The position numbers were made by a program, and so were the translations under genes. The notes under the pieces were generated by a model. The model was given only the letters and a program-made list of their open reading frames with translations. It was not told where the DNA came from and ran no database searches. Of a stretch of DNA of 64,000 bases, positions 1-64,000 are shown piece by piece (within the stretch, counting starts at the first letter, position 1; the number at the start of each line of letters is the position of its first letter). Source of the DNA: a virus (Duplodnaviria > Caudoviricetes); the IMG/VR virus record IMGVR_UViG_3300048895_000267, positions 4,671 through 68,670 of that record; one strand, given 5' to 3'.

Positions 1-294
1 AGCCGCCGAAGCATGCGTAGTACCACGCCTCGCCTACGCATGGCGACCAAGAGGATGCTCGTACCAGACCTGCCCTAGGGAAATGACGCGAAGGCTTAGA
101 GCCTGCGCACCTGCGCCAAATGCCGCGCGCGTGCAATAAACGAGCCGCTGATCCTGTCAATGGGCGACCAACGAGAAGGGCGTCGCATGCCCGCTACGCA
201 GCATAAAAACAAGCTGTCAGCCCAGTGCGATCGCACGCTGCAATAGGGCCGATCGGACGCTGTAACCGATCAACACCGTAGTGAGGCTACGCAG

Positions 295-477
295 ATGCCA
301 CAAGTAAGACGTGTGCGCATAACGCTGGTGTGCATGGACTTCGACAAGGTCGAAGCCATGGACCGACGCTCGTTCCAATCCCCCGAAGACCTGCTCACCG
401 AGGTCGAGGACATGTGCGAATCAGGTGAATACGACATCAACGACATCCATCAATACATCAAGGATCACAGCTCATGA
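295..477 (+). CDS. Small hypothetical early protein
   Basis: ORF track; GAGG upstream; ATGA overlap with the next gene. Confidence 0.6.
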   Translation: MPQVRRVRITLVCMDFDKVEAMDRRSFQSPEDLLTEVEDMCESGEYDINDIHQYIKDHSS

Positions 478-1379
478 ACGCAGAACGCTCGCTCCACAAC
501 TTCGTCCTGAAGCAGGACGCCACCGTCGCCATGGCCCTCGTGCAGGGCATCGGCAACTACGCCCTCGGCCAGCTGATCTCCGCGGCCACGGCCCAGAAGT
601 ACGCCGACGACGCGAAAGAACGCGACGAAGAGAACGACAACGCCAGCGTCGACCAGCGCAACGAGAAGGACGACGATGACGAGCGCGCTCCGCCGGACGG
701 CCTCGAAGCCCGTGAGACGCCGACCGATCGCATCAACCGCTACGCTGCGCTGTACGCCGACTGCATCGACATGGCCGACAGCTTCGACGCTGGCGAGTAC
801 GACCGTCCGCAGGACATCGCCAGCCACGTCGCGTGGCGCGCTGGCCGCCCGGCCGCTGACGTCGAGCGCATCAAGCGCGGCAGCGTCAGCCTCGAAGAAG
901 CCCTGCGCCTCGTGGCCAACGCCAAGAGCCAGCAGGCGTTCTGGGCCAAGCACAAGTCCGACGTGATCGCGCTGTGCGAAGACGCTTGCGTCGACGCCAC
1001 TGGCGAAGCCCTGATGACGCTGGAAGGCGTCGACGCCGTGCAGGCGATGGTCAAGGGCTACGCCAAGCTGGTCGACCGCATCGGCAACCGCAAGGGCTCG
1101 CCGTACTTCACCAGTAAGGGCGAGATCGGCAAGACGATCCGTAGCGACGTCGGCGCCATGGAAGCCGCGCTCGAGCGCACCGAGAAGTTCATCGACGAGC
1201 TCGAAACGGCCTACGCTCCCGAGCTGCTGGCTGCGATCGAGCAGGGCCGCAACCTGCACAGCATCGAGTCCGCCGTCGAAGGCGTGCAGCTGCGCATGGC
1301 CGAGCGCCTGAAGGGCCTGATCGCCGCGGTCGAGGAGACCGAAGCCAAGACCAAGAAGGCCGAGACGGCCGAAGCCTGA
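474..1379 (+). CDS. Hypothetical helical protein (301 aa)
   Basis: Long ORF with strong C/G-ending codon bias, followed by a terminator. Confidence 0.85.
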   Translation: MNAERSLHNFVLKQDATVAMALVQGIGNYALGQLISAATAQKYADDAKERDEENDNASVDQRNEKDDDDERAPPDGLEARETPTDRINRYAALYADCIDMADSFDAGEYDRPQDIASHVAWRAGRPAADVERIKRGSVSLEEALRLVANAKSQQAFWAKHKSDVIALCEDACVDATGEALMTLEGVDAVQAMVKGYAKLVDRIGNRKGSPYFTSKGEIGKTIRSDVGAMEAALERTEKFIDELETAYAPELLAAIEQGRNLHSIESAVEGVQLRMAERLKGLIAAVEETEAKTKKAETAEA

Positions 1380-1388
1380 TCCACCACC

Positions 1389-1420
1389 ACCGCACCCTCT
1401 TCGGAGGGTGCGGTTTCTTT
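1389..1420 (+). terminator. Intrinsic terminator
   Basis: ACCGCACCCTC-TTCG-GAGGGTGCGGT stem with UUCG loop, then TTCTTT. Confidence 0.85.
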
Positions 1421-1453
1421 CGCTTTATCACGAAACCCGAAGGGGAACCCGAC

Positions 1454-2233
1454 ATGGGCAAGCTGCATGAAATCCTTGCGGTCGAAAAGACCGTCGAAGA
1501 AGCCAGCAACAAGATCATTTCCGAGACCAACGCCAAGTTCGGCAAGGTCGACGCCTACTTCGCCGGCGGCATCAAGACGCTGGAGCTGCTCGAAGAAGGC
1601 CTCGCCAACAAGGCCATCGAAGCCGCGGCCGAGCAGAAGGCCGAACTGGTCACCACCGTGCACGAGACGCTCGACTACGCCCTGAACTACTGGGCCAACG
1701 CCGAAGACGTGAAGTTCCAGAAGGACTCCACGAACCAGCGCGCGATCGCCGACATCGTCGTCGATGGCGAAGTGCTCGCCAAGGACGTGCCGGTCGACAC
1801 CCTGCTCGGCCTCGAGGCTCGGCTGGTCACGCTGCGCAATACGTTCTCGCTGATGCCCACGCTCAACGCGGCGGTCGAGTGGGTACCGGCTGACGTCGGC
1901 GGCCTGCGCGGCGCCGTGCGCGCCAAGGACCCGATGGTCCAGACCAAGACCGAGAAGACCGTCGGCGCCGTCGTGCTCTACGATGCCACCGACAAGCACC
2001 CGGCCCAGCTGGAGAAAGTCACCAACGACAAGGTCGTGGGCACGTTCACCACCGTGCGCTTCTCCGGCGCGGCCAGCACGATGCAGAAGGCCGAAGTGAT
2101 CGCGCGCACCGACAAGCTGCTCGTGGCCGTCAAGCAGGCGCGCATGCGTGCCAACTCCGTCGAAGCCAACGACGGCAAGCTCGGCGCCGACATCAAGAAC
2201 TTCCTGCTTGCGCCGTTCAGCACCACGCACTAA
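1454..2233 (+). CDS. Conserved hypothetical protein, DUF7873-like (259 aa)
   Basis: GGGG RBS; biased codons; motifs KLHEILAVEK, ADIVVDG..LAKDVPV..LL.LE, ATDKHPAQ, TTVRFSGA, QARMRAN resemble the family as I recall it (not searched). Confidence 0.75.
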   Translation: MGKLHEILAVEKTVEEASNKIISETNAKFGKVDAYFAGGIKTLELLEEGLANKAIEAAAEQKAELVTTVHETLDYALNYWANAEDVKFQKDSTNQRAIADIVVDGEVLAKDVPVDTLLGLEARLVTLRNTFSLMPTLNAAVEWVPADVGGLRGAVRAKDPMVQTKTEKTVGAVVLYDATDKHPAQLEKVTNDKVVGTFTTVRFSGAASTMQKAEVIARTDKLLVAVKQARMRANSVEANDGKLGADIKNFLLAPFSTTH

Positions 2234-2403
2234 GCTTCGCATTGCTGCACCAGCACAGCTATCGGCTCACCGTTGAAAGAATACGGACAAGGCGGCCCGA
2301 CTGACAAAAGGCTGGTGCAGCTTCACTTCACGGGGGGACCCGGGAGTAAGTCCTCGCAGCTCACGCTGCCAGCCTACTGCTCCCGGGAACCTCCACCAGT
2401 TTC

Positions 2404-2518
2404 GAAGTCGGGAAGGTGGGCTTAAAAACAGCCATCCTTTAAAGAGTGGAGAAGACCCCTCACCAGAACATCGGAAGGATTAACGTCAATCCTTTAGCGT
2501 CACAGCACACCTGACTTC
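2404..2518 (+). ncRNA. Mimic of the 23S rRNA H43/H44 (L11-binding, GTPase-associated centre) with a 49-nt insert
   Basis: 2414-2448 matches E. coli 23S 1057-1091 at 28/35 and 2498-2510 matches 1092-1104 at 10/13 (E. coli sequence from memory); two compensatory changes. Confidence 0.8.
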
Positions 2519-2674
2519 GGATTCACTTCAAGGCATCCGTTATCGTTATCGTCAACGTTATGTCCCGAACCTCTATCGAAGAGGGGAAGGCGTCTCGTCC
2601 TCGTATCGCCTTGACACGTTCATCGTAATACCACGCAACAAGTACCGAGAGAGTCTCCGGCAGTAGCCGGGAAA

Positions 2675-2771
2675 CCCGTGCATCGGTGGTTCGAATCCAT
2701 CCGGCCCAGCCAAAGCGCTCTTATCCAAGAGTTCTTCGGTGGGCCGTAGCCAAGTGGTCTAAGGTAGCGGG
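2675..2771 (+). tRNA. Circularly permuted tRNA(Gln)-like domain: 3' half 2675-2712 precedes 5' half 2740-2771; no anticodon loop
   Basis: Acceptor TGGGCCG/CGGCCCA 7/7 plus G-CCA; T arm GGTGG-TTCGAAT-CCATC; D arm GCC-AAGTGGTCTAA-GGT; anticodon stem GCGGG/CCCGT. Confidence 0.8.
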
Positions 2772-3070
2772 TACCTTCTTTATCGTCCCTACTCTCGTCG
2801 GACACGACTTGCGTTGATATCCAGCTCTTAAGTGAGCACCGGACTATTAATCCGATCGATATGGAGGCCCGAGGGGCAGCGGCGAAGCCGCCCCTCGGGT
2901 ACCTCTTTCAAGCGCATTGACTCAGTGCTCTTGAACGAGGTACCACCATTCCTAAGCGGTAGGCAGCGCAGCCGAGCGCAAGTGGTTCACGGGGCATAGT
3001 GAGTAGGGCCGCCGTTCGACACGGCATCCCGCCATATCGGAAGCCACCGCTTTTTTCTTCGGAGCATCTC

Positions 3071-3436
3071 ATGTACCACAACGGCCAAGTCGTGCACAAC
3101 CTGCGCACCGGCGAACCTTGCCTCGTCAGCGACGAGGACGAAGACAGCCTGTTCGTATGGAAACAAAACGACGACACGGTGCACTACATCGAGCGCAATC
3201 CGAAGTACGACGACATGCCGAAGCCACCAAGCTACGCCACTGGCTTCCCACCGTCCGTGCAGATCAACGGCCATGAGTACCGCTACGCTGACTACCGTCG
3301 CGAGCAGGAATACTCCATCGCCACGCCGAAGACAGTCGAAGAAGCCGTACGCCTACTCGCTGACGGCCTGATCCAACCTGCCCCCCTGTCCCCCGAATAC
3401 CTTGCCCGGAGAAAAAAGCATGAACACGCAACGTGA
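3071..3436 (+). CDS. Hypothetical protein
   Basis: Start moved to ATG 3071 behind GGAG at 3061. Confidence 0.7.
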   Translation: MYHNGQVVHNLRTGEPCLVSDEDEDSLFVWKQNDDTVHYIERNPKYDDMPKPPSYATGFPPSVQINGHEYRYADYRREQEYSIATPKTVEEAVRLLADGLIQPAPLSPEYLARRKKHEHAT

Positions 3437-3845
3437 TATCAATCGGCTCCTGCCGGCCTTCGTCCTCATCGGCGTCGTGTTCGCATCCAGTGCCACAATC
3501 TACACCTACCGCTTCCGCGGGGATGTCGCTGTCGGCGACCTCGTGGTTGTCGACTCGCCGTACGGCTGGAAGGTCACCAAGGTGGTCGCAATCGAAACCA
3601 AGACCAGCTACACCGGCGCGCTCAAGTGGGCCGTGTGCAAAGTCGACACGACGATGCGCGATGCATGGGTTGCAGAAGAAGACAAGCTGCGCGATGCGCT
3701 CGAAGCCCTCGACGAAGCCGTTGAAGACCAAAAGCTCGCCGACAAGCTCACGGCCAGCCTCAACTTCATCGACCCGGCCACGGCAGCCACCCTGCGCTCT
3801 GCGCTCGGCCTGACGGTACTGGACGACACCGAGCACGCCGCTTAA
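3420..3845 (+). CDS. Hypothetical phage protein (SH3-like N-terminus, YTY..GDLVVVDSPYG)
   Basis: ORF; GGAG RBS; motif typical of small phage proteins. Confidence 0.75.
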   Translation: MNTQRDINRLLPAFVLIGVVFASSATIYTYRFRGDVAVGDLVVVDSPYGWKVTKVVAIETKTSYTGALKWAVCKVDTTMRDAWVAEEDKLRDALEALDEAVEDQKLADKLTASLNFIDPATAATLRSALGLTVLDDTEHAA

Positions 3846-3854
3846 GGACCCCGC

Positions 3855-4280
3855 ATGTGCCTTTACGTTTCCCCCACGCAACATCCACACCCAGCCAGTA
3901 AATACAAACGGCGTGCTTTGCGTGCCGGCTACGACATCCTCGTGTGGAAAAAAGCAAACATGCCGGGCGGCGCGGAGTCTTTCTTTTCTCCGCATCGCTT
4001 TTTTCGCTGGTACTTCGGCAAACTCGAAAAAGTCCGGCTGAGGAAAAACGCAGTTACCGTACGTCAAGGTTTGCATGCTTACTTCCGTAAGCCTTCAGCA
4101 ATAACGCGCCAGTACGGCACTTACTATCCGGCAATCATCCCCGCCGGCTCGCTCTTCTATATCGGTATGTCAGGCGACATTGCCACCAACGCCATGGTGG
4201 TGTACCGCAACATGGACGAAGTGCTTAAGGGCCGCCACTGGATCCGCGCCAACTTCAGCAAGCACAAGGCAGCGAAATGA
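3855..4280 (+). CDS. Hypothetical protein
   Basis: ORF with AAGGA RBS, coupled to the next gene. Confidence 0.7.
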   Translation: MCLYVSPTQHPHPASKYKRRALRAGYDILVWKKANMPGGAESFFSPHRFFRWYFGKLEKVRLRKNAVTVRQGLHAYFRKPSAITRQYGTYYPAIIPAGSLFYIGMSGDIATNAMVVYRNMDEVLKGRHWIRANFSKHKAAK

Positions 4281-4687
4281 AAACCATCAAGATGCCGCGC
4301 GCGAAAGCGCGCAAGTGGCTCAAAGCCCTGCGCTCTGGGCACTATAAGCAGGCCACCCGACACCTCGCCGATGAGTGCGGGTTCTGCTGCCTCGGTGTAC
4401 TCGAGGTCGTGCTCGAAGGCGAAGTCGAAATGCACGAGTGGGACACTGATGACAATGGCGACCCGGTGCCCAGCGACCTGCCAAGCAGGGAGTGGCTGCG
4501 TAAGCAAGGGATCACTTTCCTGAACGAAGGCAAAGAATCGGAAACTCCGTTCCTCCCCCTGCTCAACTGCACGGCTGATGCCGCCAACGACGGCCGCGAA
4601 GCGTACAAGGAACAACCGGGAATCAAGCCGCATACGTTCACCCAGATCGCACGTGCCCTCGAGAAGGCCATCGAATACACGGACTAA
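4277..4687 (+). CDS. Hypothetical phage protein (W..ALRSG.Y.Q...GFCCLGV family); paralogue of 24698-25087
   Basis: Motif shared with the second copy in this window. Confidence 0.8.
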   Translation: MKTIKMPRAKARKWLKALRSGHYKQATRHLADECGFCCLGVLEVVLEGEVEMHEWDTDDNGDPVPSDLPSREWLRKQGITFLNEGKESETPFLPLLNCTADAANDGREAYKEQPGIKPHTFTQIARALEKAIEYTD

Positions 4688-4690
4688 GCC

Positions 4691-5284
4691 ATGCCCCAGA
4701 TCAGCGAGCTACTCGATACTCACGCGCGACTTTGCGCTTCGCTCCTGCGCGACCAGCAACGTGCTGCGCAGCTCGCTCCTTCCGCGCGCAACAACAGGCC
4801 GCATCCGATCGAGCGCAATATCGCCTTGATTGAAACTCAGATCCGTGCGCTTGGCTACGCCGCCCCCAACCGCCCAAGCACGACGACACTCAGTCGCCAA
4901 GCACGCCGTGATACGCGTAACAGGGAAGAAGGCGCTCAGCGCCGCTATTTTTGGGACGCCGTACTCCCCACTGCCACCAGCGACATGTCGGATGCGCTGT
5001 CCCGATTGATGAGGGAGGGCTTATCAACTGCCACTACAACCAGCTGGACTGCTACACCTACGTTGCGCTTCAGCTCCCCAACGTACTACGGCAGCCAATC
5101 AGCACCATCGATACCCACGCACAGGCGAGTCGATGCCTTCGCCACTGCGAGTTATGAAGCGCGCCGGCGCGGTCACACCGCACCGAAGCTGCAGCTCACT
5201 CCCAGCGAAATTGATAAACACACTCCACAGTCAGGCTATGGCTGGGCTAGAATGGAAGCCATCGCCCGCCACTTCAAGGACTAA
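4691..5284 (+). CDS. Hypothetical protein
   Basis: ORF in operon context, GGAC RBS. Confidence 0.6.
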   Translation: MPQISELLDTHARLCASLLRDQQRAAQLAPSARNNRPHPIERNIALIETQIRALGYAAPNRPSTTTLSRQARRDTRNREEGAQRRYFWDAVLPTATSDMSDALSRLMREGLSTATTTSWTATPTLRFSSPTYYGSQSAPSIPTHRRVDAFATASYEARRRGHTAPKLQLTPSEIDKHTPQSGYGWARMEAIARHFKD

Positions 5285-5286
5285 GC

Positions 5287-5475
5287 ATGTGCCATACCAT
5301 CATCCGCGTGACGTACCTCGGTAACGACAAACAAGACATCGACGTGCGCGACCCCGACGAGATCGACAACCGCATCGCCGATCTGCAGGCCAAGGACACC
5401 GTGCAACGTATCGAGGTCTATAACAAAGCACGCGACTACAAGCGCACCATCGAATGGAAGGACCTGCTGCCATGA
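5287..5475 (+). CDS. Small hypothetical protein
   Basis: AAGGA RBS; biased codons. Confidence 0.75.
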   Translation: MCHTIIRVTYLGNDKQDIDVRDPDEIDNRIADLQAKDTVQRIEVYNKARDYKRTIEWKDLLP

Positions 5476-6047
5476 CCGCCCCATCGCGTTCGGCTGCTGA
5501 GGCGGCGGTGGCGTTGATTGAGGAGGCGATGGCTGATAAGCGGTGCCCGCCGAATACGCCCTTTGTCCTGCACACCGCACTTGCCGCGCTGAAAGCCCTC
5601 ATCGCCGACGCGGGGGAGGTGGAGCCGGGGGCGGCTGTGGAGTCAGGGGAAGACGGCGCTGTTGCATGGGCTGTCGCTGATTCGGACGGCAATATCGGCG
5701 CAATGGGCTGGCTTTCGATGGTCAGCTATCCGAGCGCAAAGCAAATGCTCAAGTTGTGCGAGGGCTGGCGATTCGTATTCGCACATCACGCCGCCACTCA
5801 ACCCCCCACCCTCCGCGCCGTTGCATCGGGGCAGGAGGCGAAGGATGCGGCTTGGAGCTTGCGGAATATCCACGCTCAGGTGTCGGCATGGGAAGACAGC
5901 GCTAGCTATCGTCGCTCCAAAGCGCGAGCCGATAAAAACAAGACCGGGGAGATTAGCTGTGACGGCCAATGTCTTGCATACCGCCAAGTCATTCGCCTGA
6001 TCGACGCCGCCATTGACGCCGCCAGTGGCGCGGCGAGGGGGGAGTGA
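5472..6047 (+). CDS. Hypothetical protein (variable early-region type)
   Basis: ATGA coupling; start moved to 5472. Confidence 0.65.
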   Translation: MTAPSRSAAEAAVALIEEAMADKRCPPNTPFVLHTALAALKALIADAGEVEPGAAVESGEDGAVAWAVADSDGNIGAMGWLSMVSYPSAKQMLKLCEGWRFVFAHHAATQPPTLRAVASGQEAKDAAWSLRNIHAQVSAWEDSASYRRSKARADKNKTGEISCDGQCLAYRQVIRLIDAAIDAASGAARGE

Positions 6048-6190
6048 TGGTCCGCAGCAAAAAACTACTTGCGTTGGCGCTCGGACTCGCAACCTACAAC
6101 AGGCCAAAACACGATGCCGCTGAGGAGCCCGATCACGACGCTGACGCGCCTCCCGCCACCCCCACTCCACCCGAGGAGCCGACGAAATGA
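6047..6190 (+). CDS. Small hypothetical protein (47 aa)
   Basis: Read by eye: MVRSKKLLALALGL...; GGGGAG RBS; coupled at both ends. Confidence 0.5.
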   Translation: MVRSKKLLALALGLATYNRPKHDAAEEPDHDADAPPATPTPPEEPTK

Positions 6191-6870
6191 GCGAATACGT
6201 GATGGTGCCGAGTGGCCTTTTCACGCTTGTTGTAAACCTGCTTCGCCGGGATGCGGAGGCAGGCAAGGCTGCTCGCGGCGAGGTTGTGGATGATCTTTCT
6301 ACCTGCGAACGCGCAGCCGCGCCACCGCCACCGGGCGCGTTGTCGGAGGGGGAGCGCGAGGCGCTGGGGATGTTCGTTGGATTCTTCAACGACATTTCCC
6401 TGAATCGGATGCGCGAGGCTCAACTACACACCGGGGCACGGTGGATTGAAACCATGCTGCCAATCCTGCGCCGCCTCTCTGGCGCATCGCAGGCTGGTGG
6501 GGTGGTGGAGAAGTCGGTTCCGTGCGGGCCGTGCAAACAGACCGGCGTGATCTTCTGTGGAGAGGATGTGGAATGTATCCGCTGCGGCGGCTCCGGATGG
6601 GTCAAGCCGTCCGAGGTTGTCGAGTTCGACGCGATTATGAGCGGGCCGCCTTCGCGTACTGCGTGCGAAAAAGCCACCCCTGCGCCTGGCGCCACGCCGA
6701 CCGCCGGGGTGTCGGAGGCGATGGTGGAGCGGGCGTGTGCTGCGTACTGGGCAGACTGTGCCTCGGACCTGACCGAGTACGCCGATTCACACGCTGCCGA
6801 ACGCGGGCACATCCGCGCAGCCCTAACCGCCGCCCACCTGCAAGATCCTGAAGGAAATGAAAAACCGTGA
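6187..6870 (+). CDS. Hypothetical mosaic protein with a CxxC...CxxCxGxG zinc finger
   Basis: CGPCKQTG...CIRCGGSG; C-terminal VSEAMVERA...IRAAL motif common in variable prophage genes. Confidence 0.7.
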   Translation: MSEYVMVPSGLFTLVVNLLRRDAEAGKAARGEVVDDLSTCERAAAPPPPGALSEGEREALGMFVGFFNDISLNRMREAQLHTGARWIETMLPILRRLSGASQAGGVVEKSVPCGPCKQTGVIFCGEDVECIRCGGSGWVKPSEVVEFDAIMSGPPSRTACEKATPAPGATPTAGVSEAMVERACAAYWADCASDLTEYADSHAAERGHIRAALTAAHLQDPEGNEKP

Positions 6871-7298
6871 TCGACAACGAGCGCCTCAACGAGATCTTCT
6901 TCCTGTGCCTGTTCGTCGAGTCCGAAGTGGATGATGATGGCAAGCCAAAGGTTCCGTACCTCGATGCCGACGGCATCATGAACAACTTCTGCTTCCACGA
7001 AGAGCGCTATCGTCAGTTTGAGCATGAAGTAGTCGACATGCTCAAGCAGATGCAGCCCGAGTTCTTCGAGCCTGCGGGCCTGACTTTCCTCGGCATGCCG
7101 ACGGATAAGGACGACATCAGCTGGGCCGAGCACGCCGAGTGCGAAATGCTGCTCGCCTTGGCTGTCGCCGGCGGCTATGCGCGCTACCCGATCGATCGCG
7201 ACATGTGGAAACACCTGTTTGGCGGCGTGCCACTGATTCAGTTTTCTATCACCCCCTTCACCAAGGACACCGCCGATGTCGACCCAGCCTCCCATTAA
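6867..7298 (+). CDS. Hypothetical protein (DUF6137/acidic type not established)
   Basis: GTG start overlapping the upstream stop; ORF track. Confidence 0.7.
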   Translation: MIDNERLNEIFFLCLFVESEVDDDGKPKVPYLDADGIMNNFCFHEERYRQFEHEVVDMLKQMQPEFFEPAGLTFLGMPTDKDDISWAEHAECEMLLALAVAGGYARYPIDRDMWKHLFGGVPLIQFSITPFTKDTADVDPASH

Positions 7299-9129
7299 CC
7301 CTCCGTTCTATATTGGCAACTACGATGCTGTCAGGAACGTGATCAACAAAATCAAGGAAGACTCGAAGCTGTATATCGATTTTCAGGAACACAGGCGCAG
7401 AGTCGGACAGGACGCGCTGAAGAAAGATATCTTCACGTTCCTGTATTCGGGCTACATACCCTTCGACTCCCCCCCGTTCTATCTGGACCTGATAGACCTC
7501 GCACGCGAGCACAGCGCGGTCGGCCTGTGGGAAACGATGGCCTACATCGTGTACTACTTCACCATCGAAGGCAGCTTCGACACCAACGACGAGGAGCTGC
7601 GCCGCCGGCTCGCACCGGAAACATTCCTCAAGACGTACGAGCAGACGATCATCATCGATCAGATCCGCCCGGCAAAACCCAAGCACTTGCCCTTCGTCTC
7701 TGCGTATCTGGGCTTGCCCGCTACCGAACGCGAAAAGCTGGGAAGCTACATGTCGCGCATGATCGCTGACCCCAAGACCAGCGCCGACATCAAGAAGAGC
7801 ATCCAGTGCCTTGGCGACGACGAAATGCACCACACACAAGACAACATGGACTACCTGCTCAATGGCGGACTGCCGTCCGGTCGCGGCTACACAGAAGCTG
7901 CCGTCATCGCCGAGGGCTTCGGCAAAGAGCTGTTCGGCCAGCAAGAGCCGGTGCGCACGTTCCGCCGTCGACTGGTGTTTGCCATGATCACGTGGTTCGC
8001 CTACGAGGCGCCCGACGCGCTCTGGCCGAGCGCGCGCACGACCTTCTACAACGAGGACATCTACCTGTTCCCGGGGCTGTGCCCGCCGAAGGTGCAGTTC
8101 GAATGCGACCCGTGGGTCGCTAACGCCGCCAAGTGCGCCGTGGCGAGCAGCCAGCTGTTCGAACCAACGCTCGAACTTTTCCGCGGCCTGAAAACCGTCT
8201 ACGTCGAGAGCATCGGCAAGTGCTGGACTACTGAACAGGTGAAAGAGATCTGCGAAGAAATGCGCAAGGGGTTCACTTCCCCCCACGGCCAAGACGCAGA
8301 TTTCCTCGCGAAATGCGCACGCGGCTTGTTCGACCGACATGTCAACACCCCGAGCAACTACGATGAATCCGATAAATTGTTCGTGGCCAACCAAGTCACG
8401 GGCGATGTACTTCAGCGCCTGTTGCTGACAGGTCCTGATGCGCTATACCACAACGACAAAAAGGAAATTTCCATGGACATCCGCAACTCCGCGGCTGCGC
8501 AGGACATCTTCAATGACCTGCGCGGCCGGTACCAGTTCGTTGGCGATGCTCGCGCGCTCGTGCACGACATCTACGGCGAGATCGGCGGCACCGCGACTTC
8601 GACCGTCATCGCGCGCCTGCGTCGCGGTGACGAAGCCGAAATGCGCCAGTACAGCTACGACGCCAACGACTGGCTGAACCAGCTGGCCCGCCTGACCTAC
8701 AACCACGGCTACAAGCACCTGTACGGTGAGACCCAGATCCGGCGCGCGCTGCTCGCCCTGCTGCTGGAACACTTCAACCCCAACAACGTCGGCGTGGTCG
8801 CCGTCGACGAATGCGCCTGCACCACCTACGCCGACCCGTTCGCTTCCTACAACAACACCACCGCCCCGGAGGGCACCATGAACTGCAATTCCACTCCCAT
8901 CAAGGTCGAAGAAATCACCTACGTCACCCTGCCCGGCGGTTCGCCGGCCCCGGCCAAGAGCTACAGCGACGATCAGCTGGTCTGCGCGATCAGCGAGTCC
9001 GAGAAGCGCGTCGAAGAGCTGAGCAAGGTCAAGACCGAGTCCTCGGCCGTGAAGGCCAAGATCGCCGAGCTCGAAGCCGGCGCGGTCGCGATCGCCGCGA
9101 TCCTCGACGCGCGCGCCGAGAAGAAGTAA
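7276..9129 (+). CDS. Hypothetical multi-module protein with probable internal starts at 8473 and 8878; coiled-coil C-terminus
   Basis: 617-aa ORF; in-frame ATGs behind AAGGA (8461) and GGAGGG (8868). Confidence 0.75.
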   Translation: MSTQPPINPPFYIGNYDAVRNVINKIKEDSKLYIDFQEHRRRVGQDALKKDIFTFLYSGYIPFDSPPFYLDLIDLAREHSAVGLWETMAYIVYYFTIEGSFDTNDEELRRRLAPETFLKTYEQTIIIDQIRPAKPKHLPFVSAYLGLPATEREKLGSYMSRMIADPKTSADIKKSIQCLGDDEMHHTQDNMDYLLNGGLPSGRGYTEAAVIAEGFGKELFGQQEPVRTFRRRLVFAMITWFAYEAPDALWPSARTTFYNEDIYLFPGLCPPKVQFECDPWVANAAKCAVASSQLFEPTLELFRGLKTVYVESIGKCWTTEQVKEICEEMRKGFTSPHGQDADFLAKCARGLFDRHVNTPSNYDESDKLFVANQVTGDVLQRLLLTGPDALYHNDKKEISMDIRNSAAAQDIFNDLRGRYQFVGDARALVHDIYGEIGGTATSTVIARLRRGDEAEMRQYSYDANDWLNQLARLTYNHGYKHLYGETQIRRALLALLLEHFNPNNVGVVAVDECACTTYADPFASYNNTTAPEGTMNCNSTPIKVEEITYVTLPGGSPAPAKSYSDDQLVCAISESEKRVEELSKVKTESSAVKAKIAELEAGAVAIAAILDARAEKK

Positions 9130-9130
9130 G

Positions 9131-9670
9131 CAGCACCTAGGTCATGGTGCATGACCTGCTAGCGCCGAAGCTGGCGAAGTTGCCGCTGACATCACCCGCG
9201 TGGCACCGGCGATACGGTGCACTACCTGCAGAGGATGGCTACGTTCCTTTCCAAGGCATCGGAATTAAAATACGTAGCCGGCTGGCTAGAAGCCGAAGCA
9301 CTGCGCCGCAACCGTAAATGCTTTCAGTCGAAAAATAAGAGACGTGACGAATCTCGCTAGCACAAGCGCTGGGTTGGGGCCGTCCCACGTGTTCCTTCGG
9401 GAGCAAGAAATCCGGTCCTAGGGTATGAGATTGTCCTGAGTTAAAACGGCTCTAGCCTTACCGCGTCACCCTGATCAGGTGCCAACCGAGCAAACCTCAA
9501 AGCAAACATCCGCGTTGTCCCGGCGATACGGGGCGCTTCTAGCGCAGCACCCTTGGTGCAACGACAACGCGTAAGTACCTGCTCTTGGCTACACCATTCA
9601 GGGCGAAAAACGCGGTCTGCGGAATGTGTAGAAGCCCGCCGGACTAGGCGAGGGTGCTGCGCTAGAAGCG
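9131..9670 (+). ncRNA. Candidate structured intergenic RNA or regulatory leader
   Basis: About 550 nt without a credible ORF; many hairpins; perfect 20-bp inverted repeat 9534-9553/9651-9670. Confidence 0.55.
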
Positions 9671-9678
9671 AGGAAAAT

Positions 9679-9927
9679 ATGGACTACACTCCCAAGATTC
9701 CAAAAACTGAGCTCCGCCACGGCGCGTACTACACAGGGCACTGCCGCAACGCAACTCTTGCACGCTGGCACGGTCCTGAGCAGCAGTTTTATCACTGGCG
9801 GTCAAAGTTCGGCATGCGCTTCATCGAAACAATTCGCGCCCCCGAGGACGAGCAGCAATACGACGTATTCGTCGCAGAACACGAGACCATGAATACCGAA
9901 ACCATCCCCTTCCCTGAGGAGGAATAA
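9679..9927 (+). CDS. Hypothetical phage protein (82 aa)
   Basis: Start moved to ATG 9679 behind GAGG; motif GAYY.G.CRNAT.ARW. Confidence 0.75.
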   Translation: MDYTPKIPKTELRHGAYYTGHCRNATLARWHGPEQQFYHWRSKFGMRFIETIRAPEDEQQYDVFVAEHETMNTETIPFPEEE

Positions 9928-9930
9928 AAC

Positions 9931-9996
9931 ATGCGTTTCATTCACTGGCTGCAGTCGATTTTCCGCCACCGCATCAAGCCCGGTGTCGGGCGCTAA
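9931..9996 (+). CDS. Possible 21-aa peptide MRFIHWLQSIFRHRIKPGVGR
   Basis: GAGGAGG RBS 8 nt upstream; very short. Confidence 0.4.
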   Translation: MRFIHWLQSIFRHRIKPGVGR

Positions 9997-10099
9997 ACAC
10001 AACATCTTGTGGTCGCGGGTTCCTCCGAACACAAGACGACGAACCGCTTGAATCGAGCATGACTGGGGAGCAGAATGTCTCCTCAGACAGGGGACCTCC

Positions 10100-12436
10100 A
10101 TGGACGTCTTTTTCTTGTCGGCTGATCGCAAGCTGACCAAGACCTTCACCGTCGACGAAGTCACTCCGTATCCGCTTGTCAAGAACTTCACTTCGCACCA
10201 TGCTTCCATCAACTCAATCAGCGGCTTCTACAAGGCCGTGGTCGAGCATGGTGAGCTCGGCCACTGCCTGATCAAGGGAGAGCTGCTGCGTGATCTCAAA
10301 CTCGAATCTCGCGCCGGCGCTACCAGCGCCACCGATGCCACCGACTGGGTGTGCTTCGATATCGATGGCCTGCCGATCTCCGAAGTCGAGAAGTTCATCT
10401 ACCTGTGCCTCCCCGAGGCATGCCACAACGTCTCCTACGTCGTCCAATACTCCGCGTCCTACGTAGCGCGGGGGGATCGCGGAGGTCTGTCAGCGCATGT
10501 GTTCATGCTGCTCGACACAAGCGTAGGCGCACCGGCACTGCGTGAGTGGCTGCGCGAACTCAACGTCACCAACTCGGTGCTGTTCGACGCGCTCAGCCTC
10601 AACCCGGCTGGCACTACGCTCAAGTTCCGCCTCGACCCCACGGTCGCGCAGAACGACAAGATCATCTACATCAGCGCACCGATCTGCAAGGGGTTCGAGC
10701 CCAAGCTCCCCCAGCACATCAAGCTGGTCACGAAGAAGCAGGGCAAGCTCTCGATCGACCTGAGCGACCTGAATCCGTCGCGCACGGACGAAGTCCTGCT
10801 CGGCAAGCTCAATACGCTGCGCAAAGCCGCGGGGCTGAAGATCCGCAAGCCGACCTTCAAAGGCGAGGTGATGACCAACCCTGACCGGGTGGTCCAGTAC
10901 GAAGCCAAAGAAGAGCGCGGCTTCGTCTACTTCAACCTCAACGGGGGTAATTCGTGGGGGTATTTCCACCCCGAGGAAGACGCCTCGGTCATCTACAACT
11001 TCAAAGGGGAGCCGCCGTACTCCACGGCCGCGCTCCTGCCTGACTACTGGCACCAGCTGCAGGTTGAAGACAAGCAGGCCGAGACGGGGTTCGACTACTT
11101 CGTCGGCCGTGACATCCGCTCCGCTGGTTACTTCAACGGCTGGCAGGATAAGAGCTCTGGCAAGCTGACGATCTTCCCTGCGCGCTCCAAGGAGCAGCTG
11201 CAGGATTTCATGCAGCAGCATGGCTACATCAAGCCTGACGTCGTCCCCGACTATCAGGTCGTGTTCAACCGCAGCCTCGATACCACCTTCGACCGCGACA
11301 ACAGGATCATCAACTTGTACCAGCCCTCGACTTACATGGCCGCTGCCACGAAGAAGCCGGGGGCACGCATCCCCGACACCATCGCCAAGGTGATCAATCA
11401 CGCCATGGGCGGCCAGCCCGACGTAGTCGAGCACTACCTCAACTGGCTGGCTGTCATCTGCCAGCAGAAGGTCATGGCCCAGACTGCGTGGGTCCTGCAT
11501 GGTACGCAGGGCACCGGCAAGGGCCTGCTCGTCAACCACGTCCTGCGCCCGATCATCGGCAGCGACTACGTCAAGGTCATGCAGCTGGCAACCATCGAGG
11601 AAGACTACAACCCGTGGCTCGAGCGCTGCGTATTGCTGGTCATCGACGAAGCCTCCGTGGAGGATGCCAGCAAGGTCGGCAAGATGATGCAGAAGATCAA
11701 GAACTGGATTACCGAGCCGAGCATCTGGGTTCGCCCGATGCACGCTCAGGGCTACAACGCACCGAACAATATGTCGCTGATGGTCCTGACCAACATGCAC
11801 GATCCGGTCGTGATCCACCACAACGACCGCCGCTTCAACGTCGCCACCCGGCAGATGCAGCCGATCTCAATCTCCCCCAAGGAGGTCAACGCCATCGCCG
11901 GTGAGCTGCAGGCGTTCGCTGACTACCTGATGACGCGCGAGGCTAACCTCGAGAAGGCCCGCGAAGTGCTCGATACTCCCGAGCGCGAGCAGATGAAGGA
12001 GCTGACGCAGACCTCGGTCGCGGTCTCCTCGCGCAAGCTGCTCGAAGGAGATCTGGACTTCTTCATCGTCAACGCGCCACCGTCCATGACGCTGCCGAAC
12101 ATGAAGACCTACAACGGCGTGTCGTTCGACGTCAACCGCGCCTACCTCGATGTCATCGACCGCGCTGTGGCGCGTGATGGCATGATCAAGCTCAGCCGCA
12201 CGGACATCTTCGCGCTGCTCGAGCACACAGTGGGCAACGTCCCGCCGACTCCCAACAAGCTCACCTCGCTCCTGAAGCATCAGGAAATGCGCCTGTCGCG
12301 GCTGCGGCTGGAAAATGGCGAGCTGGATTACGGCTTCGAGCTGAGGTTCGAAGTTACTCGTGAGCACCGTGATTGGGTCCACGAGCGCAAGAGCAAGAAC
12401 GACGCCAGCAAGAGGTTGCGCGCCGTAGACAAGTAG
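10100..12436 (+). CDS. DNA primase/helicase with a DUF5906 (D5/SF3-like) NTPase domain
   Basis: Walker A GTQGTGKG, Walker B LLVIDE, motif C VLTN...DRRF; prim-pol-like N-terminus CFDIDG...SAHVF. Confidence 0.85.
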   Translation: MDVFFLSADRKLTKTFTVDEVTPYPLVKNFTSHHASINSISGFYKAVVEHGELGHCLIKGELLRDLKLESRAGATSATDATDWVCFDIDGLPISEVEKFIYLCLPEACHNVSYVVQYSASYVARGDRGGLSAHVFMLLDTSVGAPALREWLRELNVTNSVLFDALSLNPAGTTLKFRLDPTVAQNDKIIYISAPICKGFEPKLPQHIKLVTKKQGKLSIDLSDLNPSRTDEVLLGKLNTLRKAAGLKIRKPTFKGEVMTNPDRVVQYEAKEERGFVYFNLNGGNSWGYFHPEEDASVIYNFKGEPPYSTAALLPDYWHQLQVEDKQAETGFDYFVGRDIRSAGYFNGWQDKSSGKLTIFPARSKEQLQDFMQQHGYIKPDVVPDYQVVFNRSLDTTFDRDNRIINLYQPSTYMAAATKKPGARIPDTIAKVINHAMGGQPDVVEHYLNWLAVICQQKVMAQTAWVLHGTQGTGKGLLVNHVLRPIIGSDYVKVMQLATIEEDYNPWLERCVLLVIDEASVEDASKVGKMMQKIKNWITEPSIWVRPMHAQGYNAPNNMSLMVLTNMHDPVVIHHNDRRFNVATRQMQPISISPKEVNAIAGELQAFADYLMTREANLEKAREVLDTPEREQMKELTQTSVAVSSRKLLEGDLDFFIVNAPPSMTLPNMKTYNGVSFDVNRAYLDVIDRAVARDGMIKLSRTDIFALLEHTVGNVPPTPNKLTSLLKHQEMRLSRLRLENGELDYGFELRFEVTREHRDWVHERKSKNDASKRLRAVDK

Positions 12437-12459
12437 CATCAACATCCTCGAGGTCTCCG

Positions 12460-14028
12460 ATGTCCAAATACGTTCTCGACTACACCCAGCGACACATGCT
12501 GTACAAGCTGATGCACGCGCCCTTTATCCGCATGGGCTACAACCACGAAACCTACATGCGGAACCGGCAGGCACAAACCGAGCTGGTAAACGTGCGTGCG
12601 CTGGTGCTCGACCGTTTCAAGCAGCACCAGCGGCGCTTTCCACGCGCAGCGGAAGACCCGCTAGCGCTGTGGTGCTTCACGGTCGACGAAATGACCGACC
12701 CACAGTTCTACCAGAACCTCGACAACGGCGAAGGCAAGATCCCGCAAGGATTCGCTGACGAGCATGACTATCTGAGCGCAGACGCGTTCCAGTGGCATAG
12801 CTCACTCCCGAAAGGCTGGCTCATGAACGTATCCTCGCTGCCCACCTGCGAATACTGCGAGGCGCCAACCCACGACGACGAGCTGTACTCTATCCGCACG
12901 GATACGCGCAGCAACGGCGGCTGGGTCGTCGAGCAGTGGTGCGAGAGCTGCAGGAATCGCCACTCGTTCTACTGCAGCTACTCCGCTGAGTACTATCACG
13001 AGGACAGCTTCAGCTGCGTCAGCCGCCATGACGGCGAAGACGCATGCGACGTCGTCCTCGAGCGCGAGGGTTATCACTACAGCGAGCGCGAGGAGACGTG
13101 GATAGACTACGGCGAAAACGACGACACCGGCATCCCGGAGTACCAGACGGTTACCCGCGACTCCCCCTTCACCCGTGCGAGCCAAGTGTTCACCGAACCG
13201 CTGCAGCGCACCTACGGGCTGGAACTGGAAGTCGAGTTCTCCGACTCGGAGGAGCGCGAGAACTTCTACAACCAGTATTTCGAAGACGGCAAGACTCCCG
13301 ATGGCCGCTTCATCGCCGAGACCGACGGCTCGCTGGACGACGACCTCGGCCTCGAGGTCATCGGCTCCATCATGCCGCTGAGCCTGTACTACGCCGACAA
13401 CTCGCCGTGGAAAGACATGTGCGCCAAGCTCTACGACCACGGCGCGCGCGGCTGGGCAGTTCGCCAGCGCTACGGCCTGCATGTCACCGTGGACATCCGT
13501 CCGCTCGACATGGACAAGAACGTGGTCTATGACAACGAGCAGTTACTGCGTGACCGCTACGGCCGCTTCAACGCCTTCTTCCACAATAACCACGCCCTGT
13601 GCAAGCTGCTCGCTGGCCGCGACAAGATCTACGGCTACGAGAACTACGGCCCCAAGGGCACCGGCTACGTGAAGAAGTTCAACCTCGCCGAGGCCATCGC
13701 CGACCTCGAGAACCACAAGTACACGCCGTGCCGCATGCGCACCGAGCGCAGCAACCACGTGGTCGAAGTGCGCATCTTCGGCGCCAACGTCAAGTACGAC
13801 GGCATCATGCGCAACGTCGAGTTCGTCGACGCGATCTTGCACTACGTACATACGAGCGAGGCCAACATCTTCAGCGGCGCCAGCAGTGCTGATTTCCGCC
13901 GCTGGATTCTCCGCAAGGAGAACGCTGACCGCTGGCAGTATCTCGCCGCATACCTCGCCCCGGCGTCCATCGCCAAGACCCTCGCCCTGCCCGCCCAGAT
14001 CATGGACGGCCGTCGCGCCACCGCCTGA
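12460..14028 (+). CDS. Putative amidoligase (COOH-NH2 ligase type 2) with an N-terminal Cys-rich region
   Basis: YGLELEVE, ETDGSLD, GLEV, YGLHVTV, VEVRIF; start moved to 12460. Confidence 0.8.
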   Translation: MSKYVLDYTQRHMLYKLMHAPFIRMGYNHETYMRNRQAQTELVNVRALVLDRFKQHQRRFPRAAEDPLALWCFTVDEMTDPQFYQNLDNGEGKIPQGFADEHDYLSADAFQWHSSLPKGWLMNVSSLPTCEYCEAPTHDDELYSIRTDTRSNGGWVVEQWCESCRNRHSFYCSYSAEYYHEDSFSCVSRHDGEDACDVVLEREGYHYSEREETWIDYGENDDTGIPEYQTVTRDSPFTRASQVFTEPLQRTYGLELEVEFSDSEERENFYNQYFEDGKTPDGRFIAETDGSLDDDLGLEVIGSIMPLSLYYADNSPWKDMCAKLYDHGARGWAVRQRYGLHVTVDIRPLDMDKNVVYDNEQLLRDRYGRFNAFFHNNHALCKLLAGRDKIYGYENYGPKGTGYVKKFNLAEAIADLENHKYTPCRMRTERSNHVVEVRIFGANVKYDGIMRNVEFVDAILHYVHTSEANIFSGASSADFRRWILRKENADRWQYLAAYLAPASIAKTLALPAQIMDGRRATA

Positions 14029-14058
14029 CCACAACGTCTACAAAGGAAGCTCAATCCC

Positions 14059-15417
14059 ATGTGCCTCGCCATTTACAAACCCGCTGGCGTGATCGTCGGC
14101 CGCAAGAAACTCGCCGCTGGCTTCGAAAACAACCCTGATGGCGCCGGCTTCGGCTTCATCAGCAAGGAAGACGGCAAGCTGTATTACGTCAAGGGCCTGT
14201 TCACCTTCGAAGCCTTCATGGCTTCCTATCGCAAGTATGTCCACGACGACGTGCAGGCGATTATCCACTTCCGCTGGGCGACCGTCGGCGGTAAGACCGA
14301 AGAGAACACGCATCCGTTCAATATCGGCGGCGGCGGCCTGATGATCCACAACGGCCCGCAGATCGCCGACCTCGGTGACAAGAAAGGCGACCGGTCCGAC
14401 AGTCGGGTCTTCGCCGACGAGATCATCGCTGGCTTGAACTGCGACGAGCTGGAGAAGATGCGGCCGCTGGTGGAGGGCTACCTCGAGCGCAACAAGGTCG
14501 TGTGCCTGTTCCCGGACGGTCGCCACCTGATCTTCAACGAGCAGGGTGGCCACTGGAAGGACGGCGCGTGGTACTCCAACGACGGCTACATCGCGTGGGA
14601 CTACTCGAAGTACAGCTCCAAGCGCAACGCCAAGGGCCAGTTCACCGGCGCCGGCTCACTGTCGGCCTTCGTCGATTTCGAGTTCCAGCACCAGAGCGCC
14701 AAGGAACGCGAGAGCGAGACCTTCGAGGCCATGCTCGACCGGCTCAAGAGGCTGTCGGACAAGCCCGACCACGACCCGCCGACGGTCGAGCAGCTGCGCG
14801 CCAAGTGCCCGGAGCCCAGCTACATCGACAACTACGTCGACACCGACGACTGGATCTACTCGAAGGACATGGACCAGTTCTTCTTCCTCGACATCCGTGT
14901 CGGCAACTACGTCGAGTTCGACGGCGGCTACACTTTCGACGAGGCTATGGACTTCTACGGCCTCGCCGATTTCGACGACGACAACGAACAGGTAGCGATC
15001 GCGGACCTGCCGCTGCTGGAGCAAGAACGCATCTGGGACTTGTACGACAAGCTCGACCGCGACGGCTGGGAAGGCTACGGCGACCTGAACCCGACCGATC
15101 GCGCGCTGTTGACCTTGGCTTACGAGGAAGACAAGCGGGTCAACATGCGTCGCGAGCCCACTCCGCCGCCGAAGAGCAAGGTAGTCAACGTGGGAGTGAA
15201 CTTCTACGATCTGGATCTCGACGAGCAGCAACGCATCTGGACCTTGTACGAAGAGCTCAGCGCTACGAACTGGGTCGGCTACGACACCTGCTCGGACAAG
15301 GACAAGGACCTGCTGTCCGAGGCCTTGCTCCTGCGCTCCGAAGCTCGCAGGTCGCTGGACGAGACCGGCGGGTCGCTGGCGAAGACGCCACTGGCGCTGG
15401 AAGTCACGACCCACTAG
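14059..15417 (+). CDS. Class II (Ntn) glutamine amidotransferase with an acidic C-terminal extension
   Basis: N-terminal MC nucleophile, NPDGAG, HFRWAT.G, NTHPF, HNG, SDS. Confidence 0.85.
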   Translation: MCLAIYKPAGVIVGRKKLAAGFENNPDGAGFGFISKEDGKLYYVKGLFTFEAFMASYRKYVHDDVQAIIHFRWATVGGKTEENTHPFNIGGGGLMIHNGPQIADLGDKKGDRSDSRVFADEIIAGLNCDELEKMRPLVEGYLERNKVVCLFPDGRHLIFNEQGGHWKDGAWYSNDGYIAWDYSKYSSKRNAKGQFTGAGSLSAFVDFEFQHQSAKERESETFEAMLDRLKRLSDKPDHDPPTVEQLRAKCPEPSYIDNYVDTDDWIYSKDMDQFFFLDIRVGNYVEFDGGYTFDEAMDFYGLADFDDDNEQVAIADLPLLEQERIWDLYDKLDRDGWEGYGDLNPTDRALLTLAYEEDKRVNMRREPTPPPKSKVVNVGVNFYDLDLDEQQRIWTLYEELSATNWVGYDTCSDKDKDLLSEALLLRSEARRSLDETGGSLAKTPLALEVTTH

Positions 15418-15426
15418 GATTAGCGA

Positions 15427-16107
15427 ATGCCTTGGTCCTACTCGTCACTAGACACCTACGAGACCTGTCCTTTCCGGTACAAGCTCAAGTACATCGAGCG
15501 CATGCCGGAACCGCCGCCGGACCCCAAGAAGCCGGCGGCGAAGGACCGTGGCAACATGATCCACAAGCAGCTGGAGCTGTACGTCAACGGCTCGCGCCCT
15601 GACGTACCGCCCGAGTGCGAAGACTTCCACAACCAGCTAATCACCCTGCGCCAGCTGTATGCCGTAGGCAAGGTCGAGGTCGAACAGAACTGGTTCTTCG
15701 ACAGCAACTGGGGCGTGTTCCCCCAGTGGAAGGACGCGTGGTGTCAGGTCAAGGCCGACGTGTTCGTCAACGACGGCGATAGCGCCGTCGTGATCGACCA
15801 CAAGACAGGCAAGAAATTCGGCAACGAGGTCAAGCACACCCAGCAGACCAACGTGTACTCGCTGGCTGCGTTCTTCCGCTACCCGGATCTGCATACGGTC
15901 AAGACCGAGATCTGGTACCACGACGTCAACGACATCCTGCCCGTGACTTACCGTCGCGATCAGGCCATGCGGTTCCTGCCTCGACTGGAGAAGCGCGTTG
16001 AAGCCATGCTGCACGACACGATGTACCGGCCGCGTCCGAACGTGGTCAACTGCAAATACTGTCCGTATGGTCGCAACGGCACTGGGCACTGCCCGGTGAG
16101 CGCATAG
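15427..16107 (+). CDS. PD-(D/E)XK, Cas4/RecB-like exonuclease
   Basis: WSYSSL..YETCP, DHKTGK, C-terminal CKYCPY...C. Confidence 0.85.
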   Translation: MPWSYSSLDTYETCPFRYKLKYIERMPEPPPDPKKPAAKDRGNMIHKQLELYVNGSRPDVPPECEDFHNQLITLRQLYAVGKVEVEQNWFFDSNWGVFPQWKDAWCQVKADVFVNDGDSAVVIDHKTGKKFGNEVKHTQQTNVYSLAAFFRYPDLHTVKTEIWYHDVNDILPVTYRRDQAMRFLPRLEKRVEAMLHDTMYRPRPNVVNCKYCPYGRNGTGHCPVSA

Positions 16108-16137
16108 GTGTGTAGCATCAGGACTTCGGAGGGGTAA

Positions 16138-16356
16138 ATGGGCACCAACAAGCTCAAGCGCGAAGTGAACGAGTTGTGCAAGAAAGAAGGGGCTACGGTC
16201 CTTTCCATCACGCCGATCCACGGCCACATCAAGTTCCACTGCATCGCCGACAACGGGCACGAGTTCCAGCTGTGGACCAGCAGCAGCCCCAGCGGCATGT
16301 GCCTGCGCAACATTCGAGGCGACATTCGGCGCCACATCAAAAAGGCAACGGCATGA
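16138..16356 (+). CDS. Small HicA-fold-like protein
   Basis: GHIKF...SSSPS...RNIRGDIRR pattern; GGAGGGG RBS. Confidence 0.5.
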   Translation: MGTNKLKREVNELCKKEGATVLSITPIHGHIKFHCIADNGHEFQLWTSSSPSGMCLRNIRGDIRRHIKKATA

Positions 16357-16919
16357 CCTACGTCGTCGCCCAGATCAGCACCGGCGCAGTAGCTGTCTGC
16401 GCACTACTTGACTATGACCGCGAGGCTGATACTATCTCGGTGGAGTTTAAGGGTGACACCTATAACTGCGCCGTCTCCTCTATCCGCCGCGTCCGCGACA
16501 CCATCACAGAGATCGCCATGTCATCGAACGAACAAGAAGCCGGAGACCGCATCCGCGCCCATCTGAACGAATTCCGCCAGCGCCGCACCACTGCGCTCGC
16601 TGGCTCCCCAAAGCCGCCACGCAGTCGCTACGCCTCGTTGAGTGCAAGCGAACCTCCTGCACCCTCACCGGCGAAGGACGCACCCGCCGAGAAACGGGCC
16701 TGCGTGGCGGCCCCTAAAGAACACGTCGTTGAGCGCGAAGCCAAGATGTTCGCGAAGGCCAAGACCGCAGTCTCACCTCGTGAGGCACAGCGCCTGTACA
16801 ACGACAAGATGGAACTGTTCTTCCCTCCCGGCACCAAGGTCACTACGAAGCTCCCCAATGGCAAACTCGAAACCTGTGTCACGAGCAAGGCGTTCGGTAA
16901 AATCTTCAAGCTCGCTTGA
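16353..16919 (+). CDS. Hypothetical protein
   Basis: Start moved to ATG 16353, which overlaps the upstream stop. Confidence 0.65.
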   Translation: MTYVVAQISTGAVAVCALLDYDREADTISVEFKGDTYNCAVSSIRRVRDTITEIAMSSNEQEAGDRIRAHLNEFRQRRTTALAGSPKPPRSRYASLSASEPPAPSPAKDAPAEKRACVAAPKEHVVEREAKMFAKAKTAVSPREAQRLYNDKMELFFPPGTKVTTKLPNGKLETCVTSKAFGKIFKLA

Positions 16920-18303
16920 AAGCTGGCCGCATCAGCTCGTAACACGTGGCGTGTTCGAAGCCGAGGAACGGGGGCTGGATCTCAGCGACCCGGGCACTGG
17001 CAAGACGCGCACACAGGTCGAGCTCTACGCTGACCGCCGTCGCGCAGGCACCGCCAAGCGTTGCCTCGTACTGTGCCCCCTGAGCCTGATGTACTCGGCG
17101 TGGCGCACCGACTTCGCCAAGTTCGCTCCCGACATGAAAGTCGGGCTGGCCTACGCCGAAGACCGCCTCACGCCGTTCACTGATGGCAACGACGTTGTCA
17201 TCCTGAACATCGATGGGGTCAAGTGGCTGCTGAAAAACCTCCACCTGTTGGAGGATTTCAACTACCTGATCATCGACGAGATCACCTACTACAAGCATCC
17301 GAGTTCGCAGCGCTCCAAGGCCGCGCGCGCGGTTGCCCAGATGAACAAGAGCCGGCAGTTCCGCTATCGCTACGGCATGACGGGCACGCCCAACCCCAAC
17401 GGCCTGACCGAGCTGTGGCACCAGCTGATGCTCATCGACGACGGCAAGCGCCTCGGCGATAGCTTCTACCGCTTCCGGCAGACCGTACAGACACCGACCC
17501 AGACCGGGCCGATGGCCAACCACCTCAAGTGGGAAGACAAGCCGGAAATGATCGACGGAGTGACGCAGCTGCTCAGCGACATCACCCTGTACCACGACTT
17601 CGAGACGGTGATGACGCACGTCCCGCCGAATCACTCGTTCCCGGTGATCTACCAGCTCAACACGAAGATGCGCAAGCTATACAACAAGTTCGAGGCTGAT
17701 GCCTACGCCCTGCTTGGTAACGGCAAGTCCATCAGCGCCCCGACCGCCGGCTCTGTGCGCCAGCGCCTGCTACAGTTGTGCAGCGGTGCGATCTACAACG
17801 ACTCAGATGATGACGAGTCCGACTACGAGCTGCTGGACGACTACCGCTACGAGCTGGTCTCGGACCTGACGCTCGATCGCAACCACTCGGTGGTGTTCTT
17901 CAACTGGCGCCACCAGCGCATCGAGCTGTGCAAGCACTTCAAGAACCGGGGCATCGAGTTCGGCATGATCGATGGCTCGGTCAACAAGAAGGGGGAGCGC
18001 GACGGTATCGTCGCCGACTTCCAAGCGGGGAACCTGCAGGCCATCGCCCTGCATTACAAGACGGGGTCCCACGGCCTCACGCTCGACCGAGGCGAGGCTA
18101 CCACCTGTTCTTCCCCGATCTACGAGGCGGACTACGCCAAGCAGATGCTGCACCGTATTTACCGCGGCGCTCAGGACAAGGTCACCTACACACAGGAGAT
18201 CGAAGCTGAGGGCACCATCGAACACGAGGTCTACGAGCGCCGTCGCGCGAAGGGTCAGAACATGAAAGACTTCCTGTCCATCCTGCAGGAGCGCATCGGA
18301 TGA
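16858..18303 (+). CDS. SNF2-family helicase (start uncertain)
   Basis: WPHQ Q-motif, DPGTGKT, LIIDE, MTGTP.PN, LQLCSG; nearest in-frame ATG is 16858. Confidence 0.85.
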   Translation: MANSKPVSRARRSVKSSSSLESWPHQLVTRGVFEAEERGLDLSDPGTGKTRTQVELYADRRRAGTAKRCLVLCPLSLMYSAWRTDFAKFAPDMKVGLAYAEDRLTPFTDGNDVVILNIDGVKWLLKNLHLLEDFNYLIIDEITYYKHPSSQRSKAARAVAQMNKSRQFRYRYGMTGTPNPNGLTELWHQLMLIDDGKRLGDSFYRFRQTVQTPTQTGPMANHLKWEDKPEMIDGVTQLLSDITLYHDFETVMTHVPPNHSFPVIYQLNTKMRKLYNKFEADAYALLGNGKSISAPTAGSVRQRLLQLCSGAIYNDSDDDESDYELLDDYRYELVSDLTLDRNHSVVFFNWRHQRIELCKHFKNRGIEFGMIDGSVNKKGERDGIVADFQAGNLQAIALHYKTGSHGLTLDRGEATTCSSPIYEADYAKQMLHRIYRGAQDKVTYTQEIEAEGTIEHEVYERRRAKGQNMKDFLSILQERIG

Positions 18304-18503
18304 ACCTCCTCTGTCGCTTCTTCGGTCACGTACAGCAGACGCTATATGCTGACCGCGAGCATCACTTCTTCATGATTGACCCGCCCTACTGGGACGGCAT
18401 CGGCCGCTCGCATCGCACGCTGTGGTTTACCTGCGAACGCTGCAAGGGCTACGTGCGCGTCGGTAAGTGCATCGACTCCGTGACCAGCGAGAAGCGCCTG
18501 TGA
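18300..18503 (+). CDS. Small Cys/His protein (LCRFFGH...CERC)
   Basis: Coupled at both ends; common phage motif. Confidence 0.7.
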   Translation: MNLLCRFFGHVQQTLYADREHHFFMIDPPYWDGIGRSHRTLWFTCERCKGYVRVGKCIDSVTSEKRL

Positions 18504-20374
18504 AGGGCGAGCCCCGCTGGTTCGAGCGCATCGCTTGCGTGGACTTCGAGACGTTCTACTCTCAGGAGTTCTCCCTGAGCAAGATGTCGAACGTCGAGTA
18601 CATCCGCGACCAGCGCTTCCACCTGACGGCCGTCGGCATCCAGATGGACGACGAGCCCTACGCCTCGGTGTACGACGAGGACAGCGCCTACGAGGCCCTG
18701 CTCAAGATCGACTGGTCCAAGACGGCACTCATGTGCCATCACCTCCAGTTCGACGGCTTCATCATGACCGACTACCTCGCCCTGACACCGTGCTTCTACA
18801 TCGACACACTGTCGATGTCGCGGGCGTTGCATGGTACGCACCAGCGCCACGACCTGAACACGGTCGCCCGGCTCTACGGGCGCGAAGGCAAGGTCAACAA
18901 GTCTGGTCTTGTGAACATGAAGGGGGTCCACAGCATGTGGGACCTGCCAGAAGACCAGCGCAAGACGTTCGTCGCCTACACTGGTGGCGACGTCGAAGAC
19001 ACCATGCATATCGGCACCAAGATGCTCGAGCACACGCCCGTGCAGGCCTTGCAGCTGATCGACATGACCATGCGCATGTTCTGCGAGCCGATGATCGAGT
19101 TCAACGCCGAACTGGCGCAGGAGATCTTCGAGAAGGAGATCAAGCGCAAGCAGGACCTGCTCGCGGCCAGCGGCTACACCGACCCGAAGATCTTCTCGTC
19201 CACTCCGCGCTTCGCAGCTTTGCTCGAAGAGCTGGGTGTCGAAGTCCCGCAGAAGCTGTCCCCGACAGCGTTCAAGAAAGGGGAAATGAAGACCATCCCC
19301 GCGCTGGCGATGGGCGACATCGAGTTCAAGGAACTGCGCGAGCACCCGGACCCGCTGGTGCAGGCCGTGGTCGAAGCGCGCATCGCCACCAAGTCCACGC
19401 TGGTCGAGACGCGCTCGGCAGCGATCATCCGCCGCTCCAAGCAGGCTGATACCTTCCCGGTGTACCTCAAGTACGCCGGCGCGCACACGCTGCGCTGGTC
19501 AGGCGGCGACGGAGTCAACCCCCAGAACCTGCCTCGCGGTAGCGACCTGCGCAAGACGCTCACGGCCCCCGAGGGCTACCTGTTCAACATCAGTGACTCG
19601 GCCCAGATCGAAGCCCGCTTTAACGCGTGGCGCTCGGGCCAGCGCGACATCCTCGACGCGTTCCGCCGTCGACAAGATGTCTACTCGGTGGTAGCCGCCA
19701 AGTCGATCTACAACAAGCTGGTCGAGGACATCACCAAGGACGAGCGCTTCGTCGGCAAGACCTGCGTGCTGGGTCTGGGCTACGGCATGGGCGCGAAGAA
19801 GTTCAAGCACACGCTCAAGATCGGGCAGTTCGGCCCGCCGGTCGACATGACGCTGGAAGAGTGCACGAACATCGTCAACGCATGGCGCGCGACCAACAAG
19901 GCCATCGTCGACTCGTGGGGCTACACCCACGCGCTGATGAAGGGTGCGTTCCTTGGCAATCAGGAAACCACCGACGGCCTGCTGTACTACGAGCGCTTCA
20001 AGACCGACGGCTACGTGCACCTGCCTAATGGCCAGTACCTGCGCTACCACAACATCGGCATGACCGACGAGGGCGAGCTGTGCTACGAAACCCGCGCGGG
20101 CAAGACCAAGCTGTACGGCGGCATCGAGGTTGAGAACATCATCCAGTGCCTGAGCTGCCTCGCCATTGGCGAGCAGATGATCCGCGTACAGGAAGAGCTG
20201 CCCACGCGCATCGTCACCTGCACCCACGACGAGATCGTGTGCCTCAGCAAGAAGAAGGTGGCCGAGCGCGTGCAGGAAGAACTGATCAAGATCATGTCCG
20301 TGCCGCCGAAGTGGGCCGAGGGCCTGCCGCTGCACGCCGAGGGGCTTATCAACCGGATCTACGCCAAGGCATGA
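18500..20374 (+). CDS. DNA polymerase family A with 3'-5' exonuclease
   Basis: DFETF exonuclease motif; motif A SDSAQIEAR; motif B KTCVLGLGYG; motif C HDE; GTG start. Confidence 0.92.
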   Translation: MKGEPRWFERIACVDFETFYSQEFSLSKMSNVEYIRDQRFHLTAVGIQMDDEPYASVYDEDSAYEALLKIDWSKTALMCHHLQFDGFIMTDYLALTPCFYIDTLSMSRALHGTHQRHDLNTVARLYGREGKVNKSGLVNMKGVHSMWDLPEDQRKTFVAYTGGDVEDTMHIGTKMLEHTPVQALQLIDMTMRMFCEPMIEFNAELAQEIFEKEIKRKQDLLAASGYTDPKIFSSTPRFAALLEELGVEVPQKLSPTAFKKGEMKTIPALAMGDIEFKELREHPDPLVQAVVEARIATKSTLVETRSAAIIRRSKQADTFPVYLKYAGAHTLRWSGGDGVNPQNLPRGSDLRKTLTAPEGYLFNISDSAQIEARFNAWRSGQRDILDAFRRRQDVYSVVAAKSIYNKLVEDITKDERFVGKTCVLGLGYGMGAKKFKHTLKIGQFGPPVDMTLEECTNIVNAWRATNKAIVDSWGYTHALMKGAFLGNQETTDGLLYYERFKTDGYVHLPNGQYLRYHNIGMTDEGELCYETRAGKTKLYGGIEVENIIQCLSCLAIGEQMIRVQEELPTRIVTCTHDEIVCLSKKKVAERVQEELIKIMSVPPKWAEGLPLHAEGLINRIYAKA

Positions 20375-20568
20375 GCAAATATTCGAACTACAGCGACGAT
20401 GAGTTGCTTAATGAACTTGATGTGCGTGGTCTCGCACAGGTCGAACTTGTATTTGAACTCACTGCGCGCCTCAGCCGCGCGCGCGAGACGATTGCCGAGC
20501 GCGAGCGCTTGCTCGACGAACATGAATGCCTGCACTGCGGCAGTGGAACGGTGCTCCGTGATCTCTAA
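20371..20568 (+). CDS. Small hypothetical protein
   Basis: ATGA coupling; MSKYSNYSDDELL. Confidence 0.65.
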   Translation: MSKYSNYSDDELLNELDVRGLAQVELVFELTARLSRARETIAERERLLDEHECLHCGSGTVLRDL

Positions 20569-20860
20569 CCAGAATCTGGCCCGGATGCTCGTCTATCGCC
20601 GCGGGCTACTCAGCGCTTGTCGCGACCGCGCCTGCACGATCAACGAGCTGTACAACATCCTTAGCGACTTCGCTACCGTGCACCGCGCCACGATCAACGG
20701 TCACCTGACCGAGCTGGTCGCGCGCAAGTGGCTGCTGCGCAGCGTACGCAAGGAAGCTACCAACACTGGCCCGAAGCCCTACCAGTACCTGACCTCCGAA
20801 GCCGGGCTGGCGCAGCTGCGGCTCATGCCCAAGGAGACGCCGCGTGCCGGTACTGTCTGA
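20558..20860 (+). CDS. Winged-helix DNA-binding protein
   Basis: CTINELY...RATINGHL.ELV...L.R...Y.Y.TSEAG. Confidence 0.65.
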   Translation: MISNQNLARMLVYRRGLLSACRDRACTINELYNILSDFATVHRATINGHLTELVARKWLLRSVRKEATNTGPKPYQYLTSEAGLAQLRLMPKETPRAGTV

Positions 20861-21011
20861 GCCCGCTCTGGCAACCTTGCACAAGCTGATCAGTGCCATC
20901 GCCCACAAGGCGTACGAGCGCGGGTACAAGGATGCCAAGGAAAAGAAGCCGGCCGACGCGGACTCCGTGAAGGTCTCCATGGCCAACATCCGAAGGATAA
21001 AACTGACATGA
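20844..21011 (+). CDS. Small hypothetical protein (55 aa)
   Basis: Read by eye; AAGGAG RBS, GTG start, stop overlaps the next ATG. Confidence 0.6.
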   Translation: MPVLSEPALATLHKLISAIAHKAYERGYKDAKEKKPADADSVKVSMANIRRIKLT

Positions 21012-21406
21012 AAAAGTCCTCGACGATCGGCCCGAACCTTGGTACGCTCGTGGACAATCTCTTCGACCTCCGCGCTAAGAAAGGCGCCATACAGGCGCAG
21101 ATCAAGGTGCTGGAGGAAGACGAGACGCGGTTGGAGCAGCAGGTCATCGACGCCCTGAACGCGCAAGGTCTGGATCAAGCCCGTGGCAAGAAGGCCACCG
21201 TCTCGATCTCTGAGACCGACGTGCCCCAAGTTGTCGACTGGGACGAGTTCCACGCGTTCCTGATCCGCCGCAAAGTACCGCACCTCCTGCAGCGTCGTGT
21301 CGCGCCCAATGCGTACCGCGAAATGCAGGCCATCATGAAGACCAGCCAGCCGCTTCCCGGCTGCACGGACTTCGCCAAGATCTCCCTCAACGTCAGGAAA
21401 GTCTAA
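21008..21406 (+). CDS. Conserved replication-module coiled-coil protein
   Basis: V.DWDEFHAF......LLQRRV...AYRE motif, typically found next to phage SSB genes. Confidence 0.75.
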   Translation: MKKSSTIGPNLGTLVDNLFDLRAKKGAIQAQIKVLEEDETRLEQQVIDALNAQGLDQARGKKATVSISETDVPQVVDWDEFHAFLIRRKVPHLLQRRVAPNAYREMQAIMKTSQPLPGCTDFAKISLNVRKV

Positions 21407-22198
21407 ATGGCCGCCAAGAAAAACGAAGTCGCTGTCCGCTCCGGTCGCACGGATCTCGCCAACCTCGATGCGCAGCTCGCGCAGGAAGCAGCGAACGAGA
21501 TCGCCAAAGCCATCGCGCGTCCCAGCGGCCGCAAGATCACCGTCAAGAACAAGCAGTTCATCCTCCCGGATGGCACCAACCTCGGTGAAGTCATCGACGT
21601 CATCGTCGTCGATTTCATCACCGCCAACCGCTACTACCCCGACCAGTTCTCCCCGAACGACCTCAAGCCGCCGGTGTGCTTCGCCTTTGGCAAGGAAATC
21701 GCCACCATGGCGCCGATGGAGGAGTCACCGGAAAAGCAGTCCGACGACGGTTGCACCCGTTGCCCGATGAACCAGTGGGAATCCGACCCGAAGGGCGGCA
21801 AGGGCAAGGCCTGCAAGAACACCCGCGACCTCGCCGTGATCCTCGCCAGCGACGCTGGTGACCCGGATGCGCCGATGTTCACCGTCAGCGTCTCCCCGAC
21901 TGGCATCAAGAGCTTCGATGCCATGGTCGCCTACATCGCCCGCACCTTGTCCGGGCCGCCGGTGAAGGCGATCATTTCGATCGCCTGTAACCCGAACACC
22001 GAGTACGCCTCGATGATCTTCTCGGATGCCGTGCCCAACCCCGACTACGCCGACCACTACGGTCGCCGTGAAGAAGCCAGCGAGCTGCTGTACGTGCTTC
22101 CCGACCTGAGCAACTACGTCCCGACCGACGCCAAGCCGGCTCGCGGTCGCCCCGCTGCTGCACCCTCCCGCGCCGCGCGCGCTCCTACCCGCAGGTAA
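21407..22198 (+). CDS. Putative ssDNA-binding or annealing protein
   Basis: YY...F......PVCFA, C..CP.NQW.S....GKGKACK motif; position in the replication module. Confidence 0.7.
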   Translation: MAAKKNEVAVRSGRTDLANLDAQLAQEAANEIAKAIARPSGRKITVKNKQFILPDGTNLGEVIDVIVVDFITANRYYPDQFSPNDLKPPVCFAFGKEIATMAPMEESPEKQSDDGCTRCPMNQWESDPKGGKGKACKNTRDLAVILASDAGDPDAPMFTVSVSPTGIKSFDAMVAYIARTLSGPPVKAIISIACNPNTEYASMIFSDAVPNPDYADHYGRREEASELLYVLPDLSNYVPTDAKPARGRPAAAPSRAARAPTRR

Positions 22199-22204
22199 TC
22201 CGAC

Positions 22205-22738
22205 ATGACCAAGTCCTCCGCAATCGATTCCGTCGCTGCCACGCCCGCCCGCGGCCGTCGCGCAGCTGCTCCCGCCCCCACCGCCCGTGGCCGCCGTAAC
22301 GGCAGCGAGGGTGAGCTGGTGACCGGCACGGTGGCTGCCAGCCCCGTTGCAGGCGCTCAGGAGCTCGCTGGCGCCTCTGAAGCCACCGAGGCCTCCCAGC
22401 GCGCCGCTGTGGGCCGTGGGCGCCCGCAGGGCGCCGTGGACAAGGCTCCGCGCAAGCCCCGCGCCACCCGTGAGCCCAAGGCCGAGACGGCCAACGCTGG
22501 CGGCGGCTTCGACACCCGCGACATCGTCCGCTCGATCAACGCCAAGGTCAGCGAGGCCAAGAAGGCCAAGCGCACGACCGAGGCCGAGTTCAAGACGAAC
22601 ATGCGCGTGATCACCAGCCACGCCAACGCCGCCCTGAAGGCCCAGTCGGACGCACAGACGGCGCACGACAAGGCGATCGCCAGCCATGACAAGGTGATCG
22701 CCGACGGCGAGGCCCTGCTCGCCAAGCTGCAGGCGTGA
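22205..22738 (+). CDS. Basic Ala/Arg-rich, probably nucleoid-binding protein
   Basis: Low-complexity RGR repeats plus a C-terminal coiled coil. Confidence 0.65.
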   Translation: MTKSSAIDSVAATPARGRRAAAPAPTARGRRNGSEGELVTGTVAASPVAGAQELAGASEATEASQRAAVGRGRPQGAVDKAPRKPRATREPKAETANAGGGFDTRDIVRSINAKVSEAKKAKRTTEAEFKTNMRVITSHANAALKAQSDAQTAHDKAIASHDKVIADGEALLAKLQA

Positions 22739-23190
22739 AGCCCGAAGCGCGGTTCGTAAGCCGTGTGCACGACCCCATGCGGGGCGTGCACCGGCAGTCC
22801 ATGGCGTTCACCTACACCAACGGCACGCCTGACCAGTATTACGACCGCGATCAGGTCACGAACCCGGGACGGGCTCGTGACCTGTGGGTCGAATACAAGT
22901 GGCTGGCGCAGCCGCCGGTTCGTACCTTCGTCCCCAAGCTCTCGGACCTGCAGGAACGCTGGGCCGAGCGGCGCTGGAAGTCGGGCAAGAACATGTGGGT
23001 GATCGTGGGCTTCCCCGCGACGCGCGACGCCACGGTGGCCAAGGCCGGGATTATCCTGATCGGGCCGAACAACTGGCGCAGCGTCTCTCCGGGAATGCAC
23101 TTCCCGATGACCCCCAAGGCGATCGCCGCCGAAATCGAGGCCTACACGGAATGTCGTTCCTCCCCCTCAAAGCTGTTCGCGTCGGCCTGA
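22735..23190 (+). CDS. VRR-NUC-like nuclease or resolvase
   Basis: GTPD...LWVEYK...LS.LQ..W. Confidence 0.75.
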   Translation: MKPEARFVSRVHDPMRGVHRQSMAFTYTNGTPDQYYDRDQVTNPGRARDLWVEYKWLAQPPVRTFVPKLSDLQERWAERRWKSGKNMWVIVGFPATRDATVAKAGIILIGPNNWRSVSPGMHFPMTPKAIAAEIEAYTECRSSPSKLFASA

Positions 23191-23264
23191 GCGTCCTGCA
23201 AGGCATCCTGCTGCTGGTTGTCATGATCAAGGACCGCAACAAGCCGAAATTTCCACGGCGCTAA
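23151..23264 (+). CDS. Possible 37-aa single-TM peptide
   Basis: MSFLPLKAVRVGLSVLQGILLLVVMIK; fills the gap before 23274. Confidence 0.4.
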   Translation: MSFLPLKAVRVGLSVLQGILLLVVMIKDRNKPKFPRR

Positions 23265-23273
23265 GGAGCACCC

Positions 23274-24092
23274 ATGCGCATCCTTGTTATAGGCGCGCTC
23301 GAAAAACAAGCAGCCATGTTGCGGAGTGAATTTCCGCAGCTGGACTTGCGCTTCTCCAACAAGGATTCGCATACCGTCCCTGACGAGACCATGCGCAATG
23401 CCGACCGGATCTTGTGCTTGGCGAACTTCGTCACGCACGGCCTGTACTGGAAGATCCCGCGCGAGAAGATGACGCTGGTCCGCGGCGGCATGACCAAGCT
23501 ACGACACGCCCTACAAACACTCGCGATCATCGACAAGATCGATATCGCGCCACAAGCCGTGTGCGAGCACGGCATCCCAACCCAACTACCCTGCTTCGAC
23601 TGCACCGGGGAGGAAGATTTCTTGAGCAACCTAAAGTGGTCCCCCATCAAATCTCTGGCTCCCGGCGAGCAGTACGTGCTACCCAAGCCAAACGAGCTGA
23701 AGACCGACGTGTTCAAGGCGCGTGTCCAGCGCATCCGGCACGACCTCGGCTACAAGGAAGGCATCAAGATCTCCTTGGAGTTCGACCAGCCAACGACCGG
23801 GTGCATCGTCACGCGGCTGGCAGATGTCGACCCGAACGAAGTGCGCACTGACAACGGCCTCGATGGCGCTGAGCAGACTGTTGCGCTATTGCCTGAAACC
23901 GCAGCACCCAAGCGCCTCGTTGCCAAGCACCGAGCACTCGGCGCGCCGTATGGCAGTTCTGAGGTGGTCGAGTACGAGCGCAGCTTCTGGGTACGGACCT
24001 TCGAGTACCAGCTACACAATGGCAAGAACTACAAGGAAGCCACTGACGGCGCTAACACGGCGCTGGCGGCGCTCCGGGAGAATTTCCGATGA
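23274..24092 (+). CDS. Protein with a DUF2325-like N-terminal domain
   Basis: ILVIG...ADRILCLANFVTH...RGG. Confidence 0.6.
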   Translation: MRILVIGALEKQAAMLRSEFPQLDLRFSNKDSHTVPDETMRNADRILCLANFVTHGLYWKIPREKMTLVRGGMTKLRHALQTLAIIDKIDIAPQAVCEHGIPTQLPCFDCTGEEDFLSNLKWSPIKSLAPGEQYVLPKPNELKTDVFKARVQRIRHDLGYKEGIKISLEFDQPTTGCIVTRLADVDPNEVRTDNGLDGAEQTVALLPETAAPKRLVAKHRALGAPYGSSEVVEYERSFWVRTFEYQLHNGKNYKEATDGANTALAALRENFR

Positions 24093-24292
24093 CCAAGCAA
24101 GAAATCGTCCTCGCCATCTACAAAGTCCGCAGTGACTCGGAGCCGGCATACGAAGCGCTGAGAAACGCTGACATGGCGCTGGTACGCACCTTGCAGGACG
24201 CCTGCGGCTTGGGCGGACATATCTGGGAAGCGCCCAGCCCCTTCGATGACGGCCGGCGCTGCTGCGTGTGCCACCACTACGAGCCAAGCTGA
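24089..24292 (+). CDS. Small Cys-containing hypothetical protein
   Basis: Coupled ORF. Confidence 0.65.
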   Translation: MTKQEIVLAIYKVRSDSEPAYEALRNADMALVRTLQDACGLGGHIWEAPSPFDDGRRCCVCHHYEPS

Positions 24293-24444
24293 TGACCTCC
24301 GCCGAGACCATCGCCTACCTCAAGCGCCTGATGCTCACCGAAGCACTGTGGTGGTTCATCGAGAACATGAGTGCTGACAGCGCCGAGCACTCTGAGGTTT
24401 TCTTTTACCTACGTGAGCGCTACCGCAAGGAGAAGCAATCGTGA
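24292..24444 (+). CDS. Small hypothetical protein (50 aa, ALWWFIEN...FF.LRER)
   Basis: Read by eye; coupled at both ends. Confidence 0.65.
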   Translation: MTSAETIAYLKRLMLTEALWWFIENMSADSAEHSEVFFYLRERYRKEKQS

Positions 24445-24701
24445 CTCGTACTAAGATCCCGGAAGAGACGCACATTCAGTGCGACTGTTGCCTGCGGTTG
24501 CTCGTGCCTCACGGCGAAGCAGTTGGAAAAACTGGCGCGATGCTAACGCTCTCGCGCAGCATACTCGATGTTGCCGACAAACCAGCAGGCGCGCATACGG
24601 TGCAACTTGATCTGTGCGACCTATGCGCAGAAGAGCTGCGCAACGACATAAACGTAAGGGCGCTGACTCGCCGCGAATATTTCGAGAGGCTGAAGACATG
24701 A
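24441..24701 (+). CDS. Small CxxC...CxxC protein
   Basis: CDCC...DLCDLC; GTG start. Confidence 0.65.
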   Translation: MTRTKIPEETHIQCDCCLRLLVPHGEAVGKTGAMLTLSRSILDVADKPAGAHTVQLDLCDLCAEELRNDINVRALTRREYFERLKT

Positions 24702-25087
24702 AACACATCCGCATGCCGCGTGACTCAGCAGCCAAGTGGCTCGAAGCCTTGCGCTCAGGTATGTACAACCAGACCGACAGCGTGCTCGCCGACGGCGACG
24801 GGTTCTGCTGCCTCGGCGTGCTGGAGCACTGCCTGACGGGCGAAGTCGAACGTGATGGCGACGGCTCCATCGCTGGCATGCCGACGAGCGGCTGGCTTGA
24901 GGAGCACGGGATCGAGTTCCGCGGCAAAAACGGTATACCCGAAACCGGGCCGTACCTCGCTTCGGTTGACCAGTACGCTGCCGAGATCAACGACCTGAAA
25001 CATGATCGAGGCGACAGCATCGAGCACGTGTACGACTTCAACGCGATCGCCGAGCTGATCGAAGAAGAAATCGAGTTCACTGACTAG
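24698..25087 (+). CDS. Paralogue of 4277-4687
   Basis: MKHIRMPR..AAKWLEALRSG.Y.Q....L....GFCCLGVLE. Confidence 0.8.
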   Translation: MKHIRMPRDSAAKWLEALRSGMYNQTDSVLADGDGFCCLGVLEHCLTGEVERDGDGSIAGMPTSGWLEEHGIEFRGKNGIPETGPYLASVDQYAAEINDLKHDRGDSIEHVYDFNAIAELIEEEIEFTD

Positions 25088-25097
25088 GAACGACGCC

Positions 25098-25313
25098 ATG
25101 CCGTACGGACTCGGAGACGACATGCAGGATATGGGTAACGAGCTTGCCGTGCTGCGCAAGTTCAAACGCTCATACGATGCAGCGGTCAAGGCTGAATTGT
25201 TCGAGGACGGCTGCGCAGCTGACCTGCACGACGCAGGTGTCAAGAGCCTGACCGACGCGTACATGCGCGGGCGTCAGGACGTACTGGCAGAGATCATTAT
25301 AGGAGCGCACTGA
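25098..25313 (+). CDS. Small hypothetical protein
   Basis: ORF with AGGA RBS. Confidence 0.6.
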   Translation: MPYGLGDDMQDMGNELAVLRKFKRSYDAAVKAELFEDGCAADLHDAGVKSLTDAYMRGRQDVLAEIIIGAH

Positions 25314-25510
25314 TGGTCACCGAAGAGCAAGCCAAGCAAGCCCTGCGCACCCTCAACAGCCTGCACGACCTCGGCGATGCCGTCTACGACGTGCGCGAGC
25401 GCCTAACCGAGGAGCCGTGGCCCGAGGGCGTCGAGAACAGCTGGGATCACCCGAGGGTGCTGGAGTACAGCTCCAGCGTCGAGATCCTGAAAGCGTGGCT
25501 GGCCCAGTAA
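25313..25510 (+). CDS. Small hypothetical protein
   Basis: AGGAG RBS; TGATG coupling. Confidence 0.7.
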   Translation: MVTEEQAKQALRTLNSLHDLGDAVYDVRERLTEEPWPEGVENSWDHPRVLEYSSSVEILKAWLAQ

Positions 25511-25523
25511 GCCCTTGATTAAC

Positions 25524-25550
25524 TTGACATTCACGCGGGACCTGTATAAA
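25524..25550 (+). promoter_or_regulatory. Candidate sigma70-type promoter
   Basis: TTGACA 25524-25529 and TATAAA 25545-25550 in an AT-rich gap; the 15-nt spacer is suboptimal. Confidence 0.4.
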
Positions 25551-25612
25551 AGGGAGCCGTACTACCCGGTATGGTCAGGACGTGCGCTGCGGCAAGACCG
25601 ATCCACCGTACC

Positions 25613-25650
25613 AAAGGGCCGCCCTTGCCGGGGCGGCCCTTTCCTTTTCT
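25613..25650 (+). terminator. Intrinsic terminator or attenuator
   Basis: AAAGGGCCGCCCT/GGGGCGGCCCTTT stem then CCTTTTCT. Confidence 0.7.
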
Positions 25651-25660
25651 GGAGATAGCT

Positions 25661-25981
25661 GTGAGCAAACGCGCCGCTAAAAAGAAACGCATCTACGCCC
25701 GGCACCGGCGCGAGATCCGCTGGCTCGACGACAACGCCCTGCAGCACCTGAAGCTGCTGCCGCCGGAGAACTGCAAGACGGCGACCTTCGACTTCGAGAA
25801 CCAGTTCGGCCTTGCGCTACGTATCAACGTGGGCGGGCAAGAGGTGCGGCACGCCGTGAGGACCCTCACACGCGGATTGCGCCACAAGCGCGGCAAGCTC
25901 GGTACGCTGCTGCGCATGGAAATGAAGCTGATGCACTGGCTGAATACCAAATTCACCACCTACTCCATGGACACGCCATGA
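25661..25981 (+). CDS. Basic hypothetical protein
   Basis: GTG start behind GGAG at 25651. Confidence 0.65.
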   Translation: MSKRAAKKKRIYARHRREIRWLDDNALQHLKLLPPENCKTATFDFENQFGLALRINVGGQEVRHAVRTLTRGLRHKRGKLGTLLRMEMKLMHWLNTKFTTYSMDTP

Positions 25982-26346
25982 CCTTCACTGTCTCCCTCAC
26001 CTTCCCGGTTACCGACCAGCTGTGCGCCGACATCCTGTGCGCTGCGCTGGAAGGCGGCATCGGCTACTGGGCCTTCGCCGAGAAGATCGATCGCGCCGAA
26101 AGCGGCGATCAGGACTACCTCAGCGCTACGCTCTCGGATGCCGAGAACGAAGACGCCTTCCCGGAGTTCGTGTGCAACTACGACACCATCCGGCTTGGCA
26201 TCACGCGCGCGCTGGCTAAGCCGACGTGGGTGGTCTACCGCAACCTCGTGCAGGCGATCTCGCTGGACGACGCCAGCGCACTCGACGCCGCTGACGCCGA
26301 CGTGATCGTGCAGCTGGGCGCCTTCGACGAGCTGGTGTTCGGGTGA
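25978..26346 (+). CDS. Conserved phage hypothetical protein (IL..ALEGGIGYW...DA..ADVIVQLG.F.ELVFG)
   Basis: Recognisable motif; biased codons. Confidence 0.8.
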   Translation: MTFTVSLTFPVTDQLCADILCAALEGGIGYWAFAEKIDRAESGDQDYLSATLSDAENEDAFPEFVCNYDTIRLGITRALAKPTWVVYRNLVQAISLDDASALDAADADVIVQLGAFDELVFG

Positions 26347-26534
26347 ACATCCACGCTCGCCCACACCTGCGCAACATCAGCCATCTAGGCTGCCGTCGTC
26401 GTACACATCCGACGCGAGCAGTCGATGCTGAGCTGCCACGCGTGAGCTGGCCGGCGTGTAGATGCGGGCGCGAGGGCGTGCCCGGTTTGACGCTATGCAA
26501 GACCTGCGTAGCGAAGTTGTTCCACAACCGATAA
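26343..26534 (+). CDS. Small Cys-rich hypothetical protein
   Basis: GTGA coupling; weak support. Confidence 0.4.
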   Translation: MNIHARPHLRNISHLGCRRRTHPTRAVDAELPRVSWPACRCGREGVPGLTLCKTCVAKLFHNR

Positions 26535-26545
26535 GGAGAACCGTC

Positions 26546-26905
26546 CTGAGAACCGTACGCATCAATGCCAGCGAGCTTCGCAACAAGCTCGTCGAAAACC
26601 GCGCCGCCCATACCGCCGACTACGAGAAGGCGTTCGTCGTATACCGGGACGATGTCGTTGCTGCTTTGAAAGCTCGTCTTGAGTCCGTTGAGCATCGTGA
26701 GCCTTTCAACCTGTACTTCAACCTGCGCAGCCCCGAGGACCACACGGCTGACTACGATCGTGTGATCGCCATGCTCAACATGTCGGTCGAGAAGGAAGTC
26801 GATCTATCCAGCGACGAGTTCAACTGCTACGTGCTCGACAACTGGGAGTGGGCGGAGAACGCCAAGATGCTGAACTCCAGCTACTCTTCGCGGGCGATTC
26901 GCTAA
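26546..26905 (+). CDS. Conserved phage hypothetical protein; probable CTG start
   Basis: AAGGAG 26533-26538, 7 nt before CTG; NR..H...Y..A...Y...P..H..DYDR.I.ML...W.W. Confidence 0.75.
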   Translation: MRTVRINASELRNKLVENRAAHTADYEKAFVVYRDDVVAALKARLESVEHREPFNLYFNLRSPEDHTADYDRVIAMLNMSVEKEVDLSSDEFNCYVLDNWEWAENAKMLNSSYSSRAIR

Positions 26906-26915
26906 TCACCTAACT

Positions 26916-26946
26916 AAAACGGAGCCCTAGGGCTCCGTTTCTTTTT
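26916..26946. terminator. Bidirectional terminator between the convergent arms
   Basis: AAAACGGAGCC-CTAG-GGCTCCGTTTCTTTTT. Confidence 0.85.
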
Positions 26947-26975
26947 GCCTGTAATCTCAGGAACCTAGTTCTATG

Positions 26976-27248
26976 TCACACCAGAACTTCAACCGGTTCC
27001 ATAGGAGTTGAGCCACGGCGCCAGTGAAACTGTTTGCGCGTCCGGTCGTAGGAAAAATAGAGCCAGTAGCAGCGCCGCGCCATCGCCGAGTAGTTGTTGA
27101 AATCGAACCGCTCTTCGCGCAGGCGCCAGCCAGTAAAGCCAAGCACGAGTGTCACGATGCCTACCTTCATATCGTAGGAGCGCTCGATGAACAAGCCGCG
27201 ACGCGGCCACTTGGTCTCGTCGTTATCGATGAAGTGGAGCCAGCGCAT
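26976..27248 (-). CDS. Small hypothetical protein
   Basis: TGATG-type coupling to the upstream ORF. Confidence 0.5.
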   Translation of the reverse strand: MRWLHFIDNDETKWPRRGLFIERSYDMKVGIVTLVLGFTGWRLREERFDFNNYSAMARRCYWLYFSYDRTRKQFHWRRGSTPMEPVEVLV

Positions 27249-27418
27249 CAGATCTGGCGCAAGCCGTAGCGGGCTTTCGCAGGACGACCTGCCATGCGCT
27301 TCGGAGGAGCGAGGCGAGCGGCCATCGCCGGCGCAGGTGCGCGCGCAGCAGCCAGTTCAGTCGCGCTGGCAACCAGCGGGTCAGGCTTCTTGGGGGCGTA
27401 TCCGGGCAACACGGCCAT
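27248..27418 (-). CDS. Small basic protein (56 aa)
   Basis: AGGAG RBS; start moved to 27418. Confidence 0.55.
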   Translation of the reverse strand: MAVLPGYAPKKPDPLVASATELAAARAPAPAMAARLAPPKRMAGRPAKARYGLRQI

Positions 27419-27446
27419 GACGGTTCTCCTGTCGGGTGGGTAGATC

Positions 27447-30400
27447 TTACCCCGCCACTTCCGCGGCTGCACGCGGGTCGCGCTCGGGGTTCTTCTGCTG
27501 CAGGTCGATGTGCTGCTTGACCATGGTCTCCATCGGCAGCGCAGCCTCGATCTTGGCGCCCGCCGGCTTGTCGGACAGCACCTCGCGGGCCTGAGCCGCC
27601 GAGGGGCCAAGGAACGAAGTGCCGGGCAGGCGGCCGTAGGTCGGGTCAGCCACGGCGTCGGTCAGGAACTCCTTCGGGCCGAGCAGGCCAGTGCGCTTGG
27701 CGCTGTATGCGGCGTACTCCGCCACGCCCCAGTTGTCGCGGTTCGGGTTGCCGTCCTCGCCGTACTGGAGGAACTCGCGCAGCAGCTCGGTAGCCAGCAT
27801 CATCGGGACGTAGGCCAGCGCCAGCAGCAGCGGCTCGTAGTTGCCCTCGCGGAACTCGTGCCCGATGCGCTTGAGGATCGTGCTCTGGAAGGCGTAGGTG
27901 AAGCTCTTGTACTGGCTGATCAGCATGTAGTTCGGGTCGGACGCCCACAGCGGGCGCTGCGACGGGTCCGGGCGCAGGATCGACTCGTCGACGAAGCGCA
28001 GCATCGCGTTGTGGATGCGCGCGTCACGGTCGCTGTCGCCGGTCTTCATCTTCACGAAGTCGCCGAACGCCTCGATGTCGCCGGGCTTCAGGCCCAGCTC
28101 CTTGTTGTAGCGCGCGCTGTGCTTGCCACTGCCGTCGGCGTGGCGCAGCAAGAAGCGGTGCGCCATGGCCACGGCAGCGACGCGGGTGGCCTGCGTCCAG
28201 CGGGTCAGGCCGATGGCCTTGAAGAAGAAGTCGTTGACCTGACGGGCGCCGCGGCTGAGGTACAGGCCGCCGTACGCCGAAGCCAGCGCCTCGTTGGTAG
28301 CGGTGGTCTCCACGACACCGAGGTCCTCGGCCAGCTTCCACATGTCTTCCATCGAGCCGTTCTTGCGGATCGACTTGAAGGTATCGCGGTAGGCGGCCCA
28401 CGCATCCTTGACCTTGCCGCTGCGGATCGCGATGCCGAAGCTGTCGACGATCGACGACAGCGTGGCCAGCGCGAGCAGGCGCACGTTCTGGTACACGACG
28501 AGGAAGCCCTGCACCTTGCGCATCAGCGCCGGGTTCTGCGCCAGCTTGGAGCCGAACACCTTGTCGATGCCACCAAGCAGGTGCTTGATCGCCGGCGGGT
28601 AGCCGAGGCCGTAGCTGCCCATCATCACGTCGACGAAGTCGTGGGTCAGGTCGATCTCTTCCTGCGTCGCACCCTGCTTGCGCGCTTCCTTGAGCGCCTC
28701 GAGCAGCGGGTTGGTCACCACGCGCCGGCCATCGACCATCTTCACCTCGGTCGGGAAGCGGCGGTTGAACTCGGCGCGCTTGGCCGCTGCCTCGTTGTAG
28801 CGGGTCAGCGTGTAGGCAAGGTTCGGCTCGCGGAAAGCCGCGAACGCCGAGCGCTGCGCGGGCGTGCCCTTGAGCACGAAGTCCATCAGCTGCTCGTTCA
28901 TGTAGCGGAAAGAGGGGCGCGCACCGGCCAGCCACGGCGGCGCGGCATCGCGGTCTTCGCCGGTGGCCATGGCGTAGAAGTTCTCCGCCAGCTCGCGGCC
29001 GGTCTTGGCGTCCTTGCCGAACAGCTCCTTGTGGATCTTCTTGAGCTTCTCGGCGTCGGCCGGGACGTCGGCGTCGAGTCCTTCGATCCACAGCGACTTG
29101 AGCTTGGCGCGCATCTGCGCATCGAAGTTGTTGGCGAAGTAGCTCAGGAACTCCTCGCGCTGGCCAGCCAGCTCCACGGCGTCCTTCATCACGATCGGGT
29201 AGTAGTTCGCCCGCTTGTCGAACTTGACCCCCGCTTCCTGCAGATAGTCGTAGGCACGGTTCAGGTGCGCGTTGATCTTGTTGTACGCCGCGCGCTGCTC
29301 CGGCGACAGGCTGGACGCCGGCGCCGCCTGCATCAGCACTTCCTGCAGCTGGTCGAGGTCGGACTGGTCGAGGCCGTCGATGGCGCGGCCGAGCGCGGTG
29401 TTGAGGCGGTTGGCCTCACGGTGGCGCGCCGGGAACAGGCCGATGTCGCTGGTCTGCTCGCCGCTGCCGGCCTTGAACTTCACCGCCAAGCCAGCCAGCG
29501 CCGGGATGCGGGTCGCGCGCAGGCGCTCGCCGACACCGGTCAGGAAGACCTTGTCGGCCAGCGGCAGCAAGCTACCGCGATAGTAGCGGTCGACCTCGGC
29601 CAGCGACTTGGCCAGCGCGCCCTTGCCGTGCGCGGTACGGTGGAACAGGTCGTAGCGCTCCGGGTTGCGGCCGACCTTGGCCTGCTGCACGTCGCCGAGG
29701 AACTGCTCGAAGTAGTCCGACTCGGTGAGTACGCCGACCACGCGCATGACCTCGGTCCACACGGTGCGGAACGTACCCTGTGCCTCGCGGATGTTGAGCA
29801 GGCCGTTGCGCCACGCCTTGTAGGCCACCACCATGCGGGTCTCGACGCCGAGCACCGGGTCGTCCATGGCAGCGAGCGTGCCCGGGTCGGACACCAGCTC
29901 GCGCAGCTTGGTGATCATCGGACCGCGCTGGACGATCTTCGACAGCACCGCCTTGGCGCCCTTGGGCAGCTTGCGGAAGATCTCGCGCATGGTGGTCGGG
30001 ATCGCGTTCGGGTCGGTGACGTCGGTCACCGCCGCGTGCGCTTCGGTAGGAGTGACTCCCTCCGGCAGCTTGGTGCCGTCGACGTTCTTGACCGAGCGGA
30101 TCGTGCGCTTGGCATCGACGCGCTGGGCGGTGGTCGGGCGCAGCGCCTGCAGGTACGCCTTGACGGCCGCGTCCGGCTTGGCCTTGCCCTTGAACAGGGT
30201 GGCCAGCTCGCGCAGCTTGGCAGCGACGTCGGCGAAGAACTGCTCCACTGCGCCCACGGCCTTTTTGTCGGTGGTGATGAAGCGCGCCACCTGATCGGCG
30301 AACCACTCGTCGAACATGGTGGCGTAGGACTGAGCCTCGAGGCTCATGTCGGCCAAGCGCGGACCGGTGCCGCGCAGGCCGAGGGCGTCGAACAGCTCCT

Positions 30401-33400
30401 GACGTGCCGCCGGCGCGCGCGAAGCCAGCACGTCGTACATGTGCTTGGTCGACGGCTGGCCCTTGAGCCACTTCTCGTACGCCTCGCGCAGTGCGGTCTT
30501 GGTCTCGTCGCTCGCCGTGCGCTGCATGTGGCGCTCGATCAGGTGGCCCAGCTCGTGGCTCAGGCTGGTGACCGCGTCGGCACCGCGCAGCGTGTCGCGC
30601 AGGTGAATGACGTAGCGCTTCTTGTTCGGGTCGTAGCTGATCTTGCCGAAGCCGTTGGTCTCGCTGGGCTTGACGTAGCGCACGATCACGTCGGCATCGA
30701 GGCCGAAGTGGTCGAGGAGCTGAGAAGCGAGGTGGTTGAGCTTGGCCTCGCTCAGGCGCTCGGACTGGTTGGCGGCATGGTCGACGTACGCCTGCACCAC
30801 CGGGGTCGCGCGCTCGCGCTTCTTCGGGGTATTGGGTACGTCATCGATGGTGTCTTCGGAGCTGCGCTCGCGCACCGCCTTGTTGATGCGCGCCATCAGG
30901 CTACGGCCTTCGCCGATGGTCATCGTCTCGACGGCCGCCTCGTACTTGGCCAGCGCGTTCGGGAAGGTCGCCTTGATGCGGCCGAGCAGCAGCTTCTTCT
31001 GCGGCTCGGTCATCAGCGCCGTCTCCGCGGCGCGCTTGGCCGCGTGCTCGGCGTTGTCCGCAGCCAGCTTGGCCTCGAGGCGCGCAGCGGTTTCGTTCGC
31101 TACTGCCTTCGCGGCCTTCACCTTCGGCGTCTGGCGCTTCTTGGCTTCCTTGGTCTCGACGCGCTTGGCCGCCTGCAGCGGCTCATTCTTGGCATCGAAC
31201 TCACCGATCGCCTTGGCGCGCGCAGCGATGCGACGCTTGTCGACCTCGGTATGCTCGCGGCCCGTCTCCTTGATCGGCTTGGCAGCCACCGCCGGCTTGG
31301 CCGCTGCCGGCAGTGCTTCCACCTTGGCGATGCGCTCGCGCAGGCCCTTCACCAGCGGCGCGTTCTTCTGCGCGCGCTTGCGCTTGGCTGCCTTGGCCGC
31401 GTCGAACTCATTCGACAGCTGCGCGCGCAGGTCTTTCATCTGGCCGCTGATGTTCGCCGCGCGGCGCTCGTCAGGCGTCATCTGCGTCGCCTTGTCACCA
31501 AGGTCGCGGATCTGGGCCTGCAGCGCGGCGATGGGGTCGTCGAACTCCGGCTTCGCCCCCTCACCAACAATCTGGTGGCCGCGCGGCGTTTCAGGGTTGT
31601 CATCGACAACAATGTCACCCTTCGGCTTCGCCTCGATGCGCGCGTTGGCCTGCTCAGGCGGCGCACCCATCATCGCCTCGATCACGTCCGCCTGCGGCTC
31701 GATCGCGCGCTTGGGCGAAGGTACGAACGTGTCACCGCCGGGCACCCGGTTGTCGGAGACCTCGTCGCCGACGGTGGGAGTGATGTTCTCCGGGTCGAAG
31801 TCCGCTGACTGCTGGCGCAGCTCCGGCGACATCAGGTTGTGCACGTCAGCCAGCGTGATCTTCTTGCCGTCCTTCTGGTACAGCACGAGGTTGCCGCGCG
31901 CCATCGCTTCGGGCTGGGCGACGAGGTCGCTCTGGGTCTTGAGCAGCTCCAGCGCCTTGCCGTAGGCATCGGCCACCTGCTGCAGGAAGCCGGCATCCGT
32001 AGGCGCGGTCTTCTCAGCCGAGCGCGCACGTACGAGGTTGATCAGGTGCGGCACGTCGACCATGCGCCGCTCGCCGTTCTTGCCCTCGACCTGCAGCTTG
32101 CGCGACTCGGCGTCTGCGTCCTGCGCCGGGCGAGTGATGGCGTTGTCGAGCGTCGTGGCGTAGTTGTTCTCCAGCACGGCGCCGAGCGCCGCCTCGATCC
32201 CGGAGCCCTTGATCTCGTTGCGCACCGATGCGTAGACCGCATCAGCCGCCGTCGTGCGCTCCTCGGCAGTCTTCTTGTTCTTGAGCGCCGCCTGCAAGCG
32301 CGAGTCCAGCGAGTCCAGTACGTCGTTGGCCTGCGGGTCGCCGTCGCTGGCGACGTCGCGCAGCGCCGAGCGCATGGCGCGATCCTGCATCCACGCCGAG
32401 GTGCCCGCGCCGCGGTGGGTGTTCTTGAGCTCGCGGTCGGAGACCTTGACGCCGCCGACCTTGCCGGCATCGGCGCGCTGGGCGCTGACATCCTCAGCCG
32501 TGTTGGAGCTCTCGCGCGCGAAGCGCTCGAACACCGCCCGGCGCTTGGCAGGAGTGTCGGCCAGATCGTCCAGCTGGCGGATCGCTGCCACTTCCTCACC
32601 AGACAGCGAGCCGCGCTCCTTCACCGACGCCAGCAGCGACTGGCTCGGGTTCCAGTGGGTGAGCTTGTTCTTCTCGGTGATCGGCTCGTCAGTGAGGGTC
32701 TTGGCCTGCGAGCCGGGCTGGAACAGCTTCTTGATGCCCGACTGCATGAGCTGCGCGCCCTGCGGCCCGACCAGATCCTCCAGCAGCTTCTGGTTGCCGG
32801 CGCGCTTGGTGTCGCCCTTGGCGGCATCGCGCGCGTCGAGACGCAGGACGCGGTCCTTCAGCGCGCGCTCCACCGTCGCCGCGACATTCGGACCCTGCGC
32901 AGCATCGAGGTTCGGGCCGGCCGGCGGCGGGGGGGCGACCTGCGGCGGCATGCCCTGCTCAGTGCCGCGCTCGGCCGGCGGCCGGTAGACAGAGCGCAAG
33001 TCGCCGGTCGGGCGCTGGTCGCGCAGCATGTTGACCGCGCGCGACGGGATGCCCTGCATCTGCTCGGTGTACGCCTCGGGCGACACCGGCTGCTGCTGGC
33101 CGAAGTCGAAGATCGACTGATCGCCGGGGTCCTCGTCATGGATCGAGTCGTCGCTGAAATCGATCGTGTCGTTGCCGATGTCGATCGCGTCGCGCGCCTG
33201 CGCCACGTCGCCGGCAGCGGAGCCGGTGGGCTTGCGCTTGGACAGCGCCTGCGCGACCGAGTGCGGGAACATCGCCATGCCGCCGGACAAGCCGCCGAGC
33301 GTAGCGCCGGCAGCCGTGGCATCGATGTACTCGTTGAAGGCGTCGTGGTCGAGCAGGCCGATACGGTCGTCGATCCACTTACGGCTGGCGCGCTCGATGA

Positions 33401-34310
33401 TCGTCTGCGCCAGCTCGGTGCCGCCTTCGGCCACGGCCTGCTTGCCCGCTTCGCGCAGGATGCGCGTGTGCATCTTGCCGGCCAGCGCCTTGACCTCGGT
33501 GCCGGCGATGCCACTGAGCAGGCCGGAAGTATGCAGCAGGCGGAAGGCTGGCAGGGCGTCGATGCTGCCAGCAGCGACGCCGCCAGCGAGGGTCTTGGCC
33601 GCCTTGGACTGCATCGACTCGTTGGAGCCGGGCACGTCCTGCAGGTTGTCGACCATGGAGCCGGTCTCGAGGCCCACGCTGGTCGCCGCGGCGCCGAGCG
33701 CAGCGCCCAGCTCCGCCGAGTGGCCTGCGGCTTCCTTGGCAGCCGGCAGCTTGCGCGCTGCAGCCACCGCGCGGTCGCGCAGCTGCGCCTTGGCCACACC
33801 CTCGGTCGCAGCAACCGCCTCGCCCTTCACTGCGGTCTTGGCCAGATCCCCCTCGACAGTGCCAGCCAGCGCCTTGCCGGCCGCACGCAGGCCGACGCGC
33901 TTGCCGACCGCTGCGCCGAGGCCGCCGCCGAGGAGGCTGACGGCGAGGTTCGGTCCCTGCGTCAGCGCGGTGTTCTGCACGTACTCCAGCGCGTCGCCGG
34001 GGTTTTTCACGTCGCGGATCGAGCTGACGCGCGGGGCGTTGGCGGCGCCCTGCTCTTCCAGCTGCTGCGCGCGGCGCAGGCCGCGCCGGGCGGCGTTCTC
34101 ACGACCGACCAGCGCGTTGCCGACGGCGCCGAGGCCCTCGTTGGTAGCTTCGAGCTGGCCGATGCCCTGATTGAAAGCCTTGGTGGCTTCGCTCTGGTAC
34201 GGAGTTTCGGCGGTGACGGCGTTGGCGTCAGACAGCACGCCGCCGGGCGCCGACAAGCGAGCGCGCTCTTCGGGCGTCATACGCAATCCGAGCACACTCG
34301 GCACAGCCAT
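27447..34310 (-). CDS. Giant internal virion or ejection protein (2287 aa) with a zincin-like HExxH domain
   Basis: Position after the structural genes; SHELGH...DEWFAD; helical C-terminal region. Confidence 0.8.
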   Translation of the reverse strand: MAVPSVLGLRMTPEERARLSAPGGVLSDANAVTAETPYQSEATKAFNQGIGQLEATNEGLGAVGNALVGRENAARRGLRRAQQLEEQGAANAPRVSSIRDVKNPGDALEYVQNTALTQGPNLAVSLLGGGLGAAVGKRVGLRAAGKALAGTVEGDLAKTAVKGEAVAATEGVAKAQLRDRAVAAARKLPAAKEAAGHSAELGAALGAAATSVGLETGSMVDNLQDVPGSNESMQSKAAKTLAGGVAAGSIDALPAFRLLHTSGLLSGIAGTEVKALAGKMHTRILREAGKQAVAEGGTELAQTIIERASRKWIDDRIGLLDHDAFNEYIDATAAGATLGGLSGGMAMFPHSVAQALSKRKPTGSAAGDVAQARDAIDIGNDTIDFSDDSIHDEDPGDQSIFDFGQQQPVSPEAYTEQMQGIPSRAVNMLRDQRPTGDLRSVYRPPAERGTEQGMPPQVAPPPPAGPNLDAAQGPNVAATVERALKDRVLRLDARDAAKGDTKRAGNQKLLEDLVGPQGAQLMQSGIKKLFQPGSQAKTLTDEPITEKNKLTHWNPSQSLLASVKERGSLSGEEVAAIRQLDDLADTPAKRRAVFERFARESSNTAEDVSAQRADAGKVGGVKVSDRELKNTHRGAGTSAWMQDRAMRSALRDVASDGDPQANDVLDSLDSRLQAALKNKKTAEERTTAADAVYASVRNEIKGSGIEAALGAVLENNYATTLDNAITRPAQDADAESRKLQVEGKNGERRMVDVPHLINLVRARSAEKTAPTDAGFLQQVADAYGKALELLKTQSDLVAQPEAMARGNLVLYQKDGKKITLADVHNLMSPELRQQSADFDPENITPTVGDEVSDNRVPGGDTFVPSPKRAIEPQADVIEAMMGAPPEQANARIEAKPKGDIVVDDNPETPRGHQIVGEGAKPEFDDPIAALQAQIRDLGDKATQMTPDERRAANISGQMKDLRAQLSNEFDAAKAAKRKRAQKNAPLVKGLRERIAKVEALPAAAKPAVAAKPIKETGREHTEVDKRRIAARAKAIGEFDAKNEPLQAAKRVETKEAKKRQTPKVKAAKAVANETAARLEAKLAADNAEHAAKRAAETALMTEPQKKLLLGRIKATFPNALAKYEAAVETMTIGEGRSLMARINKAVRERSSEDTIDDVPNTPKKRERATPVVQAYVDHAANQSERLSEAKLNHLASQLLDHFGLDADVIVRYVKPSETNGFGKISYDPNKKRYVIHLRDTLRGADAVTSLSHELGHLIERHMQRTASDETKTALREAYEKWLKGQPSTKHMYDVLASRAPAARQELFDALGLRGTGPRLADMSLEAQSYATMFDEWFADQVARFITTDKKAVGAVEQFFADVAAKLRELATLFKGKAKPDAAVKAYLQALRPTTAQRVDAKRTIRSVKNVDGTKLPEGVTPTEAHAAVTDVTDPNAIPTTMREIFRKLPKGAKAVLSKIVQRGPMITKLRELVSDPGTLAAMDDPVLGVETRMVVAYKAWRNGLLNIREAQGTFRTVWTEVMRVVGVLTESDYFEQFLGDVQQAKVGRNPERYDLFHRTAHGKGALAKSLAEVDRYYRGSLLPLADKVFLTGVGERLRATRIPALAGLAVKFKAGSGEQTSDIGLFPARHREANRLNTALGRAIDGLDQSDLDQLQEVLMQAAPASSLSPEQRAAYNKINAHLNRAYDYLQEAGVKFDKRANYYPIVMKDAVELAGQREEFLSYFANNFDAQMRAKLKSLWIEGLDADVPADAEKLKKIHKELFGKDAKTGRELAENFYAMATGEDRDAAPPWLAGARPSFRYMNEQLMDFVLKGTPAQRSAFAAFREPNLAYTLTRYNEAAAKRAEFNRRFPTEVKMVDGRRVVTNPLLEALKEARKQGATQEEIDLTHDFVDVMMGSYGLGYPPAIKHLLGGIDKVFGSKLAQNPALMRKVQGFLVVYQNVRLLALATLSSIVDSFGIAIRSGKVKDAWAAYRDTFKSIRKNGSMEDMWKLAEDLGVVETTATNEALASAYGGLYLSRGARQVNDFFFKAIGLTRWTQATRVAAVAMAHRFLLRHADGSGKHSARYNKELGLKPGDIEAFGDFVKMKTGDSDRDARIHNAMLRFVDESILRPDPSQRPLWASDPNYMLISQYKSFTYAFQSTILKRIGHEFREGNYEPLLLALAYVPMMLATELLREFLQYGEDGNPNRDNWGVAEYAAYSAKRTGLLGPKEFLTDAVADPTYGRLPGTSFLGPSAAQAREVLSDKPAGAKIEAALPMETMVKQHIDLQQKNPERDPRAAAEVAG

Positions 34311-34313
34311 GGG

Positions 34314-35801
34314 TTACGGCTCCCGCACGCCCTTCTTTGCAGCCCTGTCCTTGGGGCCGAGCTCAGCGGCGCGGCGCAGCAGCTCCAGCTGCACCGGGTT
34401 GAACTCGTCCGCGTTGGCGGCATACTTCTCGCCACTCGCCGGGTCAGTATAGGTGAACGAGCCACCGAAGTCGTTGATGAAATCAGGGACGAGCGCCTTG
34501 ACGCCGCCGCGGTAGGAGCCCTTGCCGAAGCCGCTCAGGTCGGCAGAGCCAACCTTCGGCGCGATGGGCTGGTTCGGGTCGTCGGTGGTGTAGCGCTGGA
34601 AGTGCTGGTTGAGCAGGTCAGTTGCGCGCTGCTGCAGGTTCTCACGCACCGCCGCCGACTCCGGGGTATTGGAGCTGAACAGGTTGGGGTCCTTCTCCTT
34701 GAGCCGGTCGTAGCCAGCCAGCAGCTGGGCGTCACCCAGATCCTGCTCGCCCGCCTGCTTGGGATCGATGCGCGACAGGTACGCCTGCGCCTGCGCGTCG
34801 GTGCGCCGGTTCTGCTCGTTGACGCGGTCGGCTTCGGTCTTGGCCGCGTCGGTCTGGGTGTCGTGCAGGAACTTGGCCACGTCCAGCGGCGTGTCGGTCT
34901 GGCCGGAGCGCAGGCCGGCGTTGCGCTGGCCCGACACGCCGTAGGCGCCGGGAGCGCGCTGCTCGGACAGGTTCTGGCTCAGCTGGTCGTACTGCGAAGC
35001 GAGGTCGCCGCCGATGTTCTTGTAATACTGCGTCGAGGCCGCCGCCTGCTTGTCGCGGTCGGCCTGCGTCTCAGGAGCGAAGCTGATCGTGTGCAGGTTG
35101 CGCAGCGGCGAGCCCTTCTGCGCGCCCTTGCTCGGCTGCATCGGGTCGGTGCCGTCACTGGCCGCCACGAGGTTGCCGCGCGCGTCGCGCCCGGTCACGA
35201 TGGAACGCAGGCCGGCCGGCGACGCGCCGGTTGCGCCCGGGTCGCTTGCCGGCGTCTTGCTCGGGTCCGACATCCCGGCCGCTGCCAGCTCTTCGGGAGT
35301 GAGCGGCGTATCCGGCTGGCTGGCCGCGGCAACCGCCGCCGTACCTGCGGAGCCGGCCAAGCCCAGACCAGTGAGCACCTTGCGCCCGGCGGACATGCCC
35401 TGCTCCGCGACAGCCGGCAGGCGATCGACCACGCCCTTGATCTCGTTGACGCGCTGCGGGTCGACGCCGCGCGACGCCAGCCCGCTGCGCACGATCTGGC
35501 TGCCGACATTGGCGCCGACGAGCGCGTTGCGCAAGCCGCTGCCGCCGCCGACGAACGGAGCCAGCGTCTTCTCCGCCGAGCCCATGGGGTCGTTGATCAC
35601 GTCGCGCGCCGCGCTGACCGGATTGAGCTGGTCGAGCCCCGTAGTAGAAGCGAAGTCGCGCAGGGTCGCGCCTACGCCAGTCGGGGCCGCCGGCGCAGGG
35701 CCGGGCGTCGGCAGTGCGTTCGCTCCCGGCGACGACCAGCCGGGATCGCCGGGGCGCTTCAAGCTCAGCTTGGGCTTCTTGGCGTACGGGTCGAGAGCCA
35801 T
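34314..35801 (-). CDS. Internal virion (ejection) protein
   Basis: Ala/Gly-rich 495-aa ORF; position. Confidence 0.7.
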   Translation of the reverse strand: MALDPYAKKPKLSLKRPGDPGWSSPGANALPTPGPAPAAPTGVGATLRDFASTTGLDQLNPVSAARDVINDPMGSAEKTLAPFVGGGSGLRNALVGANVGSQIVRSGLASRGVDPQRVNEIKGVVDRLPAVAEQGMSAGRKVLTGLGLAGSAGTAAVAAASQPDTPLTPEELAAAGMSDPSKTPASDPGATGASPAGLRSIVTGRDARGNLVAASDGTDPMQPSKGAQKGSPLRNLHTISFAPETQADRDKQAAASTQYYKNIGGDLASQYDQLSQNLSEQRAPGAYGVSGQRNAGLRSGQTDTPLDVAKFLHDTQTDAAKTEADRVNEQNRRTDAQAQAYLSRIDPKQAGEQDLGDAQLLAGYDRLKEKDPNLFSSNTPESAAVRENLQQRATDLLNQHFQRYTTDDPNQPIAPKVGSADLSGFGKGSYRGGVKALVPDFINDFGGSFTYTDPASGEKYAANADEFNPVQLELLRRAAELGPKDRAAKKGVREP

Positions 35802-35803
35802 GG

Positions 35804-37723
35804 TCAGATACCGCCGATTGCGAACGTGATGGGGGGACCGCCTGCACTGTAGTTTACGCCGACGCTCTTGCTGTAACCGAAGCTGGACGACGCATTGAGG
35901 CTGGCGCCGAAGTTGAAGCCAGACAGCACCGAGGCCGCGAGCTGGGCGAGGATCGCGCCCTTGGACTTGCGCGCCTCCTGATTCACCTCCAGCAGCTTGA
36001 TGGTCTGGTTGACCTGCGCGTCGATCGCGCGCAGCTGCACGTTGGCCTTGGCTTCGGCGATGTTGCCCTTGGCCACGGTGACCTGCGTCTTCACGGTCGC
36101 CTCGGACTCGACCATGCGGCCCTGCGACTCGTACACCCGCGCCTGCGCGTCGAAGGTGCGCGCGCGGTTGTCGTTGTTGGCGGTCGCCAGCGCCAGCTGG
36201 GCGCGCAGGCTGTCGAGCTGGCCGAGGAACTGCTTGACCTTCAGGTCCTCGCGGTCGAACAGCAGCCGCGCGCCGGCGAACGCCGCGTTGGCCTTGGTGC
36301 TGTACGCCTCAACGCGCTGGCCATACAGTTGCACCAGCGTCTCGCCGGCGCGCATGGCACCGAGGCGGCCCTCGACCTGCGCCTTGTAGCCGTCCCACTC
36401 CTCGCCGTATGCGCTGACCCGGGCGGCGTAGGTCTGCACCTGCACGCGCTTGGCCTCGAGGCGCTGGCCATTGATCTCCAGCTGAGCGCGCGCGGCATCG
36501 AGCCGGGTCTTGTACAGCTCAGCCAGCGCCACGACCGCGCGCACCTGTTCGGTATACGCCTCGACCAGCGTCTTGTTGACCTCGCCGACAACCTGCTGCG
36601 CTTCGACCTGCGCCTTGTACAGCTCGACCTTGGCCAGCTCGCCCTGCACCCGGTCGCGATAGACCTGCGAGTCGATGCCGTAGGCTTGAACCGCCGAGTT
36701 GTACTGGTTGATGCGGGCGTTGTACAGGCTGATCGCCACCTCGACAGTGATCTGCTGAGCGCGCAGCATGCGGTCGTTGAAGGCGATCTGCTGCTGGATC
36801 AGCTGGCCTTCCAGCGCCGCGCCCTGCGTGATCGCGTAGCGCAGCTGCTCCAGCTCTTCCTTGTAGCGCTGGATGAAGATGTCGCGGCTCAGGGACGAGG
36901 ACTTGTTGGCCAGATCCTGATCGACTTCCTTCAGGCGGGCAGCATGCACACCGGACGGCTCGCTCCAGCCGCGGGCGGCGAACTCGTCTTCCACCGAGGA
37001 ACGCAGGGCGTCGTTGGCACGGACCTCGCGGGCGCGCGCCTGCTCGAACAGGGAGTTCTCCACCGACGGCGGCAGGCCCGTGCCGCCCGTGCAAATCTCG
37101 GAGATCTTGTCGCGCAGCTGCTGCAGCAACGCCGAGTCGTACTCTTCGTTGTCGAAGTTGAAGGTGTTCTCAGGCGTGTCGAAAGCGAAGACCGGGCGCT
37201 CAGCGTCGAAGGTCGGCAGCTCCAGCGGCAGCGGCTCCGGCATGACGATGGCGTACAGCTCGTCCATGGTCGGCAGCGTCGGCTCGACGTAGACCGGGAT
37301 CGTGACGTCATCAAGAACGACATCGTCATCGAGCGTGCTGGGCGGCGTCGGAGCCACCGGCTCAGAAGCCGGGAGCTGGAACTGCAGGTACTGGTCGACG
37401 TCCGGCTCGGTCGGGGCCGGGCCGGGGTCAGGGATGGCGATGTTGCCGATGTCCGGCGCGGGTGGCGCCGTGAGGTTGACGTCGAGGAAGGTCGGCGGGG
37501 TCGGCGCCGTCGGCTGGGCGAACGTGCCCCACTCCGGCGGGAAGTCGACATCGAAGTCGACCGCGATCGGGACGTACGCCGTCGGCAGGGCGCCCATGCT
37601 CAGGCCCGCCGCGATAGCCAGATCGATCAGCTCGTCCGCATGCTCGCGGAAGTACCCCCACCGGTTCTGGACGAAACTGGCGGTATCTTCGGGGGTGTTT
37701 ACAGGCTCGAACGGCTCAGTCAT
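35804..37723 (-). CDS. Virion protein with a Pro-rich region and long coiled coil
   Basis: 639-aa ORF; heptad-rich C-terminal half. Confidence 0.7.
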   Translation of the reverse strand: MTEPFEPVNTPEDTASFVQNRWGYFREHADELIDLAIAAGLSMGALPTAYVPIAVDFDVDFPPEWGTFAQPTAPTPPTFLDVNLTAPPAPDIGNIAIPDPGPAPTEPDVDQYLQFQLPASEPVAPTPPSTLDDDVVLDDVTIPVYVEPTLPTMDELYAIVMPEPLPLELPTFDAERPVFAFDTPENTFNFDNEEYDSALLQQLRDKISEICTGGTGLPPSVENSLFEQARAREVRANDALRSSVEDEFAARGWSEPSGVHAARLKEVDQDLANKSSSLSRDIFIQRYKEELEQLRYAITQGAALEGQLIQQQIAFNDRMLRAQQITVEVAISLYNARINQYNSAVQAYGIDSQVYRDRVQGELAKVELYKAQVEAQQVVGEVNKTLVEAYTEQVRAVVALAELYKTRLDAARAQLEINGQRLEAKRVQVQTYAARVSAYGEEWDGYKAQVEGRLGAMRAGETLVQLYGQRVEAYSTKANAAFAGARLLFDREDLKVKQFLGQLDSLRAQLALATANNDNRARTFDAQARVYESQGRMVESEATVKTQVTVAKGNIAEAKANVQLRAIDAQVNQTIKLLEVNQEARKSKGAILAQLAASVLSGFNFGASLNASSSFGYSKSVGVNYSAGGPPITFAIGGI

Positions 37724-37730
37724 GGACCCC

Positions 37731-39356
37731 TCACTTGATGCGACGATCGGCCACCAACGGGTAGAGCTTGATCTCGTCGGTCACGAAGTCGGCGCCAGCC
37801 TTGTTGTGCAGGACGAACTGCCAGTACACCGACTTCAGGCCCGTGCCCACGGGGATGCGGCCTTCGGCCATATCATCGTGGACGCGCGTCAGCTCGTACC
37901 AGTCCTCCACCTTCTTGCCGCGCTCCGCTCCCTCGGAAGCGATCGTCACCGTCTTGAGCAGCAACGACCCGGTCGAAGTATAGCCCAAGTACGCGCGGGA
38001 CAGCTGCTTCAGGCGGCCAGTGCCGAAGTCCAGCAGGCCCGTGCGCACGCGCGCGTCGATGTCCTCGCCAGCGTCGTCGTCGCCTTCGAGCAGGTACACG
38101 CCGTGGTCGTTGGCGCCGAAGTAAGCCCCGCCCAGCCCGGCGAAGCTGTTGAAGTTGAAGTTCTCGTACTGGTAGACCGCCTCGTTGTCGGGGGACATGA
38201 TCCAGACGCTGAAGGCTTGACCGTAGAGCGAGAAGATCGCGTTGACCGACACGCCCTCCTCGAGCATGACGTTGAGGGCGGCGTTGTTGCTGAAACCGGT
38301 CTCGACCGAGGCGCTCTCGGCCACGTCCACGAAGAAGCGCAGCGAGCCGATGTACTCGCCGGTGACCGTGACCTGCTCGAAGGCGGTAGCCACCGCGTGC
38401 ATGGTCTGCTGCACGGCGTCCGCGATCTCGATGTCAGCCAGCATGGTCGCTGCCCAGCCGGGCTTGAAGGACGCACCGACGGTGATCACCGCCGCCATGG
38501 CGACCTCGGCCTGCAGCTGCGACGACACCGCCGCAGTCAGGAGCAACGTGTCGAGCGTGCGCACCATGGCGCGGACGCTCGGCAGGTGGTCAGCAGTCAG
38601 CGTGACCTCTTCCTCGACCAGCACCTCGTAAGCCAGCCGCATCGCCGCGGTGATGGTGACGGTGTCTTCGATGGCAGCGTAGTAGATGCGCGCTGCGATC
38701 ATGGCGTCCGTCACGACGAGCCGCTCGTGGATCGAGCTGGTCTGGATCGCCTCGAGCGGCGCGGCCACTTCGATGACTTCGCCGTAGGTGCTGAAGAAGA
38801 CGTTGCCGGCGAAGGCCAGCAGGACGCCCGGGTGCTGCTGCAGCGAGAAGAAGTTCTCCGCCACGGGCGCGTCTTCGAGCGCTTCGGAGGCGAACGCAGG
38901 CAAGGAGCTGATGCCCCAGTCGCCACTGTCTTCGAGGCCATAGCTGCGCAGGCGCAGCGTGCCGGCGGCCGTGCCGACCAGATTGACCGAGCCCGTTGCC
39001 ACGCCGGTCAGGGTGAGCAGCGCGCCGTCACCGTAGCCAGCGCTGGGCAACAGCCCGACTTCCTCGTAGCTCTCACCGACCAGCGCCGGCAGGTAGCCCC
39101 ACGCCCAGCCGATGTAGGTGGTCAGGATCTCGCCGTAGGTATCAGTAGCGAAGGAGCGCAGGCGCGGCAGGTAAGCGAGCTGCTCACCCACCGCATGCTC
39201 GTACGCCGTGCCTTCCGCCGCGCCGGAAAAACGCAGGGCACCGAAACCGACATCCGGCTCCTCCGTACCGAAGCTAGTCAGGCGCAGCAACACCCCGCTG
39301 CCGTTGCCGACAGTTTCGGGGGAGCCGACCAGTTCTTCGAATACGATGTCAGTCAT
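37731..39356 (-). CDS. Tail or virion structural protein
   Basis: 541-aa ORF; beta-rich C-terminal domain. Confidence 0.7.
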   Translation of the reverse strand: MTDIVFEELVGSPETVGNGSGVLLRLTSFGTEEPDVGFGALRFSGAAEGTAYEHAVGEQLAYLPRLRSFATDTYGEILTTYIGWAWGYLPALVGESYEEVGLLPSAGYGDGALLTLTGVATGSVNLVGTAAGTLRLRSYGLEDSGDWGISSLPAFASEALEDAPVAENFFSLQQHPGVLLAFAGNVFFSTYGEVIEVAAPLEAIQTSSIHERLVVTDAMIAARIYYAAIEDTVTITAAMRLAYEVLVEEEVTLTADHLPSVRAMVRTLDTLLLTAAVSSQLQAEVAMAAVITVGASFKPGWAATMLADIEIADAVQQTMHAVATAFEQVTVTGEYIGSLRFFVDVAESASVETGFSNNAALNVMLEEGVSVNAIFSLYGQAFSVWIMSPDNEAVYQYENFNFNSFAGLGGAYFGANDHGVYLLEGDDDAGEDIDARVRTGLLDFGTGRLKQLSRAYLGYTSTGSLLLKTVTIASEGAERGKKVEDWYELTRVHDDMAEGRIPVGTGLKSVYWQFVLHNKAGADFVTDEIKLYPLVADRRIK

Positions 39357-40339
39357 CAGGCTTCAGCGCAGTTGATGAAGTCGGTCCAGAACGGACCAAG
39401 CAACCAGTAGCACGGCTTGTCCGTCCCGCTGGTGCGGCAGTAACCACCGATGTACGCGCCGTTGGCAGACACGCTCAGTCCGTTCGACTTCGTCGCTGCA
39501 GCCAGCTCAGGCAAGCGCGAATAAGCGCTGCCGTTGCTGACTACGTACGCGCGCTGAGCCGAGGAAATGACAACGAAGCCGGAGACGACCGAGCCGTCCT
39601 CCGAGAAGTCGAACGCGGTGGACTCGCTGCCGACCACTTCTGACGGCGTGCCTTCATCCCACCGGTAAGCGAAGCCGACAGTATCGCCGGGCCACGACTC
39701 GCCGATGATAAGCGACCCGTCAGTGGAGGCGTTGTACGCGTACGATTCCGCCGACCCAACTGGCTGATCCAGCGGGACCGCGCCGCCAGCATCCGTCCAC
39801 TTGAACGCGATCGTGTCGCCCGTGCCGGTTTCGATGTAGTAACCGACGACAACAAGCCCGTCGCCAGACACGCCGGCGACGATAGCGTTGTCCGCTCCAA
39901 GCGGGCCAAGCAGGTCGAGCAGCACGACGCCGTCGAGCGCATTCCATATAAACGAGTCTGCACCGAATCGGCCGACGATCACCGACCCGTCGGCTGACAT
40001 GCCGGCCGTAGAGTACGGCGTTGCCGCCACTGCCGACGAGAGCACGACCGTTCCACCCAGACTCGTCCACCGCCATGCAACGGCGGTGTTGAACGCGTCG
40101 CCGGAATCAAATGCCGACCCGCACACCACGCTGCCGTCATCGGAGATATCGGTTGGGGAGCCCGTGTCGCAACCCGCCGGCAAGGGGATCGCCGATGCCC
40201 CCGCGCCCGGGACGTAGCGCGCTGGATGCGTGGTTGAGTTGGTGTAGGTAAGCGCTGCCGTACCGTCGTTGGCGATGGCAACAACGCGGCCGGACGTACC
40301 TGCCGGCGGAGTAATTTGGGTGATAGTGACGACGCTCAT
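39356..40339 (-). CDS. HAF-repeat beta-propeller protein
   Basis: Six repeats of [DG]xS.DGS...G (ISDDGSVVCG, MSADGSVIVG, VSGDGLVVVG ...). Confidence 0.75.
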   Translation of the reverse strand: MSVVTITQITPPAGTSGRVVAIANDGTAALTYTNSTTHPARYVPGAGASAIPLPAGCDTGSPTDISDDGSVVCGSAFDSGDAFNTAVAWRWTSLGGTVVLSSAVAATPYSTAGMSADGSVIVGRFGADSFIWNALDGVVLLDLLGPLGADNAIVAGVSGDGLVVVGYYIETGTGDTIAFKWTDAGGAVPLDQPVGSAESYAYNASTDGSLIIGESWPGDTVGFAYRWDEGTPSEVVGSESTAFDFSEDGSVVSGFVVISSAQRAYVVSNGSAYSRLPELAAATKSNGLSVSANGAYIGGYCRTSGTDKPCYWLLGPFWTDFINCAEA

Positions 40340-40824
40340 TAATCGACTCCATCGTCAGCAGCAAACAGCAAGCCGATCACACGCAGTGGAACCGCCAGAC
40401 GGACCGACGACTCGTACACCTGCACCCCGTTGATGAAGTAGTGCACGGCGTTGCCGCGGCGCTCAATGCGCAGTACGTCAGCAGCAACGTGCGCCACGGC
40501 GTCAGTCATCGGCGTACCGCTCTCGACCACCGCGCACCACGACCGCCCAGCATCCTGATAAACGTAGATCCCGTGCGAGACATCGCGCGGGTTGTTGCTG
40601 CGGCGCGCGCCGACGAGGCCGACCACTGTGCCCAGCGTCGCAACCGGGACAGTGAACTCGACGTAGCAGTTTCCGATGCGCTGAGCGACGCTGAGCGCGC
40701 TAGCGTTCCAGCCCAGATTGCGGTCGATGATCGTCTGCGACGGCACAGCCGCGACTGCCACCACCTCCGCGCACTGGATGCAGTTCTCGCCATCGACGAC
40801 GACAGGAGTGCAGGTGTCGGTCAC
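40339..40824 (-). CDS. Beta-sandwich virion protein
   Basis: ORF coupled in the structural operon. Confidence 0.65.
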   Translation of the reverse strand: MTDTCTPVVVDGENCIQCAEVVAVAAVPSQTIIDRNLGWNASALSVAQRIGNCYVEFTVPVATLGTVVGLVGARRSNNPRDVSHGIYVYQDAGRSWCAVVESGTPMTDAVAHVAADVLRIERRGNAVHYFINGVQVYESSVRLAVPLRVIGLLFAADDGVD

Positions 40825-41165
40825 GGATAGGTCCAGTAGCAGCGGATCTCGTAGACCGTCATGGTGCCACCGGGGAAGCTGGGGTCAGGAACAAGGTATG
40901 CGGTAGGCTCGGTATCGCACACGTAGCCAGCAGGCTCGGGCGCGTGCGCGGGGGTGCGTACTTCGCCAGCGCCAACATCGTCCGGGTCATTAGGCACGTA
41001 CAGGTAGATCAGATCGCCCAGCTCGCTGTCGGTGTTCGGCGGCGGCTCGACCGAACCGCCGGTATCCACTACCGGCGGCGGAGTGACGCAAGTCAGCGAC
41101 GCAGCGTGGCCTTCGACAGCGTCCACGCCCGGGATGAACGTGACGATGGCCTGCTTGATCAGCAC
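40821..41165 (-). CDS. Pro-rich hypothetical virion protein
   Basis: ORF coupled in the structural operon. Confidence 0.55.
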   Translation of the reverse strand: MLIKQAIVTFIPGVDAVEGHAASLTCVTPPPVVDTGGSVEPPPNTDSELGDLIYLYVPNDPDDVGAGEVRTPAHAPEPAGYVCDTEPTAYLVPDPSFPGGTMTVYEIRCYWTYP

Positions 41166-41166
41166 G

Positions 41167-41700
41167 TTATGCGTCGATGCGAACTTCGTACGTGGCGATG
41201 CCGACGGTGTTGCTGCCGTTGTCGGACAGCGACACCGAAGTCAGGTTGAGGTCCGCACCGGAGGTGCCGACCGTGCCCTGAATACGGGGGGTGCTCGACC
41301 CGCCGGCCGCGCTGCCACCGAACTCACCAGTGGTATCGGCCGCCGTATGGAACCGGTAGAAAGTCGCAGTCAGCGGGCTCACGCCGGCCGCCGCCTGATC
41401 CTTTCCAAGGAACTGCACCTTGCCCGCCCACGTCTCGGAGCCGGACTTGGCGATGGCGCGGCTGGCTGCGGCCGCGGCGAAGTTCAGGCCGGTGGTGGCG
41501 TCGTCGACCGGAACCGCGTCGCTGCCGATCTTGCACAGCAGGGTATGCACGCCGGTGGTGACGGTGCAGTCGAGCGCAGCATCGGCCGTGGTCGGCACGG
41601 TGCCAGCGTAGATGGAAATAAAGCCGCCGTTGAGCTGCGCGTCGAGGCTGAGGCCGTCGAGCAGGTCGTTCGCGAGCGCGTCAGAGATCTTGATGCCCAT
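41167..41700 (-). CDS. Structural protein; paralogue of 41710-42150
   Basis: IYAGTVPTTADAA...RIQGTVG.SGADL shared with the neighbour. Confidence 0.75.
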   Translation of the reverse strand: MGIKISDALANDLLDGLSLDAQLNGGFISIYAGTVPTTADAALDCTVTTGVHTLLCKIGSDAVPVDDATTGLNFAAAAASRAIAKSGSETWAGKVQFLGKDQAAAGVSPLTATFYRFHTAADTTGEFGGSAAGGSSTPRIQGTVGTSGADLNLTSVSLSDNGSNTVGIATYEVRIDA

Positions 41701-41709
41701 GGTAGTTCC

Positions 41710-42150
41710 TCAAGTGATCGGCGGGATGGTGTAGCTGAACTGCTGCACGGCGATGCTCTGGCCGGCAGTCAGGGTGGATTCTGCCACGGTGAAGTCAGCA
41801 CCGGACTCGCCGATGCTGCCGTCGATGCGTGGCAGGAAGTAGGTAGGCTCGCCCGTATCGGCTGCGGCGCCTACGAGACGGAACCAGCCGGCGAGGCCGG
41901 AAACGGAAACCAGCATGCGCCAGTCCTGCGACAAGCTCTTGACCACGTACGGCCCGAACTGGGTGAAGATCAGCCCACCGCCAGCGCCGTCTTCAGTCAC
42001 TTCGGCGAGCAGCGTGCCCGTGGGGGCGAGGTCGGCGCTGGCCGGCTGCACGCCCGAGTACACGCGGATCTTGCCGTAGGCGAAGATGTCGGCGAACGAA
42101 GTCGGGCCGAGGATCAGTTCCTTGAATTTGGTCGAGACCTGCAGCGTCAC
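41710..42150 (-). CDS. Structural protein; paralogue of 41167-41700
   Basis: VYSGVQPASAD...RIDGSIG.SGADF. Confidence 0.75.
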   Translation of the reverse strand: MTLQVSTKFKELILGPTSFADIFAYGKIRVYSGVQPASADLAPTGTLLAEVTEDGAGGGLIFTQFGPYVVKSLSQDWRMLVSVSGLAGWFRLVGAAADTGEPTYFLPRIDGSIGESGADFTVAESTLTAGQSIAVQQFSYTIPPIT

Positions 42151-43508
42151 GCAGTTTTCCCCTTGCGAAGAGCCCCCACGTTGGCGAGGCGGTAGCGGTC
42201 GCCAACGTCCAGAGCGTCGAGGTCGTACTCGAAAATCGGGTCGTCCGCGAAGCTGCCGTAAGCATACACCACGCCTGTGCTACCCGCATTATTGAGCAGG
42301 TAGCGGCGCCAGTCTGCTGGCGCGCCGAGCCGGCTCTCGACGCCGACCTGCAGCAGGGCTGTCGCCGAGCCATTGAGCGGGCCAGCCACCGGGTCGCCAC
42401 CTGCGTTCGAAGTCACTACGGTGTGCAGCAGGAAGGGAGCCCCGGCGACATTGAACTCACTGACCCGGCCGTCGTGCAAGGCCGCGAGCGTGACGCCGTC
42501 GCGAGCCAGCAGCAGATTGCGGCAGTCGTATGCGGGGGCTTCCATGGTGCTGAGGATCGGCAGCGCTGGGTCAGTAGCGTCGAGGACCGTCAGTGAATAC
42601 GGCGCTGTCGCGCCCTCGCGGTGCCAGACATAGACCCGCTCAGCGGAAGCTGCCAGCGCGCGGATCGTGCGGCCGAACGCGGTGCCGGGCGAGAAACCGA
42701 AGTCGTATAGGGAGCGCGAGCCGAGCAGGACGCCGTCCGCCGTGAACTGGCTGACGTAGTCGAGCGGCGAGTCAGCCACGCCGACACTGGGCGCGTCGCC
42801 GGGGTCGGCGTTGAGCGTGGTGGCAAGGTAGAACTTGCCGTCAGGCCCCCAGCACGCACACTGCGGCCGGAACGTCATGCGCAGGGCAGCGCGCACCGGG
42901 GCGAGCGTTTCCGCGTCAGCCAGCACGTAGCCGCCGAGACCGTCGATCGGCCCGTCCATGTCGTAGGTGGTATCGAAGGCCACCAGCAGCCGGGTCTGGT
43001 CCGGCGACAGGTACGCCGCGACGACGCCGGCAAAACCGGGGGTCACCTCGTCGTCGATCGTGATTCCATTAACCGGGTAGTTGTAACCGAAGGCGCTGGT
43101 GTCGCTGAGGTCGACCCGGACGATGATGTTGCTGCCGGTCATCCACACGACCTTGCCGATCTTGTCGACGGCGTCGACCTCGTAGGCAGCCAAGCCTGCG
43201 ACCGTGGTAACCAGCGTCTTGCTGCCGAGATCGTAGATGCGCAGCCCGTCCGGGCTGGTGATGAACAGGTAGACGAGCTCTAGCGTCTCTTCGCCCGGCT
43301 CCACGGTGCTGATCTCCACCACTGGGATAGTGCCGTAGAAAGCAGCGCGCACGATGCCTTTCGGCGTCGTGCGCTGGATCGACTGCGTCATTACCCCGGA
43401 AATCTTGCGCTGCTCGTCCAGAAAACCAAGCAGCCGCTTCCCGAGGTCGATCAGCTCGGTATCGTCCGTGTCGCCGGACAACCGGCGCCACGCAGCGTAC
43501 CGAGGCAC
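42147..43508 (-). CDS. Beta-propeller tail protein
   Basis: Repeating beta-blade pattern (SPDGL.IYD, SPDQTRL, GPDGKFY). Confidence 0.65.
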   Translation of the reverse strand: MPRYAAWRRLSGDTDDTELIDLGKRLLGFLDEQRKISGVMTQSIQRTTPKGIVRAAFYGTIPVVEISTVEPGEETLELVYLFITSPDGLRIYDLGSKTLVTTVAGLAAYEVDAVDKIGKVVWMTGSNIIVRVDLSDTSAFGYNYPVNGITIDDEVTPGFAGVVAAYLSPDQTRLLVAFDTTYDMDGPIDGLGGYVLADAETLAPVRAALRMTFRPQCACWGPDGKFYLATTLNADPGDAPSVGVADSPLDYVSQFTADGVLLGSRSLYDFGFSPGTAFGRTIRALAASAERVYVWHREGATAPYSLTVLDATDPALPILSTMEAPAYDCRNLLLARDGVTLAALHDGRVSEFNVAGAPFLLHTVVTSNAGGDPVAGPLNGSATALLQVGVESRLGAPADWRRYLLNNAGSTGVVYAYGSFADDPIFEYDLDALDVGDRYRLANVGALRKGKTA

Positions 43509-43511
43509 GAC

Positions 43512-44099
43512 TTACGCCGAGACGAGCGTTGCCGCGAAGGTGACCAGAAGCTCGTCGCCTTCGTTGAGGCCGGTGCGCGTGGTGGCGTAGCGAGCCGCCG
43601 AGAAGCACTTGCCGGTGACGCCCGCCTTGACGCTCGACTGCAGCAGGCCGGACCCGTAGATGGTCTGGTTGCTGACGCCGGCCGACATGGTGAACACCGC
43701 GCGGTCGGCCGTGTTGCTCAGGCTGGCCGTTACCGCGCCCGGGATCATCAGTACGCGATTGGCCTCGTCGTAGTCGGTGAACTCGGTGCAGGCCGCCGCG
43801 AAAGTCGCGCCAGTGACACCAGCGCCCGGCGTGACGTTGCCCTCGAACAGCGCGAGATACCACGAGGTGATCTGGGTCGCGCCGTCAAGGCCGGAGCCGA
43901 GCAGGTAGGTGAGGCCTTCGGTGGTAACGACGTTCGGATCGGTCTGTTCGTCCTGCCCGTTGACCGAGTGCGTATACGCGCCGAGCGCGTAGACCTTCTG
44001 GTCAGGGAAGAAGATACCCTGCGGGGTCTCTTCGAACCGGCGCTTGCGCAGCGCACCAGTGAACTCGGCGCGGTGCTTGTTCAGTTCCTTGCTCAACAT
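43512..44099 (-). CDS. Structural protein
   Basis: Start moved to 44099 behind GAGGGG; N.VTTEG...WYLALF motif. Confidence 0.75.
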   Translation of the reverse strand: MLSKELNKHRAEFTGALRKRRFEETPQGIFFPDQKVYALGAYTHSVNGQDEQTDPNVVTTEGLTYLLGSGLDGATQITSWYLALFEGNVTPGAGVTGATFAAACTEFTDYDEANRVLMIPGAVTASLSNTADRAVFTMSAGVSNQTIYGSGLLQSSVKAGVTGKCFSAARYATTRTGLNEGDELLVTFAATLVSA

Positions 44100-44138
44100 G
44101 GCTGGTTCCCCTCGGTTGCCCGGCGAATAGTGTAGCAC

Positions 44139-45443
44139 TCAGTCCAAGATCTTGCCGTGGCGGCGTACAACTGCCGACATGGAGTCCGACATCGCCATAG
44201 GGTTCGACTCTCCACCGGAGAACGAGCCCACGATCTGGCGCTTGCCACCTTGCTCGCGCAGCATCATCGCTGCGCGATCGAAGCGGGGCAGCGCCACAGA
44301 ATCCTCGCGGATCGTGCGGACGACACCCCCCGGCAGCCCGAGACAGTACGTCCCGTTCTGCGACACCCACACCGCAACAGGCCCAGTGTAGGTCTGCTCC
44401 GTCTCGTCGGCGAAATAACTGCCCGGCACCACGATACCCGAGCCCTCCACGGCCGGGTGCATGAAGCGGACGCGCCGCGCCCATTCCTTCGGGTTCGGGC
44501 CGGACAGGAAGTAGACACGCTTCCCATCGCTCAGGTACACGCCCGCTCCTTCCTCGCCCTCCCCCACCGCTTCCAGCAGCGTGATGCGCCCTGCGAAGCG
44601 GAAGTAATTGTCGCGCTTGTACAGCCCGCCACGGTTCGGCTCACCGAAGTACAGCGTGTCGCCGCTGGCCACGAGCAGGCGCCCGCTCCAGAACCGCACG
44701 ATCTGGCCGGCGGGCATGGGCTGCAGGAACTGGGTGCGCAGCGGGCGCCCCGGTCCGTCGGAGACGGAAAGCGAACCGGACGTTGCCGCGGCCGGGACCT
44801 CAGTGCGATAGAACAAGACGTCGCCGTCAGGCTCGGTCATGTACGCGCGCGCATGATGCGCACCTTCACTGAGCGCGATTTCGGACAGCATGACGCCGCC
44901 GCCTTCGGGCACATCGACTACCGACGCAACCGGAGCACCCGATTCGATACCGGTGCTGCCAACCATGGTGATGACCAGCTGGTAGCGACCAGCCGTGAGC
45001 CCGCCGTACGCCACCGCAGTGACGGTCGGTGAAACAGGCGTTTCAATCCAGAACGGCAAGTCGACGTCGTCGCTGATGCGGCGCGCGAGGATGCCGTTGG
45101 ACCAGTAGATATCGCCGTGCGCCTCAGCGTACGACAGCGGGGCTTCGCTCAGTCCCGAGCGGAGCATGGCCGCGTCGACCAGCTCCTTGTTGACCACGGC
45201 GTAGGACATCAAGTCGCCGTCCTGCACTACGTAGACGCGCTCCTTCGAGGCCCACACGGAGTGACAGTCGCCGGAGAGTTTCAGTGTGTAGCCGCCGCGG
45301 CGCTGCAGGCCGCCGGCGGGGTCGATGTCGACGTTGACTGCCTCACGCACCTCGTTGCCCTTGAGGTCCGTCTCGCCGGCGATGTTGTTGATGCCGCGCT
45401 TGAAGTCCAGCGCGCGCAGCTGATTTTCGGCCAGCTTAGCCAC
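44139..45443 (-). CDS. Tail nozzle or DNA-stabilisation protein (tail tubular B-like)
   Basis: GTG start overlapping the upstream stop; F.RGINN...NVDID..G.L.RR.GY. Confidence 0.7.
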   Translation of the reverse strand: MAKLAENQLRALDFKRGINNIAGETDLKGNEVREAVNVDIDPAGGLQRRGGYTLKLSGDCHSVWASKERVYVVQDGDLMSYAVVNKELVDAAMLRSGLSEAPLSYAEAHGDIYWSNGILARRISDDVDLPFWIETPVSPTVTAVAYGGLTAGRYQLVITMVGSTGIESGAPVASVVDVPEGGGVMLSEIALSEGAHHARAYMTEPDGDVLFYRTEVPAAATSGSLSVSDGPGRPLRTQFLQPMPAGQIVRFWSGRLLVASGDTLYFGEPNRGGLYKRDNYFRFAGRITLLEAVGEGEEGAGVYLSDGKRVYFLSGPNPKEWARRVRFMHPAVEGSGIVVPGSYFADETEQTYTGPVAVWVSQNGTYCLGLPGGVVRTIREDSVALPRFDRAAMMLREQGGKRQIVGSFSGGESNPMAMSDSMSAVVRRHGKILD

Positions 45444-46125
45444 CGTAGGCCACCACGCCGGGGCGCCGGCGGGTGCGGCTGATCTCGGACTCGCGCTTGA
45501 GCGCCTGCTCTTCGAACTCGTCCCGGTAATCGTCGGACTTACGGCCATCCAGCGTGTCGGTGTCCTGCTTGTCGTAGGCGAGGTACTTCATGTACATCAG
45601 CACCAGACGCAGGTCCTTGGGGTCTGCGAAAGCCGTCGGGTCCGTGCCGGTAGTCACCGCCACGCGCGGCAGCGTGATCATGGTGATCTCGAGGCTGTCG
45701 TCAGCGCTGGGGATAGGAGACAAGCGCATGCGCCCGGCGACCGCGTCCAGCGTGTAGTGCTGGGGGATGCCGACCGCCGTGCGAGAGACGTTGGTCGACA
45801 CGTTGCCGTAGTCGTCCGTCGTTACCAGTGCTTCTGAGCGGTTGCGCTCGGTCAGCGCGCGGCGCGTGCTGACCAGTTCGACGTCGAGCACGTCGATGAT
45901 GCCGGGGACCGACACCAGCGGCTCACCTGCAACGACAGGCACCGTGTAGACGTACAACAGCCCGCGGGTTGCGCGGGCCGTCTCGTACTGCGCTTCGTGG
46001 ATGTACTCGTAGATCTCGTCGTTCGTGAACAGGCGATCGGCGTCGTCCGTCAGGTCATCCGGGTCCGAGAGGCGGTCATCCACCTCCCGGCGGAACCGCA
46101 GCATGACCTGTTCGGCCGTGAGCAT
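45436..46125 (-). CDS. Head-tail adaptor (P22 gp4 / tail tubular A-like)
   Basis: FR..VDD...FT.DEIY.YI.EAQ; position after the capsid genes. Confidence 0.7.
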   Translation of the reverse strand: MLTAEQVMLRFRREVDDRLSDPDDLTDDADRLFTNDEIYEYIHEAQYETARATRGLLYVYTVPVVAGEPLVSVPGIIDVLDVELVSTRRALTERNRSEALVTTDDYGNVSTNVSRTAVGIPQHYTLDAVAGRMRLSPIPSADDSLEITMITLPRVAVTTGTDPTAFADPKDLRLVLMYMKYLAYDKQDTDTLDGRKSDDYRDEFEEQALKRESEISRTRRRPGVVAYGG

Positions 46126-46127
46126 GA

Positions 46128-46691
46128 TCAGGCACCGAACAGCTTATTGAGCAGGATCTTGCGCGCATCGCGGATCGACACGGATTCGACCACGGTCTCG
46201 TCAATGCCGAGAATCTTGGCATAGTCGGCCGCCTCGTCGCGGCTGGTCATGCCCGCGAGGTCGAGGAAAGTACGCAGATCGCGGTGACCCGGGACGTCCT
46301 CGCCGCTGCCGCTCAGCGCCTTGTACTCGTCCCAGAACTTGGTACGGTCGGTGGCGTTGATGTGCAGGTAGCCATGGAAGTAGGCATTGACACTGTCGAC
46401 CTTCGGGCGGCCGGCGGCATCGAACTTGGTGTTGTCGTTCTCTTCCCGCATCTTGTCCAGTGCGTAGAAGATCAGAGCCGTGCGCAGGTCATTCGGCATC
46501 GGCATGCTGACAGACAGGGCGGAGTCGACATCCTCGACAGTGTTGGCCTTGCCATCAGCCGGGATGATGCCAACTGCCATCGCCTCGCGGCGGACGTCCA
46601 GCGGCACTTCACGCGGCTTGTCTTTCTCGAAGCGGATCATATGACCGGTCTTCGAGCGGAGGGTGAAATTACGGTTCGCGACGAAAAGCAT
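46128..46691 (-). CDS. Hypothetical virion-associated protein
   Basis: Start moved to 46691 behind GGAG, downstream of a terminator. Confidence 0.7.
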   Translation of the reverse strand: MLFVANRNFTLRSKTGHMIRFEKDKPREVPLDVRREAMAVGIIPADGKANTVEDVDSALSVSMPMPNDLRTALIFYALDKMREENDNTKFDAAGRPKVDSVNAYFHGYLHINATDRTKFWDEYKALSGSGEDVPGHRDLRTFLDLAGMTSRDEAADYAKILGIDETVVESVSIRDARKILLNKLFGA

Positions 46692-46710
46692 GGGTCTCTC
46701 CAAGGCTGAC

Positions 46711-46740
46711 AAAAGGTGGCGGGGGTCGCCCCCCGCCACT
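46711..46740 (-). terminator. Intrinsic terminator after the capsid decoration gene
   Basis: On - strand GTGGCGGGG/CCCCGCCAC stem then CTTTT. Confidence 0.7.
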
Positions 46741-46768
46741 GCACCCTCACCGGCGCTCAACCTTGGGC

Positions 46769-47170
46769 TTAGCCCACCGTCTCGTGCTGGCTGTCAGGCA
46801 GGAGGTACTCCAGCCAGAAGATAACACGGCCGGCCGTGGGCACAGCGCCCGTGAGAGCCAGCGTCACGCCGACGTGCTCCGAAGCAGCGAGGGCGACGTT
46901 CTGCGTGATAGCCGCAGTACGGGCCGCAGCCGCGAGGGAAGTGGCAGCGAGGTACTTGCCGGGGGTGCCCGACGTGCCGAACGCAGCAGTCAGGGCAGAG
47001 CCCGGGTTGAAGGCGGTGACGACGTGCATCGCGCCGCCGATGGGGATGGCCCCACCGGGCAGGTCGAACACGCCAGTCCACGTTGCGGTAGCCGGCAGCT
47101 CCGAGTAATCCATGTCCACGCACGCGACGCGCGGGAACTGGTGGCCGACGTTCTTGGAGATAACAGTCAT
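46769..47170 (-). CDS. Capsid decoration or cement protein
   Basis: Immediately after the MCP; jelly-roll-like pattern; start moved to 47170. Confidence 0.65.
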   Translation of the reverse strand: MTVISKNVGHQFPRVACVDMDYSELPATATWTGVFDLPGGAIPIGGAMHVVTAFNPGSALTAAFGTSGTPGKYLAATSLAAAARTAAITQNVALAASEHVGVTLALTGAVPTAGRVIFWLEYLLPDSQHETVG

Positions 47171-47183
47171 GATGGCGGCTCCC

Positions 47184-48308
47184 TTAGATGGCCGTGTCGC
47201 AGACGATGACACCGAAGTCCTCGTCCGTGCCAGTCACGGCCGAACGGAACACGGGCTTCTTGAAGCCACAGATCTTGCCGGTGGCGATGCCGGGCTGGTT
47301 GTCGTAGTCGAATTCCTTCTCGACCCAACGCGGCATGCCGATGTCAGCCATACCCAGCGCCTGCGCGCCGCAGAACAGCACGCGCTGCCCGTCGACGGTG
47401 CCACCGCCCCACTTCGAACCCGACTGCGCACCGCGGGTGTTGAAGACGTGGCGGAACTCCATGATGTACAGGCCGTCGATGTAGACGCCGCCCTTGGCGC
47501 CGTGGCCGGTGCCCTTGAACAGCTGGTTCTCGTCGCCGCGCTTGCCAGCGTCCTTCACAGCCGCGAGGTAACCGGCTTCCTTCTTCAGCGCGGCCATGCC
47601 CTTGGGGGTCATGAACACAAAGAAGACGTCGATGCCGTCCTCGGTACGGACCGGGCGAATGTAGTTGTCGGTCGCGTAGGCCTTGAGATCGACCAGCATG
47701 TTGTAGGTCGGGGTGTCGGTCGACACCAGATCGGCGTTGGAAGCAGCCGAGCCAGTGATCAGGGTGGAGGTGCCCGCATCCCAACGCGAGTAGCGGTTGG
47801 TCGAAGGGGCAGTGACATCGCCCGCAAAAGCGAGATCCGCCAGCTGCGAACCGGTGCGGGTGGCGCCGTTGTTCTTGAAGGCATAGCTGACGCCCGACAG
47901 GGTCAGGAACGCCATCTGGTCCCAGCGATCGGCGAGCCAGTAGCCCAGCACGTCCTTGGCTTCCTTGCGGAACTTGACCACGGACTTCTGCTCGGCCATG
48001 CGGCCCTTGGAACGGTGGGCGTGGCGAAGCTGATCGATCTGGATGACCTGATCGTAGCTACGCAGGGCCTCTTCGTTGCCTTCGAGGGTGTTGTCGCCGG
48101 CGACACCGTCGCCTTCAGCGTCGGCAACCAGCGTCATGACGGCGCGGGCGCCCTTCTCGGATTCGGTCAGCTCTTCGACCTTGTGGACCATGGCCGAGAA
48201 CTCGCCAGCGAAGTTGCTGACGAAGGACGCGTTGCGGGCCGCCTTGTGGACGGTACGCTCCCACGCGGTGAGCTGCTCTTCGGTGAGCGCAGCGAAATTG
48301 GTAAGCAT
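47184..48308 (-). CDS. Major capsid protein (N4-gp56/DUF4043-like)
   Basis: GDGV.GDNTLEGNEE.L......IDQLRHA...G.M..Q; strongly biased codons. Confidence 0.85.
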   Translation of the reverse strand: MLTNFAALTEEQLTAWERTVHKAARNASFVSNFAGEFSAMVHKVEELTESEKGARAVMTLVADAEGDGVAGDNTLEGNEEALRSYDQVIQIDQLRHAHRSKGRMAEQKSVVKFRKEAKDVLGYWLADRWDQMAFLTLSGVSYAFKNNGATRTGSQLADLAFAGDVTAPSTNRYSRWDAGTSTLITGSAASNADLVSTDTPTYNMLVDLKAYATDNYIRPVRTEDGIDVFFVFMTPKGMAALKKEAGYLAAVKDAGKRGDENQLFKGTGHGAKGGVYIDGLYIMEFRHVFNTRGAQSGSKWGGGTVDGQRVLFCGAQALGMADIGMPRWVEKEFDYDNQPGIATGKICGFKKPVFRSAVTGTDEDFGVIVCDTAI

Positions 48309-48387
48309 GGTAAATTCCTCTCGTAAAGGGGGTGGTACAGCACGAGTTGCTTACCGGCGTGTCGCTGCCAGCCGAGCGGAATTTACC
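48309..48387 (-). promoter_or_regulatory. MCP leader helix occluding the RBS
   Basis: mRNA GGUAAAUUCCGCUCG pairs 14/15 with CGAGAGGAAUUUACC, directly before AUG. Confidence 0.6.
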
Positions 48388-48434
48388 GTCCCTTGACGCC
48401 GGACTTGGCGGCTGCTGTGTCGTCGCAGCGTACG

Positions 48435-48465
48435 AAAAAAGGCGTGGGGGTTAGCCCACGCCTTT
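48435..48465 (-). terminator. Terminator between scaffold and MCP
   Basis: On - strand GGCGTGGG/CCCACGCC stem then TTTTTT. Confidence 0.8.
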
Positions 48466-48500
48466 ATTGAACCATAAATTAATCAAGGCCGCCAGTAAAA

Positions 48501-49682
48501 TTACGCCGAGATATAGTCCCCGCGCAGGCGCGCCTGCGTCGATTCCGGCAGCGCATCGAAGTCCTTCTGCGACATGTTCTTCACGTCGAGGGTGCCTTCG
48601 CCGTTGGACGCCTTGCCAGCATCGCCGAGCGCCGGCGGCTGCTTGCCGTTGGCAGCAAGGTTGTTCTTCACCGCCTCGCCCTTGCGCTTGGCTCCAGCCG
48701 CCTTGCCTGCTTCGGTGGCCTCGGCGCCCTTCTTCGGCTCGCCCTTCTTCGCCTCGCCAGCCTTCTGGTACAGGTGCGCCGTGCCCGACTCGAGGACCTC
48801 TTCCTTGAAGACGTAGGTCAGCGCTTTCTGCAGCGCCTTCTGCATGGTCAGGCCCTTGCTGGCCTTCAGGCCGCGGGCGAGATCGAGAACTTCCTGCGCC
48901 AGCTCGCCGTCGTACAGCTCATCGTTTTCCGGGTTGAGCTCAGGGAACTTGGCCTCGATCTCCTCGACCGTCGCGTCATAGGCGGTCTTCTGCGCCGTTT
49001 CCAGCGCATGCACGGTCGCGGTGCGCGATGCCTTGATCTCGGAAATATCGCGGTTGGCCGCATCGATCTTCCGCTGCAAGGTGGCCGCGTCCCTCGAGCG
49101 CCCTTCAGCGCGCGCTTCCTCGACCTGCTCGTACAGCGGCTCGATCTCGCCTTCCAGCACAGCGACGGGATCAGGCTTGTCCTTGCCGCCAGTCAGGCGG
49201 GCGTTTTCCTGCTCAAGCTCCCGGACGCGCAGCTCCGCAGCACGGGCCTGCGCAGAGACCTCGCGCATGCGGTGCGGCGGGACCCAGCCCTGCCGCGGGG
49301 TGGAGTCGCTGGTGCGGCGCGCGCCGGCGCCAGCGGCCCGCGGATCTTCCTCGCCGCCCTCGCCGTCAGCGCCGTCTCCAGCACCGTCTCCGCCATCGCC
49401 GTCGCCGTCGCCTTCTTCCTCGCCTTCTTCGCCGGCTTCGCCAGCAGCCGCCGCAGCAGCTTTTCCTGCATCGGCCTTGGCAGCGGCTTTGACAGCAGGC
49501 TTGGCAGCAGGCTTCGCACCGGCCTTCTCCTTAGACTTGTCAGCCGCGGCCGCAGCGAGGGCCGCCTCGTCATCGTCGGTGAGTCCGTCGTCGCCGAACA
49601 TGTCGCCGAAGTCGAGATCAGAATCTTCCGCGCCCGGGTTCGGGTCTTCTTTGATGTCTTCGGGCTTGATATTGCCAGTCAT
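48501..49682 (-). CDS. Scaffolding protein
   Basis: Acidic low-complexity N-terminus, VP..R..EV motif, coiled coil, F..L.E....RLRGD C-terminus; between portal and MCP. Confidence 0.8.
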   Translation of the reverse strand: MTGNIKPEDIKEDPNPGAEDSDLDFGDMFGDDGLTDDDEAALAAAAADKSKEKAGAKPAAKPAVKAAAKADAGKAAAAAAGEAGEEGEEEGDGDGDGGDGAGDGADGEGGEEDPRAAGAGARRTSDSTPRQGWVPPHRMREVSAQARAAELRVRELEQENARLTGGKDKPDPVAVLEGEIEPLYEQVEEARAEGRSRDAATLQRKIDAANRDISEIKASRTATVHALETAQKTAYDATVEEIEAKFPELNPENDELYDGELAQEVLDLARGLKASKGLTMQKALQKALTYVFKEEVLESGTAHLYQKAGEAKKGEPKKGAEATEAGKAAGAKRKGEAVKNNLAANGKQPPALGDAGKASNGEGTLDVKNMSQKDFDALPESTQARLRGDYISA

Positions 49683-49685
49683 GGG

Positions 49686-51833
49686 CTATGCCTTTTTCTT
49701 CGGTGAGGGGGGCTTCTTCGTACTGCCGGCCTGCTTATTCTTGAGCACTGAGGCCTTCATGGTTTCGTTGTGCTGCTGCCGGTCGCTGTCCATCTTGGCG
49801 ACATCGATCGCCTGACTGGTGCGGTCGGTGCGCTCCTTCGCTGCAATGCGGCGGGCGTCCAGCAGCGCCGCCGTACGGTCGCGCTCAACCTGAGCAGCAT
49901 GCTGGGCTTCCTTGAGAGCCTGCTCGTTGGGCACATTCTGCGCGTCTTCGCCGATTTTTTCAGCCCGCGCGTTGGCGAGGTTGGCGTTGGCCTGCTTGAG
50001 CGCCATGTCGGCCTGCGCCACCTGCGCCTCCAGCTGCGCCTGCTCCTGCTCTGCCTTGCGCTGGGCCATGTCGGCCGCAGCCGGGTCTTCGCCGCCGGAC
50101 AGCCCGCGGATCGCCTGCAACAGGCGCTTCTTGTTCGGGATGTGGCTAGCCTCGAGGAAGGCGTCGGCCGGGACCGGGACCCCCAGCTCGCGCAGCTGGG
50201 TGAGCTCCTGAAACTCGGACTCGTTGATGGTCGCGCGCGAGGGGGCGGGGGTGACCACGACGGAATACTTGCCCAGCTGCAGGTCGGTAGCGATAGTGCC
50301 TTCGGGCGTCGGCTGGTTGATGCCGAACTGCTCGGACTTCGGCTCGATGCTGGAGCCGCCCGTAATCGACAGCAGGCGCGGCTCGACGTAGAACTGCTGG
50401 AACATGCCCAGTGCGCGCTCGGCGAGGTCCTGCCGCAGGCGGTTCATGCCGTTGAAAGCCAGCGCCAGCGAGATACTCGACCGGGCCGACTTGGCGAGGA
50501 TCGCCTTGGAGGACACGTCCTCCCGGTCGAAACCGCGCATGGTGTCGGACACCAGCGAGATCGTCTTGATGTTCTCGGCCGCCTTGAACGACATGCGGTC
50601 GTGGCCGGTCGGGACGTTGTTCGGCTGGATCTTGACGAGGTCCTTATCCGGGTCGCCGGCGATCTCGATCACCAGACCGGTCTCGGCACCGCGGCGTTCC
50701 AAGTCCTCGCGGGTCATACCCACCAGCGCACCGGACTTGTACTTCCAGCCCGAGTTCGAGCTGGTGTTGAGGATGTGCAGCTCCTGCGACAGCGACTTGT
50801 TGAGCAGCTCCTGCGAGCCGAGCAGCTGCTCGAACAGGCTCACGGGCTCGCCGTCGAGGAAGAACGGGAAGTAGGGGACGATGGTGAAGTCGTCGTAGGG
50901 CGACCAGTCGTCGTGCAGGCTGATGTGGTCGATGCTGACCGTCCAGCGCACGTCCTTGTACTGGCGCTTGGTGATAGCCACCTGCGGATAGCGGCGCAGG
51001 AACTCGGCGATGCGGTTGCGCGGCCAGCCATCCGGGACTTCGCGCATGTCGCCGCTGTCGACGTCCACGAACCACTCGCCAGTGCGCACCAGCCGGTGCT
51101 GGCGGTCGATCACGCGGTATTGCTTGTTGTAGGCCGGGTCGATGTTGCCCCGGCTGGGCATATCGCGCCGGTTCGGGCGCTCGTACACGGACTGGGAGCC
51201 GAGCATGTTCTCGGCGCCGACGAACTTGACCCGCTCGGCAGTCTCGGTACCGAACAGGTTCTCGATCTCGACCAGTGTCATCCAGCGCGACTCGACGACC
51301 TGCGGCCAGTCCTTGGTGAAGGGGCTGTCCAGATCTGGGTCCAGCATGACCGAGTGCGGGCGGGGCGCGCGCATGACGATCTCGCCCTGCATCTGGTTGT
51401 CGAAGTCCACGCGCATGTCGATGTAACCGCGCCCGGCCAGCAGGCCGCGCTCGATCACCATCAGCTCGTACCAGTCCAGCTTGTTGTTGTTGGCCGTGTT
51501 GATCCACAGCCGTGACAGCGCATCCGCCACCTCGTCCGAGCCGTCCTTGACTGGCAGGAACGTAACGTCGGCGCGGTTGGCGAGGAACTCACCGAGGATC
51601 ACAGCATAGGTGGGGAGCAGCTGGTTGACCGTCAGGGCCGGCCGGCCCTGTGCGTCGAGCCGGGCTTTGTCGACAGCGTTCCACTGGCGGCCGCGGACGA
51701 AGTCGTAGGTCTTGTTGATCCGCTCGATGTAGCTGCGGTGGCCGTTGTCGTAGAAGTACGAGAAGGCCTCGTAGTTGCTGAGGGCCGCCGTCGTCGCATC
51801 GTTGCGCGTCTTCAAGGGGCGCACGGTATTCAT
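49686..51833 (-). CDS. Portal protein (P22-like)
   Basis: F..G.QW......L..QGRPALT.N, D.S.VSD..RG, C-terminal barrel helix. Confidence 0.88.
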   Translation of the reverse strand: MNTVRPLKTRNDATTAALSNYEAFSYFYDNGHRSYIERINKTYDFVRGRQWNAVDKARLDAQGRPALTVNQLLPTYAVILGEFLANRADVTFLPVKDGSDEVADALSRLWINTANNNKLDWYELMVIERGLLAGRGYIDMRVDFDNQMQGEIVMRAPRPHSVMLDPDLDSPFTKDWPQVVESRWMTLVEIENLFGTETAERVKFVGAENMLGSQSVYERPNRRDMPSRGNIDPAYNKQYRVIDRQHRLVRTGEWFVDVDSGDMREVPDGWPRNRIAEFLRRYPQVAITKRQYKDVRWTVSIDHISLHDDWSPYDDFTIVPYFPFFLDGEPVSLFEQLLGSQELLNKSLSQELHILNTSSNSGWKYKSGALVGMTREDLERRGAETGLVIEIAGDPDKDLVKIQPNNVPTGHDRMSFKAAENIKTISLVSDTMRGFDREDVSSKAILAKSARSSISLALAFNGMNRLRQDLAERALGMFQQFYVEPRLLSITGGSSIEPKSEQFGINQPTPEGTIATDLQLGKYSVVVTPAPSRATINESEFQELTQLRELGVPVPADAFLEASHIPNKKRLLQAIRGLSGGEDPAAADMAQRKAEQEQAQLEAQVAQADMALKQANANLANARAEKIGEDAQNVPNEQALKEAQHAAQVERDRTAALLDARRIAAKERTDRTSQAIDVAKMDSDRQQHNETMKASVLKNKQAGSTKKPPSPKKKA

Positions 51834-53683
51834 GCGGACATATGACTCCTCTGGTTGCCCCCGGTATAGAGGTGCAGCTGGTCGCGCCAGCCCTTCGGCT
51901 TAGGCTTCCCCGCGCGGACCGGCACCGGCACATTCTGCGCCAAACGCGCCAGCCATGCCATAGCATCCACGATGTCGTCGTTTTCGCCGTTCGGGAAACG
52001 CAGGAATTCCGCCTTGATTTTCTCAACCCATGGCTGGTTCTGGGGGAAGTACACCGCACCCACGCCCATGCGCGCTTGCAGCGGCTTGGCGCGCGCCTGC
52101 TTGTCGGTCACCGGCTTGAGCGTCTCGTCGATCTGGACGTACAGGCGCTCCTTACGCAAGGCCGCGACCAACGTCGGCATGATCGACATGCTGATCTGGC
52201 CGTGCTCGATACCCAACGAGAACGGGTCGTAGCGCTTCACGATCTGGACGATGTTGTCGATGATCTCAGGAGCCTCGAACTTGCCGCGCACCATGTCGAG
52301 GATGTAGAGGTTGTCCTCGTAATCGAGGCCGCCCACCACGCCGACGGTGTAGTCGTTGCGCTGCTTCAGACCGATCGCCAGATCCCACGCCGTGATGATG
52401 CGCATCTGCGACCAGTCGGGGACCGACGGGATGTAGCGGAACATGCTGGTCTGGAAGAACTCGCCCTCGTCCGGGACGGGCTTTTGCTGGTACAGGGCGT
52501 GCCAGTGGCGGGGGTTGGTGCGCAGCAAGCGGTTCTTGATGCGGCGCATTTCCAGATCGTTGTAGCGCTCCGGGTGCAGCGGCTCGCCCTTGCGGCGCAG
52601 CAGGCGCGAGCCTTCCGGCGGCAGCGGGCCAGCGAAGATCTGGCCGTTGGGGGTCAGGTGCTCGTCCTGCTCCGCCTCCATGGCGTACTCGACCACCTCC
52701 CACTTTTCGATCGCGTCGGCCTCGACCTCGGACTCCTCCAGCTCCTTCTGCAGGCGCAACAGCCGGCCGCCGAGGTCCAAGTCGTGCCAACGCTGCATGA
52801 TGATCACCACGCCGGCGCCGGGCGCCAAGCGCGAGGCAGCCACACCGGTGTACCAGTCCATGGCGGACTGGCGCTGGGTCTCGGAGTCGGCCGCCTCGGC
52901 ATCCTTCACCGGGTCGTCGATGATCAGGACATGGGCGCCCTTGCCGAGGATGCCGGTGCCGATACCGGCCGCGAGGTAGCCGCCGCCGACGTCAGTCAGC
53001 CAGCGCTGCAGGTTCTGGGTGTCCTTGCGCAGGACCACCTTCGGGAACACGGTCTTGTACTCAGGCGTGAGCACGCAGTCGCGGATCTTGCGGCTGAACT
53101 CTTCGGTCAGGGAGGTGGCGTTACAAGCGTGGATGATTTCCCACTCAGGGTGGTGCCCGACCACCCACGCCGGGAACCGCACGCTCGCCAACTCGGACTT
53201 GCCATGGCGCGGCGGCATGAACAGCATCAGCCGCGGCGACAGCCCGGCCTCCACGTCCTTGACGAACTTCTCGAGCCGGCGGCAAATGTCGTGGTGCACC
53301 CAGCCGGCCTTGTAGGTCGGCACGAAGCTGCGGGTGAAGAACACGAGGTGGCGCCGCATCAGCTCGCGGCGCGCAAGCTCGCGCTCGGCCGCCGTGGGCT
53401 CATGCTGGCCTTTCTCGATGCGCTTGGCCACGCCCTCCATGATCGCCTTGCCCTTCGCCGTGGAGTAGCGCGGGTCAGCAGCGGCTACCTTGGCGACGTG
53501 ACGGGCGATGTGGGGGGTGGTTTCTTTCTTGTGCTCGGTGTAGAGCTTGACCATGCCGTAGGCGTTCTCGCACGACTCGCAGAAGTCGTACACCACCTTC
53601 GGCGTGGCCGAATACTCGCGGAACCGCTCGATCGGCTGCTCGATCTTGCAGTGGATGCACAGGACGAGCAGCTCGTCGCTCAT
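51830..53683 (-). CDS. Terminase large subunit with an N-terminal CxxC...CxxC extension
   Basis: MPPRHGKS, IIDDPVKD, IMQRWH.D, AWDLA...DYT, HGQI, DDIVDA. Confidence 0.92.
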   Translation of the reverse strand: MSDELLVLCIHCKIEQPIERFREYSATPKVVYDFCESCENAYGMVKLYTEHKKETTPHIARHVAKVAAADPRYSTAKGKAIMEGVAKRIEKGQHEPTAAERELARRELMRRHLVFFTRSFVPTYKAGWVHHDICRRLEKFVKDVEAGLSPRLMLFMPPRHGKSELASVRFPAWVVGHHPEWEIIHACNATSLTEEFSRKIRDCVLTPEYKTVFPKVVLRKDTQNLQRWLTDVGGGYLAAGIGTGILGKGAHVLIIDDPVKDAEAADSETQRQSAMDWYTGVAASRLAPGAGVVIIMQRWHDLDLGGRLLRLQKELEESEVEADAIEKWEVVEYAMEAEQDEHLTPNGQIFAGPLPPEGSRLLRRKGEPLHPERYNDLEMRRIKNRLLRTNPRHWHALYQQKPVPDEGEFFQTSMFRYIPSVPDWSQMRIITAWDLAIGLKQRNDYTVGVVGGLDYEDNLYILDMVRGKFEAPEIIDNIVQIVKRYDPFSLGIEHGQISMSIMPTLVAALRKERLYVQIDETLKPVTDKQARAKPLQARMGVGAVYFPQNQPWVEKIKAEFLRFPNGENDDIVDAMAWLARLAQNVPVPVRAGKPKPKGWRDQLHLYTGGNQRSHMSA

Positions 53684-54138
53684 GCCTGCTTGCGCACTTC
53701 GTAGAAGTCAACCACGTCGACGATGTTGTTCTCATCAACCAGCTTGGCCAGCTCGGACGACGGCAGCTGGCGCAGCTGCTCGCTCGGCGCGTCAGCCGAG
53801 GAAGCGACATGCTCGATCTGCACCTTCTTCGGCGCGTCGAGGCCGTTGATGCGGGCCAGCTCCACCCAGCCCCGGATCTGAGCCGTGGGGTCGACGATCG
53901 TCTTGGCGTCGTCGATCGCGTCGCGGATACCCTCGTTGACATCCTCGATGCAGATCTTGGACCGGTGGCGCGCGACCGCCTTGCGCACCTCGCGCACGTG
54001 CGCGATGCCCGGGTCCTTCAGCATCTTGTTCGCTTCGTGGGGGGAAATCCCAGACAGCTCGCACGCGCGCGACACGGGGCAACCCGCTACGTCAATGTAG
54101 AACAGGAACTGCGTCTGCTGTTCGGTGAGCGCGTCCAT
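53680..54138 (-). CDS. Terminase small subunit
   Basis: LT.QQ..F HTH start; ELARINGLDAP.K; adjacent to the large subunit. Confidence 0.75.
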   Translation of the reverse strand: MDALTEQQTQFLFYIDVAGCPVSRACELSGISPHEANKMLKDPGIAHVREVRKAVARHRSKICIEDVNEGIRDAIDDAKTIVDPTAQIRGWVELARINGLDAPKKVQIEHVASSADAPSEQLRQLPSSELAKLVDENNIVDVVDFYEVRKQA

Positions 54139-54434
54139 CACTTGGTCAGGCCAGCTTCCTTGAGGCGGTCGAGGCACATGGTGCACGCCTGCCGCTGCAG
54201 GTCGCACTGCTTGAAGGCGCCGATCAGCGGCGCCACGACCTGCTTGGTGATCTCGTCGCCGGCATTGTAGGGGCCGGCAGGCTCGGCGAACTTGATGTCA
54301 GGCGACAGCACACACGACTGCCGGCACTGCGGGTCGCAGTTCTCCGGGATAGCCTCGCGCTTTACGAAGCGCTGGCCGATCGTATCGCAGCCACAGAGCA
54401 TCAGCGCGAGGAAGAGCAGGGCGTAATTATTCAT
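54138..54434 (-). CDS. o-spanin (Rz1-like lipoprotein)
   Basis: MNNYALLFLALMLCG-C lipobox; Cys/Pro-rich; follows the i-spanin. Confidence 0.8.
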   Translation of the reverse strand: MNNYALLFLALMLCGCDTIGQRFVKREAIPENCDPQCRQSCVLSPDIKFAEPAGPYNAGDEITKQVVAPLIGAFKQCDLQRQACTMCLDRLKEAGLTK

Positions 54435-54864
54435 GGCGCGCCTCGTCCAGCAGGTCATTGAGGGCCTTCACCTGCTTCGGCGTCGCCTTGGCGGCGGGGA
54501 GAGGCCCCTTGCTGCGGTTGTAGTGGTCCAACCGTTTGGCGCCGAGCGCAGCGTTCTCAGAGGAGAGCTCGGCGATCTTGGCGTCGTCCTTTACCTTGGC
54601 GGACGCGATGATATCCACCGTATGCAAATCCTCGGCCTTCGCTGCCGCGCGCGCTTCGGCCGTCAAGCGCGCTTCGTGTTCTTTCTGCACGGCCTTGACC
54701 TTGACCAGATGCTCCCACTGCTTGTAGTTGGCAAACACCGACAGCGCCAGCAGCAGCAGCAGGATCAAGATATAGCGCCACGCCAGCCAGAACGCCGACA
54801 GGCGCGTGCGCCACGAAACCAACTTGATCTCTTCCAGTTCCTTGAGGCGATCGATAGCGTCCAT
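54427..54864 (-). CDS. i-spanin (Rz-like)
   Basis: One TM segment plus a periplasmic coiled coil; after the endolysin. Confidence 0.8.
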   Translation of the reverse strand: MDAIDRLKELEEIKLVSWRTRLSAFWLAWRYILILLLLLALSVFANYKQWEHLVKVKAVQKEHEARLTAEARAAAKAEDLHTVDIIASAKVKDDAKIAELSSENAALGAKRLDHYNRSKGPLPAAKATPKQVKALNDLLDEARHE

Positions 54865-54873
54865 GGTGCCTCC

Positions 54874-55674
54874 TTAAGTAAGCGCGACGCGGGCTTCGTC
54901 GTCGCGCCGGTCGCGCAGGCCACGGCTGTCAGGCCACAGGCGCTTGGACGCCCGGATCTGCTCCGCGATGCACCGCACGTCGTTGTCCTTCATGCACTCG
55001 TCGCGGATCGTGCGCAGCTCGCGGCGACGCTCGCCTGTCATCTGCCACCCACGGTTATACCCCATCGAGACCAGCGCACACTGCGCGCCGACCGGCAGGG
55101 TGTCGAAATTCGGACCTAGCGCGCGCCGCGCCGAATCCCGGTACGCGGGGAGGCTCGCCGTAGCGAACACCTCCGCCGCGTAGGGATAGGGGGTGCGCAC
55201 CGCCCCCCACTCACCGAGCCGCTGCTTCGCGGCTACGCCAATTACACCGCTGGCGGTCTTGAGCTGCGTGCGGCTGGGGTGCGCTTTCCAGTCCCGCACG
55301 ATGTCCAAGGTCGTCTGATGCCCGCCGTCATAGCCGATGCCCCACGTCGGCCCGCTGCTACCGCCGGGCCAGACCACACCCTGCCACTTGCGGTTGTAGG
55401 TCGACACCCCGCTGACTTCCCAGCGCGTGATCAGCTTGATAGCGCAGTCCGAAAAAGCACGGTCCTCCTGTTCAGGGGGCGGCTGCGGTACGTCGGCAGC
55501 CGCCAGCTGCACTTCCTCGCGCATCGCGACGGAGGCAGACACCACCTCGGCAGCGAGGGCGGACGGTTCGGGGTCGGGCGCAGCGGGGCTGGCCGCCGTG
55601 GGCGGCGACGGGGGGTTGCAGCCGGTCAGGACGGCAGCGAGAAGAAGCAGAGCGAGAAAATCAGCAGTACGCAT
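54874..55674 (-). CDS. Endolysin (lysozyme-like, pesticin/T4-type fold) with a lipoprotein signal
   Basis: MRTADFLALLLLAAVLTG-C; I.RWEVSG...WPGGSSGPTWGIGYD.G...GL..RR..EA. Confidence 0.8.
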   Translation of the reverse strand: MRTADFLALLLLAAVLTGCNPPSPPTAASPAAPDPEPSALAAEVVSASVAMREEVQLAAADVPQPPPEQEDRAFSDCAIKLITRWEVSGVSTYNRKWQGVVWPGGSSGPTWGIGYDGGHQTTLDIVRDWKAHPSRTQLKTASGVIGVAAKQRLGEWGAVRTPYPYAAEVFATASLPAYRDSARRALGPNFDTLPVGAQCALVSMGYNRGWQMTGERRRELRTIRDECMKDNDVRCIAEQIRASKRLWPDSRGLRDRRDDEARVALT

Positions 55675-56027
55675 ACAGTGAACACCGCGTCGGTAAGGTA
55701 GACGAGCACTGCTCCGGGCTGGCCGGCACAGACCGAGTCCCACAGGCTCTTCTGCTCGTCGGCCGTCAGCTTCCAGCGCCAGCGACGGCGCACGAGGAAC
55801 GTCAGGCCAGCGGCGCAGACGGCGTAGGCCACCTTGGGCGGCAGCACCATCCAGATCGGCATGATGTCCTTGAGCGCGGTGCGGTCGAGCCCGCCGCCGA
55901 ACACCCACAGCACCGCAGCGACGAGCACGGTGGCCAGCGGCCAGCCGATGAACTCCTGCCAGCGCAGGGTAAACGACCACGCCTTCTGCATCTTGGTAGC
56001 GCCGGGAAGTTCTTTTTCTTCAGTCAT
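55626..56027 (-). CDS. Putative holin (three hydrophobic segments)
   Basis: Three TM-like stretches; directly upstream of the endolysin. Confidence 0.6.
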   Translation of the reverse strand: MTEEKELPGATKMQKAWSFTLRWQEFIGWPLATVLVAAVLWVFGGGLDRTALKDIMPIWMVLPPKVAYAVCAAGLTFLVRRRWRWKLTADEQKSLWDSVCAGQPGAVLVYLTDAVFTVCVLLIFSLCFFSLPS

Positions 56028-56754
56028 GGCTCACTCCAGCTACTTCATACATAGTGCCATGCCAGCGCTCGCAAGGGTTAGCGCCGGGCGGGATCGGGTC
56101 TGCCGAGCAGTCAACCTCTATGACGCGCCCGCCAGTATGGACGAGGTGAAAGCGCAGCTCGAAGCGGCGCACGTCTTTCACCGAGGACAGCCACTCGTCG
56201 CGCACGCGCCCGCGATCCACTGGCAGCACGGCGTTGATCCAGCCCCAGCCGACGATTTCTTGTATGGTCAGGCCGGTCCAGCGTAGGTACGCCCGGTTCG
56301 CGTCGACGTAGCGCCCGAAGTGGTCCGCCTCGAACACCCCCATGCGCGGGTTAGTGTTGATCACCGCGCGCTGGGTGTTGGCCACCGAGTCGATCTTCTT
56401 GTCGAGCCGACTGATGTGCTCACCGTGCTCGGTCATCTGCTGCGTGCGCGCGGCGCCCTGATCAAACAGCTGCGTGAGCTTGCCGGGGACCGAGTCGGGC
56501 GCATCAGACAGCAACGCGGCGTTGACGCGCCGGGCCAAGGTGCTCAGGCCAGCCAGCTCCTCGGTCGCAACGAGCTGCGCCTGCCGCATTTCCGGCAGCT
56601 CCTCGATAGCGTCGATGAAAGCCACGACGCGCTGCCAGAACTTCTTGATCTTCGGCCATACCTTGACGACCGAAACGACGATGACGCCCACCGAGCCGCA
56701 GATCCCTGCGACCAGCCTCAGATGCAGAGCCAGCCAGTTCAGCGCAGCATCCAC
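56020..56754 (-). CDS. Membrane-anchored PAS-domain protein in the lysis cassette
   Basis: N-terminal TM, coiled coil, then VFEAD..GRYVDAN.AY..WTG....E.VG.GW...V.P.DR..V...W...F...F...GGR.I.V. Confidence 0.75.
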   Translation of the reverse strand: MDAALNWLALHLRLVAGICGSVGVIVVSVVKVWPKIKKFWQRVVAFIDAIEELPEMRQAQLVATEELAGLSTLARRVNAALLSDAPDSVPGKLTQLFDQGAARTQQMTEHGEHISRLDKKIDSVANTQRAVINTNPRMGVFEADHFGRYVDANRAYLRWTGLTIQEIVGWGWINAVLPVDRGRVRDEWLSSVKDVRRFELRFHLVHTGGRVIEVDCSADPIPPGANPCERWHGTMYEVAGVSHD

Positions 56755-56764
56755 GGCAGCCCCT

Positions 56765-57295
56765 TTACGCGATGGTCATGCCGTTCTTGGCGATCACGTA
56801 CCACTTGCCGCTGTAGCCGCGCAGGCGAATACCGCAACCGGGGAACGCAGCGGCGGTGATCGTGTTCTTCGCTGAAGCGCCCGTGCCGTCCCAGATCAAG
56901 CCCGTGGCCGTGATCTGGTGGGCGAAGGCGGTGTCGGTGAAGATCTCGATCACGTCGTCGTCGCCAGCCGGCGCAGCGAGGGTCATCGCGGCGAGGGAGG
57001 TCTTGGCGATGCGCTTGGTGCCGTCGGTGATGCTGACAGCGCCGTCAGCGGTGTAGCTGGTGACGGTGAGCTGAGCCTGCGTCGCGTCGATGTCGGCTTC
57101 CGCGGCCGTAACGCGCGCGTCGAGGTCTTCGAAGGTCGCGCTGGAGCTGCCGGCGGCCATCGCCTGACAGATCAGGTCGCCAACCATGAAGGGGTTGCCG
57201 CGCGGCTCGTTGCCCAGCCCGATCAGGCGGGCGACATCGGTATCGAACTGACCCGGATTCTTGCCGGTGGCAAGGACCTGTGCGGTGATCGGCAT
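56765..57295 (-). CDS. Hypothetical virion protein
   Basis: ORF with GGGGA RBS. Confidence 0.7.
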   Translation of the reverse strand: MPITAQVLATGKNPGQFDTDVARLIGLGNEPRGNPFMVGDLICQAMAAGSSSATFEDLDARVTAAEADIDATQAQLTVTSYTADGAVSITDGTKRIAKTSLAAMTLAAPAGDDDVIEIFTDTAFAHQITATGLIWDGTGASAKNTITAAAFPGCGIRLRGYSGKWYVIAKNGMTIA

Positions 57296-57348
57296 GTCAC
57301 GTTCCCCTGAGTTGTGATGGCGCGGCTAGTGGCCGCAGGATACGCCTG

Positions 57349-57996
57349 TCAGCGCTGGATTTCGAGCCCCAGCAGGGTGAAGGTCGACGGCTGGGTCGCG
57401 TAGACACCGTGGCTGACGCCGGAATCGTGCCCGAACGCCACCGCGATGTTGCTCAGCGCCGCGATCATCGCGTCAAGGCTCGTCGTCGAAGCCGGCTTGC
57501 CCAGCACGTTGCCCAGCGCGGCGGGGTCCAGTGGGACCGTGATGGACCAGTCTCCTGCCTGCAGCGCCTGCAGCTGGTGGGAGTAGAGGCGGTAGTCGGC
57601 CTTGCCGCCCGTGCCGGACCAGTCGTCGCCCTTACGCTGCAGCATCAGCGACACCACCGCGAGCTTGTCCGGGAACTCGGACGGCGCGAACCCACCGCCG
57701 GTCACTGAGAAGCGCAGCACCAGCGCCTTCGCGCCGACCAGCGACGGCGGGTCGAACCACGCGACGGAGCCGACCTTGCCGCCGGGACCGGGGAAGACAA
57801 ACGACCAGCCAGCGCCCTGCGGCGTCGGGTGCTCAGGCATACCGACTGAGAAGTTCTTGCCGTGAACCACCGGCCCGATGACCCAGCCATGCTCGCTGCT
57901 CGTCGAGCCGACCTGCTTGCTGGCCTTCTTCTTGTTGTAGAGCAGCACGAACAGCATCGCGCCGACGAGCAGGATAACGTAGGTCGGCGCGTCCAT
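57349..57996 (-). CDS. Single-TM protein with a beta-sandwich (carbohydrate-binding-like) domain
   Basis: N-terminal hydrophobic helix; beta-rich body. Confidence 0.6.
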   Translation of the reverse strand: MDAPTYVILLVGAMLFVLLYNKKKASKQVGSTSSEHGWVIGPVVHGKNFSVGMPEHPTPQGAGWSFVFPGPGGKVGSVAWFDPPSLVGAKALVLRFSVTGGGFAPSEFPDKLAVVSLMLQRKGDDWSGTGGKADYRLYSHQLQALQAGDWSITVPLDPAALGNVLGKPASTTSLDAMIAALSNIAVAFGHDSGVSHGVYATQPSTFTLLGLEIQR

Positions 57997-58217
57997 TACG
58001 GCGCCACCGGGTCTGGCAGGTTCGACAGCTCGACGATACGCGCGCCGAGTGCGGTTGCCTCGTTGACGAAGGTGATGCGCGGGCGCGCAGGCAGCGCCTC
58101 GAACTCAGCCTCGACGTGCTCAGCCCCTTTCAGGGCCTCAAGGCTCAGCACTTGGGCGCGCATTTCCTCGATACGTGCATTCATTTCGAGGCGTGGGTAA
58201 TTGATGGACGTGGTCAT
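57996..58217 (-). CDS. Small hypothetical protein
   Basis: Coupled ORF. Confidence 0.6.
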   Translation of the reverse strand: MTTSINYPRLEMNARIEEMRAQVLSLEALKGAEHVEAEFEALPARPRITFVNEATALGARIVELSNLPDPVAP

Positions 58218-61165
58218 ATGACGATCTCCAAGGCGACGAAACGGCCGTGTGTGCTGGTCTGGTCAATAGTAACGCCGCACTCGGTCACGTCGTCCGTGCT
58301 GAAGCAGCAGGCGGCCGGGTGCAGTGCGGTTCCGGGTGGGACTGACGTGTGCGGGCTGATGCCAGCTTCAGCATCGGCAAGATAGACGTCGTCCTTATTA
58401 TCGAACCAGATATAACCTGTCGCAGGATCGAAGCGGACGTACAGCGGGTCTCCCGGGTCTACCGTGAAGCCGAGATCAGCAAAGGCCTCGTGCAGGTTGA
58501 TGCCGTCCTTACTGACGAAGTAGGCGTCTGTTGAGAAGTACGCCGCGTTCGCTATTGGGCTCCACGCAGGCTTCGCCAGCCCCGCGCTCACGAACGCCGT
58601 GCCCGGCGTGTAGTTGGCGATGAACTTGACCTCGAACGGGGCAGAGCTGAGCGCGAAGTGGCTGCGCGCGTCGCCGTACAGAGTGTAGTCGGTGGTGTAC
58701 AGCCTGCGGTTGTAGTCAGTCAGTGCTGCTGGGGAGGACAGGTTGTCCGGGTCGAAGGTGACGTTCTGGAGGATCGTGAAGTCCTTGGCGGCCAAGCTCG
58801 CTATGCTGATATCGGCAGTAGTAGACCTCACGACTCCGTTAAGGACGCGCAAGTCAGCGACTCCGCCCTCGAAGCCGTTAGCATCAAGCTGGGTGATGAG
58901 CTGATCCAGAGCGTAGGTCGTGACGCCCTGCGTGTTGTGCATGTAAGCGTTGACGAGATCGCCGCAGCCGTAGATGTAGCCAAGGCCTACCTGCGAGTCC
59001 TCCAGCAGCAAAGACGTGAGGCCGCTGTTCTGGCAGTGCAGGGCAGCGCCGCTACCGGTTGCGCCAGTCAGGTCGCAAACCTTAACGCTAGTGCTGCCGG
59101 CCACGGAGATATTACCTGCCCCGGTAAAGCCGGTGCCGACCAAGCTGATCTCGACGTCCCCGGCGGAAGTGATTCCCGCTGCATCGAGGCTATTGATGCC
59201 CGCCGCACCGTGAAAGTCAAGCAGGGTCAAATCGGCGCTGTCACTGAAATTGAGGTTCGTGCCCCCGAAGTTGCAACCGACCGCGAGGAAAGTCTGGAGG
59301 TTACTTGGGGCGGAGAAGTTCCACTCGAAGCCACCCGGGCTGGCAGGAATCGGGTTCGCGCCCGACAGGTCGACGTAGACCAAGGAGTCTGTGATATGCC
59401 CGCTGCCGCCCTGATCCACGTTCCACACCAAGCTCGTGCAGCCTCCGATGTCGAAGAACGTAAAGCGTGGCGCGTCGTACTGAACGTTGTTGCCGCTGAA
59501 CCACAGCAACGGCAAGTTGGCGAGGCCGTGCGCATTAACGCCCTCCAAGCCATAGCAGTTGAGGTTGCAATCTATCATTGCCGGGAACTGCCGCACGTCC
59601 GCTCGCCCGGACACCTGACCTACGAGCCCCAGCGTTTCCATCACGTCCTTGTTGGCGGCAGCAGGCAGGTTGATGTCAGTGAAGCTGCCCATCATGCTGT
59701 TGCCGCCTTTCAGCACCAACACCTTCGCTTCCGCCGGCCACTGCGAGGCAGGCAACGGCGTGCCGTGGATGGCGTTTATGACAAACGCGCTGGTTGCGGA
59801 AACGGGTCCGAGGAAATTAGCGTTCAGGGCCCCGAAGGCAAGCTCGACGTCAGTCAACTCGTCAGGGTGCTCGATACTGACGGTAACGCTATCGCCGAAA
59901 TTAACAACCGGACCGTAACCGTAGTAGTCCTCGAACGGCGGAATGGTGGTGCTGTCACCGTTAGGTCCGGTCATGGTGATCGTCGAATCGCCGTCAGTGA
60001 TGACGTGGTACTCACCGCCGCCGTAATAGGCCCCGTAGAACGTACCAATCGACATGCGATCGCCGTGGGAGGTGGCCATCGTGTCCACGAACTCGACGGT
60101 GTTGTGCTCCTCGAGGAAGGTACGCATCAGGCCGTGCGCGGCCGGGTTACTCGGGTAGCGCACGATGATTTCCTGATACAGCATCTTCGGCAGGAGCGGA
60201 GTAAGCCGGAACGCGAACACGTACACCCCCAACGGGGTGCGAATTCCGATGTCGACCAGAACGCCATACATCGAAGCCGGGGGGCGGAGGGAATAGGCCT
60301 GCTGGTAGCGATCACCGATGTAGTAAGGGCCGTCGTCACCCAACGCCTCGTAGTGCAGCGGAATCGTACTGCCATCACTGGCCGTGACCAGCGCCCCCTC
60401 GGCATACATGCCGCCGATGCGCAGCACAGGGTCGCCGAAGTTGAACAGGATCTTACGCTTGGCGGCGCGCTCCCACTGCACACCCGGGTCGGCGAAGCGG
60501 CCGCTCGAATACGGGACTATAGTAGCCGTCTGGTCGGCAGGGTAGCCGCCCACGCTGTCTGTCATGCGTACCTGCGGCGCCAAGTCGGTGCCGGGTGCGC
60601 AGGTGAAGTGCGCGCCGGTACCGGCTTCAGGGTCGCCGGAGGTAGGGCCTGCGTCGTTACCCAGCCACACCTTGCCCGCGTCCGGGTCGTACCAGATCAT
60701 CCGGTGCTCGCCGTCGGCGATCGCGCCGGCACTGTAGGCCGCGACCGGGGTACCGGTTGGGGAAAATATGCCCGCTCCGACGTTCACAGCGCCGGTAGAA
60801 AAAATCTGCATAGCCCCCGCAGGGTTAGTGGGGCCGAAGACTGAGCGAGACCCGAACGCCACATAGAACGGCGAGACCACCACCGGGTCGAGCTTGATCT
60901 TGTAGACGACCGGGCCAGAAGAAGTCGGGACACCTGCCTGCACGAAGTCATCTTCGCTCGGCATGAACACCGGATCGACCGTAGCGATCAGGCGCGAGCC
61001 GCCGGGAGCGGCAGGTATAGTCCCGTCGACGTCCTGCCACAGTGCCGCGTCCGGGTCGTCGATGCGCCAGCGCTCTTTCCACGCGGCGCCCTGATCCCAT
61101 GACGACAGCGCGCTCGTGCCGCGGTGCACTGCAGAGCTGAGCAACCCGAGGCCAAGTCCGATCAC
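58214..61165 (-). CDS. Putative receptor-binding or tail protein (983 aa) with SPRY-like ends and an LRR-like core
   Basis: Two similar end domains (YDPDAGKVWLG...GTDLAP / FDPATGYIWFD...GTALHP); Leu-periodic centre. Confidence 0.65.
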   Translation of the reverse strand: MIGLGLGLLSSAVHRGTSALSSWDQGAAWKERWRIDDPDAALWQDVDGTIPAAPGGSRLIATVDPVFMPSEDDFVQAGVPTSSGPVVYKIKLDPVVVSPFYVAFGSRSVFGPTNPAGAMQIFSTGAVNVGAGIFSPTGTPVAAYSAGAIADGEHRMIWYDPDAGKVWLGNDAGPTSGDPEAGTGAHFTCAPGTDLAPQVRMTDSVGGYPADQTATIVPYSSGRFADPGVQWERAAKRKILFNFGDPVLRIGGMYAEGALVTASDGSTIPLHYEALGDDGPYYIGDRYQQAYSLRPPASMYGVLVDIGIRTPLGVYVFAFRLTPLLPKMLYQEIIVRYPSNPAAHGLMRTFLEEHNTVEFVDTMATSHGDRMSIGTFYGAYYGGGEYHVITDGDSTITMTGPNGDSTTIPPFEDYYGYGPVVNFGDSVTVSIEHPDELTDVELAFGALNANFLGPVSATSAFVINAIHGTPLPASQWPAEAKVLVLKGGNSMMGSFTDINLPAAANKDVMETLGLVGQVSGRADVRQFPAMIDCNLNCYGLEGVNAHGLANLPLLWFSGNNVQYDAPRFTFFDIGGCTSLVWNVDQGGSGHITDSLVYVDLSGANPIPASPGGFEWNFSAPSNLQTFLAVGCNFGGTNLNFSDSADLTLLDFHGAAGINSLDAAGITSAGDVEISLVGTGFTGAGNISVAGSTSVKVCDLTGATGSGAALHCQNSGLTSLLLEDSQVGLGYIYGCGDLVNAYMHNTQGVTTYALDQLITQLDANGFEGGVADLRVLNGVVRSTTADISIASLAAKDFTILQNVTFDPDNLSSPAALTDYNRRLYTTDYTLYGDARSHFALSSAPFEVKFIANYTPGTAFVSAGLAKPAWSPIANAAYFSTDAYFVSKDGINLHEAFADLGFTVDPGDPLYVRFDPATGYIWFDNKDDVYLADAEAGISPHTSVPPGTALHPAACCFSTDDVTECGVTIDQTSTHGRFVALEIVI

Positions 61166-61758
61166 GGCGCGAACTCCGTTACTTTCATGTGCGAGTAGAT
61201 CACGTTTCCGAGGAACGTCGTGTTGCCCGAGACGTGGTTTATGAGCATCGAGTTGGCGTTGGCGCCGTAGCGGAATTTGTAGGTCCGCGCCGAGGTGCTG
61301 CCTGCCACGACCCGGTACCGGATGTACATGTCGTCGGAGTAGCCAGAGGTCGCCGGCGTCTTGTTGGCTGCGGCAAGGGCGTTGGCCGTGCTGTCTTGGA
61401 ACAACGCGCCGAGCGCGTTGCCGCCGGAGTTCAGCTGGTACAGCGCGATAAACACCTCGATCTCCAAGATCGACGCGGCATCGGTCGGCGTGAAAGTCGT
61501 GGCGATCTGGGTGTATTCCACGCCCTCGGAATTCTGCGGGATCGTGCTGTCGTAGGGGATGTTGGAGCTCGTCGAGAGCGCCGTGTTGTCCTGCGTGACC
61601 ACCATCTGCCGCACGGCGCCGCCGCCACTGCCGCCGAAATACGCCAGCATCTGCGCGCCGGTGAGCTTGACCGACGCCCCACCCTGCTCGGCCTCGAACA
61701 GGTCGGTTGCGCCGACCGTGCTACCGGCCGACAGGTCGCTGATGCGCTGGTCAGCCAC
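61162..61758 (-). CDS. Tail fibre-like protein
   Basis: D.RISDL...DLF..EQGG.S.KLT N-terminal fibre motif. Confidence 0.65.
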   Translation of the reverse strand: MADQRISDLSAGSTVGATDLFEAEQGGASVKLTGAQMLAYFGGSGGGAVRQMVVTQDNTALSTSSNIPYDSTIPQNSEGVEYTQIATTFTPTDAASILEIEVFIALYQLNSGGNALGALFQDSTANALAAANKTPATSGYSDDMYIRYRVVAGSTSARTYKFRYGANANSMLINHVSGNTTFLGNVIYSHMKVTEFAP

Positions 61759-61764
61759 GAGCGG

Positions 61765-62031
61765 TCACAGCAGGGCCACGATATCCGAGGCCGTGGTCGC
61801 CGTGTTGACGCGCGAGCACACCACGTTGAGCTGGGAGCCGTCGGGCACGTTGGTGAACACCACGGTGGCGCCGGACAGGGTGACGAGACTGACGTCGCCG
61901 CCGGTACCGATCCACAGGGCGCGCGCGTAGGCAGGGAAATTGACGGAGTCGCTGAGCACGACCGCGACGGCGTCGTACGCCGGGCCGGTCAAGCTGCGGA
62001 TGAACTCCTGCGGAGGGACGGGACCGGCCAT
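61765..62031 (-). CDS. Spike base protein, RcGTA rcc01079-like
   Basis: PA.DA.AV..SD......RALWIG.GG.V......G..V.F.NVP.G..L.V...RV....TA..IVAL. Confidence 0.7.
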   Translation of the reverse strand: MAGPVPPQEFIRSLTGPAYDAVAVVLSDSVNFPAYARALWIGTGGDVSLVTLSGATVVFTNVPDGSQLNVVCSRVNTATTASDIVALL

Positions 62032-62041
62032 GCAAGTTCCC

Positions 62042-63124
62042 CTAGGTGCTTTCGGCGACAGTGTATACCACTTGTTCAGGCCGTTGCACGACGCTTTCAG
62101 CGTCGGTGGCCCGTTGCACGACGTCGTCGATGTCTTTCGGCCGTGCTGGCGCGTGCACATCGGCAGGGCGCGCGCCTACCGCCGTGACCGCCGGGTAGCG
62201 CTGCACCTGCGTCCAGCGGTAGCCGAGCACGCTGCCGGCCGGCGACAGCGACCAGCCCGCGTCGCCGACCAGTGCGCCGGCGCCAGACAGCGCGCCGCTG
62301 GTCGTCCACGTCAGGGTGACGGCGCCACTGGCCAGCTGCAGGTCGGTGATCGCAGCGCCGAGCGTCCAGCTGCTGGCGGCGCTACCGGCCAGTGCGCCAG
62401 CGCCAAGCACCGAGCCACTGAGCACCACGCCGGCGGGCGTGGTGCCGGTGAGCGCCGCCGCCCCGGTGAGCGCGCCCGCTGCCGCGAACACCGGCAGCGC
62501 CTTTCCGCGCAGCTTGCCGGTAGCGAACAGCGCGGCGCTGGGGGTCAGGGCCAGCGCCGTGCTGCCTGCGAGCGCGCCGGCACCGCGCAACTGGGCGCTG
62601 GGCGCGAAGCCCAAGCCCACGTTGCCGCTGACTGGCGAGATCTGCGCCACCAGCAAGCTCAGGCTGAAAGTCAACGACGTCGTGCCAAGCAACGGACTGG
62701 TAGTGCCTGCCAGCGCGCCCGACACCGTGAACACCAGCGCGGCCGCGCCGCTCCCATTCGCCCGCCCGGACAGCTGCGCGCCCAGTGCCACGGCCACGGC
62801 CACGGCGCCCGCGGCGCTGACCCGCCCGGACAGCTGCGCACTGGGTACGAGGCTCAGCGGCACGGCGCCGGCGAGCGCGCCGGCTCCGAGCAGCGACGCG
62901 CTGGGCGCGAAGCTCGCCGCTACGGTGCCGACCAGCCCCGAGCTGGCTACCTCGCCGCTCAGGGTCAGGCTGGCAGTGGCGTTGCCACTCAGTGCCCCCG
63001 CACCGGCAAGCGTGGAGCCGTAGGACGTGACGCGGCGCGCGCCAGTCGTGGTGACGCGCTGGTCGCCGGTGGTAGTAGCGCGCAGGTCCCCGGCGACCAG
63101 CGACAGGGAAGCGTTGCCGATCAC
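62042..63124 (-). CDS. Gly/Ala/Leu-rich repeat fibre-like protein
   Basis: Repeated L.GAGAL.G units about every 30 aa; GTG start. Confidence 0.65.
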   Translation of the reverse strand: MIGNASLSLVAGDLRATTTGDQRVTTTGARRVTSYGSTLAGAGALSGNATASLTLSGEVASSGLVGTVAASFAPSASLLGAGALAGAVPLSLVPSAQLSGRVSAAGAVAVAVALGAQLSGRANGSGAAALVFTVSGALAGTTSPLLGTTSLTFSLSLLVAQISPVSGNVGLGFAPSAQLRGAGALAGSTALALTPSAALFATGKLRGKALPVFAAAGALTGAAALTGTTPAGVVLSGSVLGAGALAGSAASSWTLGAAITDLQLASGAVTLTWTTSGALSGAGALVGDAGWSLSPAGSVLGYRWTQVQRYPAVTAVGARPADVHAPARPKDIDDVVQRATDAESVVQRPEQVVYTVAEST

Positions 63125-63140
63125 GTCGGCACCGGGGTCA

Positions 63141-63581
63141 TTACGCGGCCGTCGCGGTCAGCGCGCCGATACCGAAGCTGGGGGTGATGCCGGTGCTGAT
63201 CGCCAGCGGCGCGGTCAGCGCGCCCGACATGAACAAGTTGCCGGTACCGGAGCTATCCGAGCCGATGCTGAAGTGGGTCGCGGTGCCCGAACCCGCGGCG
63301 CAGGCCCCGAACGTCACGGCGGCGTCGTTGGCCACGGTGTCGGCGGTGACCGTCCAGCCGGCGGTGCTGCGCGCGACGGCCACCCGGGCGTAGCCGGTGT
63401 AGCTGATCTCGTTGGTGGACTGGCTGCCGGCCTCGCCGGGGTCGGCGGTATGCAGGCCGATGTAGAAACTACCCGCCGTGGACGAGCCGCGCAGGCCGGT
63501 CGCGTCGCCGATGTTGGCCGCGTTGGCGTTCTCGAACAGCAGCTGCAAGATCAGGGTTTCCATCGCGTTCGACAGGGACAT
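63141..63581 (-). CDS. Phage fibre or structural protein
   Basis: SN..E..IL.LLF...YIGLHTADPGEAG....EISYTGYARVAV; start moved to 63581. Confidence 0.75.
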   Translation of the reverse strand: MSLSNAMETLILQLLFENANAANIGDATGLRGSSTAGSFYIGLHTADPGEAGSQSTNEISYTGYARVAVARSTAGWTVTADTVANDAAVTFGACAAGSGTATHFSIGSDSSGTGNLFMSGALTAPLAISTGITPSFGIGALTATAA

Positions 63582-63592
63582 GGCGGGGTTCC

Positions 63593-63991
63593 TTAAGGCT
63601 CGGTGAGCAGGCGGGTGACTTGCGGGTAGACCGTCAGGTAGCCGGAGTAGGCCGGTTCGATGACCTGCGGCGAACCACCGCGATCGATCACGGCGTCGAA
63701 CACGTACTGCTCGATCTCGTGGTTGGCGGTGGGCAGGCCGAGGGTGTCTTCGGCGGCGACGAGCAGGCCCACGATCCCGCCGGGGGCGTTGTCGATGCTC
63801 AGGCGGTCGTTGGCAACCGACAGCTCCAGCAGGACGACGGAGCTGTCGGCGGTGGAGCGCACGCGCATGACGATATCGATGGCGGAGGTCAGGTCGACGG
63901 GGTCGCCGACGGCGTCGATCAGGCTGATCGTGTCCGACCACGTGGCCCCCCGGACCATCCGCAGCCGCAGCGCGCCGAACAAGATGCTCAC
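63593..63991 (-). CDS. Ig-like (BppU N-terminal-like) structural protein
   Basis: RGATWS.TI...D..G.P.DLT......M.VR motif. Confidence 0.65.
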   Translation of the reverse strand: MSILFGALRLRMVRGATWSDTISLIDAVGDPVDLTSAIDIVMRVRSTADSSVVLLELSVANDRLSIDNAPGGIVGLLVAAEDTLGLPTANHEIEQYVFDAVIDRGGSPQVIEPAYSGYLTVYPQVTRLLTEP

Positions 63992-64000
63992 AGGTGGTCC

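What the first reader, a model, noticed from the sequence alone, without database searches (positions are those of the whole stretch)
1454..3056. Candidate new protein + large ncRNA system: DUF7873-like gene followed by an ~820-nt RNA assembled from translation-apparatus mimics
Seen: a terminator (1389-1420) isolates a 259-aa gene that runs straight into ~820 nt with no credible ORF, in an otherwise gene-dense genome. The interval is tiled by long helices and ends in a helix plus T run at 3051-3056. It holds a 23S GTPase-centre mimic, a permuted tRNA, an orphan D+anticodon arm and a T-loop hairpin, separated by pyrimidine-rich linkers. Established: the H43/44 centre together with tRNA elbows and CCA ends is what EF-Tu/EF-G, L10/L11, RelA-type enzymes, thiopeptides and many anti-phage ribonucleases recognise. 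Inference: protein and RNA may form one RNP, acting as a decoy or scaffold that titrates translation-surveillance or defence factors. I know of no description of this combination.
Basis: partly seen in the sequence, partly recalled or inferred. Interest (0 to 1): 0.92.

Follow-up and report, generated by a model that had tools for sequence, protein, structure and literature searches.

The report
Three phage mimic RNAs beside DUF7873
Behind a phage gene of unknown function lies an 837-base gene-free stretch that is not one purpose-built RNA but a row of separate folded RNA modules: a copy of the ribosome's uL11/GTPase site, an anticodon-less tRNA look-alike, and a small near-invariant motif. 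Each recurs on its own in unrelated phages, and I found none of them described.

Summary
Window 1454-2233 encodes a DUF7873 protein. Positions 2234-3070 have no credible ORF and fold far better than shuffles (z -5.9).

The interval breaks into self-closed domains:
- **M1 (2244-2321).** Its 48-nt core is 90% or more identical in 50 cultured phages, mostly inside tRNA arrays.
- **Hairpin (2332-2394).**
- **GAC mimic (2401-2521).** It copies 23S rRNA H43/H44 (26/30 identical, z 7.8) and belongs to a family found in at least 79 viral contigs.
- **DUF7873-associated RNA (2531-2814).** It has a YATCGT hexamer track and a circularly permuted, tRNA(Gln)-like domain with a 7-bp acceptor stem and GCCA.
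- **3' domain (2852-3039), then a U run.** This domain is unverified.

Only the tRNA-mimic RNA is genetically tied to DUF7873: 36/37 viral loci and 54/70 metagenome loci carry it. None of 117 other DUF7873 loci has a GAC mimic or M1 nearby.

The "one RNP built from translation mimics" reading is therefore only partly supported. This looks like a unique juxtaposition, probably co-transcribed, in a phage with no tRNA genes. The "orphan D/anticodon arm" and "T-loop hairpin" could not be substantiated.

This scan has noted the DUF7873 RNA and the GAC mimic many times on other DNA. M1 is new to it. Function remains inferred.

The parts
1389..1420 (+). Terminator-like hairpin (11 bp, 8 G-C) plus T-rich tail. 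It closes the upstream gene (474-1379).
   Evidence: sequence
1454..2233 (+). DUF7873 protein gene (259 aa). Function is unknown. The AlphaFold model is confident, mixed helical and beta, and the protein is mildly acidic.
   Evidence: Pfam PF25283 at 1e-67. AF2 mean pLDDT 92.9. No fold or sequence match to solved structures. pI 5.5, family median 6.3.
2244..2321 (+). M1, an unnamed stem-closed RNA motif. P1 pairs 2244-2254 with 2311-2321 (11 bp). The near-invariant 48-nt core is 2255-2302 and contains an inner 6-bp helix with one bulge and a 4-bp hairpin.
   Evidence: The core is 90-98% identical in 50 INPHARED phage records (Aeromonas, Enterobacter, Acinetobacter, Salmonella, Serratia, Pseudomonas). 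It is unannotated there and lies 2-25 nt from tRNA genes. It also occurs in 24 IMG/VR contigs and 2 Burkholderiaceae genomes. P1 differs in sequence in every lineage but always pairs. One inner pair covaries G-C, A-U, U-A, C-G and G-U. Covariance model R1 scores it 79.6 bits. No Rfam match at E<=10.
2332..2394 (+). Long imperfect hairpin (5 + 10 + 5 bp) between M1 and the GAC mimic. Role unknown.
   Evidence: MFE fold only. No relatives found.
2401..2521 (+). Self-closed mimic of the 23S rRNA GTPase-associated centre. Its parts are: closing helix 2401-2412/2510-2521; H43-like hairpin and UUUAAAGA junction 2413-2445; 50-nt insert 2445-2494; H44-like hairpin 2495-2510.
   Evidence: 26/30 identity to E. 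coli 23S 1059-1088, z 7.8. The same split architecture occurs in 79 of 80 IMG/VR hits that are not rRNA genes: 5' half, AGU, variable insert of 28-339 nt, U(G/A)GCGUAAYAGCACAC, then a covarying closing helix. Soil 23S contigs overlap 2376-2448 and then read on as true rRNA.
2531..2632 (+). 5' domain of the DUF7873-associated RNA. It has an AAGGC/GCCUU closing helix and a period-6 hexamer track (GUUAUC GUUAUC GUCAAC GUUAUG), with further YAUCGU copies.
   Evidence: It aligns in architecture with the region directly after the stop codon of 11 other DUF7873 genes. YATCGT lies at 2541, 2547, 2621 and 2781. The repeated pentamer changes with the protein lineage.
2633..2814 (+). Circularly permuted, anticodon-less tRNA(Gln)-like domain. 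Its parts are:
- outer helices 2633-2654/2791-2814
- variable-arm-like hairpin 2656-2671
- anticodon-stem equivalent 2674-2679/2767-2772
- T arm 2685-2701
- 3' acceptor strand 2702-2708, followed by GCCA 2709-2712
- 27-nt linker hairpin 2713-2739
- 5' acceptor strand 2740-2746
- D arm 2749-2765
   Evidence: Rfam beta_tmRNA partial hit. Acceptor pairs 7/7. 11 of 12 pairs show compensatory changes across 24 members. Closest to tRNA-Gln among 688 phage tRNAs. Outer helices come from the MFE fold only.
2815..2851 (+). Unverified.
   Evidence: Single-sequence resemblance only. The MFE fold prefers 2813-2819/2845-2851. No relatives found.
2852..3039 (+). 3' multi-hairpin domain closed by 2857-2864/3032-3039. 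It contains the 'T-loop hairpin' at 3011-3025. Family unknown.
   Evidence: MFE fold. No Rfam match above chance. No relatives found.
3040..3056 (+). Weak hairpin (GAAGC/GCUUU) followed by U6. This is the probable 3' end of the transcript.
   Evidence: Sequence and fold. Not called by the terminator scan.

Best explanation
The 837-nt interval is a head-to-tail array of separate, self-closed structured RNA domains, all on the strand of the DUF7873 gene. It is not a single RNA evolved as a unit.

Three of the domains belong to three independent phage RNA families:
1. **M1**, a tRNA-sized motif with a near-invariant 48-nt core.
2. **A free-standing copy of the 23S rRNA GTPase-associated centre** (the uL11 site).
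3. **The DUF7873-associated RNA**, made of a hexamer track plus a permuted, anticodon-less tRNA(Gln) look-alike with a 7-bp acceptor stem and an encoded GCCA.

Elsewhere all three families sit in or beside phage tRNA arrays. Here, in a phage record with no tRNA gene at all, they are packed behind DUF7873.

Inferred steps:
- The gene and the array are transcribed together, since there is no terminator between them, and transcription ends at the U run at 3051-3056.
- RNase P can cut 5' of U2740, as shown for M. smegmatis YrlA. That would leave a CCA-ended two-piece domain.
- DUF7873 acts with its own RNA, possibly by binding the lineage-specific hexamers. This would be a Ro60/Y-RNA-style particle.
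- The GAC copy binds uL11, or a factor that reads that site, away from the ribosome.

All of these modules imitate or accompany parts of the translation apparatus. The likeliest common purpose is therefore to manipulate or shield host translation or tRNA surveillance during infection.
For: - **Domain boundaries and strong folding:**
- **M1 family:**
- **GAC identity and family:**
- **DUF7873-RNA linkage:** the module is present in 36/37 viral loci and 54/70 metagenome loci, and in cultured Ralstonia phage phiRSL1 (ORF270 plus a 484-nt gap holding two modules). Neighbouring proteins are not conserved. Covariation is shown, and the hexamer track.
- **Independence of the families:** 0/117 other DUF7873 loci hold a GAC mimic or M1.
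- **Shared neighbourhoods:** DUF7873 genes sit inside tRNA arrays in L027, L028 and L044. GAC mimics abut tRNAs. A GAC mimic and DUF7873 lie 1-2 kb apart in L103 and L148.
- **No tRNA and no Ro60 in this virus:**
- **No plus-strand promoter or terminator call inside 1454-3040:**
Against: - There is no expression, processing or binding evidence of any kind.
- The adjacency of the three families is seen only in this genome, so co-function is not supported by conservation.
- DUF7873 proteins are neutral to mildly acidic and have no recognisable RNA-binding fold.
- The window's H44-like loop reads GUCACA where the family and rRNA have GUAAYA, and position 1071 is A, not G. uL11 binding may therefore be weakened.
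- GlnRS normally needs the anticodon, so aminoacylation is doubtful (established knowledge).
- About 40% of the interval (2332-2394 and 2815-3039) has no relatives, so its fold rests on one sequence.
Confidence: 0.6

Rival explanations
1. The whole ~830 nt is one functional RNA that, with DUF7873, forms a single RNP. The RNP displays a GAC copy next to a CCA-ended tRNA copy, as a decoy or scaffold for factors that read that combination on the ribosome (RelA-type enzymes, translational GTPases, defence nucleases).
For: - All domains lie on one strand with 6-12-nt linkers and no internal terminator or promoter call.
- The virus has no tRNA genes whose processing would release the modules.
- A GAC mimic and DUF7873 also lie within 1-2 kb of each other in L103 and L148.
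Against: - 0/117 other DUF7873 loci carry a GAC mimic or M1.
- Only 2/88 GAC loci carry DUF7873 in their flanks.
- Each module is closed by its own helix and occurs alone elsewhere.
Confidence: 0.15
2. The tRNA-like part is a two-piece (permuted) tmRNA, or a permuted tRNA gene that matures into an aminoacylated adaptor.
For: - Its best Rfam match is the permuted betaproteobacterial tmRNA.
- It has a 7-bp acceptor stem, a discriminator G and an encoded CCA.
Against: - It scores 28.9 bits against a gathering score of 84, and only model positions 86-150 of 331 align.
- Positions 3 and 70 form G-C, not G-U, which is read directly from the sequence.
- ARAGORN, which models permuted tmRNA, finds none.
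- There is no anticodon loop; the stem runs on into further helices.
- Many family members cap the acceptor stem without any CCA.
Confidence: 0.03
3. The interval is decaying debris: a pseudogenised tRNA array plus a captured rRNA scrap, without function.
For: - No canonical tRNA is left in the genome.
- A 12-nt direct repeat (11/12 identical) at 2322 and 2522 brackets the 200-nt hairpin + GAC block, as an insertion scar might. One such repeat is expected by chance in 900 nt.
Against: - The fold is much stronger than shuffles.
- All family-defining pairs are intact in M1, the GAC mimic and the tRNA domain.
- The interval is identical in a second soil sample and in the parts of it covered by a third, while the DUF7873 coding region varies.
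Confidence: 0.05
4. The structures are cis-acting untranslated regions: a 3' stabiliser of the DUF7873 mRNA and/or a leader controlling the gene at 3071.
For: - M1 begins 11 nt after the stop codon.
- In some phages M1 lies 25-70 nt upstream of an ORF.
Against: - The genes downstream of M1 are unrelated to one another: SSB, an exoribonuclease, an HTH protein and unknowns.
- Most M1 and GAC copies lie between tRNA genes with no ORF to control.
Confidence: 0.07

Closest known systems
YrlA-class bacterial/phage Y RNAs with Ro60 (Rsr); Rfam RF02553; Chen et al. 2014, PMC4201824
   Same: Both are non-coding RNAs with a tRNA-like domain in the order T arm, loop-capped acceptor stem, D arm. In both, the anticodon side opens into the rest of the RNA, and the RNA is encoded next to a dedicated protein. 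The M. smegmatis form has a 7-bp acceptor stem, is cut by RNase P and receives CCA.
   Different: - No Ro60/TROVE gene occurs in the virus.
- The YrlA model gives no hit on the interval at E<=10.
- The partner gene is DUF7873, of unknown fold.
- A hexamer track replaces the Ro-binding helix.
- Many relatives carry two tRNA-like domains.
GTPase-associated centre of bacterial 23S rRNA (H42-H44, E. coli 1051-1108), the uL11/thiostrepton-binding domain
   Same: The H43 hairpin, its loop and the UUUAAAGA junction are 26/30 identical. U1060, A1067 and A1088 are kept. An H44-like hairpin and an H42-like closing helix are present.
   Different: - It stands alone (121 nt), outside any rRNA gene.
- A 50-nt insert follows A1088.
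- The H44 loop reads GUCACA instead of GUAAUA.
- Position 1071 is A.
- Assignments of residue roles are from memory of the published structures.
Two-piece (permuted) tmRNA of Betaproteobacteria, Rfam RF01850
   Same: Gene order is T arm, 3' acceptor strand with CCA, short intervening loop, then 5' acceptor strand. It is the best Rfam match.
   Different: See the membership test. It is below threshold, has no G3:U70, has no tag reading frame detected, and lacks the pseudoknot ring.
Ribosomal-protein operon leaders that mimic rRNA binding sites (e.g. L10 leader, RF00557)
   Same: Both are RNAs outside the ribosome that reproduce an rRNA protein-binding site.
   Different: Those leaders are cis-regulatory elements of host r-protein operons. 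This one is phage-encoded, lies among tRNA-type RNAs, and has no r-protein gene downstream.
GOLLD and ROOL large phage RNAs (RF02032, RF03087)
   Same: They are large, ornate, phage-borne RNAs next to tRNA genes. A GOLLD copy lies 120 nt upstream of a GAC mimic in L066.
   Different: Neither family matches the window. The interval here is modular rather than one conserved fold.

Membership tests
Pfam DUF7873 (PF25283) | Profile match above the curated cut-off over the full length | tested here: met
   228.8 bits against a cut-off of 27, residues 1-252 of 259
DUF7873-associated tRNA-mimic RNA (unnamed; seen repeatedly in this scan) | Lies downstream of a DUF7873 gene on the same strand, before the next ORF | tested here: met
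   The T arm starts 452 nt after the stop codon. The distance is longer than the usual 50-300 nt because M1, a hairpin and the GAC mimic lie in between.
DUF7873-associated tRNA-mimic RNA (unnamed) | Permuted domain in the order T arm, 7-bp acceptor hairpin, D arm, with covarying stems | tested here: met
   Acceptor pairs 7/7. 11 of 12 pairs show compensatory changes and 0-1 are broken across 24 members including the window.
DUF7873-associated tRNA-mimic RNA (unnamed) | Repeated lineage-specific short motif flanking the domain | tested here: met
   YATCGT occurs 4 times in 246 nt. The same motif is seen in the nearest protein relatives and other motifs in distant ones.
YrlA Y RNA (RF02553) with Ro60 | Match to the Rfam covariance model | tested here: not met
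   No YrlA hit on 2150-3150 at E<=10
YrlA Y RNA (RF02553) with Ro60 | Ro60/TROVE protein encoded nearby | tested here: not met
   No PF05731 match in the 68.7-kb virus record; the controls were detected
YrlA Y RNA (RF02553) with Ro60 | Ro-binding helix with the GNCGAAN0-1G motif | not tested
   The motif is named in PMC4201824. I did not search for it here.
Two-piece tmRNA (RF01850) | Score at or above the gathering threshold over the whole model | tested here: not met
   28.9 bits against 84; only model positions 86-150 of 331 align
Two-piece tmRNA (RF01850) | G3:U70 alanine identity pair | tested here: not met
   The acceptor pairs UGGGCCG with CGGCCCA, which gives G3-C70
Two-piece tmRNA (RF01850) | Tag reading frame recognised by a tmRNA finder | tested here: not met
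   ARAGORN finds no tmRNA in the window
Canonical tRNA (RF00005) | Cloverleaf with an anticodon loop | tested here: not met
   No hit by ARAGORN or Rfam. The anticodon stem continues into helices.
Phage GAC-mimic RNA (unnamed; seen repeatedly in this scan) | H43 half, then AGU, a variable insert, an H44 half (U-R-GCGU-NNNN-GCACAC) and a closing helix complementary to the 5' flank | tested here: met
   The window shows a 50-nt insert, UAGCGUCACAGCACAC, and the 8-bp helix GAAGUCGG/CUGACUUC. The same layout occurs in 47 of 60 distinct sequences.
23S rRNA gene | Similarity that extends beyond the GAC domain | tested here: not met
   Only 30 nt align to E. coli rrn. A true rRNA hit (L137) aligns over 819 nt.
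M1 motif (unnamed) | 48-nt core of fixed length inside a variable closing stem | tested here: met
   R1 scores it 79.6 bits. P1 is 11 bp.
GOLLD / ROOL | Rfam model match | tested here: not met
   No hit at gathering score or at E<=10

The most novel reading that the evidence does not exclude
In this tRNA-less phage the array works as one molecule. A DUF7873-bound RNA presents a copy of the ribosomal GTPase-associated centre beside a CCA-ended, uncharged-tRNA look-alike. It thereby imitates the surface that RelA-type alarmone synthetases or translation-sensing defence effectors read on a stalled ribosome, and traps them. M1, whose 48-nt core is almost invariant across phages of unrelated hosts, would then be a catalytic or ligand-binding element (for example a self-cleaving unit) that frees the RNA from the mRNA.
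Probability: 0.1. Interest if true: 0.85.

Novelty: new variant of a known kind. Interest (0 to 1): 0.62.

Why it matters
Phages are known to carry tRNAs. This locus shows that they also carry, in the same genomic niche, folded RNAs that imitate other parts of the translation machinery. One imitates a ribosomal protein- and factor-binding site. Another is an anticodon-less tRNA paired with its own protein.

I found no paper on any of the three families. If they act as decoys or adaptors, they would be a new layer of phage control over host translation, the stringent response or tRNA-directed defence.

This window is useful in two ways. It places all three families in one compact, probably co-transcribed unit. 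It also exposes M1, a rare and almost invariant motif whose conservation pattern is what one expects of a ribozyme, an aptamer or a precise mimic. Cultured phages that carry the DUF7873 RNA and M1 make the questions testable.

Tried and rejected
**Expression**
- No RNA holder was listed for the interval.
- Laying four soil DNA runs on the region gave no sequence variants inside 2234-3070, so no covariation could be drawn from close relatives.
- The metagenome search found no DUF7873 relative above 55% identity, so no close sister locus exists to test whether the composite is conserved.

**DUF7873 function**
- The PDB profile search gave only noise.
- Foldseek against PDB and BFVD gave nothing at E<=0.001.
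- The best VIA-align match is an uncharacterised C. diphtheriae protein (Z 9.9, rmsd 7.5), which is not informative.
- The protein atlas returned only DUF7873 clusters.
- PHROGs gave no hit.

**M1 identity**
- It has no significant similarity to E. coli 16S, 23S or 5S rRNA, rnpB, ssrA, ffs or ssrS.
- By eye it does not fit the HDV-like, hammerhead, twister or k-turn/box C/D layouts. These comparisons are from memory and are not tests.
- The riboswitch idea was dropped because the downstream genes are unrelated.
- An L1-stalk resemblance I suspected was not borne out by alignment.
- Model R1 found no divergent copy in 100 sources.

**Other searches**
- blastn of the interval against E. coli genomes found nothing; the database is too large for 30-nt matches to score.
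- The sarcin-ricin-loop resemblance at 2640-2684 is at chance level.
- Sub-regions 2321-2403 and 2776-3062 have no relatives in any locus fetched.
- Literature searches for DUF7873, permuted tRNA-like phage RNAs, phage GAC/rRNA mimics and tRNA-cluster motifs found no description.
- One pattern scan was wasted on a miscounted spacer.
- The 12-nt direct repeat around the GAC block is about what chance gives in 900 nt.
Full report
**Setting.** The window is nearly all of a 68.7-kb IMG/VR virus record, estimated 93% complete. The record was recovered from soil metagenomes. It has no tRNA gene and no Rfam family at gathering score. The ORF at 1454-2233 follows a terminator-like hairpin at 1389-1414 and is a full-length DUF7873 protein (Pfam 1e-67). 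From 2234 to the ATG at 3071 there are only short ORFs without Pfam matches. GC content falls from about 0.66 to 0.50-0.58. The strand folds much better than shuffles (z -5.9).

**Anatomy.** Folding the interval in three overlapping pieces gives a row of domains, each closed by its own helix and joined by 6-12-nt linkers:
- M1, 2244-2321
- a long hairpin, 2332-2394
- a domain closed by a 12-bp helix, 2401-2521
- a hexamer-rich domain, 2531-2632
- a tRNA-like domain inside long outer helices, 2633-2814
- a small element, 2815-2851
- a multi-hairpin domain, 2852-3039
- a weak hairpin and U6, 3040-3056

**The tRNA look-alike and DUF7873.**
- With permissive thresholds, Rfam's only meaningful hit is the permuted betaproteobacterial tmRNA. 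It aligns the T arm, the 3' acceptor strand with CCA, a loop, and the 5' acceptor strand (28.9 bits, far below the gathering score of 84).
- The acceptor stem (UGGGCCG with CGGCCCA) has U1-A72, G3-C70 and discriminator G. It therefore lacks the alanine identity pair, and ARAGORN sees no tmRNA.
- I collected 37 viral loci that encode DUF7873 relatives. Downstream of 36 of them, on the same strand, lie one or two domains of the same permuted order with a perfectly paired 7-bp acceptor stem. Most are followed by NCCA.
- An independent set of metagenome loci gave 54 of 70 by the same strict rule.
- Cultured Ralstonia phage phiRSL1 has two such domains in the unannotated 484-nt gap after ORF270.
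- Flanking protein genes are not shared, so the gene and the RNA travel as a pair.
- RNAalifold on 24 members, including the window, finds compensatory changes at 11 of 12 T-arm and acceptor pairs, with at most one broken cell.
- The window's halves resemble tRNA-Gln best among 688 phage tRNAs.
- Upstream of the domain, the window has the family's 5' architecture: a closing helix and a period-6 track of YAUCGU. That motif occurs four times in 246 nt against about 0.1 expected. The repeated motif changes with protein lineage. This is the only hint, and a weak one, that the protein reads it.
- The topology is that of YrlA Y RNAs, including the RNase P-cleaved, CCA-tailed M. smegmatis form (PMC4201824). 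However, the YrlA model does not hit and the virus has no Ro60.
- The DUF7873 model is confident (pLDDT 92.9), but no search gave a fold or function. The family is neutral to mildly acidic.

**The GAC copy.**
- Window 2416-2445 matches E. coli 23S 1059-1088 at 26 of 30 positions (z 7.8). No other segment of the interval resembles rRNA.
- A pattern for this stretch found 88 places in viral contigs. Of the 80 I checked against E. coli rrn, 79 are short copies, not rRNA genes.
- These copies share one design: the H43 half, then AGU, a variable insert, an H44 half, and a strand that pairs with the 5' flank. The paired sequences differ in almost every lineage.
- The window fits this design, with one of the shorter inserts (50 nt). 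It deviates in the H44 loop (GUCACA) and at position 1071.
- Most copies abut tRNA genes.
- Real soil 23S contigs overlap 2376-2448 in the read-laying and then continue as genuine rRNA. This shows exactly where the mimic departs from the original.

**M1.**
- blastn against cultured phages unexpectedly returned 50 records that match only 2255-2302, at 90-98% identity. They are Aeromonas, Enterobacter and Serratia T4-like phages and Acinetobacter, Salmonella and Pseudomonas phages. The element is always unannotated and usually lies a few bases from a tRNA gene.
- Twenty-four IMG/VR contigs and two Burkholderiaceae genomes also hold it.
- The 48-nt core has a fixed length. An inner pair covaries through G-C, A-U, U-A, C-G and G-U. 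The closing stem is different in sequence but paired in every lineage.
- It is in no Rfam family. It resembles no E. coli stable RNA. It has no consistent downstream gene.
- I cannot name its function. Its conservation pattern is that of a ribozyme, an aptamer or a precise mimic.

**One system or three?** Neither the GAC copy nor M1 occurs within the fetched flanks of any of the other 117 DUF7873 loci. Only 2 of 88 GAC loci hold a DUF7873 gene, 1-2 kb away. The three families are therefore independent and share a habitat, the tRNA/ncRNA islands of phages. The window's tight juxtaposition is unique among what I sampled. It is probably co-transcribed, since no promoter or terminator is called between 1454 and 3040, but that is inference.

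**Unverified parts.** The hairpin at 2332-2394, the 'orphan D/anticodon arm', the 'T-loop hairpin' and the 3' domain have no relatives. They rest on one sequence.

**Prior knowledge.** Notes of this scan record the DUF7873 RNA about 50 times and the phage GAC mimic about 63 times on other DNA. I reached both conclusions before reading those notes, and my tests agree with them. M1 was not on record. Literature searches found no description of any of the three families.

**Verdict.** This is a real and unusual locus: a compact array of three apparently undescribed, translation-related phage RNA families behind the partner gene of one of them. The anatomy is well supported. The mechanism (an RNP with DUF7873, uL11 or factor binding by the GAC copy, RNase P processing) is inferred.

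Noticed in passing
window 2322-2333 and 2522-2533: A 12-nt direct repeat (TTCACTTCA-C/A-GG, 11/12 identical) lies directly after M1's closing stem and directly after the GAC mimic's closing stem. It brackets a 200-nt block, as an insertion scar would. About one such repeat is expected by chance in 900 nt.
   Followed up: partly
L239 (Ralstonia phage phiRSL1, AB366653.2) 1421-2702: ORF270 is a DUF7873 protein. The unannotated 484-nt gap after it holds a hexamer track and two permuted tRNA-like domains with 7/7 acceptor stems. This is a cultured phage suitable for experiments.
   Followed up: partly
L066 1582-2047 and 2167-2192: A full GOLLD RNA (Rfam, 184.6 bits, with an embedded tRNA) lies about 120 nt upstream of a GAC mimic in the same tRNA island. 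L079 also holds both, 3.4 kb apart.
   Followed up: no
L103 2270-2543: Inside a tRNA array, a permuted tRNA-like domain (weak YrlA hit, 31.6 bits) sits 240 nt upstream of a GAC mimic. It is about 1.8 kb downstream of a DUF7873 gene fragment.
   Followed up: partly
L157 3735-3788 and L158 990-1043 (Burkholderiaceae MAG, Polynucleobacter): These are the only two bacterial genomes of about 185,000 species with the M1 core. Both copies have very long (about 19 bp) closing stems. Whether they lie in prophages was not checked.
   Followed up: no
L007, L008, L015, L025 and L012, L014, L018, L022, L026 around the M1 core: In two groups of viral contigs, M1 is embedded in larger conserved flanks (GGGGAAAGCG...GCGAGUACCCC, and CAGUCCUCAGCCGUGUUGGU...). 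This suggests bigger RNAs that use M1 as a module.
   Followed up: no
L124 1597-1650: This is a compact GAC mimic without any insert. It scores 49.1 bits on the bacterial LSU model, just under the gathering score of 50, and sits between tRNA genes.
   Followed up: no
window 1633-1900: Soil runs X3 and X4 carry variants of the DUF7873 coding region (for example G1633A, G1636A, C1654T, G1870C). The parts of the non-coding interval that they cover are identical.
   Followed up: no
window 9131-9681: First-reader notes flag a second hairpin-dense intergenic stretch and a perfect 20-bp inverted repeat at an RBS. I did not examine them.
   Followed up: no

Follow-up and report, generated by a model that had tools for sequence, protein, structure and literature searches.

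The GTPase-associated centre (GAC) of bacterial 23S rRNA (E. coli positions 1051–1108), also studied as the 58-nt uL11/thiostrepton domain, is the closest described counterpart of the RNA reported here. Its protein ligand uL11 is required for RelA activation, ribosomes without uL11 being unable to activate RelA, and A1067 contacts the elbow of the A/T-state tRNA. The U1060-A1088 pair of the domain hydrogen-bonds to Gly130-Thr131 of uL11; in vivo, E. coli uL11 is incorporated even into yeast ribosomes, and its complex with the yeast domain is predicted by modelling to be stable (PMC2175356). The cleft between H43 and H44 is bound by thiopeptides, and the Tre23 toxin ADP-ribosylates H44 at positions 1095–1098 (PMC8661411). 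Among the large RNAs encoded by phages, GOLLD and ROOL form RNA-only cages (PMC12286853). Here we describe a 117-nt non-coding RNA in a soil phage that is a copy of the fold of the 23S GAC, together with the phage RNA family to which it belongs. To our knowledge, free-standing copies of functional rRNA domains have not been described from viruses before. Full-text searches of the accessible literature found no description of such an RNA, and the family is apparently undescribed.

The GAC-like element at 2403–2519

The window analysed here is a 64,000-nt stretch of a soil phage contig from IMG/VR whose total length is 68.7 kb. The E. coli rrlH 23S sequence (L042) served as the reference for comparison, and window positions equal E. 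coli 23S positions plus 1357 for 1046–1090 and plus 1406 for 1091–1113. The element occupies 2403–2519 on the plus strand and covers the equivalents of the end of H42, H43 and H44. Its closing helix, read from the sequence and aligned to the family covariance model R1 described below, pairs 2403–2412 (the equivalent of the H42 end, 1046–1055) with 2510–2519 (1104–1113). An earlier sequence-only reading of this DNA had proposed a closing helix of 9 bp; the helix is present, and its length is 10 bp, including one G-U pair. The H43-like hairpin (1057–1081; aligned to 23S and R1) lies at 2414–2438, with U1060 at 2417, A1067 at 2424, an A replacing G1071 at 2428, and a G-C pair at 1058-1080 (2415 with 2437). 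It is followed by the junction and the lower 5' strand of H44, UUAAAGAGU (1082–1090; aligned to the family and R1), at 2439–2447, where the tertiary pair U1082-A1086 is formed by 2439 and 2443, A1088 is at 2445, and U1090 (2447) pairs with A1101 (2507).

An expansion insert, placed by family covariation and by the fold at a site between 1090 and 1091 that is fixed in the family, spans 2448–2492. It is closed by a base helix GGA/UCC (2448–2450 with 2490–2492; pairs G2448-C2492, G2449-C2491 and A2450-U2490), and the family alignment places a UUUA linker after it at 2493–2496, which is an instance of a UUUR signature of the family and does not occur in rRNA; in all, the expansion after U1090 amounts to 49 nt. 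A perfect 7-bp hairpin AAGGATT/AATCCTT, noted earlier in this insert, exists at 2475–2481 with 2488–2494 and is part of the minimum-energy fold of the window copy; there it competes with the conserved base helix of the insert. The top and 3' strand of H44 (1091–1103; alignment and R1) follow at 2497–2509 and read GC, loop GUCACA, GC, A1101, C1102 and A1103, position 1095 being a C (2501). The identities to E. coli 23S that had been claimed held when counted on the real rrlH, namely 28/35 for 2414–2448 against 1057–1091 and 10/13 for 2498–2510 against 1092–1104, as did the retention of A1067 and the presence of A at 1071 and C at 1095 (2424, 2428 and 2501).

Chance resemblance, a chimera with rRNA reads and a decaying captured rRNA fragment would each make this likeness an artefact. 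Local alignment to 23S gave z = 10.8 against shuffles, and by the binomial only about 0.005 matches of 28/35 to 23S are expected over the whole window. When 2234–3070 was compared with E. coli 16S, 23S and 5S rRNA, only 2415–2444 resembled 23S and the rest was not rRNA-like; an Rfam scan of the window at the gathering score gave no match, LSU included, and a permissive Rfam scan of 2100–3200 gave no match on the GAC-like element. For the assembly check, four soil DNA sequencing runs were used. Three contigs span the element and its junctions with zero differences: one of 11.5 kb, which is possibly the source, one of 1,029 nt from a second run and one of 189 nt from a third. Those of the second and third soil metagenome runs cover 2200–2800 (X2) and 2327–2515 (X3), and no variants were found in the four runs. 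The agreement of independent soil assemblies across the element and its two junctions shows that it is no chimera. An artefact would be in keeping with the genuine 23S contigs from the same soil samples, which also cover 2414–2448, and with a match in the GenBank genome of Paenibacillus phage Pd_22F that is a plain 23S-like stretch without the family traits. However, the short 23S contigs align only to 2414–2448 and then run on as rRNA, the contigs from other samples cross both junctions unchanged, the family model matches the window with an E value of 6e-19, and compensatory changes and family-specific traits are present. We regard an artefactual origin as extremely improbable.

A family of GAC-like RNAs in phages

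IMG/VR was scanned with a pattern of the H43 core that fixed most H43 positions, which yielded 91 contigs. A true 23S gene was found in one of them (L117); in the others the rRNA-like part was just 30–50 nt, and an H44-like 3' half lay 24 to 335 nt downstream in 54 of 59 distinct sequences. A covariance model of 137 positions (R1) was built from seven IMG/VR members, with the window left out. R1 matched all 91 first-scan loci with 40–121 bits, and on the window it gave a single match at 2405–2520 that covered model positions 1–137 of 137 with 83.4 bits (E 6e-19), a score in the middle of the family range; on the whole contig, this match was the sole one. The true E. coli GAC (23S 1048–1114) was also matched end to end, with the insert deleted (56.1 bits, E 1e-11), and the Rfam LSU model matched member L047 with E 2e-4 in a small search. 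A second scan used the family-specific H44 half and was unbiased for H43. It yielded at least 120 contigs, at least 94 of them new, and R1 gave at least 88 matches in the new loci, with 82 distinct sequences among the matches listed. The family thus recovered from IMG/VR and, as described below, from cultured phages is large, with at least 141 distinct members in IMG/VR and scores of 28–121 bits overall.

The members share a common plan, which consists of a closing helix of variable sequence, H43, UUUAAAGAGU, an inserted stem, the UUUR linker and the H44 top; the 3' part of the plan runs GC, a GUAAUA-type loop, GC, A1101 C A C and the closing helix. Three traits of the family are absent from rRNA, namely the variable stem after U1090, the UUUR linker and A1101. 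The window copy carries an insert after AAAGAGU, a Watson-Crick base helix, the UUUR linker and A1101. Across members the inserts measure 24 to 335 nt and are highly variable, and no rRNA likeness was found in them. An insert motif of CACCCCG, a 4-nt loop and GGUAAGG recurs in L045, L047, L085, L097, L102, L109 and L112, just upstream of the 3' strand of the insert stem, and is not rRNA-like.

Covariation was examined in 24 members, in which 92.3% of cells were paired, against only 35–54% when the partners were slid, and the covariation score was 0.600 against 0.168 in shuffles (0/500). Two-sided changes occurred in 10/10 closing pairs and 4/4 insert base pairs. The pair 1058-1080 was GC in 11 of these members, UA in 7 and AU in 6. 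Among the matches listed from the second scan, the 82 distinct members showed UA (35), GC (22), AU (14) and CG (4) at 1058-1080, AU (74) and CG (8) at 1057-1081, and CG (70) and AU (8) at 1064-1074. In the same 82 members, the insert pair X1-Y1 was GC in 43, AU in 24 and UA in 6, and X2-Y2 was GC in 50, AU in 13 and UA in 9. The lone tertiary pair 1082-1086 was UA in 34, CG in 30 and AU in 12 of these 82 members among the matches listed, position 1056 covaried with it, and the pairs of highest mutual information were exactly those predicted, 1082-1086 included. U1060-A1088 was invariant (82/82), as were G1071 and C1072, also among the matches listed. Since 1082-1086 covaries and the uL11-contacting U1060-A1088 is invariant, the phage RNAs are under selection to keep the three-dimensional architecture of the rRNA domain. 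The compensatory change at 1058-1080 claimed for the window copy belongs to a pair for which the family shows every Watson-Crick combination, and the change of 1090-1101 to U-A is a signature throughout; the proposal that the H43/H44 fold is under selection and is no decayed rRNA scrap is borne out by covariation in all helices. The element is therefore a stand-alone RNA domain homologous to the GAC, in which the secondary and tertiary pairs of the rRNA are kept by selection.

The loops behave differently from this framework. Family variation is greatest at loop positions 1095–1097 and 1067, and A1067 is retained in 79% of the 82 members among the matches listed and replaced by G in 17%. The A at 1071 and the C at 1095 of the window copy are minority states in the family; A1071 also occurs in member L043, and C1095 in L052 and L100. 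Because of these minority states and because A1067 reaches only 79%, the loop tips are not under absolute constraint. Judged from its letters, we see no sign of decay in the window copy.

Cultured phages carry members as well, all unannotated: the Pseudomonas phages Astolliot (94 bits; L136:1496–1675) and pf16 (89 bits; L134:1497–1690), Xanthomonas phage XacN1 (78 bits), Aeromonas phage 4_4572 (77 bits) and Serratia phage BF (58 bits). In XacN1 (L135:830–1732), the GAC-like RNA begins some 15 nt downstream of an annotated 2'-5' RNA ligase gene and not in a tRNA array. The match in Pd_22F (L138:1194–1260) was rejected as a member, being a plain 23S-like GAC with no insert and with U1101; it lies within 1.7 kb of unannotated sequence and may be a captured or contaminating rRNA fragment. 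The Pseudomonas and Xanthomonas phage copies have G-C at 1058-1080 and GAGU at 1087–1090, where E. coli has U-A and GAAA. The gamma-proteobacterial hosts of these phages are presumably E. coli-like at both sites; if so, the copies do not simply track host rRNA, since their letters differ from those of E. coli. The shared insert site, linker and A1101, together with this apparent lack of tracking, point to a single origin of the family.

Genomic setting of the family and of the window copy

A tRNA gene lies within 500 nt of 84 of the 141 distinct members, and all 473 tRNA genes within 2 kb of members are on the strand of the element. The element often begins a few bases past one tRNA and ends just ahead of the next. 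The common strand and the tight tRNA flanks point to co-transcription and release by tRNA-processing enzymes. No protein family was recurrent among its neighbours (at most 5 of 58 loci), and no Rfam family lies over the element. GOLLD is within 120 nt of the member in L044 and is also found near members in L057 and L003.

This setting bears on two alternative functions. In the first, the RNA would have no function in trans and would be a spacer or processing module of tRNA-type transcripts, or a selfish rRNA-derived mobile cassette. Its patchy presence among related phages, its highly variable inserts and its position beside other mobile-looking small RNA modules, such as the 2255–2302 motif described below, are all consistent with this. 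However, a spacer need not keep 1082-1086, 1060-1088 and the loop sequences across at least 141 diverged copies, and these diverged copies come from phages of different hosts; we consider such a passive role quite unlikely. In the second, the RNA would decoy an agent that attacks the GAC (a toxin, a defence effector or a thiopeptide) and so shield the ribosomes that the phage needs. Agents of this type exist in Tre23, which modifies H44 at 1095–1098, and in the thiopeptides, which bind the H43/H44 cleft (PMC8661411). The genomic niche shared with phage tRNA genes also fits, as does the failure to find a dedicated phage protein partner. For some phage tRNAs, a role in replacing or shielding host tRNAs that defence nucleases attack has been proposed. 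On the other hand, the positions that such agents read (1095–1097 and 1067) are the most variable of the family, and our literature searches found no phage-defence system directed at the GAC, nor do we otherwise know of one. Shielding from an attacking agent is thus a minority possibility, although it overlaps with the uL11-binding decoy discussed below, since recognition of the decoy may require uL11.

The window copy itself sits in an 838-nt gene-free stretch (2234–3070) downstream of a gene for a DUF7873 protein (1454–2233, plus strand; Pfam PF25283, E 1e-67), a family for which we know of no function. A scan for promoters and terminators gave little information; it predicted no terminator between this gene and the RNA region. 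ARAGORN found no tRNA or tmRNA genes in the window, and the contig has no tRNA genes; the copy therefore lies outside the tRNA-array location usual for the family, which is a matter of context and not a structural criterion, and the release route proposed for other members is not directly applicable in this phage. A megablast search with 12 kb found no close relative among GenBank phages, and none of the loci related through the DUF7873 gene carries a GAC-like element. There is consequently no orthologous alignment for the window copy, and the element appears dispensable for that phage lineage, as its close DUF7873 relatives lack a GAC copy. The DUF7873 relatives being without a GAC copy, the one in the window looks like an acquired module, inserted where this phage has its counterpart of a tRNA region. 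On the plus strand, the RNA region is followed by a block encoding a DUF5906 primase-like protein, an SNF2 helicase and a family A DNA polymerase, so that it heads the replication module; a 2,287-aa open reading frame occupies 27447–34310 on the minus strand.

The 838-nt stretch is highly structured, with a minimum free energy of -336 kcal/mol (z = -7.1 against shuffles). It contains long perfect hairpins, for example CCCGGGAG/CUCCCGGG at 2340–2388 and GGUACC-closed stems at 2864–2945. At 2255–2302 lies a core of about 48 nt (ACAGCUAUCNGCUCACCGUUGAAAGAAUACGGACAAG...) that is 90–98% identical in 50 GenBank phages of unrelated groups, with Aeromonas, Enterobacter, Salmonella, Acinetobacter, Serratia and Pseudomonas phages among the carriers, and is always unannotated. 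In 3/3 inspected matches it lies inside tRNA arrays (L001:2494–2556, L002:2501–2548 and L003:2501–2548). Its closing stem differs from phage to phage yet pairs, here as 2244–2254 with 2311–2321, the whole motif spanning 2244–2321; it has no Rfam match and no rRNA likeness. A tie of this motif to the GAC family was considered and dropped, a similar insert hairpin being found only in the L054 group.

About 150 nt past the GAC copy begins a permuted tRNA-like element (2674–2772, plus strand; weak beta_tmRNA match, E 6e-7). It comprises a T-arm (2685–2701), the acceptor 3' strand (2702–2708), GCCA (2709–2712), a 27-nt linker, the acceptor 5' strand (2740–2746) and a D-arm (2749–2765). Similar elements lie 60–630 nt downstream of the DUF7873 gene in about 30 of 34 related phage loci (L005–L041), in the order T-arm, acceptor 3' strand, usually NCCA, a linker of 1–34 nt, acceptor 5' strand and D-arm. 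Their anticodon stem opens into the flanking sequence, and the acceptor stems are diverse yet always paired; ARAGORN calls none of these DUF7873-linked elements.

The proximity of the two RNAs raises a further possibility, in which the GAC copy, with or without uL11, would act as a docking platform that binds a translation GTPase, RelA or a tRNA elbow, and would block or mimic the uncharged-tRNA signal of the stringent response. For this phage, the elbow would be that of the neighbouring tRNA-like element. A tRNA-like domain some 150 nt downstream within one structured stretch (z = -7.1) fits such a platform, and the roles of uL11 in RelA activation and of A1067 in contacting the tRNA elbow agree with it. 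The link is not conserved, however: DUF7873 relatives have the tRNA-like element without a GAC copy, and most members of the family lie among ordinary tRNAs. Moreover, we know of no case in which the GAC alone, without the sarcin-ricin loop, holds factors. Docking therefore seems to us doubtful.

Proposed role and comparison with known systems

With moderate confidence, we propose that the free-standing GAC copy most likely is a uL11-binding decoy that acts off the ribosome. The GAC copy would share a plus-strand transcript with the DUF7873 gene and the remaining RNA modules of the 838-nt stretch, and the RNA would fold as its own domain, closed by the 10-bp helix. The free RNA would then bind host uL11, the most likely ligand because the RNA keeps the tertiary framework of the rRNA and the U1060-A1088 pair, the features on which recognition by uL11 chiefly depends. 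It would display its 1067 and 1095 loops off the ribosome, and the decoy would titrate uL11, or whatever factor of the host or of a competitor attacks or docks on the GAC; the modification of H44 by Tre23 shows that this site is indeed attacked. Transcription, release, uL11 binding and the decoy role are all steps that we infer from sequence comparisons. No genes for uL11, RelA/SpoT or Ro60 were found in this phage; given this, and with no recurrent neighbour protein in the family, the partner is probably a host component. Binding of uL10 is less likely, as the H42-like stem keeps its pairing and not its sequence, and no further H42 features were seen; uL10 needs more of H42 than the terminal stem.

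Several observations weigh against a uL11-binding decoy in this phage. A1071 and C1095 are minority states, and the conservation of A1067 is limited (79% among the matches listed). The insert hairpin of the window copy competes with the base helix of the family, the phage has no tRNA genes for the proposed release route, and its close DUF7873 relatives do without the element. A broader formulation, which we put forward tentatively, is that a trans-acting GAC miniature captures host uL11 or a factor that reads this site, which would stop uL11-dependent signalling (RelA) or shield ribosomes, and that in this phage it may be joined to the DUF7873-linked tRNA-like RNA as a composite translation mimic. 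As the family is large and strongly conserved and has laboratory-growable phages, the role of the proposed decoy in infection is directly testable.

Among known systems, the leaders of r-protein operons (the L10 leader, RF00557, and the L1 site in the L11-operon mRNA) are likewise copies of an r-protein site outside the ribosome. These leaders are cis-regulatory, cellular and loosely rRNA-like, whereas the phage RNA is near-identical to the rRNA domain; no r-protein gene lies near the element, the contig has no Ribosomal_L11 match, and no Rfam leader matches. The large ornate RNAs GOLLD and ROOL, which occur in phages and in tRNA arrays, share their niche with the GAC family and have no sequence or structural relation to it; unlike the GAC-like RNA, they mimic no known cellular RNA. 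The neighbouring element at 2674–2772 has the order T-arm, capped acceptor stem and D-arm of the YrlA Y RNAs and of two-piece tmRNA (PMC4201824), and its 7-bp acceptor stem and encoded CCA are like those of M. smegmatis YrlA and of permuted tmRNA genes. It differs in several respects: it gave no match to the Rfam YrlA model and showed no tag reading frame, a Ro60 gene is absent from the phage, and its partner gene encodes DUF7873.

The bacterial 23S GAC remains the nearest counterpart. Both RNAs have the same secondary structure, with a near-identical H43 and H44 top, and share the tertiary pairs, U1060-A1088 being invariant and 1082-1086 covarying. In contrast to the rRNA domain, the phage RNA is a stand-alone gene of about 100–400 nt with non-rRNA flanks; its H42 part keeps pairing alone, a stem follows U1090 and is itself followed by the UUUR linker, and position 1101 is A (U1090-A1101), where the true 23S sequences compared have U1101. 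The window copy additionally has A1071 and C1095, and instead of the context of a complete LSU rRNA gene its flanks are the DUF7873 gene and small RNA modules. Taken together, the phage element derives from the 23S GAC and probably works like it, outside any rRNA gene. If true, it would represent a new kind of host-mimicking RNA and could reveal a previously unrecognized way for phages to control translation or the stringent response, or a hitherto unknown host attack on the GAC.

What the first reader, a model, noticed from the sequence alone, without database searches (positions are those of the whole stretch)
2642..2775. Circularly permuted tRNA(Gln)-like domain lacking an anticodon loop
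Seen: the 3' half comes first: CCCGT, GCATC, T arm GGTGG-TTCGAAT-CCATC, CGGCCCA-G-CCA (2675-2712). A 27-nt linker with a small hairpin follows, then the 5' half TGGGCCG-TA-GCCAAGTGGTCTAAGGT-A-GCGGG (2740-2771). The acceptor stem is 7/7, with U1-A72 and G73 as in bacterial tRNA(Gln). The flanking RNA enters and exits through the anticodon stem. Established: this topology is known from two-piece tmRNA genes and from permuted tRNAs of some algae and archaea. This is not tmRNA-like, since it has no G3-U70 and has a full D arm. Inference: RNase P plus 3' trimming could cut out the linker, giving a two-piece RNA with a mature CCA end, or the domain is a non-decoding tRNA decoy. Standard tRNA finders would miss it.
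Basis: partly seen in the sequence, partly recalled or inferred. Interest (0 to 1): 0.86.

Follow-up and report, generated by a model that had tools for sequence, protein, structure and literature searches.

The report
Phage tRNA-mimic RNA beside DUF7873 gene
The back-to-front tRNA is real: it is the core of a roughly 375-base folded RNA that follows one protein gene of unknown function (DUF7873) in many phages and bacteria, built like the known YrlA tRNA mimics but without their Ro60 protein, and I found it in no RNA library or paper I searched.

Summary
Observation confirmed. Window 2675-2771 encodes a circularly permuted cloverleaf. Its order is AC-like 3' strand, variable region, T arm, acceptor 3' strand, G73-CCA, 27-nt linker, acceptor 5' strand, D arm, AC-like 5' strand. 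It has no anticodon loop.

It is not chance. A permuted tRNA-like element lies downstream of a DUF7873 gene, on the same strand, in 36 of 37 phage contigs and 73 of 80 bacterial loci chosen by the protein alone. Covariation is heavy: 91% of cells paired against 59% in shuffles. The Levitt 15:48 pair covaries in 119 of 125 domains.

The element sits in a ~375-nt RNA (about 2526-2905) with a CGUUAU hexamer track, conserved flank motifs, closing helices and a terminal hairpin. DUF7873 is the only conserved neighbouring gene.

It is not a tmRNA, not a decoding tRNA, and not a YrlA/Ro60 member. The phage has no Ro60, and Rfam's YrlA model does not match the element. A model built from these elements does find genuine YrlA RNAs beside Ro60 at separate loci in other genomes, so the two are sister designs.

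Best reading: a Ro60-independent tRNA-mimic RNA-protein module. Binding and RNase P/CCA processing are inferred, not shown.

This scan has noted the same DUF7873-RNA pair on many other genomes.

The parts
1454..2233 (+). DUF7873 protein gene (259 aa), the only conserved gene partner of the RNA
   Evidence: Pfam PF25283, E 1e-67. An intrinsic terminator at 1389-1414 lies upstream of it, and none was found between the gene and the RNA. The AlphaFold2 model has pLDDT 90, with no convincing known fold.
2532..2561 (+). Conserved leader GGCAUC followed by a track of four tandem hexamers (CGTTAT CGTTAT CGTCAA CGTTAT, 2538-2561)
   Evidence: Runs of at least 3 CGT at a 6-nt period occur 9 times within 350 nt of the element in phage loci and 0 times in the other 203 kb. 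The leader and track align with L005, L008, L010-L012, L014, L016 and with the Burkholderiales loci.
2570..2584 (+). Short hairpin (CCTCT-ATCGA-AGAGG) at the place where two-domain relatives carry a first tRNA-like domain
   Evidence: Alignment with L039-L043; MFE/centroid fold.
2590..2632 (+). Second CGU-rich track and the conserved motif GUAUCGCC..ACA..CG..AUCGU
   Evidence: Conserved columns in A3 and A6. RNAalifold pairs the first hexamer with the CG.UAUCG part, with few covariations.
2633..2638 (+). 5' strand of the closing helix (ACGCAA), pairing with 2809-2814 (TTGCGT)
   Evidence: MFE and centroid fold of 2526-2905. The equivalent CACG/CGUG helix appears in the ribosum alifold of A3.
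2645..2654 (+). 5' strand of the inner helix (CCGAGAGAGT), pairing with 2791-2801 with one bulged G
   Evidence: Read from the sequence and predicted.
2656..2671 (+). Variable hairpin (CCGGC-AGTA-GCCGG) just before the tRNA-like domain
   Evidence: A hairpin of variable sequence and length sits at this position in relatives.
2675..2684 (+). AC-like stem 3' strand CCCGT (pairs with 2767-2771) plus the 5-nt variable region GCATC with C48
   Evidence: This helix has changes on both sides at all 5 pairs in 124 bacterial sequences.
2685..2701 (+). T arm (5-bp stem, loop TTCGAAT)
   Evidence: 99.7% of cells paired.
2702..2712 (+). Acceptor 3' strand CGGCCCA, discriminator G, encoded CCA
   Evidence: Acceptor helix 99.6% paired, with all 7 pairs covarying.
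2713..2739 (+). 27-nt linker with a 5-bp hairpin. Its ends (AAG / CUUCGG) can pair with CCA and so extend the acceptor stem. It would be the excised piece if RNase P cuts before 2740.
   Evidence: Linkers are 4-34 nt among the CCA-type phage loci, and many end in UAU or UGG.
2740..2771 (+). Acceptor 5' strand TGGGCCG, U8 A9, D arm, A26, AC-like stem 5' strand GCGGG
   Evidence: U8 is present in 123/125 domains, and 15:48 is G:C or A:U in 119/125.
2772..2814 (+). 3' flank: an unpaired stretch with a UAUCGU hexamer (2781-2786; relatives read UUAUAUCGUUA), then the 3' strands of the two closing helices
2868..2899 (+). GC-rich terminal hairpin, the likely 3' end of the RNA. No T run follows, so termination is not shown.
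   Evidence: Relatives have a GC-rich hairpin at the same position, just before the next gene.
2408..2467 (+). 23S rRNA helix 43/44 (GTPase-associated centre) look-alike in the 300 nt between the gene and the RNA. Whether it belongs to the same transcript is unknown, and it is not part of the family design.
   Evidence: LSU rRNA model local match, 28.8 bits, E 3.6e-7. Absent from the other DUF7873 loci.

Best explanation
The flagged element is the tRNA-shaped core of a ~375-nt structured non-coding RNA (about 2526-2905). This RNA is encoded directly after, and probably co-transcribed with, the DUF7873 gene (1454-2233). Together they form a self-contained two-part module found in many phages and bacteria. 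The domain folds into a true L-shaped tRNA body (acceptor/T and D/AC-like arms with the usual tertiary contacts), but it is wired back to front. The rest of the RNA enters and leaves where the anticodon loop would be, so the domain cannot decode.

Shown here: the structure, its covariation, its link to DUF7873, and its independence from Ro60.

Inferred: (1) DUF7873 binds this RNA, perhaps as several copies on the single-stranded CGU-hexamer tracks that flank the domain, giving an RNA-protein particle. (2) The acceptor end is treated like a pre-tRNA end. RNase P would cut before U2740, and 3' exonucleases would trim back to the encoded CCA at 2712. The result would be a nicked two-piece RNA held together by the acceptor and closing helices, as shown for M. 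smegmatis YrlA. (3) The exposed tRNA body then engages tRNA-binding host factors (modification or processing enzymes, nucleases, or translation factors) on behalf of the phage.

In design it is a sister of the Ro60/YrlA Y-RNA particles with a different protein partner.
For: Structure:
- ARAGORN accepts the rejoined halves as a tRNA.
- RNAalifold on 12 relatives recovers all four stems; 20 of 29 pairs covary.
- A covariance model built only from phage copies aligns 124 distinct bacterial sequences with 91.2% of cells paired, against 59.5% in shuffles and at most 49% when slid, with 785 double changes.
- U8 is present in 123/125 domains. The Levitt pair 15:48 is G:C or A:U in 119/125, where 62 would be expected.

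Link to DUF7873:
- A permuted domain lies 60-1200 nt downstream on the same strand in 36/37 phage loci.
- The same holds in 73/80 bacterial loci picked by protein alone.
- No other protein family recurs near it in 117 loci.
- In whole-genome searches of five bacteria, the model hits next to the single DUF7873 gene in 4 of 5.

Ro60 independence:
- No TROVE gene in this 93%-complete phage.
- Two of the five bacterial genomes have none. Where Ro60 exists, it sits at a different locus with its own model-positive RNAs.

Larger RNA:
- Conserved leader, hexamer tracks, flank motifs and terminal hairpin.
- 2526-2905 folds with z = -4.2.

End processing:
- CCA follows the discriminator in 29/43 phage and 22/83 bacterial domains, against about 1.6% by chance.
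- G is at +1 in about 77% of all domains. U at -1 is common.
Against: - There is no direct evidence that the RNA is made, cut, or bound by DUF7873.
- CCA is absent from a third of phage domains and most bacterial domains, so a free CCA end cannot be a universal requirement.
- In this window the linker pairs with CCA, which may hinder RNase P.
- The strict CGU-hexamer track is confined to a phage subgroup and was not found in the bacterial loci, so the idea of protein binding on the track does not generalise.
- The DUF7873 model shows no recognisable RNA-binding fold.
- One of five bacterial genomes, and 7 of 80 bacterial loci (some cut off by contig ends), show no adjacent element.
- The covariance model also hits elsewhere in the genomes, at tandem tRNAs and at loci with unknown partners.
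Confidence: 0.6

Rival explanations
1. A closed, unprocessed tRNA mimic. The acceptor hairpin stays capped by its linker, as in Salmonella YrlA. The RNA works as one piece, and the CCA is kept for another reason, such as recognition by a protein or pairing with the linker.
For: In this window and in L002, L004, L018-L020 the CCA pairs with a UGG at the linker's 3' end, giving a continuous hairpin. CCA is missing in 14/43 phage and 61/83 bacterial domains. Salmonella YrlA and D. radiodurans Yrn1 are not cut by RNase P (PMC4201824).
Against: If pairing were all that mattered, any sequence would do. Yet CCA sits exactly one base after a 7-bp stem in 29/43 phage domains, including those whose linkers are too short to pair (4-10 nt, often CCA...UAU|G). 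A 7-bp acceptor stem is the feature that made M. smegmatis YrlA an RNase P substrate.
Confidence: 0.25
2. A cis-acting 3' processing or stabilising element of the DUF7873 mRNA, in the manner of MALAT1/mascRNA. RNase P would cut at the tRNA-like structure to set and protect the mRNA 3' end, and the RNA would have no job of its own.
For: The element lies on the same strand immediately after the gene, with no terminator between them. tRNA-like features that attract RNase P are present.
Against: The RNA carries far more conserved structure than a cleavage signal needs: two tandem domains in many relatives, conserved flank motifs, closing helices, and full tertiary-contact covariation. The same model finds YrlA-type RNAs, which are known to be stable and protein-bound.
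Confidence: 0.08
3. A two-piece (permuted) tmRNA-like RNA that is charged and rescues or hijacks ribosomes.
For: Same gene order as two-piece ssrA. Local match to Rfam beta_tmRNA over T arm, acceptor strand, linker and acceptor strand (28.9 bits, E 5e-7). Encoded CCA.
Against: The score is far below the gathering score of 84, and only 65 of 331 model positions match. ARAGORN finds no tmRNA. No G3:U70 here or in any of 43 phage domains. There is a full D arm and an AC-like stem. No conserved tag reading frame follows; the three frames downstream are dissimilar to tags, and what is conserved there is an RNA motif. The discriminator and acceptor vary freely.
Confidence: 0.03
4. A permuted or split gene for a real decoding tRNA(Gln), matured by circularisation or splicing as in Cyanidioschyzon merolae; or mere debris of tandem tRNA genes.
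For: The halves rebuild a good cloverleaf with Gln-type acceptor features.
Against: The bases flanking the AC-like stem are a conserved motif (UUAUAUCGUUA in relatives, UACCUUCUUUAUCGU here), not two parts of an anticodon loop, and there is no U33. No bulge-helix-bulge motif or intron signature was found at E up to 10. Debris would not covary across more than 100 loci or keep a fixed place after one gene.
Confidence: 0.02

Closest known systems
YrlA (Y RNA-like A, Rfam RF02553) with Ro60/Rsr, above all the M. smegmatis and mycobacteriophage forms (Chen et al. 2014, PMC4201824; Wang et al. 2018, bioRxiv 10.1101/312249)
   Same: Same permuted order (variable region, T arm, acceptor-like stem-loop, D arm) joined to the rest of the RNA through the anticodon-stem position. 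tRNA tertiary contacts are kept, including a covarying 15:48 pair. The RNA is encoded next to its protein gene on the same strand and also occurs in phages. M. smegmatis YrlA has a 7-bp acceptor stem, is cut by RNase P and carries CCA. My model built from DUF7873-linked elements scores genuine Ro60-adjacent RNAs at 28-56 bits.
   Different: No Ro60/TROVE gene in this phage, nor within 3 kb in 117 loci. The partner is DUF7873, an unrelated 250-aa protein. Rfam's YrlA model gives no match on the element. The GNCGAA Ro-binding motif is absent near the 5' end. CCA is genomically encoded rather than added. The family has its own flank motifs and hexamer tracks.
Two-piece (circularly permuted) tmRNA of alpha- and some beta-proteobacteria and cyanobacteria (Rfam RF01849-RF01851)
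   Same: The gene encodes the 3' tRNA-like half with CCA first, then an excised spacer, then the 5' half. The pieces stay paired after processing. There is a partial model match.
   Different: No G3:U70, no tag reading frame, no pseudoknot series; a full D arm; a variable acceptor identity; and linkage to a protein gene other than smpB.
[quoted passage not shown]
   Same: The idea of a tRNA-like non-coding RNA that partners with a protein other than Ro60.
   Different: As summarised there, it strongly resembles an authentic tRNA, and its partners are a Band-7 protein and RtcB. Neither Band_7 nor RtcB is present in this phage. I did not read the original paper.
Permuted tRNA genes of Cyanidioschyzon merolae and some archaea
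   Same: The 3' half is encoded before the 5' half, with a short linker at the acceptor end.
   Different: Those mature into decoding tRNAs with a rejoined anticodon loop. Here no anticodon loop exists, and the flanks are a conserved structured RNA.

Membership tests
YrlA / bacterial Y RNA (Ro60 partner) | Encoded within a few kb of a Ro60 (TROVE-domain) gene, same strand | tested here: not met
   No TROVE match at E up to 10 in the 68.7-kb, 93%-complete phage. No recurrent neighbour other than DUF7873 in 117 loci.
YrlA / bacterial Y RNA (Ro60 partner) | Reaches the Rfam RF02553 gathering score (69 bits) | tested here: not met
   No RF02553 match on 2200-3200 at E up to 10. The whole-phage search gives only 11.1 bits, at an unrelated place. 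None reached gathering in 20 related loci.
YrlA / bacterial Y RNA (Ro60 partner) | tRNA-like domain in the order V, T arm, acceptor-like stem-loop, D arm, with tRNA tertiary contacts | tested here: met
YrlA / bacterial Y RNA (Ro60 partner) | GNCGAA(N)G motif near the 5' end (putative Ro60 contact) | tested here: not met
   The only + strand GNCGAA between 2234 and 2905 is GGCGAA at 2881-2886, in the 3' terminal hairpin loop (L001 1782-1787). That is a chance-level count, and relatives lack it.
Two-piece tmRNA | G3:U70 alanine identity pair in the acceptor stem | tested here: not met
   G3:C70 here; 0 of 43 phage domains have G3:U70.
Two-piece tmRNA | Tag reading frame with resume codon, and full model match | tested here: not met
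   No tmRNA by ARAGORN. beta_tmRNA scores 28.9 bits against a gathering score of 84, covering 65 of 331 positions. No tag-like frame was seen. The downstream region conserves an RNA motif, not a reading frame.
Two-piece tmRNA | Permuted gene order with internal CCA and excised spacer | tested here: inconclusive
   The order and the CCA are present. Excision could not be tested.
Permuted decoding tRNA genes (C. merolae type) | Flanks supply the two parts of an anticodon loop and a splicing motif | tested here: not met
   The flanks are conserved non-anticodon motifs without U33. No intron family was detected.
b7a-tRNA system (Burroughs and Aravind 2016) | Adjacent Band-7 domain protein and RtcB ligase | tested here: not met
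   No Band_7 or RtcB match in the phage at E up to 1.
DUF7873-linked tRNA-mimic RNA (unnamed family defined here and in earlier notes of this scan) | Permuted tRNA-like domain within about 1.2 kb downstream of a DUF7873 gene, same strand | tested here: met
   Gene 1454-2233; domain 2669-2787 at 68.9 bits with model R1, though it is a seed member. The rule holds in 36/37 phage and 73/80 bacterial loci.

The most novel reading that the evidence does not exclude
DUF7873 and this RNA form a previously unknown particle whose tRNA body is opened by RNase P to expose a genuine CCA end. In this phage the RNA is joined in one transcript to a copy of the ribosome's GTPase-centre RNA (2408-2467). The particle would act as a decoy or sensor for factors that recognise tRNA and the ribosomal factor-binding site, for example host defence nucleases, stringent-response enzymes or translation factors, and so protect or reprogram translation during infection.
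Probability: 0.12. Interest if true: 0.9.

Novelty: new variant of a known kind. Interest (0 to 1): 0.72.

Why it matters
tRNA mimicry by non-coding RNAs is known from tmRNA and from the Ro60-bound YrlA RNAs. Here the same inside-out tRNA design is coupled to a different, uncharacterised protein. That protein is present in at least 588 of the species-representative bacterial and archaeal genomes scanned, and in many phages, often inside phage tRNA gene clusters. If the pair is a particle, it is a widespread and unstudied RNA-protein machine that probably touches tRNA or translation biology in phage-host conflicts. It would give DUF7873 its first functional handle. The encoded CCA and 7-bp acceptor stem make a simple prediction (RNase P cleavage, two-piece RNA) that can be tested in days.

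Tried and rejected
- Tandem-tRNA debris: rejected by covariation and by ARAGORN finding no tRNA at these sites.
- Natural permuted intron-exon or spliced tRNA: rejected. No group I or BHB signal, and the flanks are conserved motifs, not anticodon-loop halves.
- tmRNA: rejected.
- Cas7-like backbone protein reading 6-nt repeats: Foldseek's top weak rows were Cas7 chains (E about 0.01, TM about 0.14). None survived the VIA-align second look, and the wide search gave only generic helical matches of Z 9.2 or less. The lead was dropped.
- Sequence profile of DUF7873 against the PDB: only coiled-coil noise.
- PHROGs: no family for DUF7873.
- ESM Atlas: no informative neighbour.
- CGU-hexamer track as a family-wide feature: rejected. 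It was found only in a phage subgroup, not in the 80 bacterial loci.
- A second tRNA-like domain in this window: none at E up to 1. Comparison with Burkholderiales relatives suggests the first domain was lost.
- Literature: no paper mentions DUF7873, and nothing describes a permuted tRNA-like RNA with this partner.
No expression, end-mapping or oligomer test was therefore possible.

Full report
**What is there.** The window is most of a 68.7-kb virus contig, 93% complete. It is a tailed phage. The replication module (primase-like DUF5906, SNF2 helicase, family A polymerase) is on the + strand, and the structural module with a P22-like portal is on the - strand. Between the end of a 259-aa gene (1454-2233) and the next plausible gene (about 3072) lie about 830 bases without a credible reading frame.

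- AC-like 3' strand, 2675-2679
- variable region, 2680-2684
- T arm, 2685-2701
- acceptor 3' strand, 2702-2708
- G73 and CCA, 2709-2712
- 27-nt linker, 2713-2739
- acceptor 5' strand, 2740-2746
- U8 A9, D arm, A26, 2747-2766
- AC-like 5' strand, 2767-2771

ARAGORN and Rfam at curated thresholds see nothing in the native order. When the halves are rejoined around a dummy loop, ARAGORN returns a normal 77-nt tRNA. At a relaxed threshold the only relevant Rfam match is a local one to the permuted beta-proteobacterial tmRNA model. It covers T arm, acceptor strand, linker and acceptor strand at 28.9 bits, against a gathering score of 84.

**It is conserved, and tied to one gene.** The upstream gene is a clear member of Pfam DUF7873 (E 1e-67). 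Using only this protein I fetched 37 phage contigs. A strict pattern scan asked for a 5-bp T stem, a T loop, a 7-nt strand, and within 120 nt its perfect complement followed by a D-loop signature. It finds a permuted tRNA-like element shortly downstream of the gene, on the same strand, in 36 of the 37 contigs. Acceptor sequences are entirely different from locus to locus. Several loci have two such domains in tandem. ARAGORN calls no tRNA at these places, although DUF7873 often sits inside true tRNA arrays.

The same protein profile finds at least 588 loci among species-representative bacterial and archaeal genomes. The nearest relatives of the phage protein (about 50% identity) are in Burkholderiales assemblies. 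A covariance model built only from 33 phage elements hits 73 of the 80 best bacterial loci, nearly always 60-1200 nt after the gene on its strand. At least three of the seven misses are contigs that end at, or less than 200 nt after, the gene.

On the 124 distinct bacterial sequences:
- 91.2% of cells form standard pairs, against 59.5% in shuffles and at most 49% when partners are slid.
- There are 785 double changes.
- The acceptor and T helices are more than 99% paired.

The alignment was fitted to the model, which favours it, but the margin is very large.

Independent of the model, U8 is present in 123 of 125 domains. The tertiary Levitt pair 15:48 is G:C or A:U in 119 of 125, where 62 would be expected if the two positions were independent. 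This is therefore a real tRNA-shaped fold, not a chance cloverleaf and not tRNA debris.

**The element is the core of a larger RNA.** In the twelve closest phage loci the region after DUF7873 has one plan:
- a leader (GGCAUC-like)
- a run of CGU-started hexamers
- a conserved motif (GUAUCGCC..ACA..CG.UAUCGUGAGG)
- a closing helix
- a variable hairpin
- the permuted tRNA-like domain
- a conserved UUAUAUCGUUA stretch
- the return strand of the closing helix
- a GGGGAAACC-like motif
- a GC-rich terminal hairpin just before the next gene

In this window the corresponding parts are:
- hexamer track 2538-2561 (CGTTAT, CGTTAT, CGTCAA, CGTTAT)
- second track and motif 2590-2632
- helices 2633-2638/2809-2814 and 2645-2654/2791-2801
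- hairpin 2656-2671
- hexamer 2781-2786
- terminal hairpin 2868-2899

The stretch 2526-2905 folds at -145 kcal/mol, z = -4.2, and the minimum-energy fold recovers most of these helices. Runs of three or more CGT at a six-base period occur nine times near the element in phage loci and never in the remaining 203 kb. They were not found in the bacterial loci, so they are a subgroup feature.

The Burkholderiales relatives carry two tRNA-like domains. The alignment suggests that this phage has lost the first one and keeps a short hairpin (2570-2584) in its place.

**What it is not.**
- Not a tmRNA: no G3:U70 here or in any of 43 phage domains, a full D arm, no conserved tag frame, and a partial model match only.
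- Not a permuted gene for a decoding tRNA: the bases next to the AC-like stem are a conserved motif, not anticodon-loop halves, and no splicing signal was found.
- Not a member of the YrlA/Ro60 family as defined. The phage has no TROVE gene. No Ro60 gene recurs within 3 kb in 117 loci. Rfam's YrlA model gives nothing on the element or at gathering score on 20 related loci. The GNCGAA motif is missing from the 5' part.
- Band-7 and RtcB, the partners of the predicted b7a-tRNA, are also absent.

**What it works like.** The nearest known thing is YrlA, the bacterial and phage Y RNA. Its effector domain is a tRNA mimic with this same back-to-front order. Its M. smegmatis form, which has a 7-bp acceptor stem, is cut by RNase P and carries CCA in vivo (PMC4201824).

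A whole-genome test makes the relation concrete. In five bacterial genomes my model hits next to the single DUF7873 gene in four. It also hits, with similar scores, next to the Ro60 genes at separate loci in the three genomes that have Ro60. Two of the five genomes have no Ro60 at all. So the DUF7873-linked RNAs and YrlA share one architecture, but they are separate systems with different proteins.

**How it most likely works.**

Shown: the fold, its conservation, the gene linkage, and the independence from Ro60.

Inferred:
1. DUF7873 binds the RNA. It is the only conserved neighbour. The RNA starts within tens of bases of its stop codon in relatives. No terminator separates gene and RNA here.
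2. The acceptor end is handled as a pre-tRNA end. CCA follows the discriminator in 29 of 43 distinct phage domains and 22 of 83 bacterial ones, against about 1 in 64 by chance. This holds even where the linker is only 4-10 nt. G is at +1 in about three quarters of domains, and U at -1 is frequent. Cleavage before 2740 and trimming to 2712 would give a two-piece RNA held together by the acceptor and closing helices.
3. The exposed tRNA body then engages tRNA-binding factors.

Against (2): many members lack CCA, and in this window the linker pairs with CCA. I put the processing step at about even odds.

The DUF7873 model is confident (pLDDT 90). It shows long helices plus a long beta-hairpin whose tip carries the invariant T..HPAQ residues (positions 179-185). 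It has no convincing structural relative. A weak Cas7 signal in Foldseek did not survive re-alignment.

**The tRNA(Gln) label.** U1-A72, G2-C71, G3-C70, G73 and G10 are in the sequence. The most similar of 47 phage tRNAs compared was a tRNA-Gln, by a small margin. Across the family the acceptor and discriminator vary freely: in phage domains the discriminator is U 17, A 14, G 9, C 3. Amino-acid identity is therefore not a conserved property. Without an anticodon, efficient charging by GlnRS is unlikely; that statement rests on my own knowledge of GlnRS and was not tested.

**Novelty.** I found no Rfam family and no paper in the searched library that describes this RNA or DUF7873. The concept of a Ro60-independent tRNA-like RNA with another protein partner exists in print as the predicted b7a-tRNA (bioRxiv 10.1101/312249). 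Earlier notes of this scan report the same DUF7873-RNA pair on many other genomes: 144 notes from at least 91 genomes. I reached the YrlA-like reading and the DUF7873 link before opening those notes, and I tested the claims above independently. I class it as a new variant of a known kind: a YrlA-style tRNA-mimic RNA with a new protein partner.

**Limits.** The 80 bacterial loci are the best-scoring of at least 588, so the pairing rate may be lower among distant members.

Noticed in passing
window 2408-2467 (within the 2234-2537 spacer): A look-alike of 23S rRNA helices 43/44, the L11-binding GTPase-associated centre. It matches the LSU rRNA model locally at 28.8 bits, E 3.6e-7, with its closing helix. 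A 39-nt core (2411-2449) is 95% identical to an unannotated spacer between tRNA-Trp and tRNA-Arg in the tRNA array of Pseudomonas phage UNO-G1W1. It is absent from the other 117 DUF7873 loci. The whole 2234-2537 spacer is strongly structured (z = -5.1).
   Followed up: partly
window 2820-2865: A window-specific insertion in the 3' part of the RNA, not present in the 11 aligned relatives. It folds into two small hairpins. Another first-reader note reads them as an orphan D arm plus an anticodon-arm-like hairpin with loop CUAUUAA. I did not test that reading.
   Followed up: no
window 2898-2944: A near-perfect 47-nt hairpin (GGTACCTC...GAGGTACC) directly after the terminal hairpin of the RNA. 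It gave a spurious miRNA-precursor match. Its function is unknown.
   Followed up: no
G004 (genome of L107, Bernardetia sp.) C1:2738584-2739749, - strand: Three high-scoring permuted tRNA-like hits (55-58 bits), spaced about 520 nt apart. They lie about 135 kb from the only DUF7873 gene, in a genome without any TROVE gene, and no element sits next to DUF7873 itself. This may be a permuted tRNA mimic with yet another partner, or one acting in trans.
   Followed up: no
L002, L003, L019 (jumbo-phage contigs): The DUF7873 gene and its double tRNA-mimic RNA are embedded in arrays of 14 canonical tRNA genes per 6.7-kb locus. This points to co-expression with the phage's tRNA set.
   Followed up: partly
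window 1-26000 versus 26000-64000: The early/replication arm (+ strand genes) has about 60% GC and a strong A-over-T skew. The structural arm (- strand genes) has 65-70% GC.
   Followed up: no
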